This document shows positions 1-64,000 of a DNA stretch of 64,000 nt, one piece after another. This stretch comes from an uncultured Actinomycetota bacterium. Its GTDB lineage: Bacteria > Actinomycetota > Actinomycetes > JAHEKZ01. Numbering within the stretch: the stretch's first letter is position 1; every line of letters starts with the position of its first letter. The notes below the pieces were generated by a model that was not told where the DNA came from, did not search any database, and saw only the letters and a list, made by a program, of their open reading frames with translations. Where the stretch lies: positions 704,001 through 768,000 of the forward strand of contig CAVURN010000001.1 of NCBI GenBank assembly GCA_963743915.1. The letters run 5' to 3'. The translations under genes were made by a program, and so were the position numbers.

Positions 1-126
1 CGGGCGAACTGGAAGGCCAGTCGTCCCACGATCGTCACCTGCGACCGTTGCCGTGAGCCCAAGCTGCCGCACGTCGCGTGTCCGACCTGCGGCACGTACA
101 ACAAGCGGCAGGTCACGGCCGTCTGA
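1..126 (+). CDS. rpmF: 50S ribosomal protein L32 (5' truncated by window edge)
   Basis: Frame 1 reads [41 protein letters not shown]; CxxC...CxxC zinc ribbon; lies directly upstream of rnc. Confidence 0.93.
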
Positions 127-173
127 GCCGTCCGTCCCGTCACGTGGAGCCCACCCCTGTGCCCGCTCCGGGC

Positions 174-923
174 ATGAGCCCGCCTCGGCGTGACGCTGCA
201 CTGCGCGCGCCCGGCGTGCCGTCCTGGCAGGTCGTGCTCGACCTCGCGTTGACCCCTCGGATGCTCGAGCAGGCCCTCACCCACCGTTCCTACGCCTACG
301 AGAACGGCGGACTGCCCACCAACGAGCGTCTGGAGTTCCTCGGGGACGCCGTGCTCGGCCTCGTCGTCACCGAGACGCTGTACCGCGTCCACCCTGACCT
401 TCCCGAGGGGCAGCTGGCCAAGCTCCGCTCGGCCGTGGTGAACATGAGGGCGCTCGCCGGGGTCGCCCGCCGACTGGGCCTCGGGGAGCACCTCCACCTC
501 GGCAAGGGCGAGGAGGCCACCGGTGGCCGGGACAAGGCGTCGATCCTGGCCGACGGTGTGGAGGCGCTGATCGGCGCCGTGTACCTCGACCTCGGGACGG
601 AGGTGGCCACCACCTTCGTGCACCGGCTGGTCGACCCCCTGCTGGAACAGGCGCAGCACCTGGGCGCAGGTCTGGACTGGAAGACCAGCCTGCAGGAGCT
701 CACGGCGACGCTCGACCTCGGCGTGCCCGAGTACCGCATCACCGAGTCCGGCCCTGACCACGCCAAGGCCTTCGTCGCGACCGTCGTGCTCAAGGACGGG
801 TCGCACGGCAGCGGGCAGGGACATTCCAAGAAGGAGGCCGAGCAGGAGGCGGCGGCCGCCACCTGGGAGCTCTTGGCCGGCCGCTCCGCGGAGGCGCTGC
901 CCGCTCCCGACACCGGTGCCTGA
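174..923 (+). CDS. rnc: Ribonuclease III
   Basis: ALTHRSY and [12 protein letters not shown] signature; C-terminal dsRBD (DWKTSLQE...GPDHAK...SKKEAEQ). Start uncertain; ATG 174 chosen. Confidence 0.95.
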
Positions 924-1812
924 GCTCCCAGAGGTCGAGACCGTCCGGCGTGGCCTGGTGGCCCACCTCGAGGGCCGTCTCATCGATCAGGCGTGGGTGC
1001 ACCACCCGCGTGCGGCGCGCCGGCACGATCTCGGGCCGGCCCATCTGGAGCAGTGGCTGCGCGGGCGACGCATCACTGCCGTCGACCGGCGGGGCAAGTA
1101 CCTGTGGTGCGTGCTCGACGCCGCTCCCGCATCCGTCGGCAGCGACGTCCTGGTCGCCCATCTCGGCATGAGCGGGCAGTTCCGTGTCACCGACGAGCGG
1201 TTGGAGGCGCACCCGCACCTGCGCCTCGACCTGCACCTCGACGACGGGCGCTGGCTCTCGTTCCTGGACCAGCGCACGTTCGGGGGAGTGGCCGGTGACG
1301 TCCTGGCGCTCGATGCCGAGGGGGTCCGAGCCGTTCCGACGCGCCTGGCGCACCTGGGTGCCGACCCCTTCGAGCCTGTCTTCGACGCGAGAGCGGCAGC
1401 CGGACGGATCCGCCGTCGACACACCGAGGTGAAGCGGGCGCTGCTCGACCAGACCCTCGTGTCCGGCATCGGCAACATCTACGCCGACGAGTCCCTGTGG
1501 CGGGCCCGGGTGCATCCCCGCCGGGTCACCGACCGGCTCAGCCGCGCCGTCCTGACCAGCCTGCTCGACGCAGCCCGTGACGTCATGGCCGAGGCGCTCG
1601 AGAAAGGTGGCACGTCGTTCGATGCGCTCTACGTCGACGTCAACGGCTCCAGCGGCTACTTCGAACGCTCTCTCGACGTCTACGGCCGCGAGGACGCCCC
1701 CTGCCATCGCTGTGGGACGCCGGTGCGCCGCTTGAGCTTCATGAACCGGTCTTCGTACGTGTGCCCGCGCTGTCAGCGTGGTCCTCGCGCCACGACGGGC
1801 GCCCCGGGCTAG
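916..1812 (+). CDS. mutM: Formamidopyrimidine-DNA glycosylase (Fpg)
   Basis: N-terminal [30 protein letters not shown]-terminal CxxC..CPRCQ zinc finger. Confidence 0.97.
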
Positions 1813-2024
1813 GTCTCCGGGGCGGCGCTACGCCGTCCGGGTGAGCCGGCCCGCGGGCGACCGTGACCTCTTCTTGACCTGCTCGTAGCCGGGATGTCAC
1901 TCTGGACGACGCCTCCCCCCGCCGATCCGGCGACCAGAGTGAGGCTGCCCGTGCCACCAGCACGGAGTGCAGTTCCACAGGACCGGCGCAGCACCTGCAC
2001 CGGAGAGACGAAGGGCCCGCAGTC

Positions 2025-2237
2025 ATGGCGAAGGCGATCCTCGGCCACGTGGGGGGCGTCGACCCCCGGATGCTCGCAGAGATCGCAGTCCTCCGTCGAC
2101 GGGTGCGCGAGCTGCAGGCCGAGGTCGAGCGCCTCGCCGCCGAGAACGCGGCTCTGCTCAGCGTGGGCGCCATGCCCGAGGAGATCATCTCCCTCGATGC
2201 CCCCCACGCCGAGCGTTCCACTCCCGCCCTCGCCTGA
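2025..2237 (+). CDS. Small coiled-coil hypothetical protein
   Basis: MAKAILGHVGGVDPRMLAEIAVLRRRVRELQAEVERLAAEN; heptad pattern and GC3-rich codons; resembles small actinobacterial proteins found near mutM/smc. Confidence 0.75.
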   Translation: MAKAILGHVGGVDPRMLAEIAVLRRRVRELQAEVERLAAENAALLSVGAMPEEIISLDAPHAERSTPALA

Positions 2238-2341
2238 CGGCCCTCCACCGAAGCCGTGTCAGTGCCCGGCTCTTGACCACCCGTCGCTAGGCTGCCTCGC
2301 AGCACTGCCGGCTCGCATCGCCTAGCGGAGGACCTCCCCCG

Positions 2342-5300
2342 GTGTACCTGAAGACGCTCACCCTGCGCGGGTTCAAGTCGTTCGCGTCCGCCACCACCCT
2401 GCGTTTCGAGCCCGGCATCACCTGCGTCGTCGGCCCCAACGGGTCCGGCAAGTCCAACGTCGTCGATGCGCTCTCGTGGGTCATGGGCGAGCAGGGCGCC
2501 AAGAGCCTGCGCGGCGGCAAGATGGAGGACGTCATCTTCGCCGGCACGTCCGGGCGTCCACCGCTCGGGCGGGCCGAGGTGGTGCTCACCATCGACAACG
2601 CCGACGGTGCCCTCCCGATCGAGTACACCGAGGTCACGATCTCGCGGACCATGTTCCGCAACGGAGGCTCCGAGTACGCGATCAACGGCGAGGCGTGCCG
2701 GCTGCTCGACGTGCAGGAGCTGCTCTCCGACTCCGGTATCGGGCGCGAGATGCACGTGATCGTCGGACAGGGCCAGCTCGACTCGGTGCTGTCCGCGACC
2801 CCGGAGGACCGTCGCGGTTTCATCGAGGAAGCCGCCGGCGTCCTCAAGCACCGCAAGCGCAAGGAGAAGGCCCTTCGCAAGCTCGATGCGATGGAGGCCA
2901 ACCTCGTCCGGCTCACCGACCTCACCGTGGAGCTGCGACGACAGCTGAAGCCGTTGGGTCGACAGGCCGAGGTGGCGCGCAGGGCCAGCGTCATCCAGGC
3001 CGAGGTGCGCGACGCCCGGTTGCGACTGCTCGCCGACGACCTCGCCGCCTTCCGCGTCGCCCTCGAGCAGGAGGTCGCCGACGAGAACGCGCTGCTGAAG
3101 CTGCGCTCGGAGGCTGAGGCCGCCCTGGCCACCTCGCAGCAGCGCGAGCTCGAGCTCGAGACAGCCGTGGCAGGCACGCTGCCCGCGCTCACCGACGCCC
3201 AGGAGACCTGGTTCCGCCTCGCTGGGCTCCGCGACCGCTTCAGGGGTCTCGCGTCGCTGGCCACCGAGCGGGTGCGGTTCGCCGCCGAGGTGCCCACCCA
3301 GCACGTCTCGGGCCGCGAGCCGGAGGACATGGAGCGCGAGGCCGAGGAGATCCGGCAGCAGGAGCGCGAGCTGGAGGGGACGGTCGCGCGCGACCGGGCA
3401 GGACTGACGCAGGCGGAGCAGCAGCGGCTGGAGGCGGAGAGCGCGCTGTCAGCCGAGGAGTCCCACATCGCCGGCCAGCTGCGGGCGATCGCGGATCGAC
3501 GCGAGGGCATGGCCCAGCTGGCGGGGAAGGTCGCGGCCGCGCGCACCAGCGTCGAGTCGGCAGCGGCCGAGCGGGAGCGGCTCACCGCCTCGCTGGTCGA
3601 GGCCCGCCAGCGAGCCTCAGTGGCCCACGAGGAGTTCGCGGCGTTGGAGACCCAGATCGCCGGTCTCGATGACGGTGAGGTCGACCTCGACGGCGAGTTC
3701 GAGGCGGCGTCGGCCGCCCACGCCCAGGCGCAGGAGAAGGTGGCAGCGCTGCGCGAGGAGGAGCGGACCGCCGAGCAGGAACGCGCTGCGCTGACGGCGC
3801 GCAAGGAGGCGCTGCAGCTCGGGCTCGACCGCAGGGACGGCTCGGCGGCGCTGCTGGCGGCCAGCGAGCCGGTCTCCGGCCTGCTCGGCTCGGTCGCTGC
3901 GATCCTCACCATCGAGCCGGGCTCCGAGGCGGCCCTGGCGGCGGCCCTCGGGATGGCTGCCGACGCGGTGGCCATGGAGTCCTTGGCCAGCGCGATCGAC
4001 GCGCTCGAGCTGCTCAAGCGCGAGGACGCCGGACGCGCCGCCCTGTTCATCGGGTCGAGCCTGGTCGGTGGCGGCAGCGAGCACGGCTCGACCGGCTGGC
4101 CGACGTTGCCCGCGCACGCCGCGTACGCGGTCGACCTGGTGCAGGCGCCCGCCGAGGTGCGTCCGGCGTTGCGCCGCCTCCTGGAACGGGTCGCTGTGGT
4201 CGACACCCTCGAGCAGGCCCGCCTCCTGGTCGAGGCCCAAGGCCGTGGCGACGCCGGTGTCGTGGCAGTGACGCGGGACGGCGACCTGCTGGGCGCGACC
4301 TTCGTGCAGGGCGGCTCGTCCCACGCTCCGAGCCTGCTCGAGGTGCAGGCAGCGGTCGACGAGGCCGCCGAGCAGCTGGTCGCGACCACCCACCGCTGCG
4401 AGCGGCTCCGCTTCGCACTCACGCAGGCGACCGCCGCCGAGCAGCAGGCCCACGAGCGCGTCGAGGCGGTGCTGGCCCGGCTGCACGAGTCGGACGCCCG
4501 ACTGTCCGCGGTCGCCGAGCAGCTCGGCCACCTCGGATCCGCAGCCCGGGCCGCCGCAGCCGAGGCGACGCGTCTCGAGACGGCGATCGCCGCGGCCACC
4601 GACCGCCACGACGATGCCCTGCGCTCGCTGGACGAGCTGCAGACCCGGCTCGCCACAGCCGAGGCCGCCCCGGACGTCGATGAGCCCGACACCGCCCTGC
4701 GGGACTCGCTGGCCGAACGACTCGTCGCGGCACGGGAGACCGAGACCGAGGCACGGCTCGCCGTCCGCACCGGGGAGGAGCGGGCCCGGGCCCTCCACGG
4801 TCGCGCCGACCAGCTCGAGCGAGCCGCCGCGGCCGAGCGGACGGCGCGCGAGGAGGCCCGTCGGCTCGCCGAGCGCGCAGCACGCGAGGCAGAGGTGGCC
4901 CGCGCCGTGCTGCGCGGCTGCGAGATCGTCGCAGGGCGTCTCGACCGTTCGCTGCGTGACGCCGCTGCTGCGCGCACCGCGGCCGAGCACGGCCGCACCG
5001 TGCTCGAGGCTGAGCTGCTCGACGTCCGGGCCAAGTCCCGGACGATCGCCGAGGAGCTCGAGCAGCTGACCGACTCGGTGCACCGCGACGAGGTCGCCCG
5101 CACCGAGCAGCGGCTCCGCATCGAGCAGGTCGAGGCGCGGGCGATGGAGGAGTTCGGCACCGACGCTGACACGCTGGTCGCCGAGTACGGACCCGAGCAG
5201 CTCGTGCCGCCACCGCCGCTCGCACCGGAGGAGGTGGAGCCGGAACCTCCCCGCCAGCCGGTGCCCTTCGTGCGCGTCGAGCAGGAGAAGCGGCTGAAGC

Positions 5301-5932
5301 TGGCCGAGCGCAACCTTGCCCTTCTGGGCAAGGTGAACCCACTTGCGCTCGAGGAGTTCTCGGCCATGGAGGAACGTCACCAGTTCCTCACCGAGCAGCT
5401 CGAGGACCTCAAGAAGACCAAGCGTGACCTGCTCGAGATCGTGCGCGAGGTCGACGAACGCGTCGAGCAGGTGTTCACCGAGGCGTACCAGGACGTCGCG
5501 CGCGAGTTCGTCGAGGTGTTCGCCCGGCTGTTCCCCGGTGGCGAGGGCAAGCTGGTGCTCACCGACCCGTCCGACATGCTCGCCACCGGCGTCGACATCG
5601 AGGCTCGCCCTCCGGGCAAGAAGGTCAAGCGGCTGTCGCTGCTCTCCGGCGGCGAGCGCTCACTGACGGCGGTCGCCTTCCTGGTGGCGCTGTTCAAGGC
5701 GCGGCCGAGCCCGTTCTACGTCCTCGACGAGGTCGAGGCCGCCCTCGACGACACCAACCTCGGTCGCCTCCTCGACATCTACGAAGAGCTGCGCGAAAAC
5801 AGCCAGCTGATCGTCATCACGCACCAGAAGCGCACGATGGAGGTCGCGGATGCGCTCTACGGCGTCTCGATGCGCGGTGACGGTGTGAGTGCGGTCATCA
5901 GCCAACGGCTCCGCGAGGCCGAGTCTGCCTAG
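2342..5932 (+). CDS. smc: Chromosome segregation protein SMC
   Basis: GFKSFA, Walker A GPNGSGKSN, long coiled coils with hinge, LSGGE signature, LDEVEAALD, VITHQK. Confidence 0.98.
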   Translation: MYLKTLTLRGFKSFASATTLRFEPGITCVVGPNGSGKSNVVDALSWVMGEQGAKSLRGGKMEDVIFAGTSGRPPLGRAEVVLTIDNADGALPIEYTEVTISRTMFRNGGSEYAINGEACRLLDVQELLSDSGIGREMHVIVGQGQLDSVLSATPEDRRGFIEEAAGVLKHRKRKEKALRKLDAMEANLVRLTDLTVELRRQLKPLGRQAEVARRASVIQAEVRDARLRLLADDLAAFRVALEQEVADENALLKLRSEAEAALATSQQRELELETAVAGTLPALTDAQETWFRLAGLRDRFRGLASLATERVRFAAEVPTQHVSGREPEDMEREAEEIRQQERELEGTVARDRAGLTQAEQQRLEAESALSAEESHIAGQLRAIADRREGMAQLAGKVAAARTSVESAAAERERLTASLVEARQRASVAHEEFAALETQIAGLDDGEVDLDGEFEAASAAHAQAQEKVAALREEERTAEQERAALTARKEALQLGLDRRDGSAALLAASEPVSGLLGSVAAILTIEPGSEAALAAALGMAADAVAMESLASAIDALELLKREDAGRAALFIGSSLVGGGSEHGSTGWPTLPAHAAYAVDLVQAPAEVRPALRRLLERVAVVDTLEQARLLVEAQGRGDAGVVAVTRDGDLLGATFVQGGSSHAPSLLEVQAAVDEAAEQLVATTHRCERLRFALTQATAAEQQAHERVEAVLARLHESDARLSAVAEQLGHLGSAARAAAAEATRLETAIAAATDRHDDALRSLDELQTRLATAEAAPDVDEPDTALRDSLAERLVAARETETEARLAVRTGEERARALHGRADQLERAAAAERTAREEARRLAERAAREAEVARAVLRGCEIVAGRLDRSLRDAAAARTAAEHGRTVLEAELLDVRAKSRTIAEELEQLTDSVHRDEVARTEQRLRIEQVEARAMEEFGTDADTLVAEYGPEQLVPPPPLAPEEVEPEPPRQPVPFVRVEQEKRLKLAERNLALLGKVNPLALEEFSAMEERHQFLTEQLEDLKKTKRDLLEIVREVDERVEQVFTEAYQDVAREFVEVFARLFPGGEGKLVLTDPSDMLATGVDIEARPPGKKVKRLSLLSGGERSLTAVAFLVALFKARPSPFYVLDEVEAALDDTNLGRLLDIYEELRENSQLIVITHQKRTMEVADALYGVSMRGDGVSAVISQRLREAESA

Positions 5933-5959
5933 TCGTCGGGGCGCGTCGGTCGTGACGGC

Positions 5960-6310
5960 ATGACTCAGCGGTCGCTCGTCACCTTCGTGTCCGTGGGCCT
6001 CGCGGTCTTCGCGGGATTCGTGCTGCAGGCGATGGCACTGGTCGCCGTGGGACGGGACGCGCCTCCCGTCCCGTTGCTCCTGCTGCTGACCCCGGTGCCG
6101 GCGGTGGCGGCGACCCTCGTCTTCGGGGTGCTGACCCGGTTCGAGGGAGGTCGCCAGGGTCTCGCGCTCACCGCGGTGTTCCTCGGCAGCCTTGCCGCCA
6201 CGGTCGTCTTCCCGTTTCTCGGCCTGGTCGGGTTGTTCCTCACCATGGCCGCCGCCGGCGGCACCGCGGTGCTGGCGCGTCGTCTGCTCGTGCCTCCTCC
6301 CGGGGCGTGA
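5960..6310 (+). CDS. Small membrane protein (about 4 TM), function unknown
   Basis: 116 aa, almost entirely hydrophobic; fills the gap between smc and ftsY. Confidence 0.6.
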   Translation: MTQRSLVTFVSVGLAVFAGFVLQAMALVAVGRDAPPVPLLLLLTPVPAVAATLVFGVLTRFEGGRQGLALTAVFLGSLAATVVFPFLGLVGLFLTMAAAGGTAVLARRLLVPPPGA

Positions 6311-6339
6311 CCCGCCCCCTGCTCTGACATGCTCATCGG

Positions 6340-7488
6340 GTGGATCCGATCACCCTTGTCATCGTCGTTGCCGTCGCCCTGGTGTTGCTCGTCGTCGGCC
6401 TGCTGGCGTTCCGTACCGGGACACGAACCCGCACACGGGCTGGTGAGCGGCCGACCACCACCCACGTTCCCGGCGTCGGGGACGACGCGTCCGAGCCGCG
6501 GGACACCCCTACCCGCACCATCGCGACCGTCGAGCTGCCCGAGTCCGCTGGTGAAGGTGGTGTCGGCCTGCTGGAGCGCCCGACACCGGCGGCCGGACGC
6601 ATGGCGCGCCTGCGCGAGCGGCTCGCCGGGTCGGGTGGTCTCGGAAGGGGGATTCTCGCCCTGCTGACCCGCTCGGACGTCGACGAGCAGACGTGGGAGG
6701 AGATCGAGGACACGTTGATCGGTGCGGATCTCGGTGTCTCTGTCGCCGCCGAGGTCGTCGAGCGGCTGCGCACGGCCGTCCGGGTGGAGCCCGACACCGG
6801 CGCCCGCGAGCTGCTCCGCCGCGAGCTGCTCACACTCGTCGACCCGGCGCTGGACCGTTCCCTCACGGTGGAGACACCCGGGCGGCCGGCGGTCGTGCTC
6901 GTCGTGGGTGTGAACGGCACCGGCAAGACGACCACGACCGGCAAGCTCGCCCGCGTCCTCGTCGCCGAGGACCGTGACGTCGTGCTCGGTGCCGCCGACA
7001 CGTTCCGAGCGGCCGCGGCCGACCAGCTGCAGACGTGGGGAGACCGGGTCGGCGTGCCCGTGATCCGCGGTCCCGAGGGTGGTGACCCGGCGAGCGTGGC
7101 GTTCGACGCGGTCAGTGCTGCTGTCGAGACCGAGGCCGACGTGCTGCTGGTGGACACCGCAGGGCGGTTGCACACCAAGACCGGACTCATGGACGAGCTC
7201 GGCAAGGTCAAGCGGGTGATCGAGAAGAAGCTCCCGGTCGACGAGGTCCTGCTCGTGCTCGACGCGACGACCGGCCAGAACGGGATGACGCAGGCGAAGG
7301 TCTTCGGTGAGGTGGTGGACGTCACCGGTGTCGTGCTCACCAAGCTCGACGGCACCGCCAAGGGCGGGATCGTCATCTCGGTGCAACGCGAGCTCGGCGT
7401 CCCCGTCAAGCTCGTCGGACTCGGTGAGGGCGCGGACGATCTCGCCCCCTTCGATCCGGAGGTCTTCGTCGACGCGCTGCTCGGCTGA
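6340..7488 (+). CDS. ftsY: Signal recognition particle receptor FtsY
   Basis: N-terminal TM; GVNGTGKTTT, DTFRAAA, DTAGR, TKLDGTAKGG SRP-GTPase motifs. Confidence 0.97.
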   Translation: MDPITLVIVVAVALVLLVVGLLAFRTGTRTRTRAGERPTTTHVPGVGDDASEPRDTPTRTIATVELPESAGEGGVGLLERPTPAAGRMARLRERLAGSGGLGRGILALLTRSDVDEQTWEEIEDTLIGADLGVSVAAEVVERLRTAVRVEPDTGARELLRRELLTLVDPALDRSLTVETPGRPAVVLVVGVNGTGKTTTTGKLARVLVAEDRDVVLGAADTFRAAAADQLQTWGDRVGVPVIRGPEGGDPASVAFDAVSAAVETEADVLLVDTAGRLHTKTGLMDELGKVKRVIEKKLPVDEVLLVLDATTGQNGMTQAKVFGEVVDVTGVVLTKLDGTAKGGIVISVQRELGVPVKLVGLGEGADDLAPFDPEVFVDALLG

Positions 7489-7750
7489 GCCGCATCCACG
7501 GTCGAGCCGCGCGGCTCAGGCTGTGCGCGGATCTCGAGCCAGAGCTTCAGCACAGCCTTCAGTAGTCCCTGCACCCGTTGGCCGGCACCCAGACGACGAC
7601 AGCACGCTCGCAACAGTGAAGTCACATGGTTCCCGCCGAGCCACACGAACATCCGTCGCGGGCGCGCTCGAACCGTGTCGGCGAAGAGGGCCGTGACCGT
7701 CCTCCCGGGGCAGATCCAAGACCTCGGTGGAAGAGAGCGAGCCGGGCGGC

Positions 7751-9026
7751 TCACGGCCCGCGGGGAATGCTCTCCATCTGCTGGCCGCGTGGTCCGCGGA
7801 AGAGCACGCCCGCGTCGGTGCCCGCTGCCGTCACCGTGATCGTCCAGCCACCTTCATGGACCAACCGGTGGTGGAACCGGCAGAGCAGCAGCCCGTTGGC
7901 GACATCGGTGGCGCCACCGTCGAGCCAGGAGTGCACATGGTGCGCGTCGGTGAAGGACGGCGGTCGGTGACAACCGGGGAAACGGCAGCCGCCGTCCCGT
8001 AGCGCCAGCAGACGTCGTTGGCTCGGGGAGAAGAGCCGACTGCTGCGTCCGAGCTCGACCGGCAGTCCACCGGGGGCGAGCAGGACACGGCTCACCTGGG
8101 CGTCGCAAGCGATCCGACCGACTCCCACCGGATGGAGCAGAGCGGTGCCGCCGGGCGCCTGCGGAAGGAGACCTGCACCCGGGAAGAGCGTGCGGGACGA
8201 GGGCGCCGCATCATCTTGAGTACTTGTCGTCGGGGTGGTCATCAGTACCTGCAGGTGCGGACGCTCCGAGGCGATCTCGGGAAGCCGCCGGTGGTCGCAG
8301 GCGGAGCGGACGATCTCGACGAGTCCGTCGGCCCGCCGCTGCGCGGCACTGCGAAGGTCCTCGGGGCCACCGGGGACGAGGAACGGCTCAAGAGCTGCAG
8401 AGACGAGAGCTGCCGACTCGGGATCGAGCAGACCGTCGACAGCGGTCATCCCGTCGAGCAGCGGGGAGAGCGTGAGGTACCGACGCTCGAACTGACGCTC
8501 AGACTCACGCAGCGTGCCCTCCGGGTCGGTGACGAGGCGCAGGTGACGTCCCGCGGCGCGGATGGCGGTGACGTCGCTCTGCGCGGCAAGGTCGGTCAAG
8601 AGGGCACTGGCCTCCGCCTGGTGCTCGGGCGGCAAATGGCGAACGGCACGCTCCACGGCGCGAAGGTGGTCGTAGGTCAGCTCGCCGTCGCGCATGCGCC
8701 CCACCGCGTTGCCCAGCGGGCCGCGTCCACCGCGAGCGAGCCGGACCCGCTCGGACGCCTCGCCGGGGGCGACACCGCAGCGCTCCACGCAGCCAGCCCT
8801 GGGTGCTCGCCGCGCCGTGCAACAGCTCGCCATCTCCGGCAGCGTCGAAGGTCGCGAGCACGTCGAGCATGGCGGCGTCGACGGCGTCACGCAGCTGCTG
8901 GAGGCCGGCCATCCACGCAGCCCGGTCGTCGGGGGTGGCGCCCAGCGGTTCCCCACCTCGCGTCCACGCGCGGACCTCGCCCAGCACCGCGGTGAGCGGC
9001 TGGGGGAGCGACGGCGGACGGAACAC
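7751..9026 (-). CDS. DUF222 / HNH endonuclease (13E12-repeat-like), frameshifted near 8780
   Basis: C-terminal RDGGCRFPGC...DAHHV..WLDGGATDVANGLLLCRFHHRLVH HNH motif; QRRADGL and RIACDA DUF222 motifs; N-terminus in ORF 8505..9146 frame, remainder in ORF 7751..8956 frame; start uncertain. Confidence 0.85.
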
Positions 9027-9102
9027 GGCGAGACCCTTCGGCAAGGAGGCGGTGGATTCGCCGTGGGTCGATGCGCTGTCGCTGAGTGGTCCGCCAGGGG
9101 AT

Positions 9103-9118
9103 TCGAACGTATGTTCGA
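9103..9118. promoter_or_regulatory. LexA (SOS) box
   Basis: TCGAAC-GTAT-GTTCGA, a perfect match to the actinobacterial consensus TCGAAC-N4-GTTCGA. Confidence 0.85.
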
Positions 9119-9146
9119 TTGTAGAGGGCCCCGGGAGGTGGGTCAA
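9118..9146 (-). promoter_or_regulatory. Sigma-A-type promoter for the DUF222/HNH gene
   Basis: Minus strand TTGACC (9146-9141), 17-nt spacer, TACAAT (9123-9118), abutting the LexA box. Confidence 0.75.
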
Positions 9147-9204
9147 CCCCTTGGGGGAAAGAAGTTACCCTCGTCGGGACACCCCTCCAGCTCGAAGGTT
9201 GCCT

Positions 9205-10767
9205 GTGTTCACCACGCTCCAGGACCGCTTGACCGCGACGTTCAAGAATCTGCGCGGCAAGGGCCGGCTCTCCGACGCCGACATCGACGCCACGCTGCGC
9301 GAGATCCGCGTCGCGCTGCTCGAGGCGGACGTCGCTCTGCCCGTGGTGAAGGAGTTCGTGGCGGCCGTCCGCGAGCGCGCCAAGGGCGAGGAGGTCTCGC
9401 AGGCGCTGAACCCCGCGCAGCAGATCGTGAAGATCGTCAATGACGAGCTCATCACGATCCTCGGCGGCGAGACGCGTCGCATCCGGTTCGCCAAGACCCC
9501 GCCGACCGTGATCATGCTGGCCGGACTCCAGGGCGCCGGGAAGACGACGCTCGCCGGGAAGCTCGCCCTCTGGCTGAAGGGGCAGGGCCACCAGCCCCTG
9601 CTCGTCGCGGCCGACCTGCAGCGCCCCAACGCCGTGCAGCAGCTGCAGGTGGTCGGCGACCGCGCAGATGTGTCGGTGTTCGCCCCCGAGCCGGGCAGCG
9701 GCGTGGGCGACCCGGTGCGCGTGGCGCGCGACTCCCTGGCGTTCGCCCGCGAGAAGCTCTACGACGTCGTGGTCGTCGACACCGCCGGCCGACTCGGTGT
9801 CGACGCCGAGATGATGCAGCAGGCGAGCGACATCCGCGACGCCGTGCAGCCCGACGAGGTGCTCTTCGTCCTCGACGCCATGGTCGGCCAGGACGCGCTG
9901 ACCACCGCCCAGGCCTTCCTCGACGGTGTGGGCTTCGACGGGGTCGTGCTGACCAAGCTCGACGGCGACGCCCGAGGGGGAGCCGCGTTGTCCGTGCGAG
10001 GTGTCACGGGCAAGCCGATCCTCTTCGCCAGCAACGGCGAGAAGCTCGAGGACTTCGACGCGTTCCATCCGGAGCGCATGGCGTCGCGCATCCTCGACAT
10101 GGGTGACCTGCTGACCCTGATCGAGCAGGCCGAGAAGGTCTTCGAGCGCGAGCAGGCCGAGGAGATGGCGGCCAAGCTCGCCACCGGCAAGGAGTTCACG
10201 CTCGAGGACTTCCTCGCGCAGCTGCAGGCCGTCCAGAAGATGGGGTCGATCGGCAAGCTGCTCGGCATGCTCCCCGGCATGGGCGAGCACAAGGAGGCCA
10301 TCGCCAACCTCGACGAGCGGGAGTTCGACCGGCTCCGCGCCATCATCCAGTCCATGACCCCGGCCGAGCGCGCGGACGTGAAGGTGCTGAACGCCTCGCG
10401 TCGGCTGCGCATCGCCCAGGGCTCGGGGACGCAGGTGAGCGACGTCAACCAGCTGGTGACGCGGTTCCTCGAGGCGCGCAAGATGATGGGGCAGATGGCC
10501 AAGGGCGGCGGTCTGCCGGGGATGCCTGGCGGCGGGCTGGGCGGCGCCATGGGTGGTTTCGGCGGAGGCGCCGGGGGCAGCGCCGGCAAGGGCCGGAAGG
10601 CGAAGAAGGGCAAGAAGGCGAAGGGGCGGGTCAGCGGCAACCCGGCGAAGCGGGCCCAGCAGACGGCCCAGCAGGCGGCGGGGCAGGACGCGTCCGAGAC
10701 GGTCGGTCAGCCCGGGTCGCTCGACGAGCTGCCGCCGGAGTTCACCGACCTGCTCAAGGGTTCCTGA
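9205..10767 (+). CDS. ffh: Signal recognition particle protein Ffh
   Basis: GTG start MFTTLQDRL; GLQGAGKTT, DTAGR, TKLDGDARGGAALS; Met-rich M domain. Confidence 0.97.
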   Translation: MFTTLQDRLTATFKNLRGKGRLSDADIDATLREIRVALLEADVALPVVKEFVAAVRERAKGEEVSQALNPAQQIVKIVNDELITILGGETRRIRFAKTPPTVIMLAGLQGAGKTTLAGKLALWLKGQGHQPLLVAADLQRPNAVQQLQVVGDRADVSVFAPEPGSGVGDPVRVARDSLAFAREKLYDVVVVDTAGRLGVDAEMMQQASDIRDAVQPDEVLFVLDAMVGQDALTTAQAFLDGVGFDGVVLTKLDGDARGGAALSVRGVTGKPILFASNGEKLEDFDAFHPERMASRILDMGDLLTLIEQAEKVFEREQAEEMAAKLATGKEFTLEDFLAQLQAVQKMGSIGKLLGMLPGMGEHKEAIANLDEREFDRLRAIIQSMTPAERADVKVLNASRRLRIAQGSGTQVSDVNQLVTRFLEARKMMGQMAKGGGLPGMPGGGLGGAMGGFGGGAGGSAGKGRKAKKGKKAKGRVSGNPAKRAQQTAQQAAGQDASETVGQPGSLDELPPEFTDLLKGS

Positions 10768-10941
10768 GCCCGGCCCGGTTTGGGGAGCGGCCGCCCGGCT
10801 CTGGCAGACTTGCGGGCTGTACCCGACGGACCAGCGGCCCTCTCTCCGCTGACATCCGACGAGTCCCCTTGCATCGCCTGAGGCAACCCCACGCCATCGG
10901 GACGCCGCAAGACCCTCGAAGAACCAGGAGCTCCTGCCACC

Positions 10942-11427
10942 GTGGCTGTCAAGATCAAGCTCAAGCGCATCGGCAAGATGCGTGAACCGCACTACCGCAT
11001 CGTCGTCGCCGACGCCCGCACCAAGCGTGGTGGGCGCGCGATCGAGGAGATCGGCCAGTACCACCCGCTGGAGAACCCCTCGCGGATCCAGGTCGACTCC
11101 GACCGGGCGCAGTACTGGCTCGGTGTGGGCGCCCAGCCGACCGAGGCGGTCGCGGCGATCCTGCGCGTGACCGGTGACTGGCAGGCCTTCAAGGGCGAGC
11201 CCGCCCCGGCGCCGATGCTGGTCGCCGAGCCGAAGGCGGACAAGAAGTCCGTCTTCGACGCCGCCGCCAAGGAGGCCGCCGGCCTCGACGAGAAGGCCGC
11301 GACCACCCCCAAGGCGAAGAAGAAGCCCGCTGCCAAGGCCGCTCCGGCAGAGACGCCGGCGGCTGAGACCGCAGAGCCGGAGCCCGCAGCGGCCGAGGCG
11401 CCTGCGGAGACTCCCGCGGATGGCTGA
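10942..11427 (+). CDS. rpsP: 30S ribosomal protein S16 with Ala/Glu/Lys-rich tail (tail probably extends to 11524 through an indel near 11420)
   Basis: [12 protein letters not shown]...[25 protein letters not shown]. Confidence 0.96.
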
Positions 11428-11523
11428 AGCGGCCGAGTCCACCGCCGAGGCTGACGCCGAGTCGTCCAGCGCGACGACCGAGGCACCCGCCGAGACGGCG
11501 AGCGACGACAGCCCGACCGCCTG

Positions 11524-11766
11524 ATGATCGAGCAGGCGCTCGACCACCTGGTCCGTGGCATCGTCGACCACCCCGACGAGGTCCGCGTCCGGCTCCGTGA
11601 CCAGCGTCGCGGCGGAAACATGTACGAGGTCAGGGTGCACCCCGACGACCTCGGACGGGTCATCGGCCGGGGTGGACGCACGGCGTCCTCGGTGCGCACG
11701 GTCGTCGACGCGATCGCGGGCAAGCGGGTGCGCGTCGACTTCATGGACTCCACCGGCGGCCGCTGA
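11524..11766 (+). CDS. khpA: KH-domain RNA-binding protein (KhpA/YlqC family)
   Basis: VRVHPDDLGRVIGRGGRTA; located between rpsP and rimM. Confidence 0.9.
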   Translation: MIEQALDHLVRGIVDHPDEVRVRLRDQRRGGNMYEVRVHPDDLGRVIGRGGRTASSVRTVVDAIAGKRVRVDFMDSTGGR

Positions 11767-11781
11767 GCGCCGAGGCTTCCG

Positions 11782-12330
11782 ATGACCGCACCCCTCCTGG
11801 TCGTGGTCGGCCGGGTGGGTCGCGCCCACGGTGTACGCGGAGACGTGGCGGTCGAGGTCCGCACCGACGATCCGGAGCGCCGCTTCGTGCCGGGGGCTCG
11901 GCTCCTGACCTCGTCCGCGAGCGCGTCGGCACCCTCTGTCGTGACCGTCGAGCACGCCCGGTGGCACAGCGGCCGGTTGCTGCTGCATCTCGTCGGAGTG
12001 GAGGACCGCACCTCGGCCGAGTCCCTGAGAGGCCTGCTCCTGCAGGTCGAGGTCGACCCGGACGAGACGCCGGCCGACCCCGAGGAGTTCTACGACCATC
12101 AGCTGGTCGGGCTCGCCGTGGTGGATCCTGAGGGGACGTCGATCGGCTCGGTGGTCGACGTCGTCCACGGCGCCCAGGACCTCCTGGTCATCGAGCACGG
12201 GGCAACGGGCACCGGTGCGCAGCGGTCGCTGGTCCCGTTCGTCCGCATGCTCGTGCCCGAGGTCGACCTCGATGCCGGCCGTCTGGTCGTCGACCTGCCG
12301 GACGGTCTGCTCGACCTGCCGGCGGAGTGA
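11782..12330 (+). CDS. rimM: 16S rRNA processing protein RimM
   Basis: [27 protein letters not shown]...VPEVD; synteny. Confidence 0.95.
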
Positions 12331-12341
12331 GGGGCGAGAAC

Positions 12342-13145
12342 GTGCGCATCGACGTCGTCACGATCTTCCCCGCCTACTTCGACGCCCTCGAGCTGTCGCT
12401 GCTCGGAAAGGCCCGACGTTCCGGTGCGCTCGAGGTGGTCGTCCACGACCTCCGTGACCACACGTACGACCGGCACCGCACCGTCGACGACACGCCGTAC
12501 GGCGGGGGGCCAGGAATGGTCATGCGGCCCGAACCGTGGGGCGCCGCGCTCGACGCCGTGCGGGCTGAGCACGCGGCGTCACCCGACCCCCTCCTGGTGG
12601 TGCCGACCCCGGCGGGGCAGCTGTTCACGCAGCGCATGGCGCGAGCAGTGGGCGACCGAGCCGGGCCTGGTCATCGCGTGCGGACGGTACGAGGGGATCG
12701 ACGCCCGCGTGGTCGAGGACGCGGCCGGCACGTACCGCGTCGTCGAGGTGTCGCTGGGTGACTACGTGCTGAACGGGGGAGAGGTGGCGGCCCTCGCGAT
12801 GGTCGAGGCCGTGGGCCGCCTGATTCCGGGGGTCGTGGGCAACGCGGAGTCGCTGACCGACGAGTCGCACGCGGACGGGCTGCTCGAGGCGCCCGCCTAC
12901 ACCAAGCCGGACCAGTGGCGCGGCCACGACGTGCCGGAGGTGCTGCTCTCCGGGCACCACCAGGCAGATCGCCCGTTGGCGCCGGGAGCAGTCGGTACGC
13001 CGCACCGCCCGGGTCCGCCCCGACCTGATCGAGGCCCTGGACCCCCGAGCGACGTCCCCAGGAGGACCGGGAGGTGCTGGCAGCGTGCGGGTGGATCGTC
13101 GAGCGTGGTCGATTTCGGCAGGTCGACGGCCCTGTGGCAGACTGA
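12342..13145 (+). CDS. trmD: tRNA (guanine-37-N1)-methyltransferase; about 3 apparent indels (near 12640, 12965, 13050)
   Basis: [55 protein letters not shown] spread over different frames. Confidence 0.92.
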
Positions 13146-13254
13146 GGGGCCGTTCGGTGCGGCCGTTCCTGCCACAGGGGGCACTCGCACCGCACGCACC
13201 CCCCGCACATCCGTCCACCCCTCGGCTGACCTGTGGCAGCTGCCAGGAGACCTG

Positions 13255-13614
13255 ATGCACACGCTCGACTCGCTCGACGCTGCCTCGCTCAAGAGTGACA
13301 TCCCCGACTTCCGTCCCGGTGACACGCTGAAGGTCCACGTGCGTGTCATCGAGGGCAACAAGAGCCGGGTGCAGATCTTCCAGGGTGTGGTCATCCGGCG
13401 CTCCGGTGGCGGGGTCCGCGAGACGTTCACCGTCCGCAAGGTCAGCTACGGCGTCGGCGTCGAGCGCACCTTCCCGGTGCACTCACCGGTGATCGAGCAG
13501 ATCGAGGTCATCACGCGCGGTGCGGTCCGGCGCGCCAAGCTGTACTACCTGCGCGACCGCCGCGGCAAGGCCGCGAAGATCAAGGAGCGCCGCGAGACCT
13601 CGGCCGCTCAGTGA
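13255..13614 (+). CDS. rplS: 50S ribosomal protein L19
   Basis: [18 protein letters not shown]...[19 protein letters not shown]...RRAKLYYLR; SD CAGGAG. Confidence 0.97.
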
Positions 13615-14472
13615 GTGATGCCGGATCGGTCGCTGACGAGACGCGACCTCGGCACCGTGCACCCGAGGAACCCAGGGCCCCGCGTGCCGGCCGGTTCTTC
13701 CAGCGAGGCAAGTCGCCCGACGACGTTCCTGCTCGCCCGGCGTCGGACCTCTCCCAAGAAGCGCACCTCGTTCTGGCGCGAGCTGCCCATCCTGCTGGTC
13801 ATCGCCCTCGGTCTCGCCCTCGTCCTGAAGACCTTCTTCATCCAGGCCTTCTACATCCCCTCGGGGTCGATGGAGGACACCCTCCAGATCGGCGACCGCG
13901 TGATGGTGAACAAGCTCGCCTACACGCTCGGAGACATCGAGCGCGGCGACGTCATCGTCTTCAACGGCGTCGACTCCTGGTCGCCGGAGATCCAGGTGGC
14001 CGACACGGGCAACCCGCTGACGCAGGCGCTGCGCAGTGTCGCAGGCGCCTTCGGCTTCGCCTCTCCCAACGAGAAGGACTACATCAAGCGGGTCATCGGA
14101 CTTCCGGGTGACCACGTGGTGTGCTGCGACAGCAAGGGTCGCGTGACGGTCAACGGGATCCCGCTGGACGAGCCGTACCTGTTCCCCAAGGACAAGCCCT
14201 CGGCGAGCGAGTTCGACGTGGTCGTCCCGGCGGACCGCCTCTGGGTGATGGGGGACCACCGCGCAGCATCGTCGGACTCCCGCGCCCACACCGGCGACCC
14301 CGGCGGGGGAGCGATCCCCATCGACAGCGTCGTCGGACGAGCCTTCGTGATCATCTGGCCGTTCAGCGACACCGGATGGCTGGCGCGCCCGGACACCATC
14401 GACAACGACGCGATCGACGCGGCACAGCAGACCGAGGCCGAGAAGCGCGAGCAGGGCGGCTCGCGCAAGTAG
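13611..14472 (+). CDS. lepB: Signal peptidase I (copy 1; probable indel in the N-terminal region)
   Basis: [12 protein letters not shown] (catalytic Ser), YIKRVIG (catalytic Lys), VMGDHR..SSDSR. Confidence 0.93.
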
Positions 14473-14533
14473 GTCCCCCACCCGCCTCGCCACGCGGCTC
14501 GCGTGACGGAGTGCACGCCTGCGGCCTCGTAGG

Positions 14534-15211
14534 GTGACGACCATGTCGCAGTCCGCACGCCGGATCCCCTGGATCGTCGAGCTCGTCCTTGTCGTGGTGG
14601 TCGCCCTGCTCGTGGCCGCCTTCGTGCGGGCGTTCGTGGCTCAGGCGTTCTACATCCCCTCCGGGTCCATGGAGGACACCCTGCAGAAGGACGACTGGAT
14701 CGTCGTCAGCAAGGTGGGTCGGTACATCGGGTCTCCCCAGCGGGGCGACATCGTGGTGTTCCGCGACCCGGGTGGGTGGCTGCCAACGGTCGAGAGCTCG
14801 GTCGGCACCGTGCGACGGGTCATGGAGTTCGTCGGTGTCGCCCCGGACAGCGCCGAGGGGGACCTCGTCAAGCGCGTCATCGGGGTCGGCGGGGACACGG
14901 TGTCGTGCTGTGACTCGCAGGGACGCTTGACGGTCAACGACGTGGCCATCGACGAGCCCTACCTGTATCCCGGCGACGAGCCGGGCGACGCGCCCCCCGG
15001 ATGTCCCGATTCCTTCGAGGTCACGGTGCCGTCCGACTACCTGTGGGTCATGGGGGACCACCGGTCGGTCTCGGAGGACTCGCGCTGCCAACGCGGCCTC
15101 AAGCGGTTCGTCCCCGAGGACAACCTGCAGGGCCGTGCCGTGGTCGTGGTGTGGCCGCTCAGCCGCGTCGGTGTCCTCTCCCGGCCCGACGTCTTTGACG
15201 CCGTCCCCTGA
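14534..15211 (+). CDS. lepB: Signal peptidase I (copy 2)
   Basis: [32 protein letters not shown]. Confidence 0.93.
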   Translation: MTTMSQSARRIPWIVELVLVVVVALLVAAFVRAFVAQAFYIPSGSMEDTLQKDDWIVVSKVGRYIGSPQRGDIVVFRDPGGWLPTVESSVGTVRRVMEFVGVAPDSAEGDLVKRVIGVGGDTVSCCDSQGRLTVNDVAIDEPYLYPGDEPGDAPPGCPDSFEVTVPSDYLWVMGDHRSVSEDSRCQRGLKRFVPEDNLQGRAVVVVWPLSRVGVLSRPDVFDAVP

Positions 15212-15234
15212 CATCGCCTGGTTAGGGTGGTCCC

Positions 15235-15726
15235 GTGTCACCGGTGAGACGTTCCTCCGCGCGCGTCGTCCTGGTCGACGCCGACGACCGGGTCCTGCTG
15301 CTGCGCGGCGGTGACCCGGCCCGCCCGGGGCCCGCGGTGTGGCACACGCCGGGGGGTGGGATCGATCCAGGAGAGGCGCCCGAGGCCGCGGCGCGCCGCG
15401 AGCTCGCCGAGGAGGTCGGCCTCCGCCTGGAGGCGGTCGGTCCCCTGGTGTGGACCCGTCGCTTCGAGTTCCTCTTCGACGGCGTGCAGTACGACCAGGA
15501 CGAGGTCTTCTACTTCGTGCGGGTGGAGGGGCACGACGTCGACGAGTCCGGGCACACCCCGCTCGAGCGTCGCTACCTCTCCGGGCACCGGTGGTTCACG
15601 GTCGACGAGCTGAACACCCTCGACGAGCTGGTCGCCCCGCCGGACCTGGCTGATCGGCTGCGTGAGCTCCTGGAGCAGGGGCCGCCGGCCTCGCCGGTGG
15701 CGGTCGGACCAGCGGTCTTCCCATGA
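15235..15726 (+). CDS. NUDIX hydrolase
   Basis: Nudix box [24 protein letters not shown]. Confidence 0.9.
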
Positions 15727-16490
15727 CGGCGCCATCGGTCACGCCGGTGGCCGCAGCTCCTCGTACGCGGCCCAGTCTCCGGCGCGAGAAGGCGTTGCTG
15801 CGCGAGGCGGGCCTGCTGCTCGCCGGCTGCGACGAGGTCGGACGCGGCGCGCTGGCCGGACCCGTCACCGTCGGCGTGGTGGTGGTGGACGCCGACGTGC
15901 GTCGCATGCCGGCGGGTCTGAACGACAGCAAGCTGCTGTCACCGGCCCGCCGCGAGCAGCTGGTCCCCAAGATCCACCGCTGGTGCCGGGCGAGCGCCGT
16001 GGGGCATGCCACGCCGCAGGAGATCGACGCCTTCGGCCTCACCCGGGCTCTGCGTCTGGCGGGGATGCGCGCTCTGGCGGAGCTGCGGACGTCGGACATC
16101 GGTCCCGATGTCCTCCTCCTCGACGGATCGCACGACTGGCTCAGCGCTCGGGAGCCGGCTGACGTCCAGCCCGGTCTGTGGGTGGACGAGGCAACGCCGG
16201 AGCCGCCCTGGCCGGAGGTCGTCACGCCCCCGGTCGTCACGCAGGTGAAGGCCGACCTGACGTGTGCCTCGGTCGCGGCGGCCAGTGTCCTGGCCAAGAC
16301 CACGCGGGACGCGCTGATGCGTGACCTGGCGGCCGCGCACCCGGAGTTCGGCTGGGACGAGAACAAGGGCTACGCCTCCGACCAGCATCGGGCAGCGCTG
16401 CGGCGGCACGGCCCGTGCACCCACCACCGGCGCACCTGGCGGCTGACGGAGCCGGTCGCGGAAGGCGAGGGGCGGACCGGTGAGCACTGA
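15723..16490 (+). CDS. rnhB: Ribonuclease HII
   Basis: [33 protein letters not shown]. Confidence 0.95.
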
Positions 16491-16800
16491 GGATCTCGAA
16501 CGGTACGAGGCCGAGCTCGAGCTCGCGCTCTACCGGGAGTACCGCGACGTCGTCTCGTTGTTCCGCTTCGTCGTCGAGACCGACCGACGCTTCTACCTGG
16601 CCAACTCGGTCGACGTCCAGGTGCATCCGGTGACGGGATCGGATGCCTACGTCGAGGTGCACCTGAAGGACGCCTGGGTGTGGGACCTGTACCGCCCTGC
16701 GCGCTTCGTGCGCGAGGTGCGGGTGCTGACCTTCAAGGACGTCAACGTCGAGGAGATCGTCCCGACAGACTTCGACCCAGGGTCGATGCCCACCCCCTGA
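16480..16800 (+). CDS. DUF2469 family protein
   Basis: [25 protein letters not shown]...[14 protein letters not shown], the conserved actinobacterial protein after rnhB. Confidence 0.9.
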
Positions 16801-16906
16801 CGTCTGTCCACACCACGCTCGCATCGCATTTCTCCACACCCACGCGAGCGCGGAGGCGCCTCCGTGGGGACGACGCAGCAGAGTCACCGACCGGAGGTGA
16901 CCTGAC

Positions 16907-17278
16907 ATGCGCGCCAAAGACGTCACAGGTCGGCTGGGCGAAGAGCTGGCCGCCCGCCACCTGATCGGACAGGGTCTCGTCGTGCTCGACCGCAACTGGC
17001 GGTGTGACGTCGGCGAGGTCGACATCGTGGCCCAGGACGGCGACGACCTGGTGATCTGCGAGGTGAAGACGCGACGCAGCCGACGCTTCGGCAGCCCGCT
17101 CGAGGCGATCACCCCGGAGAAGGCAGCCCGGCTCCGCCGTCTCGCGGCCTGTTGGGTGCAGGCGCACGACGTGCGACCCACGCACATCAGGATCGACCTG
17201 GTGGGGATCGTGCTCGGTGCGCTGAGCAACCCACCGGAGGCCGCCGAGGTCGAGCACGTGCGCGGAGCGATCGGTTGA
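16907..17278 (+). CDS. yraN: YraN family (UPF0102) nuclease-like protein
   Basis: [29 protein letters not shown]; synteny with comM/dprA. Confidence 0.9.
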
Positions 17279-18813
17279 GCACCGCCACCGCTCATGCTGT
17301 GACGCTCACCGGCGTGCACGGTCAGATGGTCAGGGTCGAGATCGATGCCAGCCCCGGAGTTCCCGGCATGGCGGTGGTCGGGTTGCCGGACACCGCGGTG
17401 CGCGAGGCACGCGACCGGGTCCGAGCGGCGATCGGCAACAGCGGAGCGGCCTGGAAGGCGTGCAAGGTCACCATCAGCCTCTCGCCGGCGTCGGTGCGCA
17501 AGCGCGGCAGCGGGTTCGACCTGGCGCTCGCCTGCGGCTGCCTGGCGGCTTTCGGATCCCTTCCCCCGGAGGCGCTCGACCAGTGGGTGCTGCTCGCCGA
17601 GCTGGGCCTCGACGGTGTCGCCCGGCCGGTGCGAGGAATGCTGCCGATGGCGCTTGCGGCAGTCTCGGCCGGACACCGTCGCCTGCTGGTGGCCGAGGGC
17701 AACGGCGGTGAGGCGGCGCTCGTCCCCGGCGCTGAGGTGGCTGTGGTGGCCGATCTCCGTGAGGCCGTGGGGTTGCTGCGCGGAGACGCCGCTCCGCGAT
17801 GGGCCGAGGGGCTGTGCCCGGATGTCGTGCCGGACGAGGGTCCCGACCTCGGCGACGTCAACGGCCAGTCGACACCGAGGCTCGCGGTCGAGGTGGCGGC
17901 AGCGGGCGGTCACCACCTGCTGCTGCACGGAGCGCCGGGAGCGGGCAAGAGCCTGCTCGCCGAGCGGCTGCCGGGACTGCTGCCGCCGTTGACCGAGCAT
18001 CAGGTGCTCGAGGTCACCGCGATCCACTCGGTCGCCGGCACTCTGGGTGCCGAGGCACCGCTGGTGGTGCGACCGCCGTTCCAGGCGCCCCACCACACCG
18101 CGACGGCAGCGGCCCTGGTCGGTGGCGGTGCGGGGGTCGCGCGGCCCGGGGCGGTCAGCCTGGCCCACCGCGGTGTGTTGTTCCTGGACGAGACCCCCGA
18201 GTTCGCGCGCTCGGTGCTCGACACGCTGCGCCAGCCGATGGAGCGGGGTGAGGTGGAGCTGGCCCGCGGAGACGCCACGGTCACGTACCCGTCGCGCTTC
18301 CAGCTGGTGATGGCGGCCAATCCGTGCCCCTGCGGCCGCGGTGGTGGCGCCACGGCGCGTGCGCTCGAGTGCGCATGCACCCCGGACCAGCGTCGCCGCT
18401 ACGGAGCCAGGCTGAGTGGTCCGCTTCTGGACCGGGTCGATCTCCAGGTCCCAGTCCTCCCGGTGACCCGGGCGGAGCTGGTCGACGGCCGCGGGGGCGA
18501 GTCCAGCCGGGCCGTGCGTGAGCGGGTGCTGCAGGCGCGCGAACGGGCCGCTCGACGACTGTCCGGGACACCCTGGACCATCAACGCCGAGGTGCCTGGT
18601 CCGGCGCTGCGCTCGACCTTCCGGGTGGCTCCGGAGGCGATGGCCGTCGTGCTCGACGAGGTGGGGCGGGGGCGCCTGTCGGGTCGAGGCGTCGACCGCG
18701 TGCTCCGGGTGGCCTGGACGCTCGCCGATCTCTCCGGTGTCGGGCAGCCGGGGCCGGCGGAGGTCGGTGGCGCCGTCGCCCTCCGGGGAGGTGGCCTGCC
18801 ATGGGCGGCGTGA
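17275..18813 (+). CDS. comM: YifB/ComM family Mg-chelatase-like AAA+ ATPase
   Basis: [53 protein letters not shown]. Confidence 0.92.
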
Positions 18814-19955
18814 CGGACGACGGGGCGACGGGCGACGAGGAGCGCGCAGCCCGGATGCGACTGGCGCGGCTGGCCGAGCCCGGCGACGAGCGGCTGGGGG
18901 CAGCCGTCCGCGCCACCTCCGCCCGCGAGGTGCTGGACCGGATCGAGTGCGACGACCGCACGCTGCCGGGCGTGGCCCACTACCGGGCCCGGTTGACCCA
19001 GGACCCCGCGGCCGACCACGACCGACTCGCCGAGATCGGTGGTCGGTTCCTGGTGCCCGGCGACGGCGAGTGGCCGACCCAGCTGATGGCCCTCGAGGCC
19101 GCGGCACCGTGGGGGTTGTTCGTCCTGGGGGCCGACCTCCGCCTCGCCGCGGTGCGCTCGGTCGCCGTGGTCGGTGCCCGGGCCGCCACGCAGTACGGGC
19201 TGCATGTCGCCAGCGAGCTGGCCACCGACCTGGCCCTGCGGGGGTGGACGGTCGTGTCCGGTGGGGCGTACGGGATCGATGCAGCCGCCCACCGCGGCGC
19301 CCTCGCCGCAGGGGGAGCGACCATCGCCGCCCTCGCGTTCGGCGTCGACACCTGCTACCCGCGCGGTCACGCCACGCTCTTCGCGCGCATCCCCGACGAG
19401 GGGGGTGTCCTGGTCTCCGAGCTGCCGCCGGGCACCACACCGACCAAGCCTCGCTTTCTGCAGCGCAACCGGATCATCGCCGCGCTGACGCGCGGCACCG
19501 TCGTCGTCGAGGCCGCTCACCGTTCAGGGGCACTGAGCACCGCGGCCCGCTGCCGACGGCTCGGTCGACCGGTGCTCTCCGTCCCTGGGCCGGTCACGTC
19601 CGCGATGTCCGCGGGCTGTCACCAGCTGCTCCGTGCCGACGAACCGGCCCGCCTGGTGACCGACGCCGCCGAGGTCATCGAGGAGGTCGGTCTGATCGGC
19701 GAGCTCGCCGAGCCGGTCGTGCCGGTGCGACGGCTCCGTGACTCCCTCGACCCGCTCTCACTCCGTGTGCTCGAGGCGTTCCCCGCCGAGAGCCCCCGGG
19801 ATGCGCCTGAGCTGGCGGTCGCAGCGGGCGTCGACCTCGACCGTACCCGCGGGATCCTGCTGCGGCTGGTGGCGGCGGGACTGGTCCGAGAGGATGCCGA
19901 CGGCTTCGTCCGCGTCCCGGGCGCCGCGGACGCGGTGATGCCCACCCGCCCCTGA
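18801..19955 (+). CDS. dprA: DNA-processing protein DprA
   Basis: [52 protein letters not shown]. Confidence 0.95.
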
Positions 19956-20019
19956 ACCGGTCGTCCGGCCCCGGCGCGCCAACCTTGCATCCAGCGGCGT
20001 CAGCACGCACGGTGGAGCG

Positions 20020-20994
20020 GTGTCTGCCGTCCCGAGCGCCGTGCCACCCGAGCAGCCGCCGGGCGAGCGCACGAACGCGCTGCCGGAGTCGCTCGCGGAG
20101 GCTCTCGTCGCCTACGAACGTCACCTCCGCTCCGAACGTGGGTTGTCGGAACGGTCGGTGCGGGCCTATCGCACCGACCTGGCCTCGCTGCTGACGCACG
20201 TCCACCGCCGTGGCCGCACTCGCGTCGACCAGCTCGATCTGGCCGACCTGCGCAGCTGGCTGGCCCTGCAGCAGACGTCGGGCAGGGCCCGGACGACAGT
20301 GGCGCGCAAGGCGTCCGCAGCGCGAGGGTTCACCCGTTGGTCGGTACGCGCCGGGTGGGCCACCCAGGACGCGGGTGCGCGCCTGGCGCGCCCACGAGCA
20401 CATCGGACACTGCCGCACGTGCTGGGTGAGTCCCAGGCCTCGGGACTGCTCGCGCAGGCGGCCGCGCGGGTCGAGGTCGATCCCGACCCGGTCGCGGCCC
20501 GTGACGTCGCCATCCTCGAGCTGCTGTACGCGACGGGGATCCGCGTGGGGGAGCTCTGCGGCCTCGACCTCGCCGACCTCGACCCGGACCGGCGCACCGT
20601 CCGGGTCTTCGGCAAGGGGGCCAAGGAGCGCACCGTGCCCTACGGGCTGCCCGCCCAGCAGTCGCTCGACCGGTGGCTGGCGGGCCCTCGCGGGGAGCTC
20701 GTCGGGGCGCGGAGCGGTGCGGCACTGTTCCTCGGGAGGAGGGGGCGTCGCATCGACCCGCGGACGGTTCGTACCCTGGTCCACGAGCACCTGGCAAGGG
20801 TTGAGGACGCACCCGATCTCGGCCCGCACGGTCTGCGGCACACCGCGGCCACGCACCTGCTCGAGGGCGGCGCGGATCTGCGCTCCGTCCAAGAGCTGCT
20901 GGGTCACGCTACGCTCGCGACCACCCAGATCTACACCCACGTCTCCGTCGACCGACTGAAGAGGGCGTATGACCAAGCGCACCCCCGCGCCTGA
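20020..20994 (+). CDS. xerC: Tyrosine recombinase XerC
   Basis: [34 protein letters not shown]...TTQIYTH; conserved dprA-xerC synteny. Confidence 0.92.
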
Positions 20995-22018
20995 GCCGAA
21001 GGGCTCCACGGCGTCGTCCGGCCGCGCTGCCGCCTCGAGGTCGACCGCCAAGAAGTCCATGGCGCCGCAGGCTGCGGCGAAGAAGTCGGTGGCCAAGAAG
21101 ACCTCCGCGCCCAAGGCGCCCGCGAAGAAGGCGCCGGTGAAGAAGTCCGTGGCGAAGAAGACGGCCGCGAAGAAGACGGCCACCCGGAAGGCCACCAAGG
21201 CGACCGGTCCCGCGTCGACCCCGGTGATCGAGGAGTACGACGAGGCGGCTGCCGCGCAGCAGGCCCTGCAGCAGCTCTGGCGAGACTTCAAGGACACCGG
21301 GGAGCAGAGTCTGCGGGAGCGCCTGATCCTGCACTACTCCCCGCTCGTGAAGTACGTCGCGGGACGGGTCGGTGTCGGCCTTCCCCCCAACATCGAGCAG
21401 GCGGACCTCGTCTCCTACGGGATCTTCGGTCTGATCGACGCGATCGAGAAGTTCGACCTCGAGCGCGCGATCAAGTTCGAGACCTACGCGATCAGCCGCA
21501 TCCGCGGCGCCATCATCGACGAGCTGCGGGCCATCGACTGGATCCCGCGATCGGTCCGGTACAAGGCGCGAGAGGTCGAGAAGGCGTACGCCGCGCTCGA
21601 GGGGAAGCTGCACCGCACCCCGACCGAGCCCGAGGTGGCCGAGGAGCTCGGCATCACGCTCGAGGAGCTGCACCAGATCTTCAGCCGGGTGTCGTTCGTC
21701 AACGTGGTCGCCCTCGACGAGCTGCTGAACGTCGGGGGTGACAAGGGCGACAAGCTGAGCCTGGTCGACACCCTCGAGGACACCAAGGCCGAGGACCCGG
21801 TCGCGGCCTTCGAGTCCGAGGAGACGAAGTACCTGCTGGCCAAGGCGATCAACCAGCTCCCGGAGCGCGAGAAGATCGTCGTCACCCTCTACTACTACGA
21901 GGGACTCACCCTGGCCGAGATCGGGCAGGTGCTCGGCGTCACCGAGAGCCGGATCTGCCAGATGCACACCAAGGCGGTCCTGCAGCTCCGGGGCCGGCTC
22001 GCCGACCCGGTCGAGTAG
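20969..22018 (+). CDS. whiG: FliA/WhiG family RNA polymerase sigma factor with Lys/Ala-rich N-terminal extension
   Basis: [78 protein letters not shown]. Confidence 0.92.
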
Positions 22019-22025
22019 CCGGCCT

Positions 22026-22511
22026 TCACGGGTCGGGCAGCAGCACGACCGAGCGCGACCGCAGCAGCGAGAGCGGGTCGAGGTAGCCGCCGTCGTCACG
22101 GGCTCCCCAGTGCAGGCAGCCGTCGGTACAGTGCGGGGGAGCCGAGACCACCCCGATGACCTGTCCGCCCGACACCCGCTCGCCGACCGCGACCTGGGGG
22201 TGGACGGGCAGGTAGGTGGTCCGCAGTTGGTCCCGGTGGAGCACGACCACGACCGGACGTCCGGCGACGGCGCCGGCCACGGTGACGCGGCCGGGCAGCG
22301 TTGCGCGGACCCTCTCGCCGGGCTCGGCGTCGAGGTCGACGCCTCGGTGCCCGGGGCCGTACCACGTCGTGGTCTCGTAGGGTCGGACGACCGAGGCCGG
22401 GGTGACCGGCCACTGGGCCAGGCCCAGGTCGGGCGGGCCGCTGGTGGGGGGCGCGGTCACGGCCGAGGTGAGGGCCGCCGCCACCGAGAGTGTCGCCGTG
22501 ATGAGGTCCAT
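22026..22511 (-). CDS. Secreted M23 family metallopeptidase
   Basis: Signal-like N-terminus [17 protein letters not shown]; [20 protein letters not shown]; typical position divergent from rpsB. Confidence 0.85.
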
Positions 22512-22619
22512 GGCGACAGGCTGCGGCACCGGGCGACCTCGGGCAGTCCCGACAGCAGATCCTGGGGACCACCGGGCCGCGAGCCGGGTGTGGACGACCG
22601 GTGTCCGATTTGGGGCGCC

Positions 22620-22832
22620 GTCGCACACCCCCGTACACTGCCCGCAGCACCCTTCGGGGTGACTTCGCATGTCCTTCCCGCCCGGGTTCCGCCCGGGGGT
22701 TGGCCACTCGGTCCGGTTCAGGGCTCGTCCCGGTCCCGGCAGGCCGCGACGGACATCAGGGCCCAGCGGCACCCGCTGCCGGGCGACAACCGAGGACCGT
22801 GCCTCGTGGCGCGGGTGAGGAGAACTTCGGCC
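22620..22832 (+). promoter_or_regulatory. rpsB 5' leader (putative structured, S2-autoregulatory)
   Basis: About 200-nt non-coding region with hairpins (CACCC-TTCG-GGGTG; CCCGGG arms) upstream of rpsB; function inferred only from position. Confidence 0.35.
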
Positions 22833-23766
22833 ATGGCCGTCGTCACCATGAAGCAGCTGCTCGAGAGCGGCGTCCACTTCGGGCACCAGACCCGTCGCTG
22901 GAACCCGAAGATGAAGCGTTTCATCTTCACCGAGCGCAACGGCATCTACATCATCGACCTGCAGCAGTCCCTGGCGTTCATCGACCGGGCCTACGAGTTC
23001 ATCAAGGAGACCGTCGCGCACGGCGGCAGCGTGATGTTCGTCGGCACCAAGAAGCAGGGCCAGGAGGCGATCGCCGAGCAGGCCACTCGCGTGGGCATGC
23101 CCTACGTCAACCAGCGGTGGCTCGGCGGCATGCTGACCAACTTCCAGACCGTCCACAAGCGGCTCCAGCGTCTCAAGGAGCTCGAGGAGATCAACTTCGA
23201 CGACGTCGCCGCCTCGGGCGGGACCAAGAAGGAGCTGCTCGTCCTCCGGCGGGAGAAGGACAAGCTCGAGCGCACGCTCGGCGGCATCCGCGACATGGCC
23301 AAGGTTCCCAGCGCTCTGTGGATCGTCGACACCAACAAGGAGTCGATCGCGGTCGACGAGGCCAAGAAGCTCGGCATCCCGGTCGTCGCGATCCTGGACA
23401 GCAACTGCGACCCCGACGACGTCGACTTCCCGATCCCGGGCAACGACGACGCGATCCGTTCCGTTGCCCTGCTCACCAGGGTGATCGCCGACGCCGTCGC
23501 CGACGGCCTGGTCGCGCGGGCCGGCGCCGCCGCCGGTGACAGCAAGCCCGAGGCCGCCGAGCCCGGTGCTGCCGAGCCGCTGGCGGAGTGGGAGCGTGAG
23601 CTGCTCTCCGGCGACGCCGCTGCCGAGACCGCACCGGCCGAGACCGCTGCCGAGACCGCACCGGCCGAGACCGCTGCCGAGCCGCCCGGCGGACCGCTGC
23701 CGAGCCGCTCCGGCGGACACCGCTGCTGGGGCCGCTCCGGAGACCACGACCGGCGATCCTGCCTGA
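22833..23766 (+). CDS. rpsB: 30S ribosomal protein S2 (probable indel near 23685 makes it read into tsf in this assembly)
   Basis: [48 protein letters not shown]; SD GAGGAG. Confidence 0.96.
23618..23681 (+). repeat. Coding tandem repeat (about 27-bp unit, AAETAPAET) in the S2 C-terminal tail
   Basis: gccgagaccgcaccggccgagaccgct repeated twice. Confidence 0.7.
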
Positions 23767-23792
23767 CCGCCCTTCCCCCCGAGAGGATCACC

Positions 23793-24611
23793 ATGGCGAA
23801 CTTCACCGCCGCCGACGTCAAGCGGCTCCGCGAGTCCACCGGCGCGGGGATGATGGACAGCAAGAAGGCTCTCGAGGAGGCTGACGGCGACTTCGACCAG
23901 GCGGTCGAGCTGCTGCGGATCAAGGGGGCCAAGAGCCTCGGCAAGCGCGCCGAGCGCACCGCGGCCAACGGACTCGTGGCGGCTGTCGACGACGCCCTCG
24001 TCGAGCTGAACTGCGAGACCGACTTCGTCGCCAAGAACGACCAGTTCCAGGCGCTCGGCCAGCAGGTCGCGCAGGCGGCGGCGACCAGCCGGGCGGCGTC
24101 GGCCGAGGCGTTGGCCGCCACGACCCTCCCGGACGGCCAGACGGTCCAGCAGGCCATCGACGCGCTGGCCGCCGTCATCGGCGAGAAGCTGGTGCTCGGC
24201 CGGGTGGCGGTGTTCGACGGCCCCACCGTCGTCTACCTGCACCGGCGGGCGAGCGACCTGCCGCCGTCCGTGGGTGTGATGGTCGGGTACACCGGAGGCG
24301 ACGAGGCTGCGGCCCGAGGGGCTGCCATGCAGGTGGCGGCCATGCGTCCCCAGTACCTCACGCGCGACGAGGTCCCCGCCGACGTGGTGGAGAACGAGCG
24401 TCGGATCGCCGAGGCCACGGCCCGTGAGGAGGGCAAGCCCGAGCAGGCCCTGTCCAAGATCGTCGAGGGTCGGGTCACCGGCTTCTTCAAGCAGGTCGTG
24501 CTGCTCGACCAGCCGAGCGTCCAGGACCAGAAGCGCAGCGTGCAGCAGGTGCTGGCCGACTCCGGGGTGACCCTCACCCGGTTTGCCCGTTTCGAGGTCG
24601 GCGAAGCCTGA
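23793..24611 (+). CDS. tsf: Elongation factor Ts
   Basis: [47 protein letters not shown]; SD GAGAGGA. Confidence 0.97.
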
Positions 24612-24623
24612 GGCACACTCTGT

Positions 24624-24671
24624 GTCACCCGGGGCAGGGGGTCACCCGGGGCGGGGGTCACCCGGGGCAGG
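24624..24671 (+). repeat. Intergenic tandem repeat, 3 copies of GTCACCCGGGGC(A/G)GG
   Basis: Copies start at 24624, 24641 and 24657, between tsf and pyrH. Confidence 0.85.
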
Positions 24672-24704
24672 ATCTCACCGGCACCCGTCGACGAAGGAGC
24701 ACCG

Positions 24705-25439
24705 ATGAGCGAGCCAGGCGCGGAGCGGTCGTACCAACGGGTGCTCCTGAAGCTCTCGGGTGAGGCCTTCGCCGGAGACGGCGGACTCGGTGTCGACCCC
24801 GACGTGGTCGCCACCATCGCCCAGCAGATCGCCGACGTGGTCGCCGCCGGGGCGCAGGTCGCCGTCGTCATCGGCGGTGGCAACTACTTCCGCGGGGCCG
24901 AGCTCTCCCAGCGCGGGATGGACCGCTCCCGCGCGGACTACATGGGCATGCTCGGCACCGTCATGAACTGTCTGGCGCTCCAGGACTTCCTGGAGAAGCG
25001 CGGTGTCGAGACCCGGGTGCAGACCGCCATCACGATGGGCCAGGTCGCCGAGCCGTACGTCCCGCGTCGGGCCATCCGCCATCTGGAGAAGGGCCGGGTC
25101 GTGATCTTCGGGGCCGGCCTCGGCGCACCCTACTTCTCGACCGACACGACCGCCGCCCAGCGCGCACTGGAGATCTCCGCTGAGGTCGTGCTGATGGCCA
25201 AGAGTGTCGACGGCGTCTACGACGACGACCCGAAGACGAACCCCGCCGCCGTCCGCTTCGACCGCGTCAGCTTCGACGAGGCCCTCGCGCGCGAGCTGAA
25301 GGTGGCCGATGCCACGGCCTTCAGCCTGTGCCGCGACAACGACCTGCCGATCATCGTGTTCAACCTGCTGGAGGAGGGCAACATCGCCCGGGCCATCCGG
25401 GGTGAGAAGATCGGCACGCTCGTCGCGCAGGAGGCCTGA
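24705..25439 (+). CDS. pyrH: UMP kinase
   Basis: [45 protein letters not shown]. Confidence 0.97.
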
Positions 25440-25491
25440 GCGTCGTGCGTGGTGACCGTGGAGCACAGCCGAGCAACGAGAGTGGGAGCCG

Positions 25492-26049
25492 ATGATCGCC
25501 GACACGCTGCGTGAGGCCGAGGAGAAGATGGGCAAGGCCGTGGCCGTCGCCAAGGAGGACTTCGCCTCGATCCGCACCGGCCGGGCCAACCCGGCGATGT
25601 TCAACAAGATCCTCGCCGACTACTACGGCAGCCCGACCCCGGTGAACCAGCTGGCGTCGTTCCACTCACCCGAGCCGTCGCTGATGGTGGTGACGCCCTA
25701 CGACAAGGGTGCGCTTGCGGCGATCGAGCGGGCCATCCGCGACTCCGACCTCGGCGTCAACCCGGTCGACGACGGAACGGTCATCCGGATCGCGTTCCCC
25801 GCCCTGACCGAGGAGCGCCGCAAGGAGTTCATCAAGGTCGCCAAGCACAAGGCAGAGGACGCCAGGGTCTCGGTGCGGAACGTCCGGCGTCACGCCAAGG
25901 ACCACCTCGACCGGCTGCAGAAGGACGGTGAGGTGGGCGAGGACGACGTGCGTCGGGCCGAGAAGCAGCTCGACGACCTCACGCACCGGTACACCACCCA
26001 GGTCGACGACCTGCTCAAGCACAAGGAAGCCGAGCTTCTCGAGGTCTGA
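25492..26049 (+). CDS. frr: Ribosome recycling factor
   Basis: [33 protein letters not shown]. Confidence 0.97.
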
Positions 26050-26945
26050 TGGCGGAGGCACCCGGCGCCGCACCAACGGGCGAGTCGTCGTCAGCCGTGG
26101 GAAGGGCCCGCTCAGGTGGCGACGCCCCTCGCCGGGCGGGCCGCAACGTCCCCGTCGCGACCGCGGTCGGCGTGACACTCGCGGCGTTGGTGCTCGTCAG
26201 TCTGTACACGGTGGTGGAGGCCTTCGTCGTCCTGGTGACGCTGGCCGTGGTGATCGGTGTCTACGAGGTGTGCCACGTGCTGGCGAGCAGGGACATCGTC
26301 GTCCCTGTCGTTCCCCTCATGGTGGGCGGTGCCGCGATGGTGGTGGCCGCCTACGCCGACGGGACGGATGCCCTGTCGGTGACCCTCGCGCTGACCGTCC
26401 TCACGGTGGCGGCGGCGAGGATCACCTCACCGCTGGAGCTGCCACCCGAACGCCTGGTCCCCGATCTGATGGTGAGCGCCTTCGTGGCGGTGTACGTCCC
26501 GCTGCTGGCCGCATCAGCGGTGCTGATGGCGGCGTCGGACGACGGACCTGATCGCGTCGTCGTCTTCATCCTGGCCGTGGTGCTCAGCGACACCGGTGGG
26601 TTCGCCGCCGGCGTCCGCTTCGGCAAGCACCCTCTCGCCCCTTCGGTCAGCCCCAAGAAGTCCTGGGAGGGACTGGCGGGCTCGGTGGTGGCAGCGACGG
26701 TCGGGTCGGCCGTCGCGGTGCCGCTGCTGCTCGGAGCGCAGTGGTGGCAAGGCGCGCTGGTGGGCCTCGTCGCCGTCGCGACCGCGACTGCGGGAGACCT
26801 GGCGGAGTCGCTGCTGAAGCGAGACCTCGGCGTCAAGGACATGGGGCGACTGCTGCCGGAGCACGGCGGGATCATGGACCGCCTCGACTCGCTGCTGCCC
26901 ACCGCACCGGTCATGGCGCTGGTGCTGGCCGCCATCCTCGGCTGA
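26049..26945 (+). CDS. cdsA: Phosphatidate cytidylyltransferase
   Basis: SDTGGF, SPKKSWEG, GDLAESLLKRDLGVKDMG..LPEHGGIMDRLDS. Confidence 0.95.
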   Translation: MAEAPGAAPTGESSSAVGRARSGGDAPRRAGRNVPVATAVGVTLAALVLVSLYTVVEAFVVLVTLAVVIGVYEVCHVLASRDIVVPVVPLMVGGAAMVVAAYADGTDALSVTLALTVLTVAAARITSPLELPPERLVPDLMVSAFVAVYVPLLAASAVLMAASDDGPDRVVVFILAVVLSDTGGFAAGVRFGKHPLAPSVSPKKSWEGLAGSVVAATVGSAVAVPLLLGAQWWQGALVGLVAVATATAGDLAESLLKRDLGVKDMGRLLPEHGGIMDRLDSLLPTAPVMALVLAAILG

Positions 26946-27013
26946 TGCGACCCGTGGCGACGCTCGGGCCAGGCCTGCCCACCGAGGCGACGGTGATCGC
27001 CGATAATGCGCGG

Positions 27014-27643
27014 GTGACCTTGGCCGCGAAGGACCCCGACGAGCGTCGCCGACGGATCCTCGCCGCGGCGATCGCGGTGCTGCGCGACCGGGGTTTCACC
27101 GGCACCCGGGTCGCCGACATCGCGACCACCGCAGGCACCAGCCCGGCGCTGGTCCTCTACCACTTCAGCAGTCTGGCGGACGTGCTGGTGGCCGCCCTCG
27201 AGTCGGTCGAGGACGACTACTACGAGGGGCTCGGGGACGGGGCGGACCTGGACCCGCGTGACCGTCTCGTCCAGCTGGCCCAGACGTCGGCGGAGGGTGG
27301 TCCGGCCTTCGGTGACTGGCGGCTCTGGATCGAGGTGTGGGTGCGTTCCCTGCACGACGACCGGATCGACGCCCTCCGACGCGCGTCGGACCGACGGTGG
27401 CGCGACGAGATCACCGCGACGGTTCGGGCAGGGGTGGACCAAGGGCTCTTCGCGTCCGCCGACCCCGACCGGACCGGGCTGCGGATCGCCTGTCTGATGG
27501 ATGGTCTCGCGGTGCAGACCGTCCTCGGAGGCTCTGACCTCACGCCCGGCTCCATGGCGCGGGAATGGTTGAGGGGCGTCGCTCATGAGCTCAGCACCGA
27601 CCCGGACGCCCTGCTGACTCGGGCGGGTCCGCATGGTGCCTGA
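27014..27643 (+). CDS. TetR family regulator (BetI-like C-terminus), probably leaderless
   Basis: [41 protein letters not shown]; GATAAT -10-like hexamer at 27002-27007, 6 nt before the GTG. Confidence 0.88.
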
Positions 27644-28748
27644 GCCCGGCGAGCTGACGCTCGACGCCCCCCGCGGCACGAAGCCCCCTCGACACCTGGC
27701 CGACCTGTCGGTCGACGCCCGACGTGAGTGGCTGGTCGAGCTCGGTCAGCCCGCCTACCGAGCGGACCAGCTCTCCCGCCACTACTTCGAGCGTCATGTG
27801 GTCGACCCGGCGGCGATGACCGACCTGCCGGCGGTCGAGCGCGCCGAGCTGGTGCAGCAGGTGTTGCCGCCGCTCCTGACCCCGGTCCGCTCGCTCACCT
27901 GCGACCGGGGAGCCACGGTCAAGAACGTCGTCCGGCTGTTCGACGGGGCCGTGGTCGAGAGCGTGCTCATGCGCTACCCCGACCGCGTCACCGTGTGCGT
28001 CTCCTCGCAGGCCGGCTGCGGCATGAACTGCCCGTTCTGCGCTACGGGCCAGGCCGGGCTCACGCGCAACCTGTCGACGGCGGAGATCGTCGAGCAGGTG
28101 GTGGCGGGTGCTCGGCTGCTCGACTCCGGCGACGTGCCCGGCGGCGCGGGTCGGGTGTCGAACGTGGTCTTCATGGGCATGGGGGAGCCGCTGGCGAACT
28201 ACCGAGCGGTGCTCGACGCCGTGCGGCGCCTGACCGACCCTCCGCCTGCTGGTCTCGGGATCTCGGCCCGTGCGGTCACCGTGTCGACGGTGGGGCTCGT
28301 CCCCGCGATGGAGCGGCTGACGGGCGAGGGCATCCCGGTGACGCTGGCGTTGTCGCTCCACGCACCCGACGACGAGCTCCGCGACACGCTCGTCCCGCTG
28401 AACACCCGCTGGCCGGTGGCGAAGGTGCTGGACGCTGCGTGGGGCTACGCCGAGGCCACCGGGCGACGGGTGTCGATCGAGTACGCGCTGATCCGCGACG
28501 TCAACGACCAGCCGTGGCGTGGTCACCTGCTCGGTGCGCTGCTGAAGGGTCACCTGGTGCACGTCAACGTCATTCCGCTCAACCCGACACCCGGCTCGCA
28601 GTGGACGGCCTCCACCCCGGAGGCCGAGCGCGAGTTCGTCAGCAGGATCGAGGCGCACGGCGTCCCGGTGACCGTGCGCGACACGCGCGGTCGGGAGATC
28701 GACGGCGCGTGCGGACAGCTGGCCGCCACCCTGGAGGAGAATCCGTGA
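27633..28748 (+). CDS. rlmN: 23S rRNA m2A2503 radical-SAM methyltransferase
   Basis: [40 protein letters not shown]. Confidence 0.96.
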
Positions 28749-29305
28749 GCGCGCACGACACCGCAGGTGACCACGCGTCCAGCGCGGGGCCGCGACAGGT
28801 GGCCGCCACGTTGCTGCGCATCGTCGTCGCCGTCGGCGGGCTGCTGCTGGTGTACTTCGAGATGCCGTTGGGCGCCGACGACGACCTCGTGCTCGGGCTG
28901 GTCGCGGTGGCGGTGGGGGTGCTCGCGTTCGGCGTGGTCTTCGTCCGACAGGTGCGGCGCATCCGCAGCGCGGAGTACCCGATGCTGCGTGCCGTCGAGT
29001 CCACCGCTCTGGTCGGGTGCCTCTTCGTCGTCGTCGTGGCGTCGATCCACTACACCCTGTGGTTCGCGGACCACACCAGCTACAGCGAGGACCTGAGCCG
29101 GCTCGACGCGTTGTACTTCACCGTCACCACGCTCGCCACGGTCGGGTTCGGGGACATCACCCCGACGAGCACCTTGACGCGGACGGTCACCACCGTGCTG
29201 ATCGTCCTCGGGGTCGCCCTGCTCGGCGCGGGCGTGCGGGTCCTGATCGGAGTGGCGTCGCAGGTGAACGAGGAGCGCCGCGGACGCGCGAGTCCGCCGG
29301 CCTGA
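28745..29305 (+). CDS. Potassium channel family protein (Ion_trans_2)
   Basis: [18 protein letters not shown] selectivity-filter motif; 4 TM. Confidence 0.88.
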
Positions 29306-29343
29306 CCCGCCTGCCGGTGGGTGCGCCGGGGGGCGACTTCGTG

Positions 29344-29357
29344 GATTGGATACAATC
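29344..29357. promoter_or_regulatory. Putative GntR operator (copy 1)
   Basis: GATTGGATACAATC dyad upstream of the CoA-transferase; near-identical site at 32374. Confidence 0.6.
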
Positions 29358-29382
29358 TCCACCTGCCGATCGGGAGGTCGAG

Positions 29383-30513
29383 ATGGAACCCGGTGCCTTG
29401 GACGGGGTCGTGGTCGCCGACTTCAGCAGGGTGCTCGCCGGTCCCTACGCCACCATGCTGCTGGCCGACCTCGGTGCCGAGGTGGTCAAGGTGGAGCGAC
29501 CCGGGTCCGGCGACGACACCCGCGCCTGGGGGCCGCCCTGGCGCGGGGAGCAGTCCACGTACTTCGCGTCGGTCAACCGCAACAAGGAGTCGGTGGTCCT
29601 CGACCTGGCGGACGCCGAAGGGCGCGCGCAGGCCTTCGCGCTGGCCGCGCGCGCCGACGTGCTCGTCGAGAACTTCAAGCCGGGTGCGTTCGACCGCCTA
29701 GGTCTCGGGTACGACGCCCTGCAGGCGGCGAACCCAGGGCTGGTCTACTGCTCCATCACTGGCTTCGGCACCACCGGTGGAGCCGACCTGCCCGGCTACG
29801 ACCTGCTCGTGCAGGCGGTCGGCGGCCTGATGAGCATCACGGGGGCATCACCCGAGGAGCCGGTGAAGGTCGGGGTGGCCCTGGTCGACGTCATCACCGG
29901 CCTGCACGCCACGGTCGGGATCCTGGCAGCACTCCACGAGCGGGCCCGCAGCGGTGTCGGCCAGCGGGTCGAGGTGAACCTGCTCTCGTCGCTGCTGTCC
30001 GGCATGGTCAACCAGTCCGCGGGATACGTGGCGGCCGGGTTCGTGCCGACGATCATGGGCAACCGTCACCCCTCGATCGCACCGTACGAGTCCTACCCCA
30101 CGGCAGACACCCCGATGGTGATCGCCGTCGGCAACGACCGGCAGTTCCGCGCGTGCGCGGAGGTGCTCGGGGCGCCGGAGTGGGCCGACGACCCGCGGTT
30201 CGCCACCAACCCGGACCGCGTGCAGCATCGCGACGAGCTCTTCCGGCTGATGTGCGGGCGCCTCGCCGGTGCCGGGGCCGACCACTGGTTCGCGGCGCTC
30301 AGCGCCGTCGGGGTGCCCGCAGGGCCGATCAACGACATGGCCGGTGCCTTTCGGCTCGCCGAGTCCCTGGGTCTCGACCCGGTGGCGACATCGGGGGGAG
30401 AGCCCACGGTGGCCAACCCCATCCGGCTCGGCCGGACACCGGTGCAGTACCGGTCCGCACCCCCGGAGCTGGGGTCGACCGAACTGCCGACGAGCGAGCG
30501 GACCGACGCGTGA
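29383..30513 (+). CDS. CaiB/BaiF family (class III) CoA-transferase
   Basis: DFSRVLAGPYATMLLADLGAEVVKVE, VNRNKES, ENFKPG, GYDLLVQA. Confidence 0.93.
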   Translation: MEPGALDGVVVADFSRVLAGPYATMLLADLGAEVVKVERPGSGDDTRAWGPPWRGEQSTYFASVNRNKESVVLDLADAEGRAQAFALAARADVLVENFKPGAFDRLGLGYDALQAANPGLVYCSITGFGTTGGADLPGYDLLVQAVGGLMSITGASPEEPVKVGVALVDVITGLHATVGILAALHERARSGVGQRVEVNLLSSLLSGMVNQSAGYVAAGFVPTIMGNRHPSIAPYESYPTADTPMVIAVGNDRQFRACAEVLGAPEWADDPRFATNPDRVQHRDELFRLMCGRLAGAGADHWFAALSAVGVPAGPINDMAGAFRLAESLGLDPVATSGGEPTVANPIRLGRTPVQYRSAPPELGSTELPTSERTDA

Positions 30514-31178
30514 ACCGCCCCTCGTTCCGCCGTCCTCCGACCGCCCAGGAGGCGGTGCTCGACGAGCTGCGCAGCGCCATCGTCACCGGTGACCTCAAGC
30601 CTGGCGAGCAGGTGCTGCAGGACGCCCTCGCCGAACGGTTCGGAGTCTCACGCGTCCCGCTGCGGGAGGCGCTGAAGATCCTCGAGGGTGAAGGACAGGT
30701 CGTCTACCGACCGCACCGCGGCTACTTCGTGGCCGAGCTCGACCTGGACGACCTCCGCGAGGTCTACCGCATCAGGGACCTGCTGGAGTCCGAGGCAGTG
30801 GCGGTCGCCGTCGCGAGGGTGACGTCCGCCGACGTCGACGCCCTCCAGAGGGCGCTGGAGGACGTCGAGGACGCGGCGGCTGACGGAGACCTGGTCCGGA
30901 TGACCGAGGCCAATCGCCGGTTCCACTTCAGGCTCATCGAGTGCGCGGGGATGCCTCGGTTGTCCAGGCTCGTCCGCATCCTCTGGGACGCGACGGATGT
31001 CTACCGCTCGCTGTACTACGCCGATGACGCCGCTCGGCACGCCGTGCACGACGAGCACCGCGCGGTGCTGGCGGCGGTGCGGGCAGGACGCGCCGACGAG
31101 GCGGTCGACCTGCTCCGCCGCCATCGCCAGCGGGCGGTGGCGGCTCTCGAGCGAGCCCTCGGCGCTGCTCAGCGGTAG
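30510..31178 (+). CDS. GntR family regulator (FCD domain)
   Basis: LRSAIVTGDLKPGE...LAERFGVSRVPLREAL; NRRFH, EHRAVL. Confidence 0.92.
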   Translation: MNRPSFRRPPTAQEAVLDELRSAIVTGDLKPGEQVLQDALAERFGVSRVPLREALKILEGEGQVVYRPHRGYFVAELDLDDLREVYRIRDLLESEAVAVAVARVTSADVDALQRALEDVEDAAADGDLVRMTEANRRFHFRLIECAGMPRLSRLVRILWDATDVYRSLYYADDAARHAVHDEHRAVLAAVRAGRADEAVDLLRRHRQRAVAALERALGAAQR

Positions 31179-32353
31179 GCGGGGATGCCGGTGACGGCCT
31201 GGCCGACGACGAGCGTGTGGATCTCCTCGGTCCCCTCGTAGGTGAGCACCGACTCGAGGTTGTTGGCGTGGCGGAGCACCGGGTACTCGAGCGTGATCCC
31301 GTTGCCACCCAGGATGGTGCGCGACTCGCGGGCGATCGCCATCGCCTCGCGCACGTTGTTGAGCTTGCCCACCGACACCATCTCGGGGCGGATCTGGCCG
31401 GCGTCCTTCAGTCGTCCCAGGTGCAGGGCGAGCAGGAAGGCCTTGTCGAGCTCGACGGTCATGTCCGCAAGCTTCTTCTGGGTCAGCTGGAAGCCGGCGA
31501 TGGGTCGGTCGAACTGCTCCCGGTTGATCGAGTAGTCGATCGCCGTCTCGAGACAGTCCCGCGCTGCTCCGACCACGCCGAAGACGATCCCGAAGCGCGC
31601 CTCGGACAGGCACGAGAGCGGTCCCTTGAGCCCGGTCACCTCCGGCAGGACCGCGTCCGCGGGGAGCCGGACATCCTCGAGCACCAGCTCGCTGGTGATG
31701 GACGCGCGCAGGCTCAGCTTGCTCTTGATGACGGGCGCCGAGAAGCCGGCGGTGTCAGTGGGGACGACGAACCCGCGGATCCCCTCGTCGGTCTGGGCCC
31801 AGACCACGGCAACGTCCGCGACGGCCCCGTTGGTGATCCACATCTTGGTGCCGTTCAGCACCCAGTCGGTGCCGTCCCGCTTGGCGACCGTGCGCATCCC
31901 TGAGGGGTTGGAACCGAAGTCCGGCTCGGTCAGGCCGAAACAGCCGATCGCCTCGCCAGTGGCCATGCGCGGCAGCCACTGCTGCTTCTGCTCCTCCGAC
32001 CCCCACCTCCACATGGCGAACATGGCCAGCGACCCCTGCACGCTCACGAGCGAACGGATCCCGGAGTCGACCGCCTCGAGCTCGAGGCAGGCCAGCCCGT
32101 AGGCGACGGCGCTGGTGCCGGCGCACCCGTAGCCCTCGAGGTGCATGCCGAGCACGCCCAGGTCACCGAGCTCTCGGGCCAGGTCACGGGCGGGGATCGT
32201 GCCGGCCTCGAACCAGTCGGCGATGTGCGGACGCAGCCGGTCCTGCCCGAACTGACGGACGGTGTCGCGGATCGCCCGTTCCTCCTCGGAGAGCAGGGTG
32301 TCGGTGGCGATCAGGTCGAGGGGACGGACGGGCCTCTTCATGGACTGGGACAT
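31169..32353 (-). CDS. Acyl-CoA dehydrogenase, glutaryl-CoA dehydrogenase-like
   Basis: DSGIRSLVSVQGSL, CFGLTEPDFGSNP, LNGTKMWITNG, LESVLTYEGT. Confidence 0.88.
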   Translation of the reverse strand: MSQSMKRPVRPLDLIATDTLLSEEERAIRDTVRQFGQDRLRPHIADWFEAGTIPARDLARELGDLGVLGMHLEGYGCAGTSAVAYGLACLELEAVDSGIRSLVSVQGSLAMFAMWRWGSEEQKQQWLPRMATGEAIGCFGLTEPDFGSNPSGMRTVAKRDGTDWVLNGTKMWITNGAVADVAVVWAQTDEGIRGFVVPTDTAGFSAPVIKSKLSLRASITSELVLEDVRLPADAVLPEVTGLKGPLSCLSEARFGIVFGVVGAARDCLETAIDYSINREQFDRPIAGFQLTQKKLADMTVELDKAFLLALHLGRLKDAGQIRPEMVSVGKLNNVREAMAIARESRTILGGNGITLEYPVLRHANNLESVLTYEGTEEIHTLVVGQAVTGIPAYR

Positions 32354-32373
32354 GGGAACTACCCTTCCGCGGA

Positions 32374-32387
32374 GATTGGATCCAATA
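32374..32387. promoter_or_regulatory. Putative GntR operator (copy 2)
   Basis: Perfect palindrome ATTGGATCCAAT (32375-32386) upstream of the acyl-CoA dehydrogenase. Confidence 0.6.
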
Positions 32388-32424
32388 TACCACCGTCGCC
32401 GGGCGGCCTCGAGGGGCCGGACGG

Positions 32425-32784
32425 CTACTCGGCGATGACGAAGAGCTTGCGGACCGTCTCCAGGATGTCCCAGCGGCCCGACCACCCCTTGGGCAGCGTG
32501 AGCACGTCGCCGGCGGCCAGCTCGACCGACGAGCCGTCGGCGTTGGTGAGCCGGGCGCGGCCGGAGAGGATCTGCACCGTCTCGTGGTCGGGCCGGTTCT
32601 CGATGGTCCAGCCGCCGGGGGTGCACTCCCACAGACCCACCTGGACGCCGTTGCCCTCGTAGAACACCCGGCCGGCCGTCTGCGGCTCACCGCTGTCGGC
32701 GCCGACCCGCGGGCCCCAGTCCTCGAGCTCACCACTGAGCTCGTCCGTTCCGTTGGCCACCAGCAGCGGAGAAGTCATGGGCAC
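32425..32784 (-). CDS. Cupin domain protein (Cupin_3/DUF861-like)
   Basis: GLWECTPG...ETVQILSGRA...GDVLTLPKGWSGRW. Confidence 0.88.
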   Translation of the reverse strand: MPMTSPLLVANGTDELSGELEDWGPRVGADSGEPQTAGRVFYEGNGVQVGLWECTPGGWTIENRPDHETVQILSGRARLTNADGSSVELAAGDVLTLPKGWSGRWDILETVRKLFVIAE

Positions 32785-32813
32785 GTCCCTTCGGTCAGCA
32801 GTGTGTCGCGAGC

Positions 32814-33983
32814 CTACGCAGGGGGAGTGGCCCCTGGGGCGGGGGCTTCCTCGTGGGCCAGCAGGACGCCGTCCGAGGCCTCCCAGCTCAGCGCGACCCG
32901 GTCTCCAGGCGCCACGCCGGCCGTCCCGGCGACCGTCACGAGCACCGGCGCCTCGTGGCCCGCGACGTCGACGGCGATGGTGGACGCACCGCCGAGGAAC
33001 TGGACGTCGGTCACCGTGCCGGACAGCCCACCGGCCCCGGAGCCGTCGGCCACGGCGAGTCGGACGTTCTCGGGCCGCACCATCAGATGGGCGACCGCGT
33101 GCTCAGCGACATCGCCCTGTCCTGCGAGGACGCCGAGACCCGGCACCTCGAGACCTGCAGGCACACGGCGGCCGAGGAAGAGGTTGCTCTCTCCGATGAA
33201 GTCGGCCACGAACACGTTGCCCGGTTGCCGGTAGAGCGTGACCGGTTCGGCCACCTGCTGGACGCGGCCGTGGTGCATGACCGCGATGCGGTCGGCCATC
33301 GACATCGCCTCCTCCTGGTCGTGGGTGACCACCGCGAAGGTGATGCCGACCTCGTGCTGAAGGCGCTTGAGCTCGCGCTGCATCTCGGCCCGCACCTTCT
33401 TGTCTAGGGCGGACAGCGGCTCGTCGAGCAGCAGCATGCGCGGTCGCTTCACGATGGCGCGAGCAAGAGCCACCCGCTGCCGCTGACCGCCGGACAGCTG
33501 CTGGGGACGCCGGCGCGTCTGCTCGGTCAGTCCCACTGTCTCGAGCACCTCGCCGACCCGCCGCCGCACCTCGTCCTTGCCGAGTCCCTCGCGCTCGAGG
33601 CCGTACGCCACGTTGCGCTCCACCGACATGTGGGGGAAGAGGGCATACGACTGGAACATCAGGTTGACCGGCCGACGGTGCGGGGGCAGACGCAGCAGGT
33701 CCTCACCGAGCAGGGTCACAGAGCCGGCATCGGGTTCCTCGAAGCCCGCGAGGATCCGCAGCAGCGTCGTCTTGCCGCACCCGGAGGGACCCAGCAGTGC
33801 GAAGAACTCGTTGGAGGCGATGTCGATGCTGACGCCGTCCAGCGCCACCACGTCGCCGAAGGACCGGCGCACCTCAGAGACCCTCAGCAGCGAGCTGGCG
33901 ATGCCTGCCCCGGGATCGTCGACGTTCGGGGTCTCGACTGTCATGGGCGCTGCCACCTCGTGCAGGTCGGGTTCATACGGCAT
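32814..33983 (-). CDS. Polyamine ABC transporter ATP-binding protein (PotA-like)
   Basis: [45 protein letters not shown]; TOBE-like C-terminus. Confidence 0.92.
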   Translation of the reverse strand: MPYEPDLHEVAAPMTVETPNVDDPGAGIASSLLRVSEVRRSFGDVVALDGVSIDIASNEFFALLGPSGCGKTTLLRILAGFEEPDAGSVTLLGEDLLRLPPHRRPVNLMFQSYALFPHMSVERNVAYGLEREGLGKDEVRRRVGEVLETVGLTEQTRRRPQQLSGGQRQRVALARAIVKRPRMLLLDEPLSALDKKVRAEMQRELKRLQHEVGITFAVVTHDQEEAMSMADRIAVMHHGRVQQVAEPVTLYRQPGNVFVADFIGESNLFLGRRVPAGLEVPGLGVLAGQGDVAEHAVAHLMVRPENVRLAVADGSGAGGLSGTVTDVQFLGGASTIAVDVAGHEAPVLVTVAGTAGVAPGDRVALSWEASDGVLLAHEEAPAPGATPPA

Positions 33984-34752
33984 CGGTGATGCGACTGGAC
34001 CGCTGTGCGAGGAGCACGGCGGTGAAGCTGACCGCGACCAGGATGGTCGCCAGGGCGTTGATCTCAGGCGTGACGCCGAACCGGACCATGGAGTAGATGA
34101 CCATGGGCAGGGTCGGTGTGGTGGTCCCGTTGGTGAAGAAGGCGATGACGAACTCGTCGAGCGAGAGGGTGAAGGCGAGCAGTGCTCCCGCGACGATCCC
34201 CGGGGCGAGGGTGGGAACGGTGATGCGCCAGAACGTGCCGACCGCCGTCGACCCGAGGTCGCGCGAGGCCTCCTCCAGTGAGGGATCGAGGTGCCCGAGC
34301 CGCGCCTTCACCACAGCGGCGACGAACGCGGTCGAGAACACGACATGGGCGAGCAGCACCGAGTGCAGGCCCAGGCTCATCGAGATCATCGAGTAGAAGG
34401 CAAGAAGGCCGATCGCCAGCACGATGTCCGGCATGATCGCCGGTGCCAGCGCGGCGGCCTCCAGCGTGCGTGACCGGGTGTGCCGCTCGAGCCCGATCGC
34501 GAGCAGGGTCCCGAGGGCGGTCGCCAGCACCGTGGAGCCAACGGCCACGATCAAGGTGTTGACGACGCCTTCGAGCACGACCTCGTTGCCGGCCAGCTCG
34601 CCGTACCAGCGCAGGCTGAAGCCCTGCCAGCTGAAGGGCGTCTTGGACGCGTTGAACGACATGACCATGAGCACGAGGATCGGCAGGTAGAGAAAGGCGT
34701 ACGTCACCCAGAAGGGCACCCACAAGGCCCGCCTTCCGCGGCGGCTACGCAC
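33973..34752 (-). CDS. Polyamine ABC transporter permease (PotC-like)
   Basis: FLYLPI...SFN, GFSLRWY, EEASRDLG, FTLSLDEFVI. Confidence 0.92.
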   Translation of the reverse strand: MRSRRGRRALWVPFWVTYAFLYLPILVLMVMSFNASKTPFSWQGFSLRWYGELAGNEVVLEGVVNTLIVAVGSTVLATALGTLLAIGLERHTRSRTLEAAALAPAIMPDIVLAIGLLAFYSMISMSLGLHSVLLAHVVFSTAFVAAVVKARLGHLDPSLEEASRDLGSTAVGTFWRITVPTLAPGIVAGALLAFTLSLDEFVIAFFTNGTTTPTLPMVIYSMVRFGVTPEINALATILVAVSFTAVLLAQRSSRITDAV

Positions 34753-35641
34753 GGCGACCCCCCTCGTTCACGCGCCGGGTCACCCATGCCTGGATCAGGA
34801 AGAGCCCGATCAGAAAGGCGATGACGGACAGCGCGAGCACCGAGCCGAAGGGCCAGTCGCGCGCCTTCAGGTACTGGTCGCGGATCAGGTTCCCCACCAT
34901 CACCGTCTTGCCGCCCCCGAGCAGCTCGGGGATGACGAAGTTCCCCAGGCTCGGGACGAACACGAAGATGCAGCCGGTGAGCACGCCGGGAAGGGTGAGC
35001 GGCAACGTGATGTCGCGAAAGACCCGAACGGTGCCGGCCCCGAGGTTGGAGGCTGCCTCACGCAGCTCCGGGTCGAGCCGCTCGATCGAGGAGTACAGCG
35101 GAAGGATCATCAGCGGCAGGTACGCGTAGAGCAGCCCGGCGATGACGGCGGGCTGCGTGTACAGCAGCGTCAGGGGCCGGTCCACCACGCCGAGCCCGGT
35201 GAGGGTCTGGTTCACCGGTCCCTCGGAGTTGAGCAGGACGATCCACGCGTACGTCCGGATCAGGAAGTTCGTCCAGAACGGCAGCACCACGGCGATGAGG
35301 GCAACGGTCCGCCACCGCCGGGGGAGCGAGGCGATCACGTACGCGGTCGGATAGCCGAGCAGCAGGGCGAGCAGAGTCGTGATGCCGGCGATCACCAGCG
35401 AGTCCAGCAGCACGTTCACGAAGATCGGGTCGAGGGCGCGCGTGAAGTTCCGCAGGGTCGGCTCGTACACGATGCCGCCGAACCGGCCACGCTGCATGAA
35501 CGCGTAGAAGACGATCGTCCCGAGCGGCACCAGCAGGAAGATCCCGAGATACAGCAGCCCCGGCCCGAGATAGACCAGCCGAGGCAGCAGGGCGCGGCTC
35601 CTCGCGGAGCCGCGTCCTGCTGGGGGCGCGGAGATCACCAT
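34745..35641 (-). CDS. Polyamine ABC transporter permease (PotB-like)
   Basis: PFWTNFLIRTYAW, YLPLMILPLY, EAASNLGA, RDWPFGS. Confidence 0.92.
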   Translation of the reverse strand: MVISAPPAGRGSARSRALLPRLVYLGPGLLYLGIFLLVPLGTIVFYAFMQRGRFGGIVYEPTLRNFTRALDPIFVNVLLDSLVIAGITTLLALLLGYPTAYVIASLPRRWRTVALIAVVLPFWTNFLIRTYAWIVLLNSEGPVNQTLTGLGVVDRPLTLLYTQPAVIAGLLYAYLPLMILPLYSSIERLDPELREAASNLGAGTVRVFRDITLPLTLPGVLTGCIFVFVPSLGNFVIPELLGGGKTVMVGNLIRDQYLKARDWPFGSVLALSVIAFLIGLFLIQAWVTRRVNEGGRRA

Positions 35642-35686
35642 GATCGGGTAGCCGTGCCGCCGACCGACGGCACCGTCAGACGACCG

Positions 35687-36796
35687 TCAGCCGGCGGTGA
35701 CGGAGGTCGCGATCTCGGTGTACATCGGGGCGGCGTCCCCGAGGTCGACCAAGGCTTCCTGCTCGAGCAGCTCGGCAGGAGTCATGCCGAGGTTCGGGTA
35801 GGCCTTGACCAGCTCGGGGTCGATCATCTCCATGGCCGCCTGGTTCGGCACCTTGTAGAGGATGTTCTCGACCACCCAGGACTGCACGTCAGGGTCGAGG
35901 ATGTAGTTGATGAAGGCGTGCGCCGCCTCCTTGTTCTCCGAGGACTTCAGGATGACCATCGTGTCGGTCCACAGGTCGCTGCCCTCGTCGGGGACGACGA
36001 ACTTGATCCGGTCGTCCTCGGCGATGCCGTAGTTGCACCAGCCGTCCCAGGCCTCGACGAGCGATGCCTCACCCGACACCAGGCGCGAGTAGAACGTGGT
36101 GTCGTCGTAGGCGAGCAGCGTCGGCTTGGTCTCGAGCAGCTGCTGCTCGACCTGCGCCATCTCGTCGGCGTCCGTGGTGTTCACCGAGTAGCCGAGGGCC
36201 TTCTGCGCGGGAAGCATGAGCCACCGCTCGGTGGACATCATCGTGGTCTTGCCCTCGACGTTCGGCTTCGGGTCGAGCAGGTCGTTCCAGCTGGTGGGGT
36301 CGTACCCGGTGAGGTCCTCGCGGTAGCAGAGCCCGGTGGTGCCCCACGAGTACGGGACGGAGATGGTGTTGCCCGGGTCGTACGCCAGCTCGGAGGCCTC
36401 CGGGTACAGGTTCTCCAGGTTCGGGATCAGCGCGGGGTCGATCGGCTCGAGCAGCCCCTGCTCTCCAAGCGCCTGCGCGAACTGGCCCGAGACGAACGCC
36501 ACATCGATGCCGGGGTCGTCGGTCGCCGTCAGCTTGCCGACGATCTCCTCGTTGGTCGCGTGGTACGTCACCTCGACAGGTGCGCCGACCTCCTTCTCGA
36601 AGCGCTTGGGAAGGTCGTCGGGCATGTACGCCTCCCAGTTCGACACCACCAGTGACTGCTGGGTCAGGTCGGCGTTCGGGTCGAGGCTGCTGCCGGCGTC
36701 GGCCTCCTCGTCGTCACCGCCGCCGCACGCGGCGAGCACGAGGGCGGAGGTCAGCGAGAAAGTGGCGATCGCCAGCGCGCGGGGGCGGTGCGACAT
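35687..36796 (-). CDS. Polyamine ABC transporter substrate-binding lipoprotein (PotD-like)
   Basis: Lipobox LAAC; NWEAY, PYSWGTTG, PDEGSDLWTD. Confidence 0.92.
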   Translation of the reverse strand: MSHRPRALAIATFSLTSALVLAACGGGDDEEADAGSSLDPNADLTQQSLVVSNWEAYMPDDLPKRFEKEVGAPVEVTYHATNEEIVGKLTATDDPGIDVAFVSGQFAQALGEQGLLEPIDPALIPNLENLYPEASELAYDPGNTISVPYSWGTTGLCYREDLTGYDPTSWNDLLDPKPNVEGKTTMMSTERWLMLPAQKALGYSVNTTDADEMAQVEQQLLETKPTLLAYDDTTFYSRLVSGEASLVEAWDGWCNYGIAEDDRIKFVVPDEGSDLWTDTMVILKSSENKEAAHAFINYILDPDVQSWVVENILYKVPNQAAMEMIDPELVKAYPNLGMTPAELLEQEALVDLGDAAPMYTEIATSVTAG

Positions 36797-37002
36797 GGAG
36801 GGACTCCATTCCCGGCGTCCGTGACGCCGATGGGCTCTCGAATTGCCCTTTCTTACATCAGGAGTCAGAACTCGACAAGGGGTTGCGCCGCGTGGCGCTC
36901 AGGTGTTGTGTTCTCTCTCTGAAGTCGCATTCAAATTGTTACGCAGTCCTGGTGGCGACCCGGCACCCCGCGCCGCCGCGCCGGCTGCCTCCGGAGGTGA
37001 GA

Positions 37003-37629
37003 GTGGCGTCCCCCACACGACGACGGAGTGAGCGGCGGGCGGAGCTCCAGGCCGCGGCGCAGCGCGCCATGGCGGCCCACGGGGCGAACGTGCAGCTCAA
37101 CCAGGTCGCTCGAGAGGCGGGTCTGACATCGGGGGCCGTCCTCTACCACTATCCGGACCTGCAGGAGCTGCTGCTCGACGCACAGCGGTCGGGTATGGAG
37201 CGCTTCTACGACGCGCGTGTCCGGGCGATCGAGGGGATCGCCGACCCGGTGGACCGACTGGTCGTCACCATCGCGTCCGGACTTCCGCACGACGTCGACG
37301 ACCCTGATGTGCGGCTGCTGTGCGAGCTCGGCGGAGCGGCCGCGCGCAACCCGGTGTACGGCGCGCTGCTCACGACCCTGTTCGACCGGCAGGTCGCGAT
37401 GTACCAGGTGATCCTCGAGGCGGGCTCGGCGACCGGCGCCTTCCGGCTGTCACCGGACGCCGTGACCATCGGCCGCAACCTGGTCGCGCTCGAGGACGCC
37501 TACGGATACCGCATGATGGCGCGTCACCCCAGCATCGACCGCAGGACGGCGATCGAGCTGATCATGACGTACGCCAGGATGGCCACCGGCCATGCCCTCA
37601 CCAGCCCCGACCCAGAACTGGAGTCCTGA
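37003..37629 (+). CDS. TetR family regulator
   Basis: VAREAGLTSGAVLYHYPDL HTH; SD GGAGG; divergent from potD. Confidence 0.88.
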   Translation: MASPTRRRSERRAELQAAAQRAMAAHGANVQLNQVAREAGLTSGAVLYHYPDLQELLLDAQRSGMERFYDARVRAIEGIADPVDRLVVTIASGLPHDVDDPDVRLLCELGGAAARNPVYGALLTTLFDRQVAMYQVILEAGSATGAFRLSPDAVTIGRNLVALEDAYGYRMMARHPSIDRRTAIELIMTYARMATGHALTSPDPELES

Positions 37630-38945
37630 TGTCAGATCGGCCCATGACGGTGCTCTTCATGCCGGAGTCGGCCTACGGGCCGACCGGGAACTGCATCGGG
37701 ATCGGTGACCTCCTGCTCCGCCGCGGCCACCGAGTCGTCTTCGCCGCCGAGGCGTCGTGGAAGGGCAAGCTGGAGCCGCTGGGATTCGTCGAGGATCTCG
37801 TCCACCTCGCCCCGCCGCCGCCCGAGGACGCCGGGGAGCAGGACGCCGGCGCCTTCTGGAAGGAGTTCATCCGCGACACCTCGCCGGAGTTCCGGAAGCC
37901 GACGGTGCAGCAGCTCGAGTCGTTCATCGCGCCCACGTACCAGGCCCTCATCGACGGAGCGAAGTACTGCGAACCGCACCTCCGCGAGATCATCGCCCGC
38001 CAGCGTCCCGACGTCATCGTCGAGGACAACGTGGTCGCCTTCCCCGCCCTGCTCACCTCCGGAGCGCCCTTCGTCCGGATGGTCAGCTGCAACCCGCTGG
38101 AGATCAAGGGTCCAGGCGTGGCCCCCACCTTCTCGGGACTGGCTGCGGACGACGACAGCGAGTGGGCGGCCTTCCGTGCGGAGTACGACCGCACCCACCG
38201 ACCCATGTGGGAGGACTTCAACGAGTTCGTCGTCGCATCGGGCGCGCCTCCACTTCCTGAGCTCGAGTTCATGCCGGTGTCAGAGCACGCGAACCTGTAC
38301 CTCTTCCCGCAGGAGGCCGACTACACCGACCGGCGACCGCTGGACTCCACCTGGCACCGGATCGACTCGAGCGTGCGCTCCACCGACGAACCGTTCGAGC
38401 TGCCGAGCGAGCTCGCCGACCGTCCGGACGGCTCGGCCCTGGTCTACCTCTCGCTCGGCTCACTGGGCAGCGCTGACGTCGAGCTGATGAAGCGCCTGGT
38501 CGACGTGCTGGGGCACACCCCGCACCGGTACATCGTGAGCAAGGGACCCCAACACACCGAGTACGAGCTCGCCGACAACATGTGGGGTGCGGAGTTCCTG
38601 CCCCAGACGTCGCTGATCCCGCTGGTCGACCTTGTCATCACCCACGGCGGCAACAACACCACCACCGAGTCCCTGCACTTCGGCAAGCCGATGGTGCTGC
38701 TCCCGCTCTTCTGGGACCAGTACGACAATGCGCAGCGCATCGACGAGCTCGGCTTCGGACGCCGGCTCCGCACCTACGAGTTCACCGGCGCCGAGCTGGT
38801 CGGTGCCGTCGACGGGCTGCTGAACGACACCGGTCTGCGGGAGCGGATGGAGGCGATGGGGGCAGCCATCCGCGCACGCCAGGGCAAGGAGAAGGCGGCC
38901 GACCTGATCGAGCAGGTCGCGCGGCAGCACCGCGACGGTGGATGA
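37629..38945 (+). CDS. GT1/MGT-family (UDP-sugar) glycosyltransferase
   Basis: LRRGHRVVF, VYLSLGSLG, FLPQ..LIP.VDLVITHGGNNTTTESLHFGKPMVLLPLFWDQYDNA. Confidence 0.9.
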   Translation: MSDRPMTVLFMPESAYGPTGNCIGIGDLLLRRGHRVVFAAEASWKGKLEPLGFVEDLVHLAPPPPEDAGEQDAGAFWKEFIRDTSPEFRKPTVQQLESFIAPTYQALIDGAKYCEPHLREIIARQRPDVIVEDNVVAFPALLTSGAPFVRMVSCNPLEIKGPGVAPTFSGLAADDDSEWAAFRAEYDRTHRPMWEDFNEFVVASGAPPLPELEFMPVSEHANLYLFPQEADYTDRRPLDSTWHRIDSSVRSTDEPFELPSELADRPDGSALVYLSLGSLGSADVELMKRLVDVLGHTPHRYIVSKGPQHTEYELADNMWGAEFLPQTSLIPLVDLVITHGGNNTTTESLHFGKPMVLLPLFWDQYDNAQRIDELGFGRRLRTYEFTGAELVGAVDGLLNDTGLRERMEAMGAAIRARQGKEKAADLIEQVARQHRDGG

Positions 38946-40281
38946 CCTGACGCGGCAGGTCGCGGCCACGGAGACGGGCCGGCTGCTGCCCACCCGTCTC
39001 GAGGCGGAGGCGGCACGGCTGCCCGCCGCGTTCGCCCTCGCCGGCGCCGCCTCCCTGCCCGGCACAGAGGCGTCGTTGGTGGTGCTCCGTGACGAGAACG
39101 GTCTGCTCTTCGCAGGTCCGGTGCTCCGGTCCGCCGACGACGGGCTTCGTCGCGCGCGTCCCGGTGACGGGGCCGCCCATGCCCTGGCCGCCGTACTGGC
39201 AGGGGCAGGTTCACTCGACGGCAGAGGATTCACCACGACGGTGCTGGTGCCGGACGGCTCGGTGCAGGCATCGGGCATCGTCGATGCCGAGCGTCCCATG
39301 CTGGTGGACCAGACCCACGAGTCGGTCGTCGTCGCGGAGCGCGCAGTGGTCAAGTGGGCGGTGCATGCCGAGTCGACCCCGGCGTCGGTGCTCGTGCCGC
39401 ACCTGTCCGAGGCCGGGTTCGCGGCGATGCCGGGGCCGTGGGGGTTCGTGACCTGGCAGGACCCCTCCGACCCGCACGCCGAGCCCGGGGTGCTGGTCGC
39501 GTCGGTGATGGACTACCTGCCCGAGGCGTCCGACGGCTGGACGTGGGCCGTGCAGGACGTGGGCCGATGGGCGACCGGCGCCGTGGACCTGAGGGTGGCG
39601 CTGGAGCCGATGGAGGCGCTCGGCGTCCTCGTGGCCGACCTGCACGTGGCTCTCGCAACACCGACGTCGGTCATCCCGGAGCCGACGACGACGGCGGACG
39701 CGGTCGAGCTGTCCCGGTGGCGCTCGCTGGCCGAGGCGCTCCTGTCGGAGGCGGTCGAGGGCGTCGACGGTCCGGAAGGCGAGCGGCTCGCGGCCCTGCG
39801 GGACCGGGTCGCGACCACTCTGGCGACCCTCGACGCCGCGGCGGGCACGGTGACCATGCCGGTGCACGGGGACCTGCACGTCGGACAGGTGCTGCGGTGG
39901 CGCGGCGGCTACGCCGTGGGCGACTTCGACGGCAACCCGGTGCTGCCCGTGCCCGAGCGGCTTCGACCGCAGCCGGCAGCGCGCGACGTCGCCGGCATGC
40001 TCCAGTCCCTGGACCACGTCGGCCGGGTCGTGGTGCGGCGGGTCGACGGTGCTGACGCCGCCCTGGTCGAGCAGTGGATCACCGACGCGCAGGAGCACTT
40101 CCTGTCCGCGTACCGGCGACGCCTCGCGGAGGCGGACGCATCGCGGCTGCTCGACGAGCGACTGCTGCTGCCGTTCCGCGTCGAGCAGGAGTGTCGGGAG
40201 TTCCTCTACGCTGTCCGGCACCTGCCACGCTGGCGCTACGTGCCGGACCAGGCGCTGCAGGCGCTCTTCCCCAAGGGATGA
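38938..40281 (+). CDS. Maltokinase/glucosamine-kinase-like phosphotransferase (APH/ePK fold)
   Basis: DQTHESVVV, VVKW, DGW, ADLHVALA, HGDLHVGQ, DFDGNP, RDVAGMLQSL. Confidence 0.82.
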   Translation: MDDLTRQVAATETGRLLPTRLEAEAARLPAAFALAGAASLPGTEASLVVLRDENGLLFAGPVLRSADDGLRRARPGDGAAHALAAVLAGAGSLDGRGFTTTVLVPDGSVQASGIVDAERPMLVDQTHESVVVAERAVVKWAVHAESTPASVLVPHLSEAGFAAMPGPWGFVTWQDPSDPHAEPGVLVASVMDYLPEASDGWTWAVQDVGRWATGAVDLRVALEPMEALGVLVADLHVALATPTSVIPEPTTTADAVELSRWRSLAEALLSEAVEGVDGPEGERLAALRDRVATTLATLDAAAGTVTMPVHGDLHVGQVLRWRGGYAVGDFDGNPVLPVPERLRPQPAARDVAGMLQSLDHVGRVVVRRVDGADAALVEQWITDAQEHFLSAYRRRLAEADASRLLDERLLLPFRVEQECREFLYAVRHLPRWRYVPDQALQALFPKG

Positions 40282-40339
40282 GCGACCGGTCGTTGACGCT
40301 GACCGACGAACGACTGGACCCTCTGCCTCCGGGAGCGAC

Positions 40340-41299
40340 GTGGACGCCCACCTCTTCACCGCCGACCTCGAGGCGCGACCCTCGGCCCTCGGCGACCTGC
40401 AGCGGGTGCTCGTCACCGACGACCCGTGGGCCGAGGTCCCCGAAGAGGTCGGCCAGGTGCTCTTCCTGGGGATGGGCTCGTCGACCTTCGCCGCCTCGGT
40501 GGCGGCGGCGCGGCTGCGGGCCCTGGGGGTCGACGCGGTGGCCGAGCTGGCATCGTCCGAGCTGCTGCCACCCCCTGATCCCGAGCAGCTCGTCGTGGCC
40601 ATCTCGGCGTCGGGCGGATCACGCGAGACGAGCGACGCGGTGGCCCAGTACGCGGGTCAGTCGCCCGTGATGCTGCTGACGAACACCGCGGGGTCCGCGC
40701 TCTCCGCTGCCGCTGACCACACCGTGCTCCTGCACGCAGGGAAGGAGCGGGGCGGCGTCTCGTGCCGTTCGTACACGCACACCCAGGTGCTGCTGCTGGC
40801 CCTCGAATCCCGGCTCACCGGCGCCGATCGTGACCTGCTGGCGCTGCTCGGCAAGGTGATCGAGGCGTCCGACGACCTGCTGTCACGACGGGACCAGTGG
40901 CTGCCGCCGACGGTCGAGCGACTCGCGGGTCCGGACCTCACGGCGGTGGTGGCACCCTTCCGACGGCTCGGGAACGCGCAGCAGAGCGCCCTGATGCTGC
41001 GCGAGGGCCCGCGTCGCGCGGCGATCGCCAGCGAGGCGGGGGAGTGGAGCCACGTCGACGTCTACCTCACCAAGACGCTCGACTACCGGATGCTGCTGCT
41101 GCCGGGCAGCCGCTACGAGGACCAGCTCCTGCAGTGGACGCAGGAAAGAGGTTCGACGGTGGTCTCGGCCGGCGCAGACATCCCGGGCGCGACGGCGTCC
41201 GTCCGCTACCTGCACGACGACGACGAGGACGTCCGCGTGCTGACCGAGCTGCTGGTCGCCGAGCTCGTCGCTGCCGAGCTCTGGCGCGAAAGCGCGTAA
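40340..41299 (+). CDS. SIS-domain sugar-phosphate isomerase/deaminase (GlmS/FrlB-like)
   Basis: GMGSSTFAA, VAISASGGSRET, LTN, ALMLREG, EWSH; start uncertain. Confidence 0.82.
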   Translation: MDAHLFTADLEARPSALGDLQRVLVTDDPWAEVPEEVGQVLFLGMGSSTFAASVAAARLRALGVDAVAELASSELLPPPDPEQLVVAISASGGSRETSDAVAQYAGQSPVMLLTNTAGSALSAAADHTVLLHAGKERGGVSCRSYTHTQVLLLALESRLTGADRDLLALLGKVIEASDDLLSRRDQWLPPTVERLAGPDLTAVVAPFRRLGNAQQSALMLREGPRRAAIASEAGEWSHVDVYLTKTLDYRMLLLPGSRYEDQLLQWTQERGSTVVSAGADIPGATASVRYLHDDDEDVRVLTELLVAELVAAELWRESA

Positions 41300-41325
41300 C
41301 GGATCTCGCTGGCGTCGGTGTGGAC

Positions 41326-41399
41326 GCCCAGAGTGGAGGATCTCTTGCGGTTTTCGCGGGTCATCTGGCCGAGAACCGCAGGCAATTCACCAGTCTGGG
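41326..41399. repeat. Imperfect intergenic inverted repeat (terminator- or REP-like) between convergent genes
   Basis: cccagagtgg..ttgcggttttc / gagaaccgcagg..ccagtctggg. Confidence 0.45.
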
Positions 41400-41417
41400 A
41401 TTCGACGCGGCGCGCTG

Positions 41418-42105
41418 TCAGGACGTGGGACGCCGCCAGCCCTTGACGTAGTCGGGAACCGGGTAGGGCTCGACGAGGTCGGGTGCGGGGATCGGCTCGC
41501 CGAACGACTCCCGCAAGGGAACGACGCCCGCCCAGATGGGACGCGAGATGTCGTCCTCCTCGTCGTCCGGGGGACCGTCCGCCACCTTCACCGAGATCTC
41601 GTCGAGCGGCAGCGCAAGGACGAGCGTCGCGGCCAGCTCCTTCTTGTTCGGGTGCCGGGCCTCGCTCCAACGACCGGGGAGCAGGTGCTCGGTGATCACC
41701 TCGAGAGCATGGTCCTTGTCGTCGCCCTCGAGGACCGAGCTCACGCCGAGCACCATGACGCCGCGGTAGTGCATCGAGGACTCGAACGTGGAGCGGGCCA
41801 GAACCATCCCGTCCAGGAGCGTCACGGTGAGGCAGGTGCGCTGACCTGCGGCCAGACCACGGAAGAGTCGGCTGCCCGTGGAGCCGTGGAACAGCACCCG
41901 GTCACCGTCACGGGCGTAACCCGACGGGCACCACGTACGGCTGGCCCTCGTCGTCGACGACGGCCAGGTGCGCGACGAAACCTGCGTCGAGGATCGCATA
42001 GGCCGTCGCGCGGTCGTTGACCGTCTTCTCGGCGAGCCGTCGGATGGTGGTGCGTTCGGTGCTGCCCGGAGCCGGAAGGGCGTCGGTGGCGGTGCTCTCC
42101 GTCAT
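41418..42105 (-). CDS. Pyridoxamine 5'-phosphate oxidase family flavin-binding protein (NimA-like); indel near 41925
   Basis: YAILDAGFVAHLA...PYVVP | GYARDGDRVLFHGSTGSR, LDGMVLARSTFESSMHYR, WAGVVP. Confidence 0.85.
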
Positions 42106-42129
42106 GGTGTTCCCGTCGTGGATGGGCCA

Positions 42130-42195
42130 ACGGCACACCTTCGGGGTAACCCGTCCGGGTCATGACCCGGAGGAATCACCCCGAAGGTGTGCCGT
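42130..42195. repeat. Long intergenic palindrome (REP/MITE-like or terminator)
   Basis: Outer arms ACGGCACACCTTCGGGGT / ACCCCGAAGGTGTGCCGT (18 bp perfect) around inner TCCGGGTCA|TGACCCGGA. Confidence 0.75.
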
Positions 42196-42203
42196 GGGTG
42201 GTG

Positions 42204-43601
42204 CTAGAGGATCGACCAGGCCTCGGTGAGGACCGAGCGGAGCGTCGACTCGATCTGGTCGAACTCCTTCTGACCGACGATGAGCGGCGGGGCAAGCTGG
42301 ATCACCGGGTCTCCCCGGTCGTCGGCCCGGCAGTAGAGCCCCGCGTCGAAGAGCGCCTTGGACAGGAAGCCGCGGAGCAGACGCTCGGCCTCGTCGTCGT
42401 TGAACGTCTCCTTGGTCGTCTTGTCCTTGACCATCTCGATGCCGTAGAAGAAGCCGTCACCACGGACGTCACCGACGATCGGCAGGTCCTTCAGCTTCTC
42501 CAGCGTCGCCCGGAAGGCACCCTCGTGCGAGCGCACGTGCTCGTTGATGCCCTCGCGCTCGAAGATGTCGAGGTTGGCCAGCGCCACGGCGGCGGCGACG
42601 GGGTGCCCACCCCACGTGTAGCCGTGCGCGAAGTAGTTCTGCCCGTGCTTGAACGGCTCGAAGAGCCGCTCGCTCACGATCATCGCGCCGAGGGGGGCGT
42701 ACCCGGACGTGAGCCCCTTCGCCGACGTGATGATGTCCGGCGTCACCCCGTACCGCTTGGTGGCGAAGTAGTCGCCGATCCGGCCGTACGCGCAGATGGT
42801 CTCGTCCGAGACGTAGAGCACGTCGTACTCGTCGCAGATCTCGCGAACCCGCTCGAGGTACCCGGGCGGCGGTGGGAAGCAGCCACCGGAGTTCTGCACC
42901 GGCTCGAGAAAGACAGCAGCCACCGTGTCCGGACCCTCGAACTCGATCGCCTCCGCGATCCGGTCCGCGGCCCAGCGGCCGAACGCCTCGATGTCGTCGC
43001 CGTGCTCGGGAGCGCGGTAGAAGTTGGTGTTGGGCACCTTCACCGCGCTCGGGACGAGAGGCTCGAAGTACTTCTTGGCGTCCGGGATGCCCGTGATGGA
43101 CAGGGCGCCCTGCGGCGTGCCGTGGTAGGCGATGGAGCGGCTGATCACCTTGTGCTTCATGGGCTTGCCGGTCATCTTGAAGTACTGCTTGGCCAGCTTC
43201 CAGGCACTCTCCACCGCCTCGCCACCACCGGAGGTGAAGAAGACGCGGTTGAGGTCACCGGGGGCGAGCTCGGCCAGCCGGTCAGCCAGCTCGATCGCCG
43301 GCGGGTGCGCGTACGACCACAACGGGAAGAAGGCGAGCTCGGACGCCTGCTTGGCCATGACCTCGGCGAGCTCGGTGCGACCGTGCCCCACCTGGACCAC
43401 GAAGAGTCCGGCCAGACCGTCGAGGTACTTGTTGCCCTGGTCGTCCCAGATGTAGGCGCCATCACCCCTCGTGATGACGGGGACGTGGCCGCCTTCCTCG
43501 TACGTGGAGTGGCGGGTGAAGTGCATCCACAGGTGCTCGCGGGCGCTCTCGGCCAGACGGTCGTCGCCGGGCTCGTTGACGTACTGCGGTGATGTGCTCA
43601 T
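42204..43601 (-). CDS. Class III PLP aminotransferase (putrescine/omega-amine aminotransferase-like)
   Basis: YLDGLAGLF, FFTSGGGEAVESAWK, AYHG, LEPVQNSGG, DETIC, DIITSAKGLTSGY. Confidence 0.92.
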   Translation of the reverse strand: MSTSPQYVNEPGDDRLAESAREHLWMHFTRHSTYEEGGHVPVITRGDGAYIWDDQGNKYLDGLAGLFVVQVGHGRTELAEVMAKQASELAFFPLWSYAHPPAIELADRLAELAPGDLNRVFFTSGGGEAVESAWKLAKQYFKMTGKPMKHKVISRSIAYHGTPQGALSITGIPDAKKYFEPLVPSAVKVPNTNFYRAPEHGDDIEAFGRWAADRIAEAIEFEGPDTVAAVFLEPVQNSGGCFPPPPGYLERVREICDEYDVLYVSDETICAYGRIGDYFATKRYGVTPDIITSAKGLTSGYAPLGAMIVSERLFEPFKHGQNYFAHGYTWGGHPVAAAVALANLDIFEREGINEHVRSHEGAFRATLEKLKDLPIVGDVRGDGFFYGIEMVKDKTTKETFNDDEAERLLRGFLSKALFDAGLYCRADDRGDPVIQLAPPLIVGQKEFDQIESTLRSVLTEAWSIL

Positions 43602-44101
43602 CGGGTTCCCCAGGAATAGATCTGTTTACGGAGCTTGAGGTAGACGAAGCTCTCGGTGTGCCGGACACCGGGGATCGCCCGGATCCGGCGGTTGATGATG
43701 TCGAGCAGGTGGTCGTCGTCCTCGCAGACCACCTCGACGAGGATGTCGAACGATCCCGCGGTGATGACCACGTAGTCGACCTCGGGCATGGTCTCGAGAG
43801 CTGCCGCGACCTCCTCCATGTCGCCCTCGACCCGGATCCCGATCATCGCGGCGCGCGGGAAGCCCACCGAGAGCGGATCGGTGACCGCGACGATCTGCAT
43901 GACGCCGGTCTCGAGAAGGCGCTGCACCCGCTGGCGCACCGCCGCCTCGGACAGACCGACCGCCTTGCCGATCGCGGAGTAGGGTCGCCGGCCGTCCTCC
44001 TGGAGCTGTTCGATGATCGCCTTCGACACGTCGTCGAGGGCGATGGCACCGGCAGCACCGTTGGCGGTGCTGCGCTCGGAGGTGCGGGCCCGACTGACCA
44101 T
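43598..44101 (-). CDS. Lrp/AsnC family regulator
   Basis: LDDVSKAIIEQLQEDGRRPYSAIGKAVGLSEAAVRQRVQRL. Confidence 0.93.
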   Translation of the reverse strand: MVSRARTSERSTANGAAGAIALDDVSKAIIEQLQEDGRRPYSAIGKAVGLSEAAVRQRVQRLLETGVMQIVAVTDPLSVGFPRAAMIGIRVEGDMEEVAAALETMPEVDYVVITAGSFDILVEVVCEDDDHLLDIINRRIRAIPGVRHTESFVYLKLRKQIYSWGTR

Positions 44102-44139
44102 GACGCGCATCCTGTCGTCCCGAGCCGGGTATGGCAAGT

Positions 44140-44175
44140 GATTCCGTGGGCGAATGCGGCGAATTCCACGAAATC
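44140..44175. promoter_or_regulatory. Putative operator, dyad GATTCCGT-N20-ACGAAATC
   Basis: Lies in the divergent Lrp/aldehyde dehydrogenase promoter; same geometry as 47565-47600. Confidence 0.55.
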
Positions 44176-44267
44176 GGTACTCAGACGGGGCCAACTCTGT
44201 TGTTTCCCGCTGTCGCGGGATAGTGTGACGTCACCGCACCAGCGACATCCGCAGCCGAGGAGAGCCC

Positions 44268-45710
44268 GTGAGCGACCGCGTCATCCGCAACTTCATCAAC
44301 GGCGAGTCGGTGGACTCCGCCGACGGCCAGATGATGGACCTCATCAACCCCACCACCGGCGAGGTCTTCGCCCAGGCCGCCAACAGCTCGGCCGAGGACG
44401 TCGACCGCGCCTTCAAGGCCGCCTCCGCCGCGTACGAGACCTGGCGGGACAGCACCCCCTCGGAGCGCTCGCTCGCGCTGCTGAAGATCGCCGACGCGAT
44501 CGAGGCGAACGCCGACGAGCTCGTGGCGCTGGAGAGCGAGAACACCGGCAAGCCGGTGGCCCTCACCGCCAGCGAAGAGATCCCCCCGATGGTGGACCAG
44601 CTCCGCTTCTTCGCCGGAGCCGCCCGGAACCTCGAGGGCCGGGCCGCCGGCGAGTACATGGCGGGTCACACCTCGATGATCCGTCGTGAGCCCGTGGGCG
44701 TCGTGGGCCAGGTGTCGCCCTGGAACTACCCGATGATGATGGCGGTCTGGAAGTACGCGCCCGCCATCGCCGCCGGGTGCACCACGGTCCTCAAGCCGTC
44801 GGACACGACGCCGGCCACGACCGTCCGGATGGCCGAGATCGCCGCCGAGTTCCTGCCGCCCGGCGTCCTCAACGTCGTCACCGGCGACCGCGACACCGGC
44901 CGGGCGCTCGTCGACCACCCGACCCCGCGCCTGATCTCGATCACCGGCTCGACGCGGGCCGGCATGCAGATCGCCGAGGCGGCGAGCAAGGACCTCAAGC
45001 GCCTTCACCTCGAGCTCGGGGGCAAGGCTCCGGTCGTCGTCTTCGACGACGCCGACATCGCCGCGGCGGCCGAGGCGATCGCCGTGGCCGGCTACTTCAA
45101 CGCCGGCCAGGACTGCACGGCGGCCACCCGAGTGCTTGCCGCTCCAGGCGTCTACGACGACTTCGTCGCCGCGCTCACCGAGCAGGCCCTCAACACCGCC
45201 ACGACGTTCGAGAACGGCCCGGGCGATGAGGACGCGCTGGTTCCCCCGGTCAACAACGTCAACCAGTTCGACCGGGTGCTGGGCTTCTTCGACCGGCTCC
45301 CCGACCACGCGCGCGTCACGGCCGGCGGCGAGAAGATCGGTGACCGCGGCTACTACGTCAAGCCGAGCGTCATCGCCGACGTCAAGCAGAACGACGAGGT
45401 GATCCAGAGCGAGATCTTCGGTCCGGTCATCACGGTGCAGAAGTTCGGGGACGAGGCAGAGGCGCTGCGGTACGCCAACGGCGTCGAGTACGGGCTGGCC
45501 TCGAGCGTGTGGACCAAGGACTTCGGTCGCGCGATGAGAATGGCCAAGAACCTCGACTTCGGGTGCGTGTGGATCAACACCCACATCCCGCTGGTCGCCG
45601 AGATGCCGCACGGCGGGTTCAAGCACTCCGGCTACGGCAAGGACCTGTCCATGTACGGGTTCGACGACTACACCCGCGTCAAGCACGTCATGGCCAACAT
45701 CGACAGCTGA
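44268..45710 (+). CDS. Gamma-aminobutyraldehyde dehydrogenase (copy 1)
   Basis: PWNYP, LKPS, TGST, LELGGKAP, NAGQDCTA, EIFGPV, EMPHGGFKHSGYGKD. Confidence 0.9.
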   Translation: MSDRVIRNFINGESVDSADGQMMDLINPTTGEVFAQAANSSAEDVDRAFKAASAAYETWRDSTPSERSLALLKIADAIEANADELVALESENTGKPVALTASEEIPPMVDQLRFFAGAARNLEGRAAGEYMAGHTSMIRREPVGVVGQVSPWNYPMMMAVWKYAPAIAAGCTTVLKPSDTTPATTVRMAEIAAEFLPPGVLNVVTGDRDTGRALVDHPTPRLISITGSTRAGMQIAEAASKDLKRLHLELGGKAPVVVFDDADIAAAAEAIAVAGYFNAGQDCTAATRVLAAPGVYDDFVAALTEQALNTATTFENGPGDEDALVPPVNNVNQFDRVLGFFDRLPDHARVTAGGEKIGDRGYYVKPSVIADVKQNDEVIQSEIFGPVITVQKFGDEAEALRYANGVEYGLASSVWTKDFGRAMRMAKNLDFGCVWINTHIPLVAEMPHGGFKHSGYGKDLSMYGFDDYTRVKHVMANIDS

Positions 45711-45716
45711 GCGCTC

Positions 45717-45758
45717 ACGTCGACGGCGGGTCCCCGGACGGGGACCCGCCGTCGACGT
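45717..45758. terminator. Bidirectional hairpin terminator
   Basis: Perfect 19-bp stem ACGTCGACGGCGGGTCCCC-ggac-GGGGACCCGCCGTCGACGT between convergent genes. Confidence 0.85.
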
Positions 45759-45771
45759 CTGTCGGCCGACC

Positions 45772-47433
45772 TCAGCCGGCCGACCGGATGGCGTCGAGGG
45801 CTGCGGCCGCCACCTGGAGTGACAGGCAGGTCGCGACGTCGTCGAGGTCGACGCCGAGCACCTCCTCGACCTGTCTGAGGCGGTCGTAGAAGGCGGGGCG
45901 CGACAACCCGCAGGCTGCCGCAGCCGAGGACTTGTTGCGTCCGGCGTCGAGGTAGCAGCGAAGCGCGGTGAGCAGATCCCCGCCGCGCGCCCCGCCGGGC
46001 GCTGCGCCCGAAGTCCCGCCCGGAGCCGCGCCGGCAGCGCTGCCCCGCGCGACGTCGTGGGCCAGAAGGGGACCGAGCTCGCGCTCCACGTACGTCTGAA
46101 GCCGCTCGTCGTCGCGCAGCAGGTGCAGCAGCCCGGCCAGTCCCACGTCCGCCAGACGGTGGAAGGGACGGTCCGCGCGGTCGCCCACCACGTCGGCCAC
46201 CTGTGCCGCCTCCAGGAAGGACCGTCTGACCTCGAGCACATCGGCGACCGTCGAACCGGCCGCGACCACCACCGGTTCGGCCGAGCCCCGACGAATGCGG
46301 TTCGACACCGACTCCAGCGCGCGCTCGGCGTCCGAGGGCGTGGAGGCGGCGAGCAGCAGGCCCACCGTGGCGTCGTCGAGCACGCCCACGAGGCCGAGCA
46401 CCCGCACGCCGCGCAGCGAGTCGGCGGTGACGTCGGCCAGCCGACGGAGTCGCGCCTGGTCGGCGAGGGCGGCATGGGTACGTCGCGCGGGCCGCACGAC
46501 GACCCCGACGAGGTGTCGCCGCTCCAAGGGGACGCCGACGCCTTTCGCCCGCAGGTGCAGGTCGTGCGAGGGAGCGGTCTGGTCGACGATCGCCATGAGC
46601 AGGCTCCGGTGGGTCTGCCGCTCGAGCGACACCTGCTCGTGCTCCAACAGGCGCCCCAGGGCCAGAGCGCCGGCCGCGCGCTCGGCCAGCACGAGATCAC
46701 GACTGGACGCCGGGGAGTCCAGGACGATCACCAACCGTCCCCAGTCGGTTCCCCGAGCCCCGACGGTCGCGACCACCCATCCCTGCTCGGCGTCAAAGGT
46801 GGTGCGGCCGGCCGGCCTGACGCGACGGGACCGCGACTCCCAGCGGTCCAGGAGCTGGTCGGCCGAGGCGCCGGCCGGGTCGAAGGCGAGAACCTGGTGG
46901 CCCAGGCTCTCGAGCACGACGGGCGCCTTCGCCATGCGGGCGGTCTGGCGGACGATCGCTTCGGGGTCCGCACCTTCGATGGAGAGCTCGGTGAAGGTCC
47001 GGTGCACCTGGTCGGAATGGCGCAGCTCGCTCAGCTGGGCGTCCACGATGATGGCGTGCACCGCCTCGGTGACCTGCACGAACGGCGTCTCGCGTCGGAG
47101 CTCCACCACCGGCAGGCCGAGGCGCTCGGCAGCCTGGGTGAGGGCGGCGGGCAGGTGCTCGTCGTAGCGCCTGCCGAGCTCGACGACGAGTCCGGAGGTA
47201 CCCGCTTCGGCGAGGTTCCCGACGAAGGTCGCCAGGTCACGTGGGTCGTCGGGGAAGGCCACCCCTGTCGAGAGCAGCAGCTCGCCACCCCTCAGGAGGT
47301 GGGTGACATCCGGCAGCTCGGCCACATGGGTCCACCGCACCTGACGCCCCAGCCCGCGCGCACCGGCGACCACGCGGGGCCGCCCGCCCCGGACGGCCTC
47401 GAGGTCGAGCACCTGAGCGACTGTCGGAAACAC
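45772..47433 (-). CDS. PucR family transcriptional regulator
   Basis: VRWTHVAE...LRGGELLLSTG PucR N-domain; C-terminal HTH LRCYLDAGRNKSSAAAACGLSRPAFYDRL. Confidence 0.92.
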   Translation of the reverse strand: MFPTVAQVLDLEAVRGGRPRVVAGARGLGRQVRWTHVAELPDVTHLLRGGELLLSTGVAFPDDPRDLATFVGNLAEAGTSGLVVELGRRYDEHLPAALTQAAERLGLPVVELRRETPFVQVTEAVHAIIVDAQLSELRHSDQVHRTFTELSIEGADPEAIVRQTARMAKAPVVLESLGHQVLAFDPAGASADQLLDRWESRSRRVRPAGRTTFDAEQGWVVATVGARGTDWGRLVIVLDSPASSRDLVLAERAAGALALGRLLEHEQVSLERQTHRSLLMAIVDQTAPSHDLHLRAKGVGVPLERRHLVGVVVRPARRTHAALADQARLRRLADVTADSLRGVRVLGLVGVLDDATVGLLLAASTPSDAERALESVSNRIRRGSAEPVVVAAGSTVADVLEVRRSFLEAAQVADVVGDRADRPFHRLADVGLAGLLHLLRDDERLQTYVERELGPLLAHDVARGSAAGAAPGGTSGAAPGGARGGDLLTALRCYLDAGRNKSSAAAACGLSRPAFYDRLRQVEEVLGVDLDDVATCLSLQVAAAALDAIRSAG

Positions 47434-47564
47434 AGGGGCACCGTGCCAGGACGCTGACAGTGTGTAAACCCGACAGCGCCCGCGACGCCGCTCAGCGCGA
47501 GGGCTGGGTCCCGATCAGGGGGTTACTGGTGCTGAATCGTGGTTCGGGACGGCCCACTGATCAC

Positions 47565-47600
47565 GATTCCGTCGCAGATCTGCCGGGTTGCGACGGAATC
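47565..47600. promoter_or_regulatory. Putative operator, dyad GATTCCGT-N20-ACGGAATC
   Basis: CGATTCCGTCGCA...TGCGACGGAATCG inverted repeat upstream of the second aldehyde dehydrogenase operon. Confidence 0.55.
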
Positions 47601-47773
47601 GCTTGTCCTGGTGGCGATTCTCTGTCAGGATCAGCGCCCGCAGGGAGCCCCCGTCTCACCCGCCGCCGTGAGAAGCGGCCCCGGTCGGGCACGGGTACGG
47701 TGGCCCTCGGCTGGCTGAGGGGCCAGCGACCGCAGGGGACGCGCCACCCGGGCGCAGGCGAGGAGGATGTGCC

Positions 47774-49261
47774 ATGACCATCGCCAGCCACTTCATCGGG
47801 GGACGTGGGGTCGAGAGCGCGAACGGTGACACCGACGACGTCATCGACCCGAGCAACGGCGAGGTCGTCCAGCAGGTCACGCTGGCCACCCCCGACGACG
47901 TCGACGCGGCTGTCGCGGCAGCTGCCGCAGCCTTCCCGGAGTGGTCGACTGCCACGCCGGGGGCTCGGTCGGACGCGCTCGCCGCATTCGCCCGAGTCCT
48001 GGCTGACCGGGCCGACGACTTCGCAGCCGTCGAGAGCCGACAGGCCGGCAAGCCGATCAGGCTGGCGACCGAGTTCGACGTACCGGGCACGGTCGACAAC
48101 ACCGCCTTCTTCTCCGGTGCCGCCCGCAACCTCGAGGGCAAGGCCGCCGGCGAGTACAGCGCCGACCACACCTCGATGGTCCGCCGAGAGCCGATCGGCG
48201 TCGTCGGATCGATCGCTCCCTGGAACTACCCGCTTCAGATGGCGGCCTGGAAGGTGCTCCCCGCGATCGCCGCGGGAAACACGATCGTCCTCAAGCCGGC
48301 CGAGATGACGCCCCTGACGTCGGTCATGTTCGCCGAGGCCGCGCACGACGCCGGGATCCCAGCAGGGGTCGTCAACGTCATCACCGGGCGCGGCTCGGTC
48401 GCCGGACAGCACCTGATCGAGCACCCCGGGGTCTCGATGGTCTCGTTCACCGGTTCCACTCCGGTGGGGCAGCGGGTGATGCGGACTGCCTCGGAGACCG
48501 TCAAGCGGGTGCACCTCGAGCTCGGCGGCAAGGCACCCTTCGTCGTCTTCGACGACGCGGACCTCGATGCGGCTGTGCAGGGAGCGGTGGCCGGCTCTCT
48601 CATCAACACGGGTCAGGACTGCACGGCAGCCACGCGCGCCTACGTCCAGCGCCCGTTGTACGACGCGTTCGTGCAGGGTGTCGCGGACGTGATGGCCGGG
48701 GTCGTGCTCGGCCCGACCGCGGACCCGGGCACCGACCAGGGGCCGCTCATCTCGGCCAAGCAGCAGCAGAGCGTGGCTGGCTACGTCGAGCGGGCGCGCG
48801 GCTACGGCGCCAAGGTGGTCCGCGGCGGTCAGATCCCTGGTGGCGCCCTCGCGAAGGGCTCCTACTACGAGCCCACGCTGGTGGTGGACGCTGCGCAGGA
48901 CTCCGAGATCGTCCAGCAGGAGCTCTTCGGCCCCGTCCTGGTCGTCCTGCCCTTCGACGACGACGACGAGGGGCTCCGCCTCGCCAACGACACCCCGTAC
49001 GGCTTGGCGGCATCGGTGTGGACCCGGGACGTGTTCCGCTCCCTGCGTGCGACGACCGAGATCCGGTCAGGCTGTGTCTGGGTGAACGACCACATCCCGA
49101 TCATCAGCGAGATGCCGCACGGCGGCTACAAGCAGTCCGGATTCGGCAAGGACATGAGCCAGTACTCGCTCGACGAGTACACGAACGTCAAGCACGTCAT
49201 GTACGACCGCACCGCGGCCGTGCGCAAGGACTGGCACCGGACCATCTTCAGCGGCCGGTGA
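47774..49261 (+). CDS. Gamma-aminobutyraldehyde dehydrogenase (copy 2)
   Basis: PWNYPL, FTGST, LELGGKAP, NTGQDCTA, ELFGPV, EMPHGGYKQSGFGKD. Confidence 0.9.
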   Translation: MTIASHFIGGRGVESANGDTDDVIDPSNGEVVQQVTLATPDDVDAAVAAAAAAFPEWSTATPGARSDALAAFARVLADRADDFAAVESRQAGKPIRLATEFDVPGTVDNTAFFSGAARNLEGKAAGEYSADHTSMVRREPIGVVGSIAPWNYPLQMAAWKVLPAIAAGNTIVLKPAEMTPLTSVMFAEAAHDAGIPAGVVNVITGRGSVAGQHLIEHPGVSMVSFTGSTPVGQRVMRTASETVKRVHLELGGKAPFVVFDDADLDAAVQGAVAGSLINTGQDCTAATRAYVQRPLYDAFVQGVADVMAGVVLGPTADPGTDQGPLISAKQQQSVAGYVERARGYGAKVVRGGQIPGGALAKGSYYEPTLVVDAAQDSEIVQQELFGPVLVVLPFDDDDEGLRLANDTPYGLAASVWTRDVFRSLRATTEIRSGCVWVNDHIPIISEMPHGGYKQSGFGKDMSQYSLDEYTNVKHVMYDRTAAVRKDWHRTIFSGR

Positions 49262-49315
49262 CCGGCGGATCGAGGGGATTCGCATCATTCCCAACCATCG
49301 CGGAGGACACTCAGC

Positions 49316-50522
49316 ATGACTGACCTGAACCCATTTTCGAGCCCGGTCGCGGGCCTGCGGCGCCCCACCGGCCTGTCGCGGCGAGGCTTCCTCCGCGGGG
49401 TCGGTGCCACCGGCGCCGCAGCTGCGGGTGCCGGCCTGCTGGCCGCGTGCGGAAGCGACGACGGCGGCGGCGACGGCGGCAGCTCGGGGGGGAACGACGA
49501 CCCGATCCTGAACTTCGCCAACTGGCCGCTGTACATCGACCAGCTCAAGGGGGACCAGAAGGCCCCCGGAACCACGATGGCCGGATTCGAGGACGAGACC
49601 GGCATCACCGTGAACTACACCGAGCCGGTGAACGACAACGAGGAGTACTTCGCCAAGATCCGCCCGATCCTCGCGGCGGACAAGGACGTCGGTGTCGACT
49701 CGTTCGTGCTCACCGACTGGATGGCTTCCAAGCTCATCAATCTCGGGTGGCTGCAGAAGTTCGACAAGGCCAACATCCCGAACTTCGACAACCTCGTGCC
49801 GAAGCAGCAGTCGCCGGAGTTCGACCCGAACCGCGACTACTCGATCCCGTGGCAGTCCGGCAGCACCGCGATCGCGTACGACTCCAGCCAGATCGACGAG
49901 GTCACGTCCATCAGTGACCTGCTCACCAACCCCGAGCTCAACGGCTCCATCACGGTGCTGAAGGAGATGCGGGACACGATGGGCCTGATCCTGCTCGACC
50001 AGGGAGCAGACCCGGCCGACTTCACCGACGACGAGTGGGCCTCGGCCATCGCGGCGCTGCAGGCGGCCAAGGACTCCGGCCAGATCCGGCAGTTCACCGG
50101 GAACAACTACGCGCAGCTGCTCGCCAAGGGCGACATCAAGGCCTGCATCGCGTGGGCCGGTGACGTGATCCAGCTGCAGTTCGACAACCCGAACATCAAG
50201 TACTACATCCCCGAGGCCGGCGCCATGCTGTGGTCGGACAACATGCTCATCCCGATCAACGCTCAGCACAAGGAGAACGCTGAGAAGTGGATGAACTACT
50301 ACTACGACCCGAAGGTGGCGGCGACGCTCTCCGCTCTGGGTGAACTACATCTCGCCCGTGGCCGGTGCGCAGGAAGAGGTGCGGAAGATCGACCCCGAGC
50401 TCGCCGACAACCCGCTCATCTTCCCGACCGAGGAGGACTACTCGAAGCTGCACATCTTCCGCGGCCTGACCGACGAGGAGGAGACCAAGTACGCCTCCGA
50501 GTTCCAGGACATCGCGGTCTAG
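49316..50522 (+). CDS. Polyamine ABC transporter substrate-binding protein (PotD-like Tat lipoprotein); indel near 50335
   Basis: SRRGFLRG Tat motif plus LLAAC lipobox; NWPLYID, PWQSG, PEAGAMLWSDNM; C-terminus VNYISPV... in the next frame. Confidence 0.9.
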
Positions 50523-50647
50523 TCCCACGGGCTTTCCTTTCGGGGGCACCCTTGCCACACTGAGCCATCGCACCAGGTGGCAGGGGTGCACCCGAGGCCC
50601 AGAACCGACCCGACGACCCACCCCGACGAGCCGACGAAGCAGGACCG

Positions 50648-51817
50648 ATGAGCGAACAGATGACAGCCCCGGCACCAGGCCCCGCCGCGTCCGGTGGCGG
50701 CGCGGACCTTCACATCGTCGACGTCACGAAGCAGTTCGGCAGCTTCAAGGCGGTCGACGACCTGACGCTCACCATCCCGGCGGGCTCCTTCTTCGCCCTG
50801 CTCGGCCCCTCCGGCTGTGGCAAGACGACCACCCTGCGCATGGTGGCGGGTCTCGAGCAGCCGACCGCCGGCCGGATCGTGATCGGCAGCGAGGACGTCA
50901 CCCACCGCAAGCCGTACAAGCGCCCCGTCAACACCGTGTTCCAGTCCTACGCGCTCTTTCCCCATCTGGACATCTTCGAGAACGTCGCCTTCGGACTGCG
51001 CCGCTCGGGCAAGAAGAAGGACATCCGCTCCGAGGTCGAGGCGATTCTCGAGCTGGTCGAGCTCACCACCTATGCGCGCCGCAAGCCGACCCAGCTCTCC
51101 GGCGGGCAGCAGCAGCGCGTGGCGGTGGCCCGAGCCCTCATCAACAAGCCCGAGGTGCTGCTGCTCGATGAGCCGCTCGGGGCGCTCGACCTCAAGCTCC
51201 GTCGCCAGATGCAGATCGAGCTCAAGCGCATCCAGACCGACGTCGGCATCACCTTCGTGCACGTCACGCACGACCAGGAAGAGGCCATGACCATGGCCGA
51301 CACCATCGCGGTCATGAACGCCGGACGGATCGAGCAGATGGGTGCCCCCATCGACCTCTACGAGAACCCGGTCACCACCTTCGTCGCGAACTTCCTCGGC
51401 CAGTCCAACCTGTTGGAGGGTCGACTGACCGGCAAGAGCGGCGGCGACGCGCTGCTCGAGGTCCACGGCCAGCGGATGGCTCTGCCCACGGCTCGCGTGC
51501 ACTCCGACCGGGACGACGTGTGGGTCGGGGTACGCCCGGAGAAGATGCAGATCAGCCGCGCCGGCACCGCCGTGAACGGGGAGAACGCGGTGACCGGGGT
51601 GGTCACCGACGCCAGCTACATCGGCGTCTCCACCCAGTACCTCGTCCAGCTCCCCTGGGGCCAGGAGGTCGGCGTCTTCTCCCAGAACCTCTCGACCGAA
51701 GGTCCCCTCAGCAACGGGGACGAGGTGGTCCTCCACTGGAACCCGGCTCACACCTTCGCCCTCGATGCGACCCAGGACGCGGAGGCTGGCGCCGAGAAGG
51801 TCGAGGGAGACGAGTGA
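50648..51817 (+). CDS. Polyamine ABC transporter ATP-binding protein (PotA-like)
   Basis: [39 protein letters not shown]. Confidence 0.93.
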
Positions 51818-52810
51818 GCGCGGCTCCAGCGCCGGGAGCGGCAGCGTCCGCACCCCTCGACGACGTCGCGCGTCCGGTCGGAGCACACTCCTGGACGCCG
51901 TATGCGCTGCTGACGCCGGGCATGCTCTGGCTCGCGGTGTTCTTCCTCGTGCCCGACCGTGATGCTCGTGTACATGTCGCTGTCGACGGGCACGGCCTTC
52001 ACCGGTGACGGCACCTTCAGCTTCAACTGGCAGTTCTCGAACTACACCGACGCCGTCAGCGAGTACGTCATCGACGAGCCGATCTTCCAGAAGTCGTTGA
52101 TCTACGCGTTGATCGCCACCGTGCTCTGCCTGGCCATCGCGTACCCGCTCGCCTACACCATCGCCTTCAAGGCGGGACGCTGGAGGAACTTCCTGCTGGT
52201 CCTGGTGATCGCGCCGTTCTTCACCAGCTTCCTGCTCAGGACCAACGCGTGGCAGACCATCCTGTCGGACAACGGGGTGGTCGTCGGCGTGATGAAGGAC
52301 CTAGGGATCCTGAGCTTCCTGAACACGGTCATCAACACGCCTGACTCCTGGCCGAGCTGGACGCAGATCTTCCCCGAGGGCATCACCGCCGACGACCGGG
52401 TGCTGTCCACGCCGCTGGCGGTCATCCTGGGCATCACCTACAACTTCCTGCCGTTCATGACCCTGCCGCTGTACGCCAGCCTCGAGCGGATCGACGTCCG
52501 GCTGATCGAGGCGGCGACCGACCTCTACTCGTCGGCGTGGACGGCGTTCCGCAAGGTCACCTTCCCGTTGTCGCTGCCCGGTGTCGTGGCGGGCACGCTG
52601 TTGACGTTCATCCCTGCCGCCGGTGACCCGGTCAACGCGTTCCTGCTCGGGTCGAGCAACGACCAGCTCATGGGCAACGCGATCGACTCGCAGTTCAAGT
52701 CGACGGGCAACTATCCGCTCGCCGCAGCGCTGTCGGCGATGCTGATGGTGGTGATCGTCGCCATGGTCGCCCTGTACGTGCGCCGTGCCGGCACCGAGGA
52801 GCTGGTCTGA
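51814..52810 (+). CDS. Polyamine ABC transporter permease (PotB-like); indel near 51955
   Basis: PYALLTPGMLWLAVFFLVP | ...PFFTSFLLRTNAW, YNFLPFMTLPLY, EAATDLY. Confidence 0.9.
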
Positions 52811-53686
52811 TGTCCACCGTGACGATCGAGGAGCGACGCGCCCGCGCGCTCGCCGAACTGCCGCCCTACCGCGAGCCGGGTGTGGGCACCCGCTTCGTCC
52901 GGTGGTTGCGCGCCCATCTGATCCAGTTCCTGGCCGCGTTGGCGCTGCTCTACATGTTCGTCCCGGTGCTGCTCGTCGTGGCGTTCTCGTTCAACGACCC
53001 CGCCGGCAAGTACAACTACACCTGGAACCAGTTCTCGACCGCGGCATGGACCGACGTGTGGCAGGACGCCCAGATCACCGACTCGGTCACGCTGAGCATC
53101 GAGATCGCGCTGCTCAGCACCGCTGTCGCCACGATGCTCGGCACCCTCATCGCCTTCGCCATCGGCCGTCACCGGTTCCGCGGCCGCGGCGGCACCAACC
53201 TGCTCATCTTCATGCCGATGGCGACCCCCGAGGTCGTCATGGGCTCCTCGCTGCTCACGCTCTTCGTCGCCGCGGGTCGTGAGGGTGAGCTCGGATTCGC
53301 GCACGATCACCATCGCGCACATCATGTTCTGCATCAGCTTCGTGGTCGTCACCGTGAAGGCCCGGATCGCCGGTCTCGACCCGCGTCTCGAACAGGCCGC
53401 CATGGACCTCTATGCGGATGAGAAGACCACCTTCCGCAAGGTCACCTTCCCGCTCGTGCTCCCGGGCATCGTGGCGGCTGCGCTGCTCGCCTTCTCGTTG
53501 TCGTTCGACGACTTCGTGATCACCAACTTCACCAGTGGCCAGACCCTGACCTTCCCCATGTACGTCTGGGGTGCGGCCGGTCGAGGCATCCCGCCTGAGG
53601 CGAACGTGGTCGGGGCCATCATGTTCGGCATCGCCCTGGTGATCGTCATCATCCCCGAGCTGGTCAAGCGGTTCCGCAAGCGCTGA
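52810..53686 (+). CDS. Polyamine ABC transporter permease (PotC-like); indel near 53290
   Basis: AFSFND, PEVVMG | IAHIMFCISF, EQAAMDLYA, SLSFDDFVIT. Confidence 0.9.
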
Positions 53687-53759
53687 GCGGTCTCGCAGGT
53701 GGCCGGGGTCACGTCGCTGACCTCGCGGTGGTGCTCCATACTCGTGGCGAGGTGAGAGC

Positions 53760-55194
53760 GTGTCCGGAGTCCTGTCGAACGTCCCCGTCAGTGCGGCGAG
53801 CATCCGCGCGTCCCTGAAGGACGCGCAGCCGGCGTCCTTCTGGCTCGATGACCCAGACGGCGCCCGAGCCGCGTCCGACGCTGGCCGAGCACCTGCGCTG
53901 CGACCTGCTGGTGGTGGGTGGCGGCTTCACCGGGCTCTGGACCGCGCTGCTGGCCAAGGAGGAGGACCCGTCGCTCGACGTGGTCCTCGTGGAGGGCGAG
54001 CGGATCGGCTGGGCCGCCACGGGACGCAACGGCGGCTTCGTGTCCTCCAGCCTGACCCACGGTCTGCCCAACGGCGTCGACCGGTTCGCCGACGAGATGC
54101 CGACCCTGCTGCGCCTGGGCGACGAGAACCTCGATGCGATCGAGGAGACCATCGCCCGGTACGGGATCGACGCGCAGTGGGAGCACAACGGTGAGCTGAC
54201 CGCCGCCTACGAGCAGTGGCAGGTCGACGAGCTCGGCCACTACGTGGAGCAGGGCAAGGAGTACGGCGTCGACATCGAGCTCTGGGACGCCCAGCGCATG
54301 CAGGAGGAGGTGCACTCACCGACCTACCTGGGCGGACTGCACGAGCCGCACGGCACGGCACTGGTGAACCCGGCCCGACTCGCGTGGGGACTGGCCGACG
54401 GCTGCGGAGAGCCTCGGGGTCCGGATCTTCGAGCGGAGCAAGGTCACCGGTCTGGCCGAGGAGGGCGGCCAGATGGTCGCGTCCACCGGCTACGGCCAGG
54501 TGCAGGCACCGAAGGTCGCGCTCGCGACCAACATCTTCCCCAACCTGGTGCGCCGAGCCCGGTCCTACGTGATCCCGGTGTGGGACTACGTGCTGATGAC
54601 CGAGCCGCTGTCGCCCGCAGCAGATGGACTCCATCGGCTGGCGGCACCGGCAGGGGATCGGCGACGGCGGCAACCAGTTCCACTACTACCGGCTCAGCAG
54701 CGACAACCGCATCCTCTGGGGCGGTTACGACGCGATCTACCACTTCGGCAACGGTCTGGGCGAGGAGCTCGCCCAGCGCCCGGAGTCGTTCGTCCGGCTG
54801 GCGGAGCACTTCTTCACCACCTTCCCCCAGCTCGAGGGGGTGCGGTTCAGCCACACCTGGGGCGGTGCCATCGACACCTCCACGCGGTTCTGTGCCCTGT
54901 GGGGCCAGGCGTACGGCGGCAGGGTCTCCTACGTGCTCGGGTACACCGGGCTCGGGCGTGGGCGCGACCCGGTTCGGGGCGCAGGTCATGCTCGACCACC
55001 TGCACGGACGCCGCACGGAGCGGACCGAGCTGCAGATGGTCCGCAAGAAGCCGGTCCCCTTCCCGCCGGAGCCGGTGAAGTCGGCCGGCATCCAGCTCAC
55101 CCGGTGGTCGATCGCCCGGGCGGACCGCCAGGAGGGGAAGCGGAACCTCTGGCTCCGGAGTCTGGACCGTCTGGGACTCGGCTTCGACTCCTGA
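53760..55194 (+). CDS. FAD-dependent oxidoreductase (DadA/PuuB-like amine oxidase); several indels
   Basis: SFWLD, DLLVVGGGFTGLWTAL, GWAATGRNGGF, WGGAID, GYTGLGVGATRFGA across several frames. Confidence 0.85.
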
Positions 55195-55225
55195 TCACAA
55201 GATGTAAGGCGAACGTCGATCTGCC

Positions 55226-55238
55226 TGACACTGTGTCA
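55226..55238. promoter_or_regulatory. Putative operator TGACA-N3-TGTCA
   Basis: Perfect dyad upstream of mmsA; variants at 47455-47467 (upstream of pucR) and 58524. Confidence 0.5.
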
Positions 55239-55311
55239 CTTGAACGGGCGCGGCACCGGTGGACCAGAGTGGAGCCCGGTGCCGAGATGCGGCGCGTTGG
55301 CAGGAGGCACA

Positions 55312-56809
55312 ATGACCAAGCACGTGACCCACTGGATCGACGGCAAGCTCCACGGCGGCGTCGCCGAGCGCCAGGGTGACATCTTCGACCCGGCCACCGG
55401 ACAGGTCAGCGGTCACGTCGACTTCGCCGACGTGGCCATCGTGGACGAGGCCGTGGCCGCGGCGAAGGCCGGCGTTCGCGCGAGTGGCGCCACGCGTCGC
55501 TCACCAAGCGGAGCCAGGTCCTGTTCAAGTTCCGTGAGCTGCTCGACGCCCGCAAGGGAGAGATCGCCGAGCTCATCACCGCCGAGCACGGCAAGGTGCT
55601 CTCGGACGCGCTGGGTGAGGTCACGCGCGGCCAGGAGGTCGTCGAGTTCGCCTGTGGGATCCCGCACCTGCTCAAGGGCGGCTTCTCCGAGAGCGTCTCG
55701 ACCCGGGTCGACGTCTACTCGATCCGTCAGCCGCTCGGCGTCGTCGGCATCATCTCGCCGTTCAACTTCCCGGCCATGGTGCCCGATGTGGTTCTTCCCC
55801 ATCGCCATCGCCGCGGGCAACGCGGTCATCGTCAAGCCGAGCGAGAAGGACCCGTCGGCCGCCAACTTCATCGCCGAGCTCTGGGCCGAGGCGGGGCTGC
55901 CCGCGGGTGTCTTCAACGTGGTGCACGGTGACAAGGTCGCCGTCGACCGGCTGCTCGAGCACCCCGACGTCAAGGCCGTCTCGTTCGTCGGCTCCACGCC
56001 CATCGCCCGGTACGTCTACGAGACCGGGACCAAGAACGGCAAGCGGGTGCAGGCCCTCGGCGGGGCCAAGAACCACATGCTCGTGCTGCCGGACGCCGAT
56101 CTCGACCTGGCGGCCGACCAGGCCATCAACGCAGGGTTCGGGTCGGCCGGCGAGCGCTGCATGGCCATCTCCGCGCTGATCGCGGTCGACAGCATCGCCG
56201 ACGACCTGATCGCGAAGATCACCGAGCGCATGGGGACCCTGCGCACCGGTGACGGTCGCCGCGGCTGCGACATGGGGCCGTTGGTCACCGCGCAGCACCG
56301 CGACAAGGTCGCCGGCTATGTCGCCGCCGGGGTCGAGGAGGGCGCATCGCTGGTGGTCGACGGCCGCGAGGTGCAGCCGGACGGTGAGGCCGGATGGCTT
56401 CTGGCTCGGCCCCACGCTGTTCGACAACGTCACGCCCGACATGAGCATCTACACCGACGAGATCTTCGGACCGGTGCTGTCGGTGGTGCGCGTGCACTCC
56501 TACGACGAGGGCCTCAAGCTCATCAACGACCACCCGTACGGCAACGGGACCGCGATCTTCACCAACGACGGTGGCGCCGCGCGCCGCTTCCAGAACGAGG
56601 TCGAGGTCGGCATGGTCGGCATCAACGTGCCGATCCCGGTGCCGATGGCCTACTACTCGTTCGGGGGCTGGAAGAACTCCCTCTTCGGCGACACCCACGC
56701 GCACGGCATGGAGGGCGTGCACTTCTACACCCGCGGCAAGGTCGTCACCAGCCGCTGGCTCGACCCGAGCCACGGCGGCATCAACCTCGGCTTCCCGCAG
56801 AACGCCTGA
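55312..56809 (+). CDS. mmsA: CoA-acylating methylmalonate/malonate-semialdehyde dehydrogenase; several indels
   Basis: [24 protein letters not shown]|[44 protein letters not shown]. Confidence 0.9.
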
Positions 56810-56899
56810 GCCGGCGTCCCGCAGAACGCCGAGCTGCTCACCTCGCTCACCCGCTTGGGTGATCGACCCGCGAGCGCTCAAGGTCGATGCTTACTGACT

Positions 56900-57424
56900 G
56901 TGAGCACCGGGGGAGCACGCGACGTCATTCGGGTCATCACCGACTTCCGGAGAGCGTTGGGCGAGGTGGCGCCGCAGGACTGTCCTGAGGCTGCCGCCGA
57001 GTTCCTCTGTGAGCTCTTCGAGGGCTCGGCGACGGCGCTCAACCTGATGGACTACGGCCAGACCCGGTTCCAGACCGTGACGAACGTGGGTCGGCTGACG
57101 CGGGACGAACGCCGCGTGCCGCTGGGTGAGTACTACGGGTTCGCCGACTTCCCCATGACGACGCAGGCGCTGGCGAAGGGTGCGGCCTACCGGTCCTCCC
57201 TGCTCGACCCCAACTGTCCTCCGGAGTACCGCACGCTGTTGAGCGCGCAGCGTCGCACCGATTGCATGGGGGCCCCGATCCGCCTCTCCGGCCGTCCGGT
57301 GGGGGAGTTCTGGGTCTCCCGTGACTCCGGTCGGCCCTTCACCGAAGTCGACGAGGACTTGGCGGTCGCCTGCGGCGCCACGCTCGCCCGCTACTTCCGG
57401 CCGAGCTGGGCTCACGCCGGCTGA
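56900..57424 (+). CDS. Stand-alone GAF-domain protein
   Basis: YGFADFPMTTQAL, CMGAPIRLSGRPVGEFWVSR...PFTEVDEDLA GAF pattern; start uncertain. Confidence 0.75.
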   Translation: MSTGGARDVIRVITDFRRALGEVAPQDCPEAAAEFLCELFEGSATALNLMDYGQTRFQTVTNVGRLTRDERRVPLGEYYGFADFPMTTQALAKGAAYRSSLLDPNCPPEYRTLLSAQRRTDCMGAPIRLSGRPVGEFWVSRDSGRPFTEVDEDLAVACGATLARYFRPSWAHAG

Positions 57425-57451
57425 GTCGTTCCCGGTCGGTAGGGTTCGCGC

Positions 57452-58480
57452 ATGACGCGCTACGGCCCCATGTTCGGCCCTGACATCACCTTCCTCGGCG
57501 TGCCCGCCTGTGACCTCGACGAGCCGGACACGTACGCGGACGCCGACGTGGTGATCGTGGGTGCGCCGTTCGACGGTGGCACCAGCCACCGCCCTGGCAC
57601 GCGGTTCGGTCCCATGGCCATGCGCTCCACCGACTACCTACCGCACGACGGCGTCCGCCCGCACATGGCGATGCGGGTCGAGGCCTTGACCGAGGACCTC
57701 CGCGTGGTCGACGCGGGTGACCTCGAGGTCTACTCGGGCGACGTCGTGCGCAGCTGTCAGATCATCGAGGACGCGGTGGCCACCATCGCTGAGTCCGGCA
57801 AGATCCCGCTCGTGCTCGGCGGCGACCACACCGTCACCTGGCCGGACGTCACCGGGGTCGCCCGCGCCGCCGGCTACGGCCGGGTGTCGGTGATCCACTT
57901 CGACGCCCATGCCGACACCGGCGACATCGAGTTCGGCTCGCTCTACGGACACGGCCAGCCCATGCGCAGGCTCATCGAGTCGGGTGCTGCGCGCGGCGAC
58001 CGCTTCCTGCAGCTGGGGCTGCGCGGCTACTGGCCCGGCCCGGACATCCTCGACTGGATGGCCGACCAGAACATGCGTTCGTTCCACATGAGCGAGATCG
58101 TCGCCAAAGGCCTCGACGCGGTGCTGGACGAGGCCTTCACCATCGCCACCGACGACTGCGACGGGATCTTCCTGTCGGTCGACATCGACGTCTGCGACCC
58201 CGGGCACGCCCCCGGTACCGGCACCCCGGAACCGGGGGGACTGACCGCCCGCCAGCTGCTCGACGCCGTCTCGCGCATCTGCTACGAGCTGCCCGTGCTC
58301 GGCGTCGACGTGGTGGAGGTCTCCCCGCCCTACGACCACGCCGAGATCACCGCCTTCCTGGGCAACCGGGTGGTGCTCGAGGCCCTCTCCGGCATCGCAC
58401 GACGCCGCAAGGACGGCGGCCAGGTGCGCTGGGACCGGGCCACCCCGCTGCTCGACGGGCGTGGCTCCGGGTCCGTCTGA
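57452..58480 (+). CDS. speB: Agmatinase / ureohydrolase
   Basis: PGTRFGP, LGGDHT, HFDAHAD, SVDIDVCDP..APGTGTPEPGG, DVVEVSPPYD. Confidence 0.9.
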   Translation: MTRYGPMFGPDITFLGVPACDLDEPDTYADADVVIVGAPFDGGTSHRPGTRFGPMAMRSTDYLPHDGVRPHMAMRVEALTEDLRVVDAGDLEVYSGDVVRSCQIIEDAVATIAESGKIPLVLGGDHTVTWPDVTGVARAAGYGRVSVIHFDAHADTGDIEFGSLYGHGQPMRRLIESGAARGDRFLQLGLRGYWPGPDILDWMADQNMRSFHMSEIVAKGLDAVLDEAFTIATDDCDGIFLSVDIDVCDPGHAPGTGTPEPGGLTARQLLDAVSRICYELPVLGVDVVEVSPPYDHAEITAFLGNRVVLEALSGIARRRKDGGQVRWDRATPLLDGRGSGSV

Positions 58481-58643
58481 GACCCTCTCTGACCTGGGCA
58501 ATATCACTCTCCGTAACATCGCCTGACACTGTGTGTTCACCCGTATGGCGGTCTAACGATGTCGCTCTCCGGCACGAAGTAATCACTGTGGGGGTGACGT
58601 TGTGCACTTCCCGCTCGTCGCGACTGAAATGGGAAGGGGAGCG

Positions 58644-58751
58644 ATGAAGAACATCAAGTCAGAGATGGTGGTCCGAGGCAGCGCTGCTGCGGTGGGCCTC
58701 ATGGTGCTCGTGTCCGTTGTCGGGGCCGGCACCAAGTGGATGAACAACTAA
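58644..58751 (+). CDS. Small hydrophobic peptide 1 (35 aa), putative signal-peptide precursor
   Basis: MKNIKSEMVVRGSAAAVGLMVLVSVVGAGTKWMNN*; SD GGAAGGGGAG; paralogous to the next ORF; not in the ORF track. Confidence 0.8.
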   Translation: MKNIKSEMVVRGSAAAVGLMVLVSVVGAGTKWMNN

Positions 58752-58764
58752 AGGAGGCGATCAC

Positions 58765-58871
58765 ATGATGGACGAGCTCAAGGCTCGCGTGATCGTCTCC
58801 GTGCTGGGCAGCGCCGCCACGGTGGTGACCCTGGCATCTGTGGTCGGAGCCGGAAAGAAGTGGGCCGCTAA
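58765..58871 (+). CDS. Small hydrophobic peptide 2 (about 35 aa), putative signal-peptide precursor
   Basis: MMDELKARVIVSVLGSAATVVTLASVVGAGKKW; perfect SD AAGGAGG; as assembled it reads on to 59070, but one extra G in tggg gives ...KKWGR* ending at TAA 58869-58871. Confidence 0.75.
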
Positions 58872-60986
58872 CGACACCAGAAGGGGGAGCCGTCGATCGT
58901 TCGGCGGCTCCCCTTCTTCGTCGTCCCGAGTGGGCGCTTTCGGCCTACATCTGGGCCGTCATCGTCGACGGGGCTGCTGCTCCTGGTCGTGTCACTCTTC
59001 CTGGCACCGCTGTCCGAGGCCTTCGGGGTCGACGCATGGGGCGGATACCCCTCCCAGGGACTCGTGCTGACCCTGCTCGTGGGCACGGTGATCATCGGGG
59101 AGCTGCGCCCCGTCCCGGTGCCGCGCGGCGGCGACACCGCCGACATGATCACCATCTCCACCACGTTCACCCTCACGCTGGCCATCGTGGGTCCGGTGAG
59201 CGTCGCCCTGCTCGCCCAGGCGGTCGCTGTGCTCATCGACGACGCGATCTCCCGTCGGTCCCCGGTCAAGATCGCCTTCAACGTCGCGCAGTACACGATC
59301 ACGGTGATGGCCGCCCATACCGCGTACTCCCTCGTCGTCGGCGAGCCGGTCTTCGGGCCCTACAACTACTTCGACCACAACGCGCTGGAGCTCGCAGGTG
59401 CCTGGTCGCCGCCTTCGTCTTCCTGCTGGTGAACCAGGCACTGGTCTCCACCGTGGTCTCGCTCGCCTCCGAGCAGCGCGTCCGTACCGTCTTCGTGCAG
59501 GACCTGCGCTTCCAGGCGATGACCGCCGGCGTCCTCTCGATCCTCGCCCCCGTGGCAGCGCTCGTGGTGCAGGCGCAGCCGCTGATGCTCCCGATGCTGA
59601 TCGCGCCGGTCGCTGCGGTCTACAACAGCGCGCAGGCTCGCCGTCGCGATGGGTCGTCAGGCGAGCCACGACGCGCTGACCGGCCTGGCCAACCGCGAGC
59701 TGTTCCGCGAGCGGGCGGTCAAGGCACTCGAGGACTCGCAGCGGACCGACCAGCCCCTGGCGATCATGATGATCGACCTCGACCACTTCAAGGAGATCAA
59801 CGACACCCTCGGCCACCAGGTGGGCGACGAGCTGATCTGCGAGGTCGCTCACCGGCTGGAGGAGGCACGGCCAGCGGGTGCCACGGTGGCCCGCCTCGGT
59901 GGCGACGAGTTCGCGGTGCTCCTGCCGGACATCCCCGACCTCTCGGTCGCTGAGGACGTGGCCACGTACCTGCTGTCGGTCCTCGGCAAGTCGTTCTCGG
60001 TGGGCGGTGTCCGGCTGGTGGTGCAGGCGAGCCTCGGCATCGCCCTTGCTCCTGACCATGGCGACGACGTCCACACGCTCATGCGCCGCTCCGACATCGC
60101 GCTCTACGAGGCGAAACGCGAGCGCGCACGCTTCTGTGCCTACACCTCCGAGGACGAGGACACCCACACCCCGCAACGTCTCACGATCCTCACCGACCTG
60201 CGGTCGGCGGTGGAGGAGGACGAGCTCTTCCTCGTCTACCAGCCGAAGATCGATGTCGCGAGCGGCGAGGTCGCCGGTGTCGAGGCGCTGGTGCGCTGGA
60301 ACCACCCCACCCGCGGCATCCAGTACCCCGACACGTTCATCCCGCTGGCCGAGAACACCGGTCTCATCACACCGATCACGTGGTTCGTGGTGGAGCGCGC
60401 CCTCCGTCAGGTGCGGACATGGCAGGAGAACGGGATCGACCTGTCGGTCGCGGTCAACCTCTCGGTGCGCCACCTCACCGACATGAGTCTGCCGGACCGG
60501 ATCGCGGTCGCCCTCGAGCGCTGGGGGGTGGCACCGTCCAAGCTGGTGGTCGAGGTCACCGAGAACAGCATCATGACGGACCCGAAGCGTGCGACGGTCG
60601 TGCTGCAGCAGCTGCGCAGGATCGGCGTCGAGATCGCGATCGACGACTACGGCACCGGCCATGCGTCCCTGAACTACCTCAAGCGCTTCGACATCGACGA
60701 GCTCAAGGTGGACAAGTCGTTCATCATGAACCTGGACCCCGACTCGAGCGACGCGATCATCGTCGCCTCCACCATCGAGCTCGGCCACAACCTCGGGCTG
60801 CGGATCGTCGCCGAAGGGGTCGAGGACGCCGCGACGCTCGAGTGGCTCGGCGGCCTCGGGTGCGACATCGCGCAGGGCTTCCACATCGGGCGACCGATGA
60901 CTCCGGAGGCCATCGTCGAGGTCGTGCGTGAGCGCGGCGGGGACCACCGGTCCGCTGGTCCGCTGCGTCTGGTCGGGAGCAGCTGA
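58860..60986 (+). CDS. Polytopic membrane GGDEF-EAL (diguanylate cyclase/phosphodiesterase) protein; indels near 58862, 58967, 59400, 59640
   Basis: N-terminal multi-TM region split over frames; HDALTGLANR, DLDHFKEINDTLGH..GD, RLGGDEF, YQPK, EALVRW, DDYGTG, LKVDKSF, AEGVE, QGF; start inferred. Confidence 0.9.
58879..58917 (+). terminator. Strong hairpin immediately after the peptide genes
   Basis: AGAAGGGGGAGCCGTCGA-tcgt-TCGGCGGCTCCCCTTCT. Confidence 0.75.
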
Positions 60987-61634
60987 TGCTCGTCCTCGTC
61001 CTGTGCGTCTTGTCGCTCGCGTCGCCCGTGCTGTTCGGCGGGCAGATGTCGCGGCTCGCCTTCGTCCGGTTCCGTGGCTGGTGGATCCTGGTCGCGGCGC
61101 TGCTCGCGCAGATCGTCATCATCGAGGTGGTTCCCGACGCGAACCGCACGCTGCTGGAGAGCGTGCACATGGCGACGTACGTCGCGGCGGGCGCCTTCGT
61201 CGCCATGAACTGGCGGGTGCCGGGACTCCTGGTCATCGCGCTGGGGGGCGCCTCGAACGGCATCACGATCGCCCTCAACGGCGGGCAGCTGCCGGCGTCG
61301 CGACCCGCTCTGGAGATGGCGGGCATCGAGGTGGCCAACGGTGACTTCATCAACTCCGGTGTGCTGAAGGACCCCGTGCTGCCGCTTGCTGGGTGACTAC
61401 TTCGTGTGGCCTGAACCCTTTCCGTTCGCCAACGTGTTCAGCGTCGGGGATGTGCTGATCGTCCTCGGTACGCTCTACGGCGCTCACAAGATCACCGGGT
61501 CGCGTCTGGTCAAGCGCCCGTGGCGGCTGCCCGACGACGTCGAGGCGATGCTGCGGGGAGGCCGCGGGGACGCCGAGGTGCCGGCTGGGGCGGCAGAGGG
61601 GCAGTCCGGTCGTCTGCGGATGCGGTGCCGGTAG
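60986..61634 (+). CDS. DUF5317-like membrane protein (signal peptidase II-like motifs); indel near 61385
   Basis: LFGGQMSRLA, LGGASNGITIALNGGQLP, LGDYF, FANVFSVGDVLIVLG; translationally coupled (TGATG) to the GGDEF-EAL gene. Confidence 0.78.
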
Positions 61635-61809
61635 CCGCGGCTCCGGAGTCCCTCGCCGAGCGTCTCGCCCGACGTCGGGGCCCTAACCAGCGAAGAGCAC
61701 GACACAGGTTAGGATCGGTGGCGCCGCGAGCCCGATGCCCGGAGGATGCCACCCCGAAGGGCTCGGGTCCATGGACACCGCGGCGTCCGCCGACGGAAGG
61801 ACTTCTCTC

Positions 61810-63032
61810 ATGCGCATCCTGCTGGTCGGAGCAGGGGGTGTCGGCTCGGCGGTCGTGCCGATCGCTGCTCGCCGTGACTTCTTCGAGACCGTGGTGGTGG
61901 CCGACTACGACCGTGACCGCGCCGAACGTGCCGTCGCGCAGGTGGACGACCCGCGCTTCGTCGCTGCCGAGGTGGACGCGTCGAACGCCGAGGCAGTGGT
62001 CGGTCTGGTCCGTGAACATGCGATCACCCACGTCCTCAACGCCGTGGATCCACGGTTCGTGCTCCCCATCTTCAACGGGGCGTTGGCGGCTGGTGCTGAC
62101 TACCTGGACATGGCGATGTCGCTGTCGTTCCCCCATCAGGACGAGCCGTACGCCAAGACCGGCGTCAAGCTCGGCGACGAGCAGTTCGCGGTGGCCGGTG
62201 AGTGGGAGAAGGCCGGTCGGCTGGCACTGGTGGGCGTAGGCGTCGAGCCCGGCCTCTCCGACGTGTTCGCCCGCTACGCAGCCGACGAGCTCTTCAGCGA
62301 GATCGACGAGGCCGGTGTCAGGGACGGATCGAATCTCGAGGTCGACGGGTACACGTTCGCTCCCTCGTTCTCGATCTGGACCACCATCGAGGAGTGCCTG
62401 AACCCGCCGGTGATCTGGGAGAAGGACAGAGGGCTGGTTCACGACGCCTCCCTTCTCCGAGCCGGAGGTGTTCGACTTCCCGGAGGGCATCGGACCGGTC
62501 GAGTGCGTGAACGTCGAGCACGAGGAGGTCCTGCTCATCCCGCGGTGGGTCGACTGCCGGCGCGCGACCTTCAAGTACGGCCTGGGTGAGGAGTTCATCG
62601 ACGTCCTGAAGGTGATCCACAAGCTCGGCATGGACCGGACGCAGAAGGTCGCGGTGGGGGACGTCGGAGGTCAGCCCCCGCGACGTCATCGCCGCGCTGC
62701 TTCCCGACCCCGCCACGCTCGGCGACCGCATGACGGGCAAGACGTGCGCCGGCACGTGGGTGACCGGTACCGGCAAGGACGGCAAGCCCACGTCAGGTGT
62801 ACCTGTACCACGTGGTCGACAACGAGTGGACGATGCGCGAGTACGGCTCGCAGGCCGTCGTGTGGCAGACGGCGATCAACCCCGTCGTCGCCCTCGAGCT
62901 GCTGGCCGACGGGTCATGGTCGGGAACCGGCGTCCTGGGACCGGAGGCCTTTCCGCCGAAGCCTTTCCTGGACAAGCTCGTCGCCTACGGGTCACCGTGG
63001 GGCATGCGCGAGGAGACGCCACGCCAGCATGA
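61810..63032 (+). CDS. Saccharopine dehydrogenase family protein (carboxy(nor)spermidine synthase-like); several indels
   Basis: MRILLVGAGGVG Rossmann motif, YLDMAMS, GVEPGLSDVFARYA, EECLNPP, HEEVLLIPR, QAVVWQTA, GVLGPEAF. Confidence 0.85.
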
Positions 63033-63553
63033 GACGCCACCTGGTCGTGGCGGCCGCTGGGGTCTTCGGGCTGTCGGTGGTTGGCTGCATGGATCAAGGT
63101 CCGATGGATCAGCTGCGCGAAACGATGAGCACCCTGTCCGTTCCCGAGGCCCTGGAACCCTGGCGGGTCCAGCCCTGGAAGGGGGTCGACGGATGGGAGT
63201 CGCTCGAGATGCGGGACGGACGTGACGCGCTCATCTGGGAGGGTCCCCGAGGCATCGACAACGAAGACGCCTGGATAGCAAGTGGCTGGCGGCTCGAGCC
63301 CGTTGTGTCCGAGGGTGATCCCGTCGACCAGGCCTGTGCGGTGCTCGTCGAGCTCGTCGAGGCGAATGTCGCGGCTCGCGACACGATGACCGGCGAACCC
63401 GTCAAGTGTCAGGACGAGAAGTGGCCCATCAAGCGGTCGTACTCGCTGGAATGGTCGACCACGCAGGACGGACGATCGCTCGAAGCGGACGCCACACTGA
63501 GGGAGACGGGGCGCGCTGACGTCTTCACCTTCACCGTGACCGTCGGCGAGTGA
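63029..63553 (+). CDS. Putative lipoprotein, function unknown
   Basis: MRRHLVVAAAGVFGLSVVGC signal peptide and lipobox; ATGA overlap with the upstream gene. Confidence 0.65.
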   Translation: MRRHLVVAAAGVFGLSVVGCMDQGPMDQLRETMSTLSVPEALEPWRVQPWKGVDGWESLEMRDGRDALIWEGPRGIDNEDAWIASGWRLEPVVSEGDPVDQACAVLVELVEANVAARDTMTGEPVKCQDEKWPIKRSYSLEWSTTQDGRSLEADATLRETGRADVFTFTVTVGE

Positions 63554-63590
63554 CCAGCCGACCTCCGGGCCCGAGCGGCTGGCGTACCCG

Positions 63591-64000
63591 TCAACGACTG
63601 AGCGTTGCCATGACGGGACCGAGGACCGTGGCGATGATGCGCGCGTGACGCAGCTGCAGGCGGGACCACGGCGCCCGGTCTCGCCGGGAGCACTCGAGCA
63701 GCCCGACGACGCTGCCGGCAGCGAGGACCGGGATGCCGATCATCGTGGCCATGCCCTCGGTCGTCATCCACGCCACCTCCGCCGGATCGGCATCGGGGTC
63801 GTCACGGTCGACGGTCATGATCTCGAGGGTCTCGAGGCACCGCGCCGTCTGCGGATAGTCCGCCAAGGGGTACCGCATCCCGTCGGGCATCCACACCCGC
63901 CGGGACATTCCCTGCGCGTACTGGCGGGTCGGGTCGACCGAGGAGATCTCGGCCAGGTCGCACTGCAGGTGGGCGCTGATGGCATCGGCCATCCGGGCAA
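63591..64000 (-). CDS. GAF-domain-containing protein (C-terminal part; N-terminus outside the window)
   Basis: YPLADYPQTARCL...DPDADPAE...MIGIPVLAAGSVVGLLEC...PWSRLQLRHAR. Confidence 0.75.
   Translation of the reverse strand, partial: ARMADAISAHLQCDLAEISSVDPTRQYAQGMSRRVWMPDGMRYPLADYPQTARCLETLEIMTVDRDDPDADPAEVAWMTTEGMATMIGIPVLAAGSVVGLLECSRRDRAPWSRLQLRHARIIATVLGPVMATLSR

What the first reader, a model, noticed from the sequence alone, without database searches (positions are those of the whole stretch)
58644..58871. Unannotated pair of paralogous micropeptides with a conserved C-terminal motif
Peptide 1 is MKNIKSEMVVRGSAAAVGLMVLVSVVGAGTKWMNN and peptide 2 is MMDELKARVIVSVLGSAATVVTLASVVGAGKKW(GR). 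They align as K-x-x-hydrophobic...GSAA...L-x-SVVGAG-x-KW. The stop of peptide 1 overlaps the AAGGAGG SD of peptide 2. Neither has a Cys, so they are not lipoproteins, and no RiPP modification enzyme is adjacent. Two variants could be agonist/antagonist or address different receptors (inference).
Basis: seen in the sequence. Interest (0 to 1): 0.8.

Follow-up and report, generated by a model that had tools for sequence, protein, structure and literature searches.

The report
Paired membrane micro-proteins heading c-di-GMP operon
Two tiny neighbouring genes encode related membrane-helix peptides of about 34 residues that evolution clearly preserves in uncultured actinobacteria, and they head an operon for a membrane enzyme that makes and breaks the signal molecule c-di-GMP, so they probably help control that enzyme, though this is untested.

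Summary
The pair is real. pepB (from 58765) matches up to ...GAGKKW, but the window has no in-frame stop there and the frame runs to 59070. All 18 relatives end 1-3 residues after Trp. A 97%-alike DNA contig carries one extra base that gives KKWAR-stop, so the window probably has an assembly indel.

Both peptides are under purifying selection (dN/dS about 0.1-0.2). They have no Pfam, NCBIfam or Rfam match and occur almost only in uncultured Actinomycetes.

Across several families the peptides sit directly upstream of a membrane GGDEF-EAL gene with a weakly MASE9-like sensor domain, followed by a DUF5317 gene. That enzyme's only universal start codon lies inside the Lys-Trp codons of the last peptide ORF, and a 13-15 bp GC hairpin follows about 12 nt after its stop. 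Extra pairs without the enzyme exist in this family and are also under selection.

Best reading (about 0.5): the peptides are membrane partners of the c-di-GMP sensor enzyme and are translationally coupled to it. Function is untested.

This scan noted the same family earlier on other DNA (e1-1461940, e1-2362190).

The parts
58631..58641 (+). Shine-Dalgarno-like GGGAAGGGGAG, ending 2 nt before the pepA ATG
   Evidence: Read. The same GGGAAGGGGAGCG precedes pepA in most relatives.
58644..58751 (+). pepA: 35-aa single-helix peptide ending GAGTKWMNN, stop TAA
   Evidence: Orthologues appear. dN/dS is 0.14. RNA-library contigs of 3 studies cover it.
58751..58757 (+). AAGGAGG Shine-Dalgarno of pepB, sharing a base with the pepA stop
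58765..58871 (+). pepB: B-type peptide ending ...GAGKKW. As assembled, the frame has no stop until 59070. With the one base that relatives carry after 58866 it ends KKWAR-TAA at 58869-71.
   Evidence: dN/dS is 0.18.
58860..58862 (+). GTG inside the Lys-Trp codons (AAGTGG) of pepB: the likely start codon of the GGDEF-EAL gene
   Evidence: An in-frame GTG or ATG lies at -9 to -15 in 21 of 31 loci. In L038, L039, L045, L050 and L076 it is the only feasible start. In L059, L060 and L080 the frame opens exactly there.
58879..58917 (+). GC-rich hairpin followed by TTCTTCGTCGTC, lying in the first codons of the enzyme gene. It could be a terminator/attenuator or a reinitiation aid.
   Evidence: Fold (-38.9 kcal/mol for 70 nt, z -4.2). 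Of 36 distinct junctions, 31 have a stem of at least 9 bp, starting a median of 12 nt after the stop.
58860..60986 (+). Membrane GGDEF-EAL gene with a polytopic, weakly MASE9-like N-terminal domain. In the window its frame is broken near 58866, 58968, 59400 and 59634.
   Evidence: Pfam GGDEF and EAL hits. MASE9 scores 18 bits against a cut-off of 24.3. Frame switches versus an intact orthologue are, and the indels are absent from contig X1.
60986..61396 (+). DUF5317 membrane protein gene. Its ATG shares one base with the enzyme's TGA.
   Evidence: Pfam PF17248, E 8e-13. tblastn finds it after the enzyme gene in 57 of 101 loci longer than 3 kb, including distant ones.

Best explanation
pepA and pepB are real genes for two paralogous single-pass membrane micro-proteins of about 34 residues. 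Each has a charged N-end, a hydrophobic helix of about 20 residues and an invariant V-G-A-G-x-K-W near the C-end. The residue x is uncharged in the first peptide and Lys or Arg in the second. They are the first two cistrons of an ancestral operon: pepA, pepB, a membrane GGDEF-EAL enzyme with a MASE9-like sensor domain, and DUF5317. Shown: coding and purifying selection; synteny across several actinobacterial families; the enzyme's reading frame opening at a GTG or ATG inside the Lys-Trp codons of the last peptide ORF; a conserved GC hairpin about 12 nt after that ORF's stop; and enzyme-less extra pairs that are also under selection. Inferred: the enzyme is translated by ribosomes that have just finished pepB (termination-reinitiation). 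The hairpin either terminates most transcripts, giving many peptides and little enzyme, or holds the ribosome near the start codon. The two peptides insert into the membrane, possibly in opposite orientations, and bind the intramembrane sensor domain and/or DUF5317 to set c-di-GMP synthesis against breakdown.
For: Coding: dN/dS is 0.14 for pepA and 0.18 for pepB over 16 orthologous loci. Variable columns by codon position are 12/10/29 and 22/14/30 of 32.
Conservation: M1, L22, V26, G27, A28, G29, K31 and W32 are invariant in 37 sequences. A profile search found 68 short representatives among 1.84 billion proteins. 48 loci were confirmed in genome contigs, nearly all uncultured Actinomycetes MAGs plus Cellulomonas sp. 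APG4.
Synteny: a GGDEF-EAL gene of one cluster lies directly downstream on the same strand in 48 of 78 fetched loci. Some of these are the same place fetched twice. They include distant loci with peptide identity of 38-58%. DUF5317 follows it.
Start overlap: the enzyme frame is +2 relative to the last peptide in 27 of 31 loci, with the embedded GTG or ATG as the universal start. The same offset holds in 17 of 19 loci of two further families.
Hairpin: 31 of 36 junctions.
Membrane character: the hydrophobic core averages 19.6 and 21.3 residues. The K+R bias is N-side in 35 of 35 A peptides and balanced or C-side in 32 of 35 B peptides.
Trans function: enzyme-less secondary pairs have dN/dS of 0.35 and 0.09.
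Sensor domain: the MASE9 authors propose ligand binding within the membrane (bioRxiv 10.1101/2021.11.05.467447, passages read).
Weak hint of expression: whole contigs from RNA libraries of 3 of 3 laid runs, from three studies, cover 58598/58607/58635 to 58862-58865 with 2 differences each. DNA carry-over in those libraries is not excluded.
Against: There is no direct evidence of binding, membrane insertion or any effect on c-di-GMP. Thirty of the 78 fetched loci have peptide pairs with unrelated neighbours: Dtd, an RTX protein, DUF1348, DUF2252, histidine ammonia-lyase and isochorismatase. The peptides can therefore work without an adjacent enzyme gene. More distant homologues of the sensor domain, such as those in the large-genome family f3, lack the peptides: only 3 of 18 such loci have one. 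The MASE9 match is below Pfam's cut-off. In some clades the second ORF is a short non-membrane peptide that keeps only G-x-K-W-x-stop, which points to a cis role for that ending. The window's own copy is frame-broken as assembled.
Confidence: 0.5

Rival explanations
1. Pure cis-acting leader ORFs. Only the act of translating pepB matters: stopping just past the embedded start codon and next to the hairpin controls read-through and translation of the enzyme. The peptides themselves have no function.
For: The start codon lies inside the Lys-Trp codons and the hairpin sits about 12 nt after the stop. In several clades the last ORF is a roughly 20-aa non-membrane peptide that keeps only G-x-K-W-x-stop. 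The C-terminal part is the most conserved part.
Against: Purifying selection acts along the whole helix, not only at the end. pepA has the same motif but no overlapping start. Secondary pairs with no enzyme gene downstream are kept under selection, with dN/dS of 0.35 and 0.09. G-A-G is kept through synonymous codon changes.
Confidence: 0.13
2. Exported signal precursors. Each peptide is essentially a signal peptide cut after G-A-G, releasing a tiny x-K-W-x peptide sensed outside the cell, perhaps by the neighbouring sensor enzyme. The two variants would act as different signals.
For: The layout has a positive N-end, a hydrophobic stretch and small residues (G-A-G) before a short variable tail. 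Recalled, not tested here: Phr, SHP and enterococcal inhibitor peptides derive from comparably small precursors.
Against: The hydrophobic core of about 20-21 residues is anchor-length. The hydrophobic part is as conserved as the tail. No peptidase, exporter or RRNPP-type receptor is conserved nearby. B peptides carry their positive charge on the tail side.
Confidence: 0.1
3. Autonomous membrane-active peptides: a two-peptide bacteriocin or a type I toxin-like pair that merely happens to sit upstream of the enzyme in many genomes.
For: There are multiple copies and tandem arrays with their own hairpin terminators in varied neighbourhoods. The genes are two adjacent small hydrophobic peptide genes.
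Against: No immunity gene, C39-type exporter or double-glycine leader is conserved. The link to the enzyme and DUF5317, with overlapping start and stop, is kept across families. No antisense RNA was sought.
Confidence: 0.12
4. Not genes: chance ORFs in a conserved non-coding leader.
For: No family match in Pfam, NCBIfam or the Atlas.
Against: The codon-position pattern and dN/dS indicate coding. Frames are open with fixed lengths of 33-35 aa in all relatives. Both have a strong Shine-Dalgarno.
Confidence: 0.02

Closest known systems
Small single-pass regulators of membrane sensors (MgrB and SafA acting on PhoQ). Named from my own knowledge and also named in earlier scan notes; no paper was read here.
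   Same: Peptides under 50 residues with one membrane helix, proposed to act on a membrane-embedded sensor protein.
   Different: No sequence relation was found (no Pfam or NCBIfam hit). Here there are two paralogous peptides. They are encoded in the same operon as the sensor with an overlapping start. The output is c-di-GMP, not a histidine kinase. Binding is not shown.
MASE9 membrane sensor domain (Galperin and Chou, bioRxiv 10.1101/2021.11.05.467447; passages read)
   Same: The neighbouring enzyme has a polytopic N-terminal domain with conserved charged and polar residues in the membrane part. It gives a weak MASE9 hit. MASE9 is reported to occur with GGDEF-EAL outputs.
   Different: The score of 18 bits is below the 24.3 cut-off in 2 of 3 proteins tested, and there was no hit in the third. 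The paper's passages mention no partner peptides. Its Figure S5 and supplements could not be seen.
Oppositely oriented pairs of small membrane proteins, such as the paired SMR transporters EbrAB and YdgEF. Recalled, not read here.
   Same: Two adjacent paralogous small membrane proteins with different K+R bias: A is N-side in 35 of 35, B is balanced or C-side in 32 of 35.
   Different: These have one helix each, not four. Topology here is inferred from charge alone.
Leader and arrest peptides that control a downstream gene (TnaC, SecM, MifM). Recalled, not read here.
   Same: A short ORF with a conserved C-terminal motif near its stop sits directly before the regulated gene, with an RNA structure at the junction.
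   Different: The whole peptide is conserved and hydrophobic. Copies exist with no downstream target. At 34 residues the peptide is too short for a helix to leave the ribosome tunnel before termination.
Class IIb two-peptide bacteriocins. Recalled, not read here.
   Same: Two adjacent genes for small peptides rich in small-residue helix-packing motifs.
   Different: No leader, exporter or immunity gene is conserved beside them.

Membership tests
MgrB/SafA-type small regulators of sensors | Single-pass membrane peptide under 50 residues | tested here: met
   33-35 aa with a hydrophobic core averaging 19.6 and 21.3 residues. Insertion is inferred from sequence only.
MgrB/SafA-type small regulators of sensors | Sequence membership in a described family | tested here: not met
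   No Pfam or NCBIfam family at E up to 10, except a chance-level BagZ_FevE hit at E 0.097.
MgrB/SafA-type small regulators of sensors | Direct binding to the sensor, changing its output | not testable with these tools
   Needs two-hybrid or pull-down tests and c-di-GMP measurements.
RiPP precursor peptides | Modifying enzyme encoded beside the precursor, with a conserved leader and a variable core | tested here: not met
   Neighbours differ between locus groups and include no radical SAM, cyclodehydratase, lanthipeptide enzyme or peptidase-exporter. The whole peptide is conserved and only 0-4 tail residues vary.
Class IIb two-peptide bacteriocins | Double-glycine leader plus a dedicated ABC exporter and an immunity gene in the locus | tested here: not met
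   No such gene is shared between locus groups. The window's ABC genes at 49316-52810 are a solute-binding-protein importer set.
Type I toxin-antitoxin | Overlapping or adjacent antisense RNA that represses the small hydrophobic toxin | not tested
   No strand-specific raw reads were available. Rfam found nothing.
Phr/SHP-type exported peptide signals | Cognate RRNPP/Rgg receptor gene adjacent; short h-region and a processed C-terminal peptide | tested here: not met
   No such neighbour was found. The hydrophobic core is about 20 residues. Processing itself is not testable here.
MASE9 (PF20972), for the neighbouring enzyme's N-terminal domain | Score at or above Pfam's gathering cut-off of 24.3 bits | tested here: not met
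   18.0 bits (E 0.0028) and 14.0 bits (E 0.05) in two orthologues, and no hit in the Cellulomonas one. It is therefore called 'MASE9-like' only.
GGDEF-EAL c-di-GMP enzymes, for the neighbouring gene | GGDEF and EAL domains above cut-off with intact signature motifs | tested here: met
   PF00990 at 155-158 bits and PF00563 at 249-251 bits. GGDEF and EAL motifs are readable in the orthologue translations. Activity was not tested.
Leader/arrest peptides (TnaC, SecM, MifM) | Acts only in cis on the gene directly downstream | tested here: inconclusive
   Start overlap and hairpin are present at enzyme-linked loci. Enzyme-less pairs are nonetheless conserved under selection.

The most novel reading that the evidence does not exclude
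The two micro-proteins form an oppositely oriented heterodimer in the membrane and are the missing input of a MASE-type intramembrane sensor. They gate a bifunctional c-di-GMP enzyme together with DUF5317. The extra, enzyme-less pairs in this family act as alternative inputs that compete for the same sensor. The enzyme can only be made when pepB is translated, because its start codon lies inside pepB's invariant Lys-Trp codons next to a hairpin. The cell would thereby fix the peptide-to-sensor ratio at the level of translation.
Probability: 0.2. Interest if true: 0.8.

Novelty: new variant of a known kind. Interest (0 to 1): 0.62.

Why it matters
What the membrane-embedded (MASE-type) input domains of c-di-GMP enzymes sense is a long-standing gap. 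A dedicated pair of micro-proteins, co-translated with such an enzyme, gives a concrete and testable candidate for that input or for its modulator. It also adds an undescribed, widely conserved small-protein family that most annotation leaves nameless. The start codon embedded in an invariant Lys-Trp next to a hairpin is a neat case of coding and regulatory constraints sharing the same bases. One cultured carrier, Cellulomonas sp. APG4, makes bench tests possible.

Tried and rejected
Complex prediction: sensor domain + pepA + pepB of the L034 set with alignments A2-A4 gave no verdict. The score was 0.00 in both runs, the controls were not run, and the partner's fold was uncertain. This counts neither for nor against binding.

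Family and RNA searches:
- Pfam and NCBIfam on the peptides found nothing, apart from a chance-level hit at E 0.097.
- Rfam on 58300-59100 found only CRISPR-DR34 at E 0.4, below its gathering score.
- The sigma-70 promoter and U-tail terminator consensus scan found 0 sites. The hairpin lacks a clean U-run.
- The ESM Atlas returned only unnamed clusters at scores up to 0.89.

Homology search: the 35-aa query was too short for the search for homologous proteins. The 49-aa upstream-extended ORF was used instead.

Earlier scan notes: nothing by pepA sequence or by place.

Sequencing runs: no run holds half or more of the stretch's words (best share 0.29). The window's indels could therefore not be checked on its own reads. 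All laid runs were contigs, so transcript ends, strand and level cannot be read. Stretches without RNA cover are not evidence, and the 3' ends of the RNA contigs near 58863-58866 may simply be assembly breaks at the inverted repeat.

Programmed -1 frameshifting from pepB into the enzyme frame was considered and rejected. No slippery heptamer is conserved, and in L059, L060 and L080 the enzyme frame opens exactly at the embedded GTG.

A first gene filter by GC3 alone failed and was replaced by a GC3/GC2 filter.

Literature: three searches found no description of these peptides: 'MASE9'; 'small membrane protein' + GGDEF + EAL + upstream; and small proteins/transmembrane/Actinobacteria/paralogous/c-di-GMP. 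The Streptomyces RmdB preprint (10.1101/2020.04.24.060822, passages read) mentions no upstream peptides. Supplements of papers were closed.

Full report
**What is in the window.** On the + strand, 58644-58751 encodes MKNIKSEMVVRGSAAAVGLMVLVSVVGAGTKWMNN followed by TAA, preceded by GGGAAGGGGAG (58631-41). The stop shares a base with AAGGAGG (58751-57), and ATGATG follows at 58765. In frame, however, it continues as AANDTRRGS... and stays open to 59070, 101 aa.

**The window carries indels.**
- In 18 of 18 relatives' loci the second peptide stops 1-3 residues after Trp and is 33-35 aa long.
- A DNA contig from run X1 covers 58400-59170 with 22 differences. It has one extra base after 58866 plus 58868 C>A, which reads KKW-A-R-TAA.
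- The same run lacks a base at 58968, has an extra C after 59400 and lacks a base at 59634.
- Two of these (59400, 59634) are where tblastn with an intact orthologue shows the downstream gene switching frame. The third (58968) lies in a GGGG run where the window's reading of the enzyme's N-terminal region shifts frame.
- An aldehyde dehydrogenase gene at 55240-56862 is also split over frames.
- Four frame breaks within 800 bases, all absent from a 97%-alike relative, point to assembly errors and not to a decayed locus. No run holding the window's own sequence was available (best share 0.29), so this stays an inference.

**The two ORFs are genes.**
- The stretch is found by DNA search in 19 of 41 genomes, G000 included: 12 of 13 of the same genus, 17 of 19 of the same family, and 1 weak 33-nt match elsewhere in an unpublished genome that was not used.
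- Over 16 orthologous loci, pooled dN/dS is 0.14 for pepA and 0.18 for pepB (median pairwise 0.12 for both). Variable columns by codon position are 12/10/29 and 22/14/30 of 32.
- In 37 aligned sequences M1, L22, V26, G27, A28, G29, K31 and W32 are invariant.
- A profile search of 1.84 billion representatives gave 68 hits at E up to 0.001, all 29-103 aa.
- A word-based search gave 29 hits, unnamed or 'hypothetical protein'.
- pepA's exact sequence is a called but nameless protein in public collections.
- Pfam, NCBIfam, Rfam and the Atlas give no family.
- The own genome (90% complete) has only this pair.

**Who has them.** A scan of one genome per species confirmed 48 loci. Almost all are uncultured Actinomycetes MAGs, with labels such as Nanopelagicales, Sporichthyaceae and Streptomycetales. 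One is an isolate, Cellulomonas sp. APG4. Among 35 distinct pairs the first peptide has T (28), V, I, A or Q at position x of G-A-G-x-K-W. The second has K (24) or R (10), and T once.

- Within the family the order is: GAF protein, arginase-family gene, pepA, pepB, membrane GGDEF-EAL gene.
- Clustering the flanking genes of all fetched loci put one GGDEF-EAL cluster directly downstream on the same strand in 48 of 78 loci. Some loci are the same place fetched by two tools. Distant loci with peptide identity of 38-58% are included.
- The enzyme is about 700-790 aa, with clear GGDEF and EAL domains. Its polytopic N-terminal domain of about 250 residues gives only a sub-threshold MASE9 hit: 18 and 14 bits against a cut-off of 24.3, and none in the Cellulomonas protein. 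The domain has many invariant charged and polar residues.
- The MASE9 authors propose ligand binding inside the membrane (bioRxiv 10.1101/2021.11.05.467447, passages read).
- A DUF5317 gene follows, its ATG sharing a base with the enzyme's TGA. tblastn finds it in 57 of 101 loci longer than 3 kb. Most of the loci without a hit are enzyme-less or have flanks too short to reach it.
- Homologues of the sensor domain occur in 125 of 301 sampled genomes of the class; this tally includes four unpublished genomes.
- Close homologues carry the peptides: of 19 loci from two further families, only one (L107) showed no upstream K/R-W-ending ORF within 330 nt, and 17 have the last such ORF in the +2 frame. 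Only 3 of 18 more distant loci have them.

**The junction.**
- In 27 of 31 loci with the sensor motif downstream, the enzyme frame is +2 relative to the last peptide and stays open back across its end.
- The one universal in-frame start is the GTG embedded in the Lys-Trp codons AAGTGG. It becomes ATG where Lys is AAA, as in L037 and L049.
- In L038, L039, L045, L050 and L076 no other start precedes the first membrane helix. In L059, L060 and L080 the frame opens exactly there.
- In the window this GTG is 58860-62. It is in frame with the enzyme only once the missing base is allowed for.
- Of 36 distinct junctions (one of them spurious), 31 carry an uninterrupted stem of at least 9 bp, mostly 13-15 bp. 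The stems start a median of 12 nt after the stop, and 31 have z at or below -3. The stem sequence differs between clades while the encoded residues are not conserved.
- In some clades the second ORF is a non-membrane peptide of about 20 residues that still ends G-x-K-W-x-stop in the same frame relation.
- Together these features fit termination-reinitiation coupling. The hairpin would act as an attenuator or as a barrier that keeps the ribosome near the start. Neither role is shown.

**The peptides are more than a leader.**
- Relatives in the same family carry extra pairs, up to three in tandem, always in the order T-type then K-type. Their neighbours are unrelated: Dtd, an RTX protein, DUF1348, DUF2252, histidine ammonia-lyase and isochorismatase.
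- Each extra pair is followed by a strong hairpin 25-45 nt downstream, in 10 of 11 loci.
- These enzyme-less pairs have dN/dS of 0.35 and 0.09.
- The hydrophobic core averages 19.6 and 21.3 residues. The K+R bias is on the N side in 35 of 35 first peptides and balanced or on the C side in 32 of 35 second peptides. This suggests, but does not show, opposite orientation in the membrane.

**Expression.** Each of the three RNA-library runs laid, from three studies, holds one whole contig covering the pair: 58598-58863, 58607-58862 and 58635-58865. Each has the same two differences: a synonymous change at 58691, and TAA to TAG at 58751. These are contigs from libraries that may contain DNA, and their ends may be assembly breaks. 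This is only a weak hint.

**Verdict.**
The interpretation as paralogous conserved micropeptides is right. The signalling idea is untested and not favoured.
- The best reading (about 0.5) is a pair of membrane micro-proteins that are translationally coupled to, and probably act on, a MASE9-like GGDEF-EAL enzyme together with DUF5317.
- The rivals are a pure cis-leader role, exported signals and autonomous membrane-active peptides.
- The complex prediction gave no verdict.
- Three literature searches found no description.
- Earlier notes of this scan on other genomes describe the same family and reach a similar reading: e1-1461940 and e1-2362190, with a related case in e1-1164643. They served as leads. 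The synteny, coupling and DUF5317 link were re-tested here.

Noticed in passing
window 55240-56862 and 58860-60986: Several genes are split over reading frames: an aldehyde dehydrogenase and the GGDEF-EAL gene. For the GGDEF-EAL gene, the breaks are absent from a 97%-alike contig of another run. The assembly seems to carry single-base indels, so any frame-based reading elsewhere in this window needs care.
   Followed up: partly
window 49316-58480: Upstream lies a cluster that looks like uptake and breakdown of a polyamine or guanidino compound: a solute-binding protein, an ABC ATPase with a TOBE domain, a permease, an FAD oxidoreductase, an aldehyde dehydrogenase, a GAF protein and an arginase-family enzyme. 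The last two stay next to the peptide pair throughout the family.
   Followed up: partly
L027 / L053 (G009:C70), about 7970-9160 in L027: Three tandem copies of a whole peptide pair with its terminator hairpin, spaced about 510-530 nt apart. The first peptide of these copies resembles the B type but keeps Thr at position x.
   Followed up: partly
L016 / L044 (G016:C3): This genome has two A-type copies and an extra 50-aa ORF that carries the G-A-G-V-K-W motif followed by a second ...G-V-K-W-L-G ending, ahead of the enzyme gene.
   Followed up: no
L070 (6079-6580): A single peptide (...VVGAGWKWL) is followed about 70 nt later by a DUF5317 gene with no GGDEF-EAL gene between them. This hints that DUF5317 may be a partner in its own right.
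   Followed up: no
window 58598-58865 in runs X15, X16, X19: RNA-library contigs from activated sludge, sediment and wetland studies are identical to each other over the pair, including the same two differences from the window.
   Followed up: partly
window 58500-58643: The 163-nt spacer upstream of pepA is conserved at the DNA level within the genus, from about 37 nt before the ATG and in some relatives further. It matches no Rfam family. The promoter was not located.
   Followed up: no

Follow-up and report, generated by a model that had tools for sequence, protein, structure and literature searches.

The question raised by this locus, which lies in a 64,000-nucleotide stretch of DNA from an uncultured Actinomycetota bacterium (the window), is whether a small membrane protein of family DUF5317 (PF17248) is a homolog of signal peptidase II (LspA, MEROPS A8, PF01252) repurposed for neighboring non-lipidated peptides, as an earlier note had proposed. 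Our analysis points to a membrane protein that handles peptides and is possibly a novel aspartyl peptidase on a non-LspA scaffold. To this reading as a whole, which includes a working gene in the lineage that is broken here by assembly-type indels only, we give a probability of roughly 40%. The features concerned are collected in Table 1.

Table 1. Features of the DUF5317 locus (positions in the window) and comparable loci.
Feature	Position or locus	Strand	Basis or remarks
Micro-protein 1, 35 aa, one helix	58644..58751	+	Ends VVGAGTKWMNN; ORF and relatives
Micro-protein 2, paralog of micro-protein 1	58768..58871	+	Ends VVGAGKKWA; profile match 5.7e-12
Membrane GGDEF-EAL c-di-GMP enzyme with MASE9-like N-terminal multi-helix domain	58880..60986	+	Pfam
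DUF5317 (PF17248) gene	60986-61634	+	Broken by a frameshift of one base
DUF5317 N-terminal part, residues 1-133	60986..61396	+	TM1-TM4, first half of outer loop
Frameshift splitting DUF5317, one extra base	about 61380..61388	+	Read-through; junction as in P0002
DUF5317 C-terminal part	61386..61634	+	L-G-D137, beta-hairpin, F-S-V-G-D155, TM5, basic cytoplasmic tail
Peptide gene by DUF5317, no GGDEF-EAL gene	L083, L090, L093, L096, L098, L122, L129, L131, L134, L143		

The DUF5317 gene is read as two open reading frames, which are two halves of one gene. In Pfam the first matched DUF5317 at 8.2e-13 (49 bits, profile positions 3-93 of 151) and the second at 2.3e-6 (28.1 bits, positions 118-147); both exceed the curated cut-off of the family HMM, 25 bits, and belong to the family. 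With one extra base read at 61380-61383 the junction becomes DPVLPLLGDYF, which is that of the intact, 96% identical homolog P0002 (84.1 bits against the same HMM), and an uninterrupted copy was found in 19/19 genomes of the same family. Breaks of the same kind occur in neighboring genes, two in the ALDH gene and three in the GGDEF-EAL gene (near 58990, 59402, and 59634, by tblastn with the intact orthologue of genome G006). At these breaks, compensating indels are seen in related short-read contigs: at 61386 the X1 contig is one base shorter and the spanning X2 and X4 contigs have one gap each, whilst in the GGDEF-EAL gene indels were seen at 59401 and 59632 in contigs of related strains from 4/4 runs. 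As the same type of break occurs in neighboring genes and this one is absent from the related short-read contigs, the frameshift is probably an assembly error. The non-conserved tail holds at least one further frame break, near 61555-61613. DUF5317 is a large family, represented by 1,830 clusters at E ≤ 0.001, and a control scan also gave matches outside the phylum, in Thermus thermophilus and Thermotoga maritima. NCBIfam had no match for DUF5317 or for the peptides, and the searchable literature held no paper containing "DUF5317" or "PF17248".

The motifs that had suggested signal peptidase II were all found where they had been reported: LGGASNG (61241-61261) in the reading frame of the first half, and LGDYF (61389-61403) and FSVGDVLIVLG (from 61437) in that of the second. 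Their order, N...D...FxxxD, holds throughout the family, and both aspartates are conserved. Among 116 DUF5317 representatives, G87, N91, G136, D137, and G154 are each present in 116/116 and D155 in 115/116, followed by S152 (114/116), L135 (111/116), and F151 (103/116); Q42, H61, Y65, N75, and N98 are further invariant polar residues, which would be equally apt for a site that takes a ligand or an ion. The N-terminal part holds G87, N91 (codon 61256-61258), and the motif N98-G-G-x-L-P, and the codons of D137 and D155 are 61395-61397 and 61449-61451. D137 and D155 are 18 residues apart in 113/116 representatives, and N91 precedes D137 by 46 residues in 89/116 and by 45-50 in the remainder.

Eighteen residues also separate the two members of the S. 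aureus LspA dyad, Asp118/Asp136, which according to the available text of PMC6952399 lies toward the outer surface; the same source counts 14 conserved residues, including G102, N106, V116, D118, F132, N133, A135, and D136. The context is similar in DUF5317 (G-x3-N, L-G-D, F-S-x-G-D), with F-S-x-G-D opening the last helix. An LspA-like local layout is present, as had been claimed, and its residues are the invariant ones of the DUF5317 family; judged by sequence, D137 and D155 would be equivalent to the LspA dyad. A GxGD-type protease (presenilin, prepilin peptidase) was rejected on motif grounds alone, the first position of S-V-G-D being Ser in 114/116. A six-frame translation of the whole genome was searched with a pattern derived from the LspA dyad plus eight hydrophobic or small residues, which had been relaxed after DUF5317 had been seen, and gave two matches: the true LspA and the DUF5317 gene. 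Shuffled frames gave 0.225 matches per genome, with at least one match in 7/40 shuffles, so that the excess over chance is modest.

The full-length AF2 model (pLDDT 87.6) has five membrane helices, a TM2-TM3 linker of five residues, and a sheet between TM4 and TM5 only; the last third is modeled as TM4, a 55-residue outer loop with this small beta-sheet, and TM5. Net charge is +2.5 in loop 17-31, +1.4 in loop 75-80, and +2.5 in the tail, against -0.3 in loop 49-53 and -1.6 in loop 98-152. DUF5317 is predicted to be an inner-membrane protein with its N-terminus outside and C-terminus inside. Charge bias and model place both aspartates on the outer face, with the second opening the last TM helix as in LspA.

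Structure comparison of the C-terminal model (pLDDT 90) aligned it with residues 81-161 (H3-H4) of LspA chain 6ryp_A at a Z of 3.6, where by the tool's own note a Z below 8 may reflect merely a common arrangement (rmsd 5.9 Å, 71 aligned residues, 18% identity). This weak match ranked 21 of 48,161 chains and was tied with about 40 unrelated rows; a second VIA comparison of the C-terminal model, covering 15 chains, gave a best Z of 2.6. Solved LspA structures include 6RYP/6RYO of S. aureus and 5DIR of P. aeruginosa. LspA was absent among the 50 best matches listed (Z 5.8-7.3) in a wide VIA-align search with the full model, nearly all of which covered the helical hairpin 28-77 alone. Foldseek against the PDB returned 12 rows for the full and 15 for the C-terminal model, all at E of at least 3.8 and without LspA. 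The DUF5317 profile had no match at E ≤ 10 among all PDB chain sequences. The nearest ESM Atlas clusters were all DUF5317, and with DUF5317 clusters skipped the C-terminal part gave no usable match.

Homology to signal peptidase II and membership of peptidase A8, as suggested in the earlier note, were not borne out. Neither half matched PF01252 at E ≤ 0.1 (family HMM cut-off 25 bits), and Peptidase_A8 appeared among the weak Pfam matches (E ≤ 10) of 2/116 DUF5317 members, with a best E of 0.029. Alignment of the DUF5317 and LspA profiles by hhalign gave a probability of 2.1% and a score of 23.3, no better than controls (reversed profiles 18.7-20.9; column shuffles at least 23.3 in 1/30). Its best segment set VFSVGDVLIV of DUF5317 against VFNVADSAIV of LspA; the sub-region global score of 9.9 was matched by 3/60 shuffles, and in that alignment the first aspartates were unpaired. 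DUF5317 lacks equivalents of six of the 14 conserved LspA residues (D21, K25, N52, G54, D109, and R110, S. aureus numbering), the first helices holding no invariant Asp/Lys pair and no NxGAAF; D..K, NxGAAF, and D-R are invariant in 25 actinobacterial LspA sequences (alignment A2). The aspartate of GGAxGNxxDR is likewise absent, positions 94 and 95 being A/T/V and I, a lesser objection than it may look, since the structural dyad consists of the VxD and FNxAD aspartates. The predicted model, with five helices, also departs from the LspA arrangement of four helices and a beta-cradle after H1. A canonical lspA (123.3 bits) lies elsewhere in the genome beside rluD-type and dksA-type genes. DUF5317 is not the lipoprotein signal peptidase of the cell, and these comparisons do not establish that it shares an ancestor with peptidase A8.

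The enzyme encoded directly upstream matches Pfam EAL (6.6e-74) and GGDEF (1.6e-46) in its last 445 residues. Across the family, 50/54 upstream ORFs contain EAL and 48/54 GGDEF, and 20/54 upstream proteins match MASE9 at E ≤ 0.01 (best 2.9e-6). A multi-helix MASE9 domain followed by GGDEF-EAL is an architecture listed in the available text of a preprint on c-di-GMP enzymes such as T. maritima TM1467 and S. venezuelae HdgA (Galperin and Chou, bioRxiv 10.1101/2021.11.05.467447); that text contains neither "DUF5317" nor "PF17248" nor the partner peptides. The partner enzyme differs in that its MASE9 match falls below the Pfam cut-off, with 18 bits against 24.3 in the closest intact orthologue. 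A relation between DUF5317 and the MASE9-like domain was rejected (hhalign score 13.9). Rfam gave no match at gathering thresholds in the whole window, and so no c-di-GMP riboswitch there.

Two micro-protein genes precede the enzyme gene. The listed ORF of micro-protein 1 starts at 58602, whilst the start given in Table 1 agrees with its relatives; orthologues were found in the same place in 7/7 same-family loci examined, and the peptide profile matched it in its own genome at 2.5e-11. Micro-protein 2 has lost its stop through one base missing near 58866/58867 compared with relatives G003, G010, and G006 (DNA alignment), which produces an apparent ORF of 101 aa. Peptides of this family have 28-41 residues, N-tails with a mean charge of +1.7, and a C-terminal end G-A-[GP]-x-K-[WF]; in 63 aligned sequences (alignment A5) A28 and K31 are invariant and no cysteine is conserved; these candidate substrates have no lipobox cysteine. 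VVGAG is the putative cleavage site of the earlier note, whereas the conserved feature of the peptides is this motif at the extreme C-terminus, and a cut after G-A-[GP] would free just 3-6 residues; many peptides have Pro in the third motif position (GAP), which would be odd as a P1 residue. Complex prediction for DUF5317 1-180 with micro-protein 1, run without controls, reached 0.02 and 0.12 where the mark is 0.32, which counts neither for nor against contact.

That the peptides are genetically tied to DUF5317 proved correct: 51/80 loci have a peptide gene no more than 4 kb away, and the other 29 have none under the patterns used. The MASE9-like GGDEF-EAL gene is directly upstream of DUF5317 in 50/80 loci, with a gap of -10 to +19 nt in 49/80; in the window the stop of the enzyme gene and the ATG of DUF5317 share one base (TGATG). 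Actinomycetes and Acidimicrobiia alike keep the fixed gene order peptide(s), enzyme, DUF5317. In about nine loci with no GGDEF-EAL gene the peptide gene immediately adjoins DUF5317 itself, either upstream, or downstream, or in divergent orientation; in L069 the enzyme gene is probably broken. Among 41 relatives, the peptide profile matched in 22/29 DUF5317-positive and 0/12 DUF5317-negative genomes. Genomes of the same genus carry one DUF5317 and additional peptide pairs or arrays, an enzyme-to-substrate-like ratio, and the arrays, of up to six copies per locus, are distant from any DUF5317 or GGDEF-EAL gene. Fusion of DUF5317 to an MFS exporter was seen in 6/12 long ORFs tested and in 10/15 long representatives; where the fusion occurs without the enzyme gene, a peptide gene is still adjacent.

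The outward LspA-type two-aspartate motif, together with co-inheritance with the peptides and a c-di-GMP enzyme, makes DUF5317 a candidate, open to test, for a new membrane protein that handles peptides. Its last third reproduces the local layout of the LspA active site, with G-x3-N in the penultimate helix and two aspartates, the second opening the last helix. In the mechanism that we propose, DUF5317 would work with single-helix peptides whose N-terminus is inside and whose G-A-[GP]-x-K-[WF] end is outside, level with the acidic loop. The aspartate pair would bind this outward-facing motif and may cut it, as a membrane aspartyl peptidase on a scaffold unlike that of LspA, leaving a trimmed peptide or a freed tail of 3-6 residues. 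The translationally coupled MASE9-like GGDEF-EAL enzyme, or elsewhere the fused MFS exporter, could then sense the outcome. In its most specific form DUF5317 would be the founder of a membrane aspartyl peptidase family on an unrelated five-helix scaffold, cutting between G-A-[GP] and x-K-[WF] and freeing a Lys-Trp peptide outside; MASE9 would read this cue or the leftover helix to set c-di-GMP, and the MFS fusion would export the product. We regard this full version as improbable.

Known systems share parts of this arrangement. Like LspA, DUF5317 is a small polytopic membrane protein with outer-face aspartates 18 residues apart, the first after a hydrophobic-x pair in a strand and the second in F-[NS]-x-[AG]-D, with G-x3-N in the helix before the dyad and candidate substrates that resemble signal peptides (basic N-end, hydrophobic core, small residues). 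Where LspA has four helices, DUF5317 is predicted to have five; no beta-cradle follows the first two, and the loop that joins TM4 and TM5 has 55 residues. It also has none of the D..K, NxGAAF, and D-R motifs and no significant profile or fold similarity, and its partner peptides end 3-6 residues past the small-residue motif without cysteine or lipobox, in a genome that keeps its own canonical lspA. MgrB and SafA are small membrane proteins that regulate sensor kinases, with PhoQ as the partner, and like the peptides here they have a single helix, a length of about 30-50 residues, and a membrane signaling enzyme as target or genetic neighbor; the present system differs in its third partner, DUF5317, its strict C-terminal motif, and its multi-copy arrays, and there is no sequence relation. 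The C39 peptidase domain on ABC exporters (PCAT) cleaves leader peptides, and enterococcal pheromones are cut from lipoprotein signal peptides. Shared with these are a candidate processing domain N-terminal to an exporter (MFS), small precursor genes alongside, a Gly-rich motif ahead of the putative cut, and very short peptides from signal-peptide-like sequences. The transporter and protease classes are different, and in DUF5317 systems the role of the "leader" would fall to the hydrophobic helix, with a product just 3-6 residues long.

Three other explanations have to be weighed against this reading. Quite possibly no bond is cut at all, and DUF5317 joins the micro-proteins and the MASE9-like domain in a stable membrane complex in which DUF5317 is a co-sensor or regulator of the cyclase/phosphodiesterase, the peptide G-A-G serving helix packing and the Lys-Trp anchor salt-bridging the aspartates. 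The stop/ATG overlap in the window and the tight spacing elsewhere, the prevalence of EAL and GGDEF upstream, the fixed gene order in both classes, and the want of significant similarity to any peptidase all suit such a complex. The invariant helix polar residues Q42, H61, Y65, N75, and N91 would suit a ligand site, and MASE9 is thought to take its ligand within the membrane (bioRxiv 10.1101/2021.11.05.467447, available text). Remote peptide arrays are, however, ill-suited to subunits of fixed stoichiometry, the MFS-fused proteins keep an adjacent peptide gene without the enzyme, and the LspA-like setting of the two invariant aspartates would have to be coincidental.

A further view is that the likeness of motifs is due to chance, with DUF5317 a binding or transport module for ions or small molecules, or a membrane anchor, and the peptides serving the c-di-GMP enzyme only. 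The dyad pattern is expected about 0.2 times per genome, no known fold was found, and the MFS fusion could mean a transport-related role; yet we consider this explanation unlikely, since the matched positions are the invariant ones of the family, peptide genes lie beside DUF5317 in loci lacking GGDEF-EAL, and among the 41 relatives peptides occur only in DUF5317-positive genomes. Least probable is the literal form of the earlier note's reading, a very divergent true peptidase A8, in which an LspA paralog would have acquired an additional N-terminal helix and a long insertion in a loop but no longer have the beta-cradle. The shared order G-x3-N, [VL]-x-D, F-[NS]-x-[AG]-D, the 18-residue spacing, a last helix pair oriented as in LspA, the weak A8 matches in two members, and the alignment of 6ryp_A over the correct region are what such descent would leave; against it stand a profile-profile score not above controls, the loss of LspA regions I and II (D..K, NxGAAF) and of the D-R pair, five helices with a TM2-TM3 linker of just five residues at the place of the LspA beta-cradle, a 34-residue insertion (Asn to first Asp mostly 46, against 12 for N106-D118 of S. 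aureus LspA), and candidate substrates without the lipobox cysteine.

For annotation, the locus shows that frameshifts of this assembly conceal intact genes, and a motif-level likeness to LspA should not become an A8 assignment. The peptide, DUF5317, and enzyme trio is a simple test system of three small genes and two point mutants. If the aspartate pair is catalytic, DUF5317 would be a new class of membrane protease whose substrate family is defined and genetically linked to it; otherwise the micro-protein, DUF5317, and MASE9-like GGDEF-EAL trio would provide the first partner candidates for a sensor domain of unknown signal. Should the proposed mechanism be true, it would give the first ligand for MASE9 and a new peptide-to-c-di-GMP signaling route in Actinomycetota.

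The DUF5317 (PF17248) gene of the window lies in two overlapping open reading frames whose frames differ (see table), and reading one extra base at 61380-61383 gave a single protein of 215 residues (P0001). The junction of this frame-corrected protein, DPVLPLLGDYF, was identical in an intact database homolog (P0002, 239 residues, 96% identity), and the gene was uninterrupted in 19/19 same-family genomes. Using same-genus proteins as tblastn queries, we found that neighboring conserved genes were also frame-shifted (aldehyde dehydrogenase two breaks, GGDEF-EAL three, DUF5317 at least one), and a one-base gap removed the stop of micro-protein 2 (one break). Across 55480-61640 this is approximately eight frame breaks per 6 kb. 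Indels at 59401 and 59632 were seen in contigs from 4/4 public sequencing runs of related strains (X2 and X3 appear to be a single data set), an indel at 61386 in the contig of run X1, and one gap in each spanning contig of X2 and X4; these contigs are from relatives, sharing at most 20% of sampled words, and reflect coding in the lineage rather than reads of the window's strain. The break in DUF5317 is very probably an assembly artifact. With 5 contigs and 90% completeness, the assembly seems not to have been polished, and both the gene calls and the estimated completeness of the genome would therefore be too low. The gene kept after DUF5317 across the genus is apparently frame-broken in the window as well; the version in relatives starts MRILLVGAGGVGSAVV, a start of NAD-binding type.

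Features of the window and of related loci
Feature	Location	Strand	Remarks
DUF5317 ORF, N-terminal half	window 60986-61396	+	Pfam PF17248 profile positions 3-93, 8.2e-13
DUF5317 ORF, C-terminal half	window 61386-61634	+	Pfam PF17248 profile positions 118-147, 2.3e-6
LGGASNG	window 61241-61261		
LGDYF, Asp codon	window 61395-61397		
FSVGDVLIVLG, Asp codon	window 61449-61451		
Aldehyde dehydrogenase, small GAF protein, arginase-family (agmatinase-like) enzyme	window 55480-58480		block before peptide genes; also in same-family genomes examined (L053-L059)
Gene 3' of DUF5317	window 61735-63553		ORFs 61735-62589, 62468-63553
Micro-protein genes	L057 (G016:C3) 2400-3210		four consecutive in one relative, 5' of its GGDEF-EAL gene; among them a less similar fourth copy, ending LGAGVKWG
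Extra micro-protein arrays/pairs	L148 (G009:C70) 3600-4860; L149 (G004:C8) 3360-4040; L147, L150, L151		G-A-G-x-K-W genes

A full HMMER scan (E ≤ 0.001) gave 1,830 DUF5317 cluster representatives. P0002 was aligned with 115 representatives of 175-300 residues among 150 listed, longer and shorter ones being left out. Residues N75, G87, N91, N98, G100, P103, G136, D137 and G154 were invariant (116/116), whilst S152 (114/116), L135 (111/116) and F151 (103/116) were nearly so. The earlier note had read the protein as an LspA (peptidase A8) homolog cleaving the neighboring peptides; the three motifs it described are present, and the conservation of both aspartates, which it named as a check, held for D137 (116/116) and D155 (115/116), with 18 residues from one to the other in 113/116 sequences.

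The AF2 model of DUF5317 (pLDDT 87.6) has helices at residues 2-16, 32-48, 54-74, 81-97 and 153-170, the last two joined by a 55-residue loop that holds three short strands and one short helix. Loops 17-31 (+2.5) and 75-80 (+1.4) and the tail (+2.5) are net positive, and loops 49-53 (-0.3) and 98-152 (-1.6) net negative. This charge bias on the modelled helices predicts an outside N-terminus and an inside C-terminus, with both aspartates at the outer face.

In the accessible text of PMC6952399, S. aureus LspA has four helices, a beta-cradle and a dyad (Asp118/Asp136) close to the outer surface, and 14 highly conserved residues (D21, K25, N52, G54, G102, N106, D109, R110, V116, D118, F132, N133, A135, D136). 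Set against that text, DUF5317 has candidate counterparts for eight (G87 for G102, N91 for N106, L135 for V116, D137 for D118, F151 for F132, S152 for N133, G154 for A135 and D155 for D136) and none for the other six. Both proteins share the G-to-N (4) and D-to-D (18) spacings; in DUF5317 approximately 34 additional residues separate the Asn from the first of the two aspartates. A canonical LspA is encoded elsewhere in the window's genome (G000:C2, 123.3 bits, 14/14 conserved residues), adjoining pseudouridine-synthase-type and DksA-type genes, and LspA was found in 40/41 genomes, a tally that includes six unpublished ones.

Profile-profile comparison of the DUF5317 alignment with 25 actinobacterial LspA paired VFSVGDVLIV with VFNVADSAIV as the best segment (probability 2.1%, score 23.3), against 18.7-20.9 for reversed profiles and with 1/30 column shuffles reaching 23.3. 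Global comparison of the dyad regions alone scored 9.9, attained by 3/60 shuffles. Peptidase_A8 was among the weak Pfam matches of 2/116 members (best E 0.029). An LspA-derived dyad pattern, relaxed after the fact, matched only LspA and the DUF5317 gene in the six-frame genome translation, shuffles giving 0.225 matches per genome. When the C-terminal module was modelled by itself (pLDDT 90), LspA 6ryp_A was among the listed matches with the correct region (81-161) aligned (Z 3.6, rmsd 5.9 Å, 71 residues, 18% identity, rank 21 of 48,161), a Z that was tied with many unrelated rows and is under the level called meaningful by the search tool. The local LspA-like resemblance is real and specific enough as a lead, and an unrelated function with the motif arising by chance is unlikely. 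The motif-level part of the earlier note's claim stood; membership of peptidase A8 did not, as six conserved residues lack counterparts and the profile and structure tests were weak or negative. DUF5317 fails several defining features of A8, and true descent from that family is very improbable.

The DUF5317 ATG overlaps the stop of the membrane GGDEF-EAL gene by one base in the window. Among 80 public actinobacterial loci fetched with the DUF5317 profile, 54 had, on the same strand, an upstream ORF (≥ 150 aa) whose end was close to the start of DUF5317, with EAL in 50, GGDEF in 48 and MASE9 (E ≤ 0.01) in 20. The accessible text of the MASE9 preprint (bioRxiv 10.1101/2021.11.05.467447) describes a membrane sensor domain of eight segments, with no known ligand, that occurs on HD-GYP as well as GGDEF-EAL proteins, and is without the terms DUF5317 or PF17248; a full-text literature search found no paper mentioning either. 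DUF5317 was also fused to MFS exporters (10/15 long representatives, 6/12 long ORFs). In Acidimicrobiia and Solirubrobacteraceae, transporters of the MFS class (MFS_1/MFS_3, EntS-like) carry it as their N-terminal domain (loci L116, L131, L134, L142, L129 and L087; P0134, P0190, P0197, P0223 and others), with a divergent micro-protein gene just upstream in L129, L131 and L134.

The GGDEF-EAL gene is preceded by one or two genes, each encoding a single-helix peptide (28-41 residues) with G-A-[GP]-x-K-[WF] at its end; A28 and K31 were invariant in 63 aligned sequences. The motif pattern found a same-strand peptide gene in 42/80 loci. The opposite strand, searched as a control, added five loci, all five matches being family members (divergent from DUF5317 in L083, L129, L131 and L143, and from the enzyme gene in L089), and variant motifs (GANNKW, SADQKW, EAGRKW) added four, for a total of 51/80. 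In loci without GGDEF-EAL, the peptide gene immediately preceded DUF5317 in L093, L096 and L122, was divergent from it in L083, L098, L129, L131, L134 and L143, and lay downstream in L090; the peptide therefore tracks DUF5317, not the enzyme alone. Across 41 relatives, which are kin and not independent, a peptide matched in 22/29 DUF5317-positive and 0/12 DUF5317-negative genomes, including unpublished G025 and G033, both negative for each. Same-genus genomes carried further pairs or tandem arrays, up to six genes per locus, distant from any DUF5317 or GGDEF-EAL gene and neighbored by unrelated genes (DUF2252, M20 peptidase, DUF2157, TetR and GAF). In the genome of the window there are two copies only, both inside the window.

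One possible reading, nearly as likely as the proteolytic one, is a putative non-catalytic complex in the membrane through which the c-di-GMP enzyme would be tuned. A peptide-handling role is favored because the peptide is shaped like a signal peptide, its conserved motif would share one side of the membrane with the acidic loop and the two aspartates, a single DUF5317 gene is matched by many peptide genes, and exporter fusions exist. We tentatively suggest that DUF5317 is a putative peptide-handling membrane protein, and that it may be a protease (probability approximately 0.4), proteolysis being the most specific mechanism that fits the motif.
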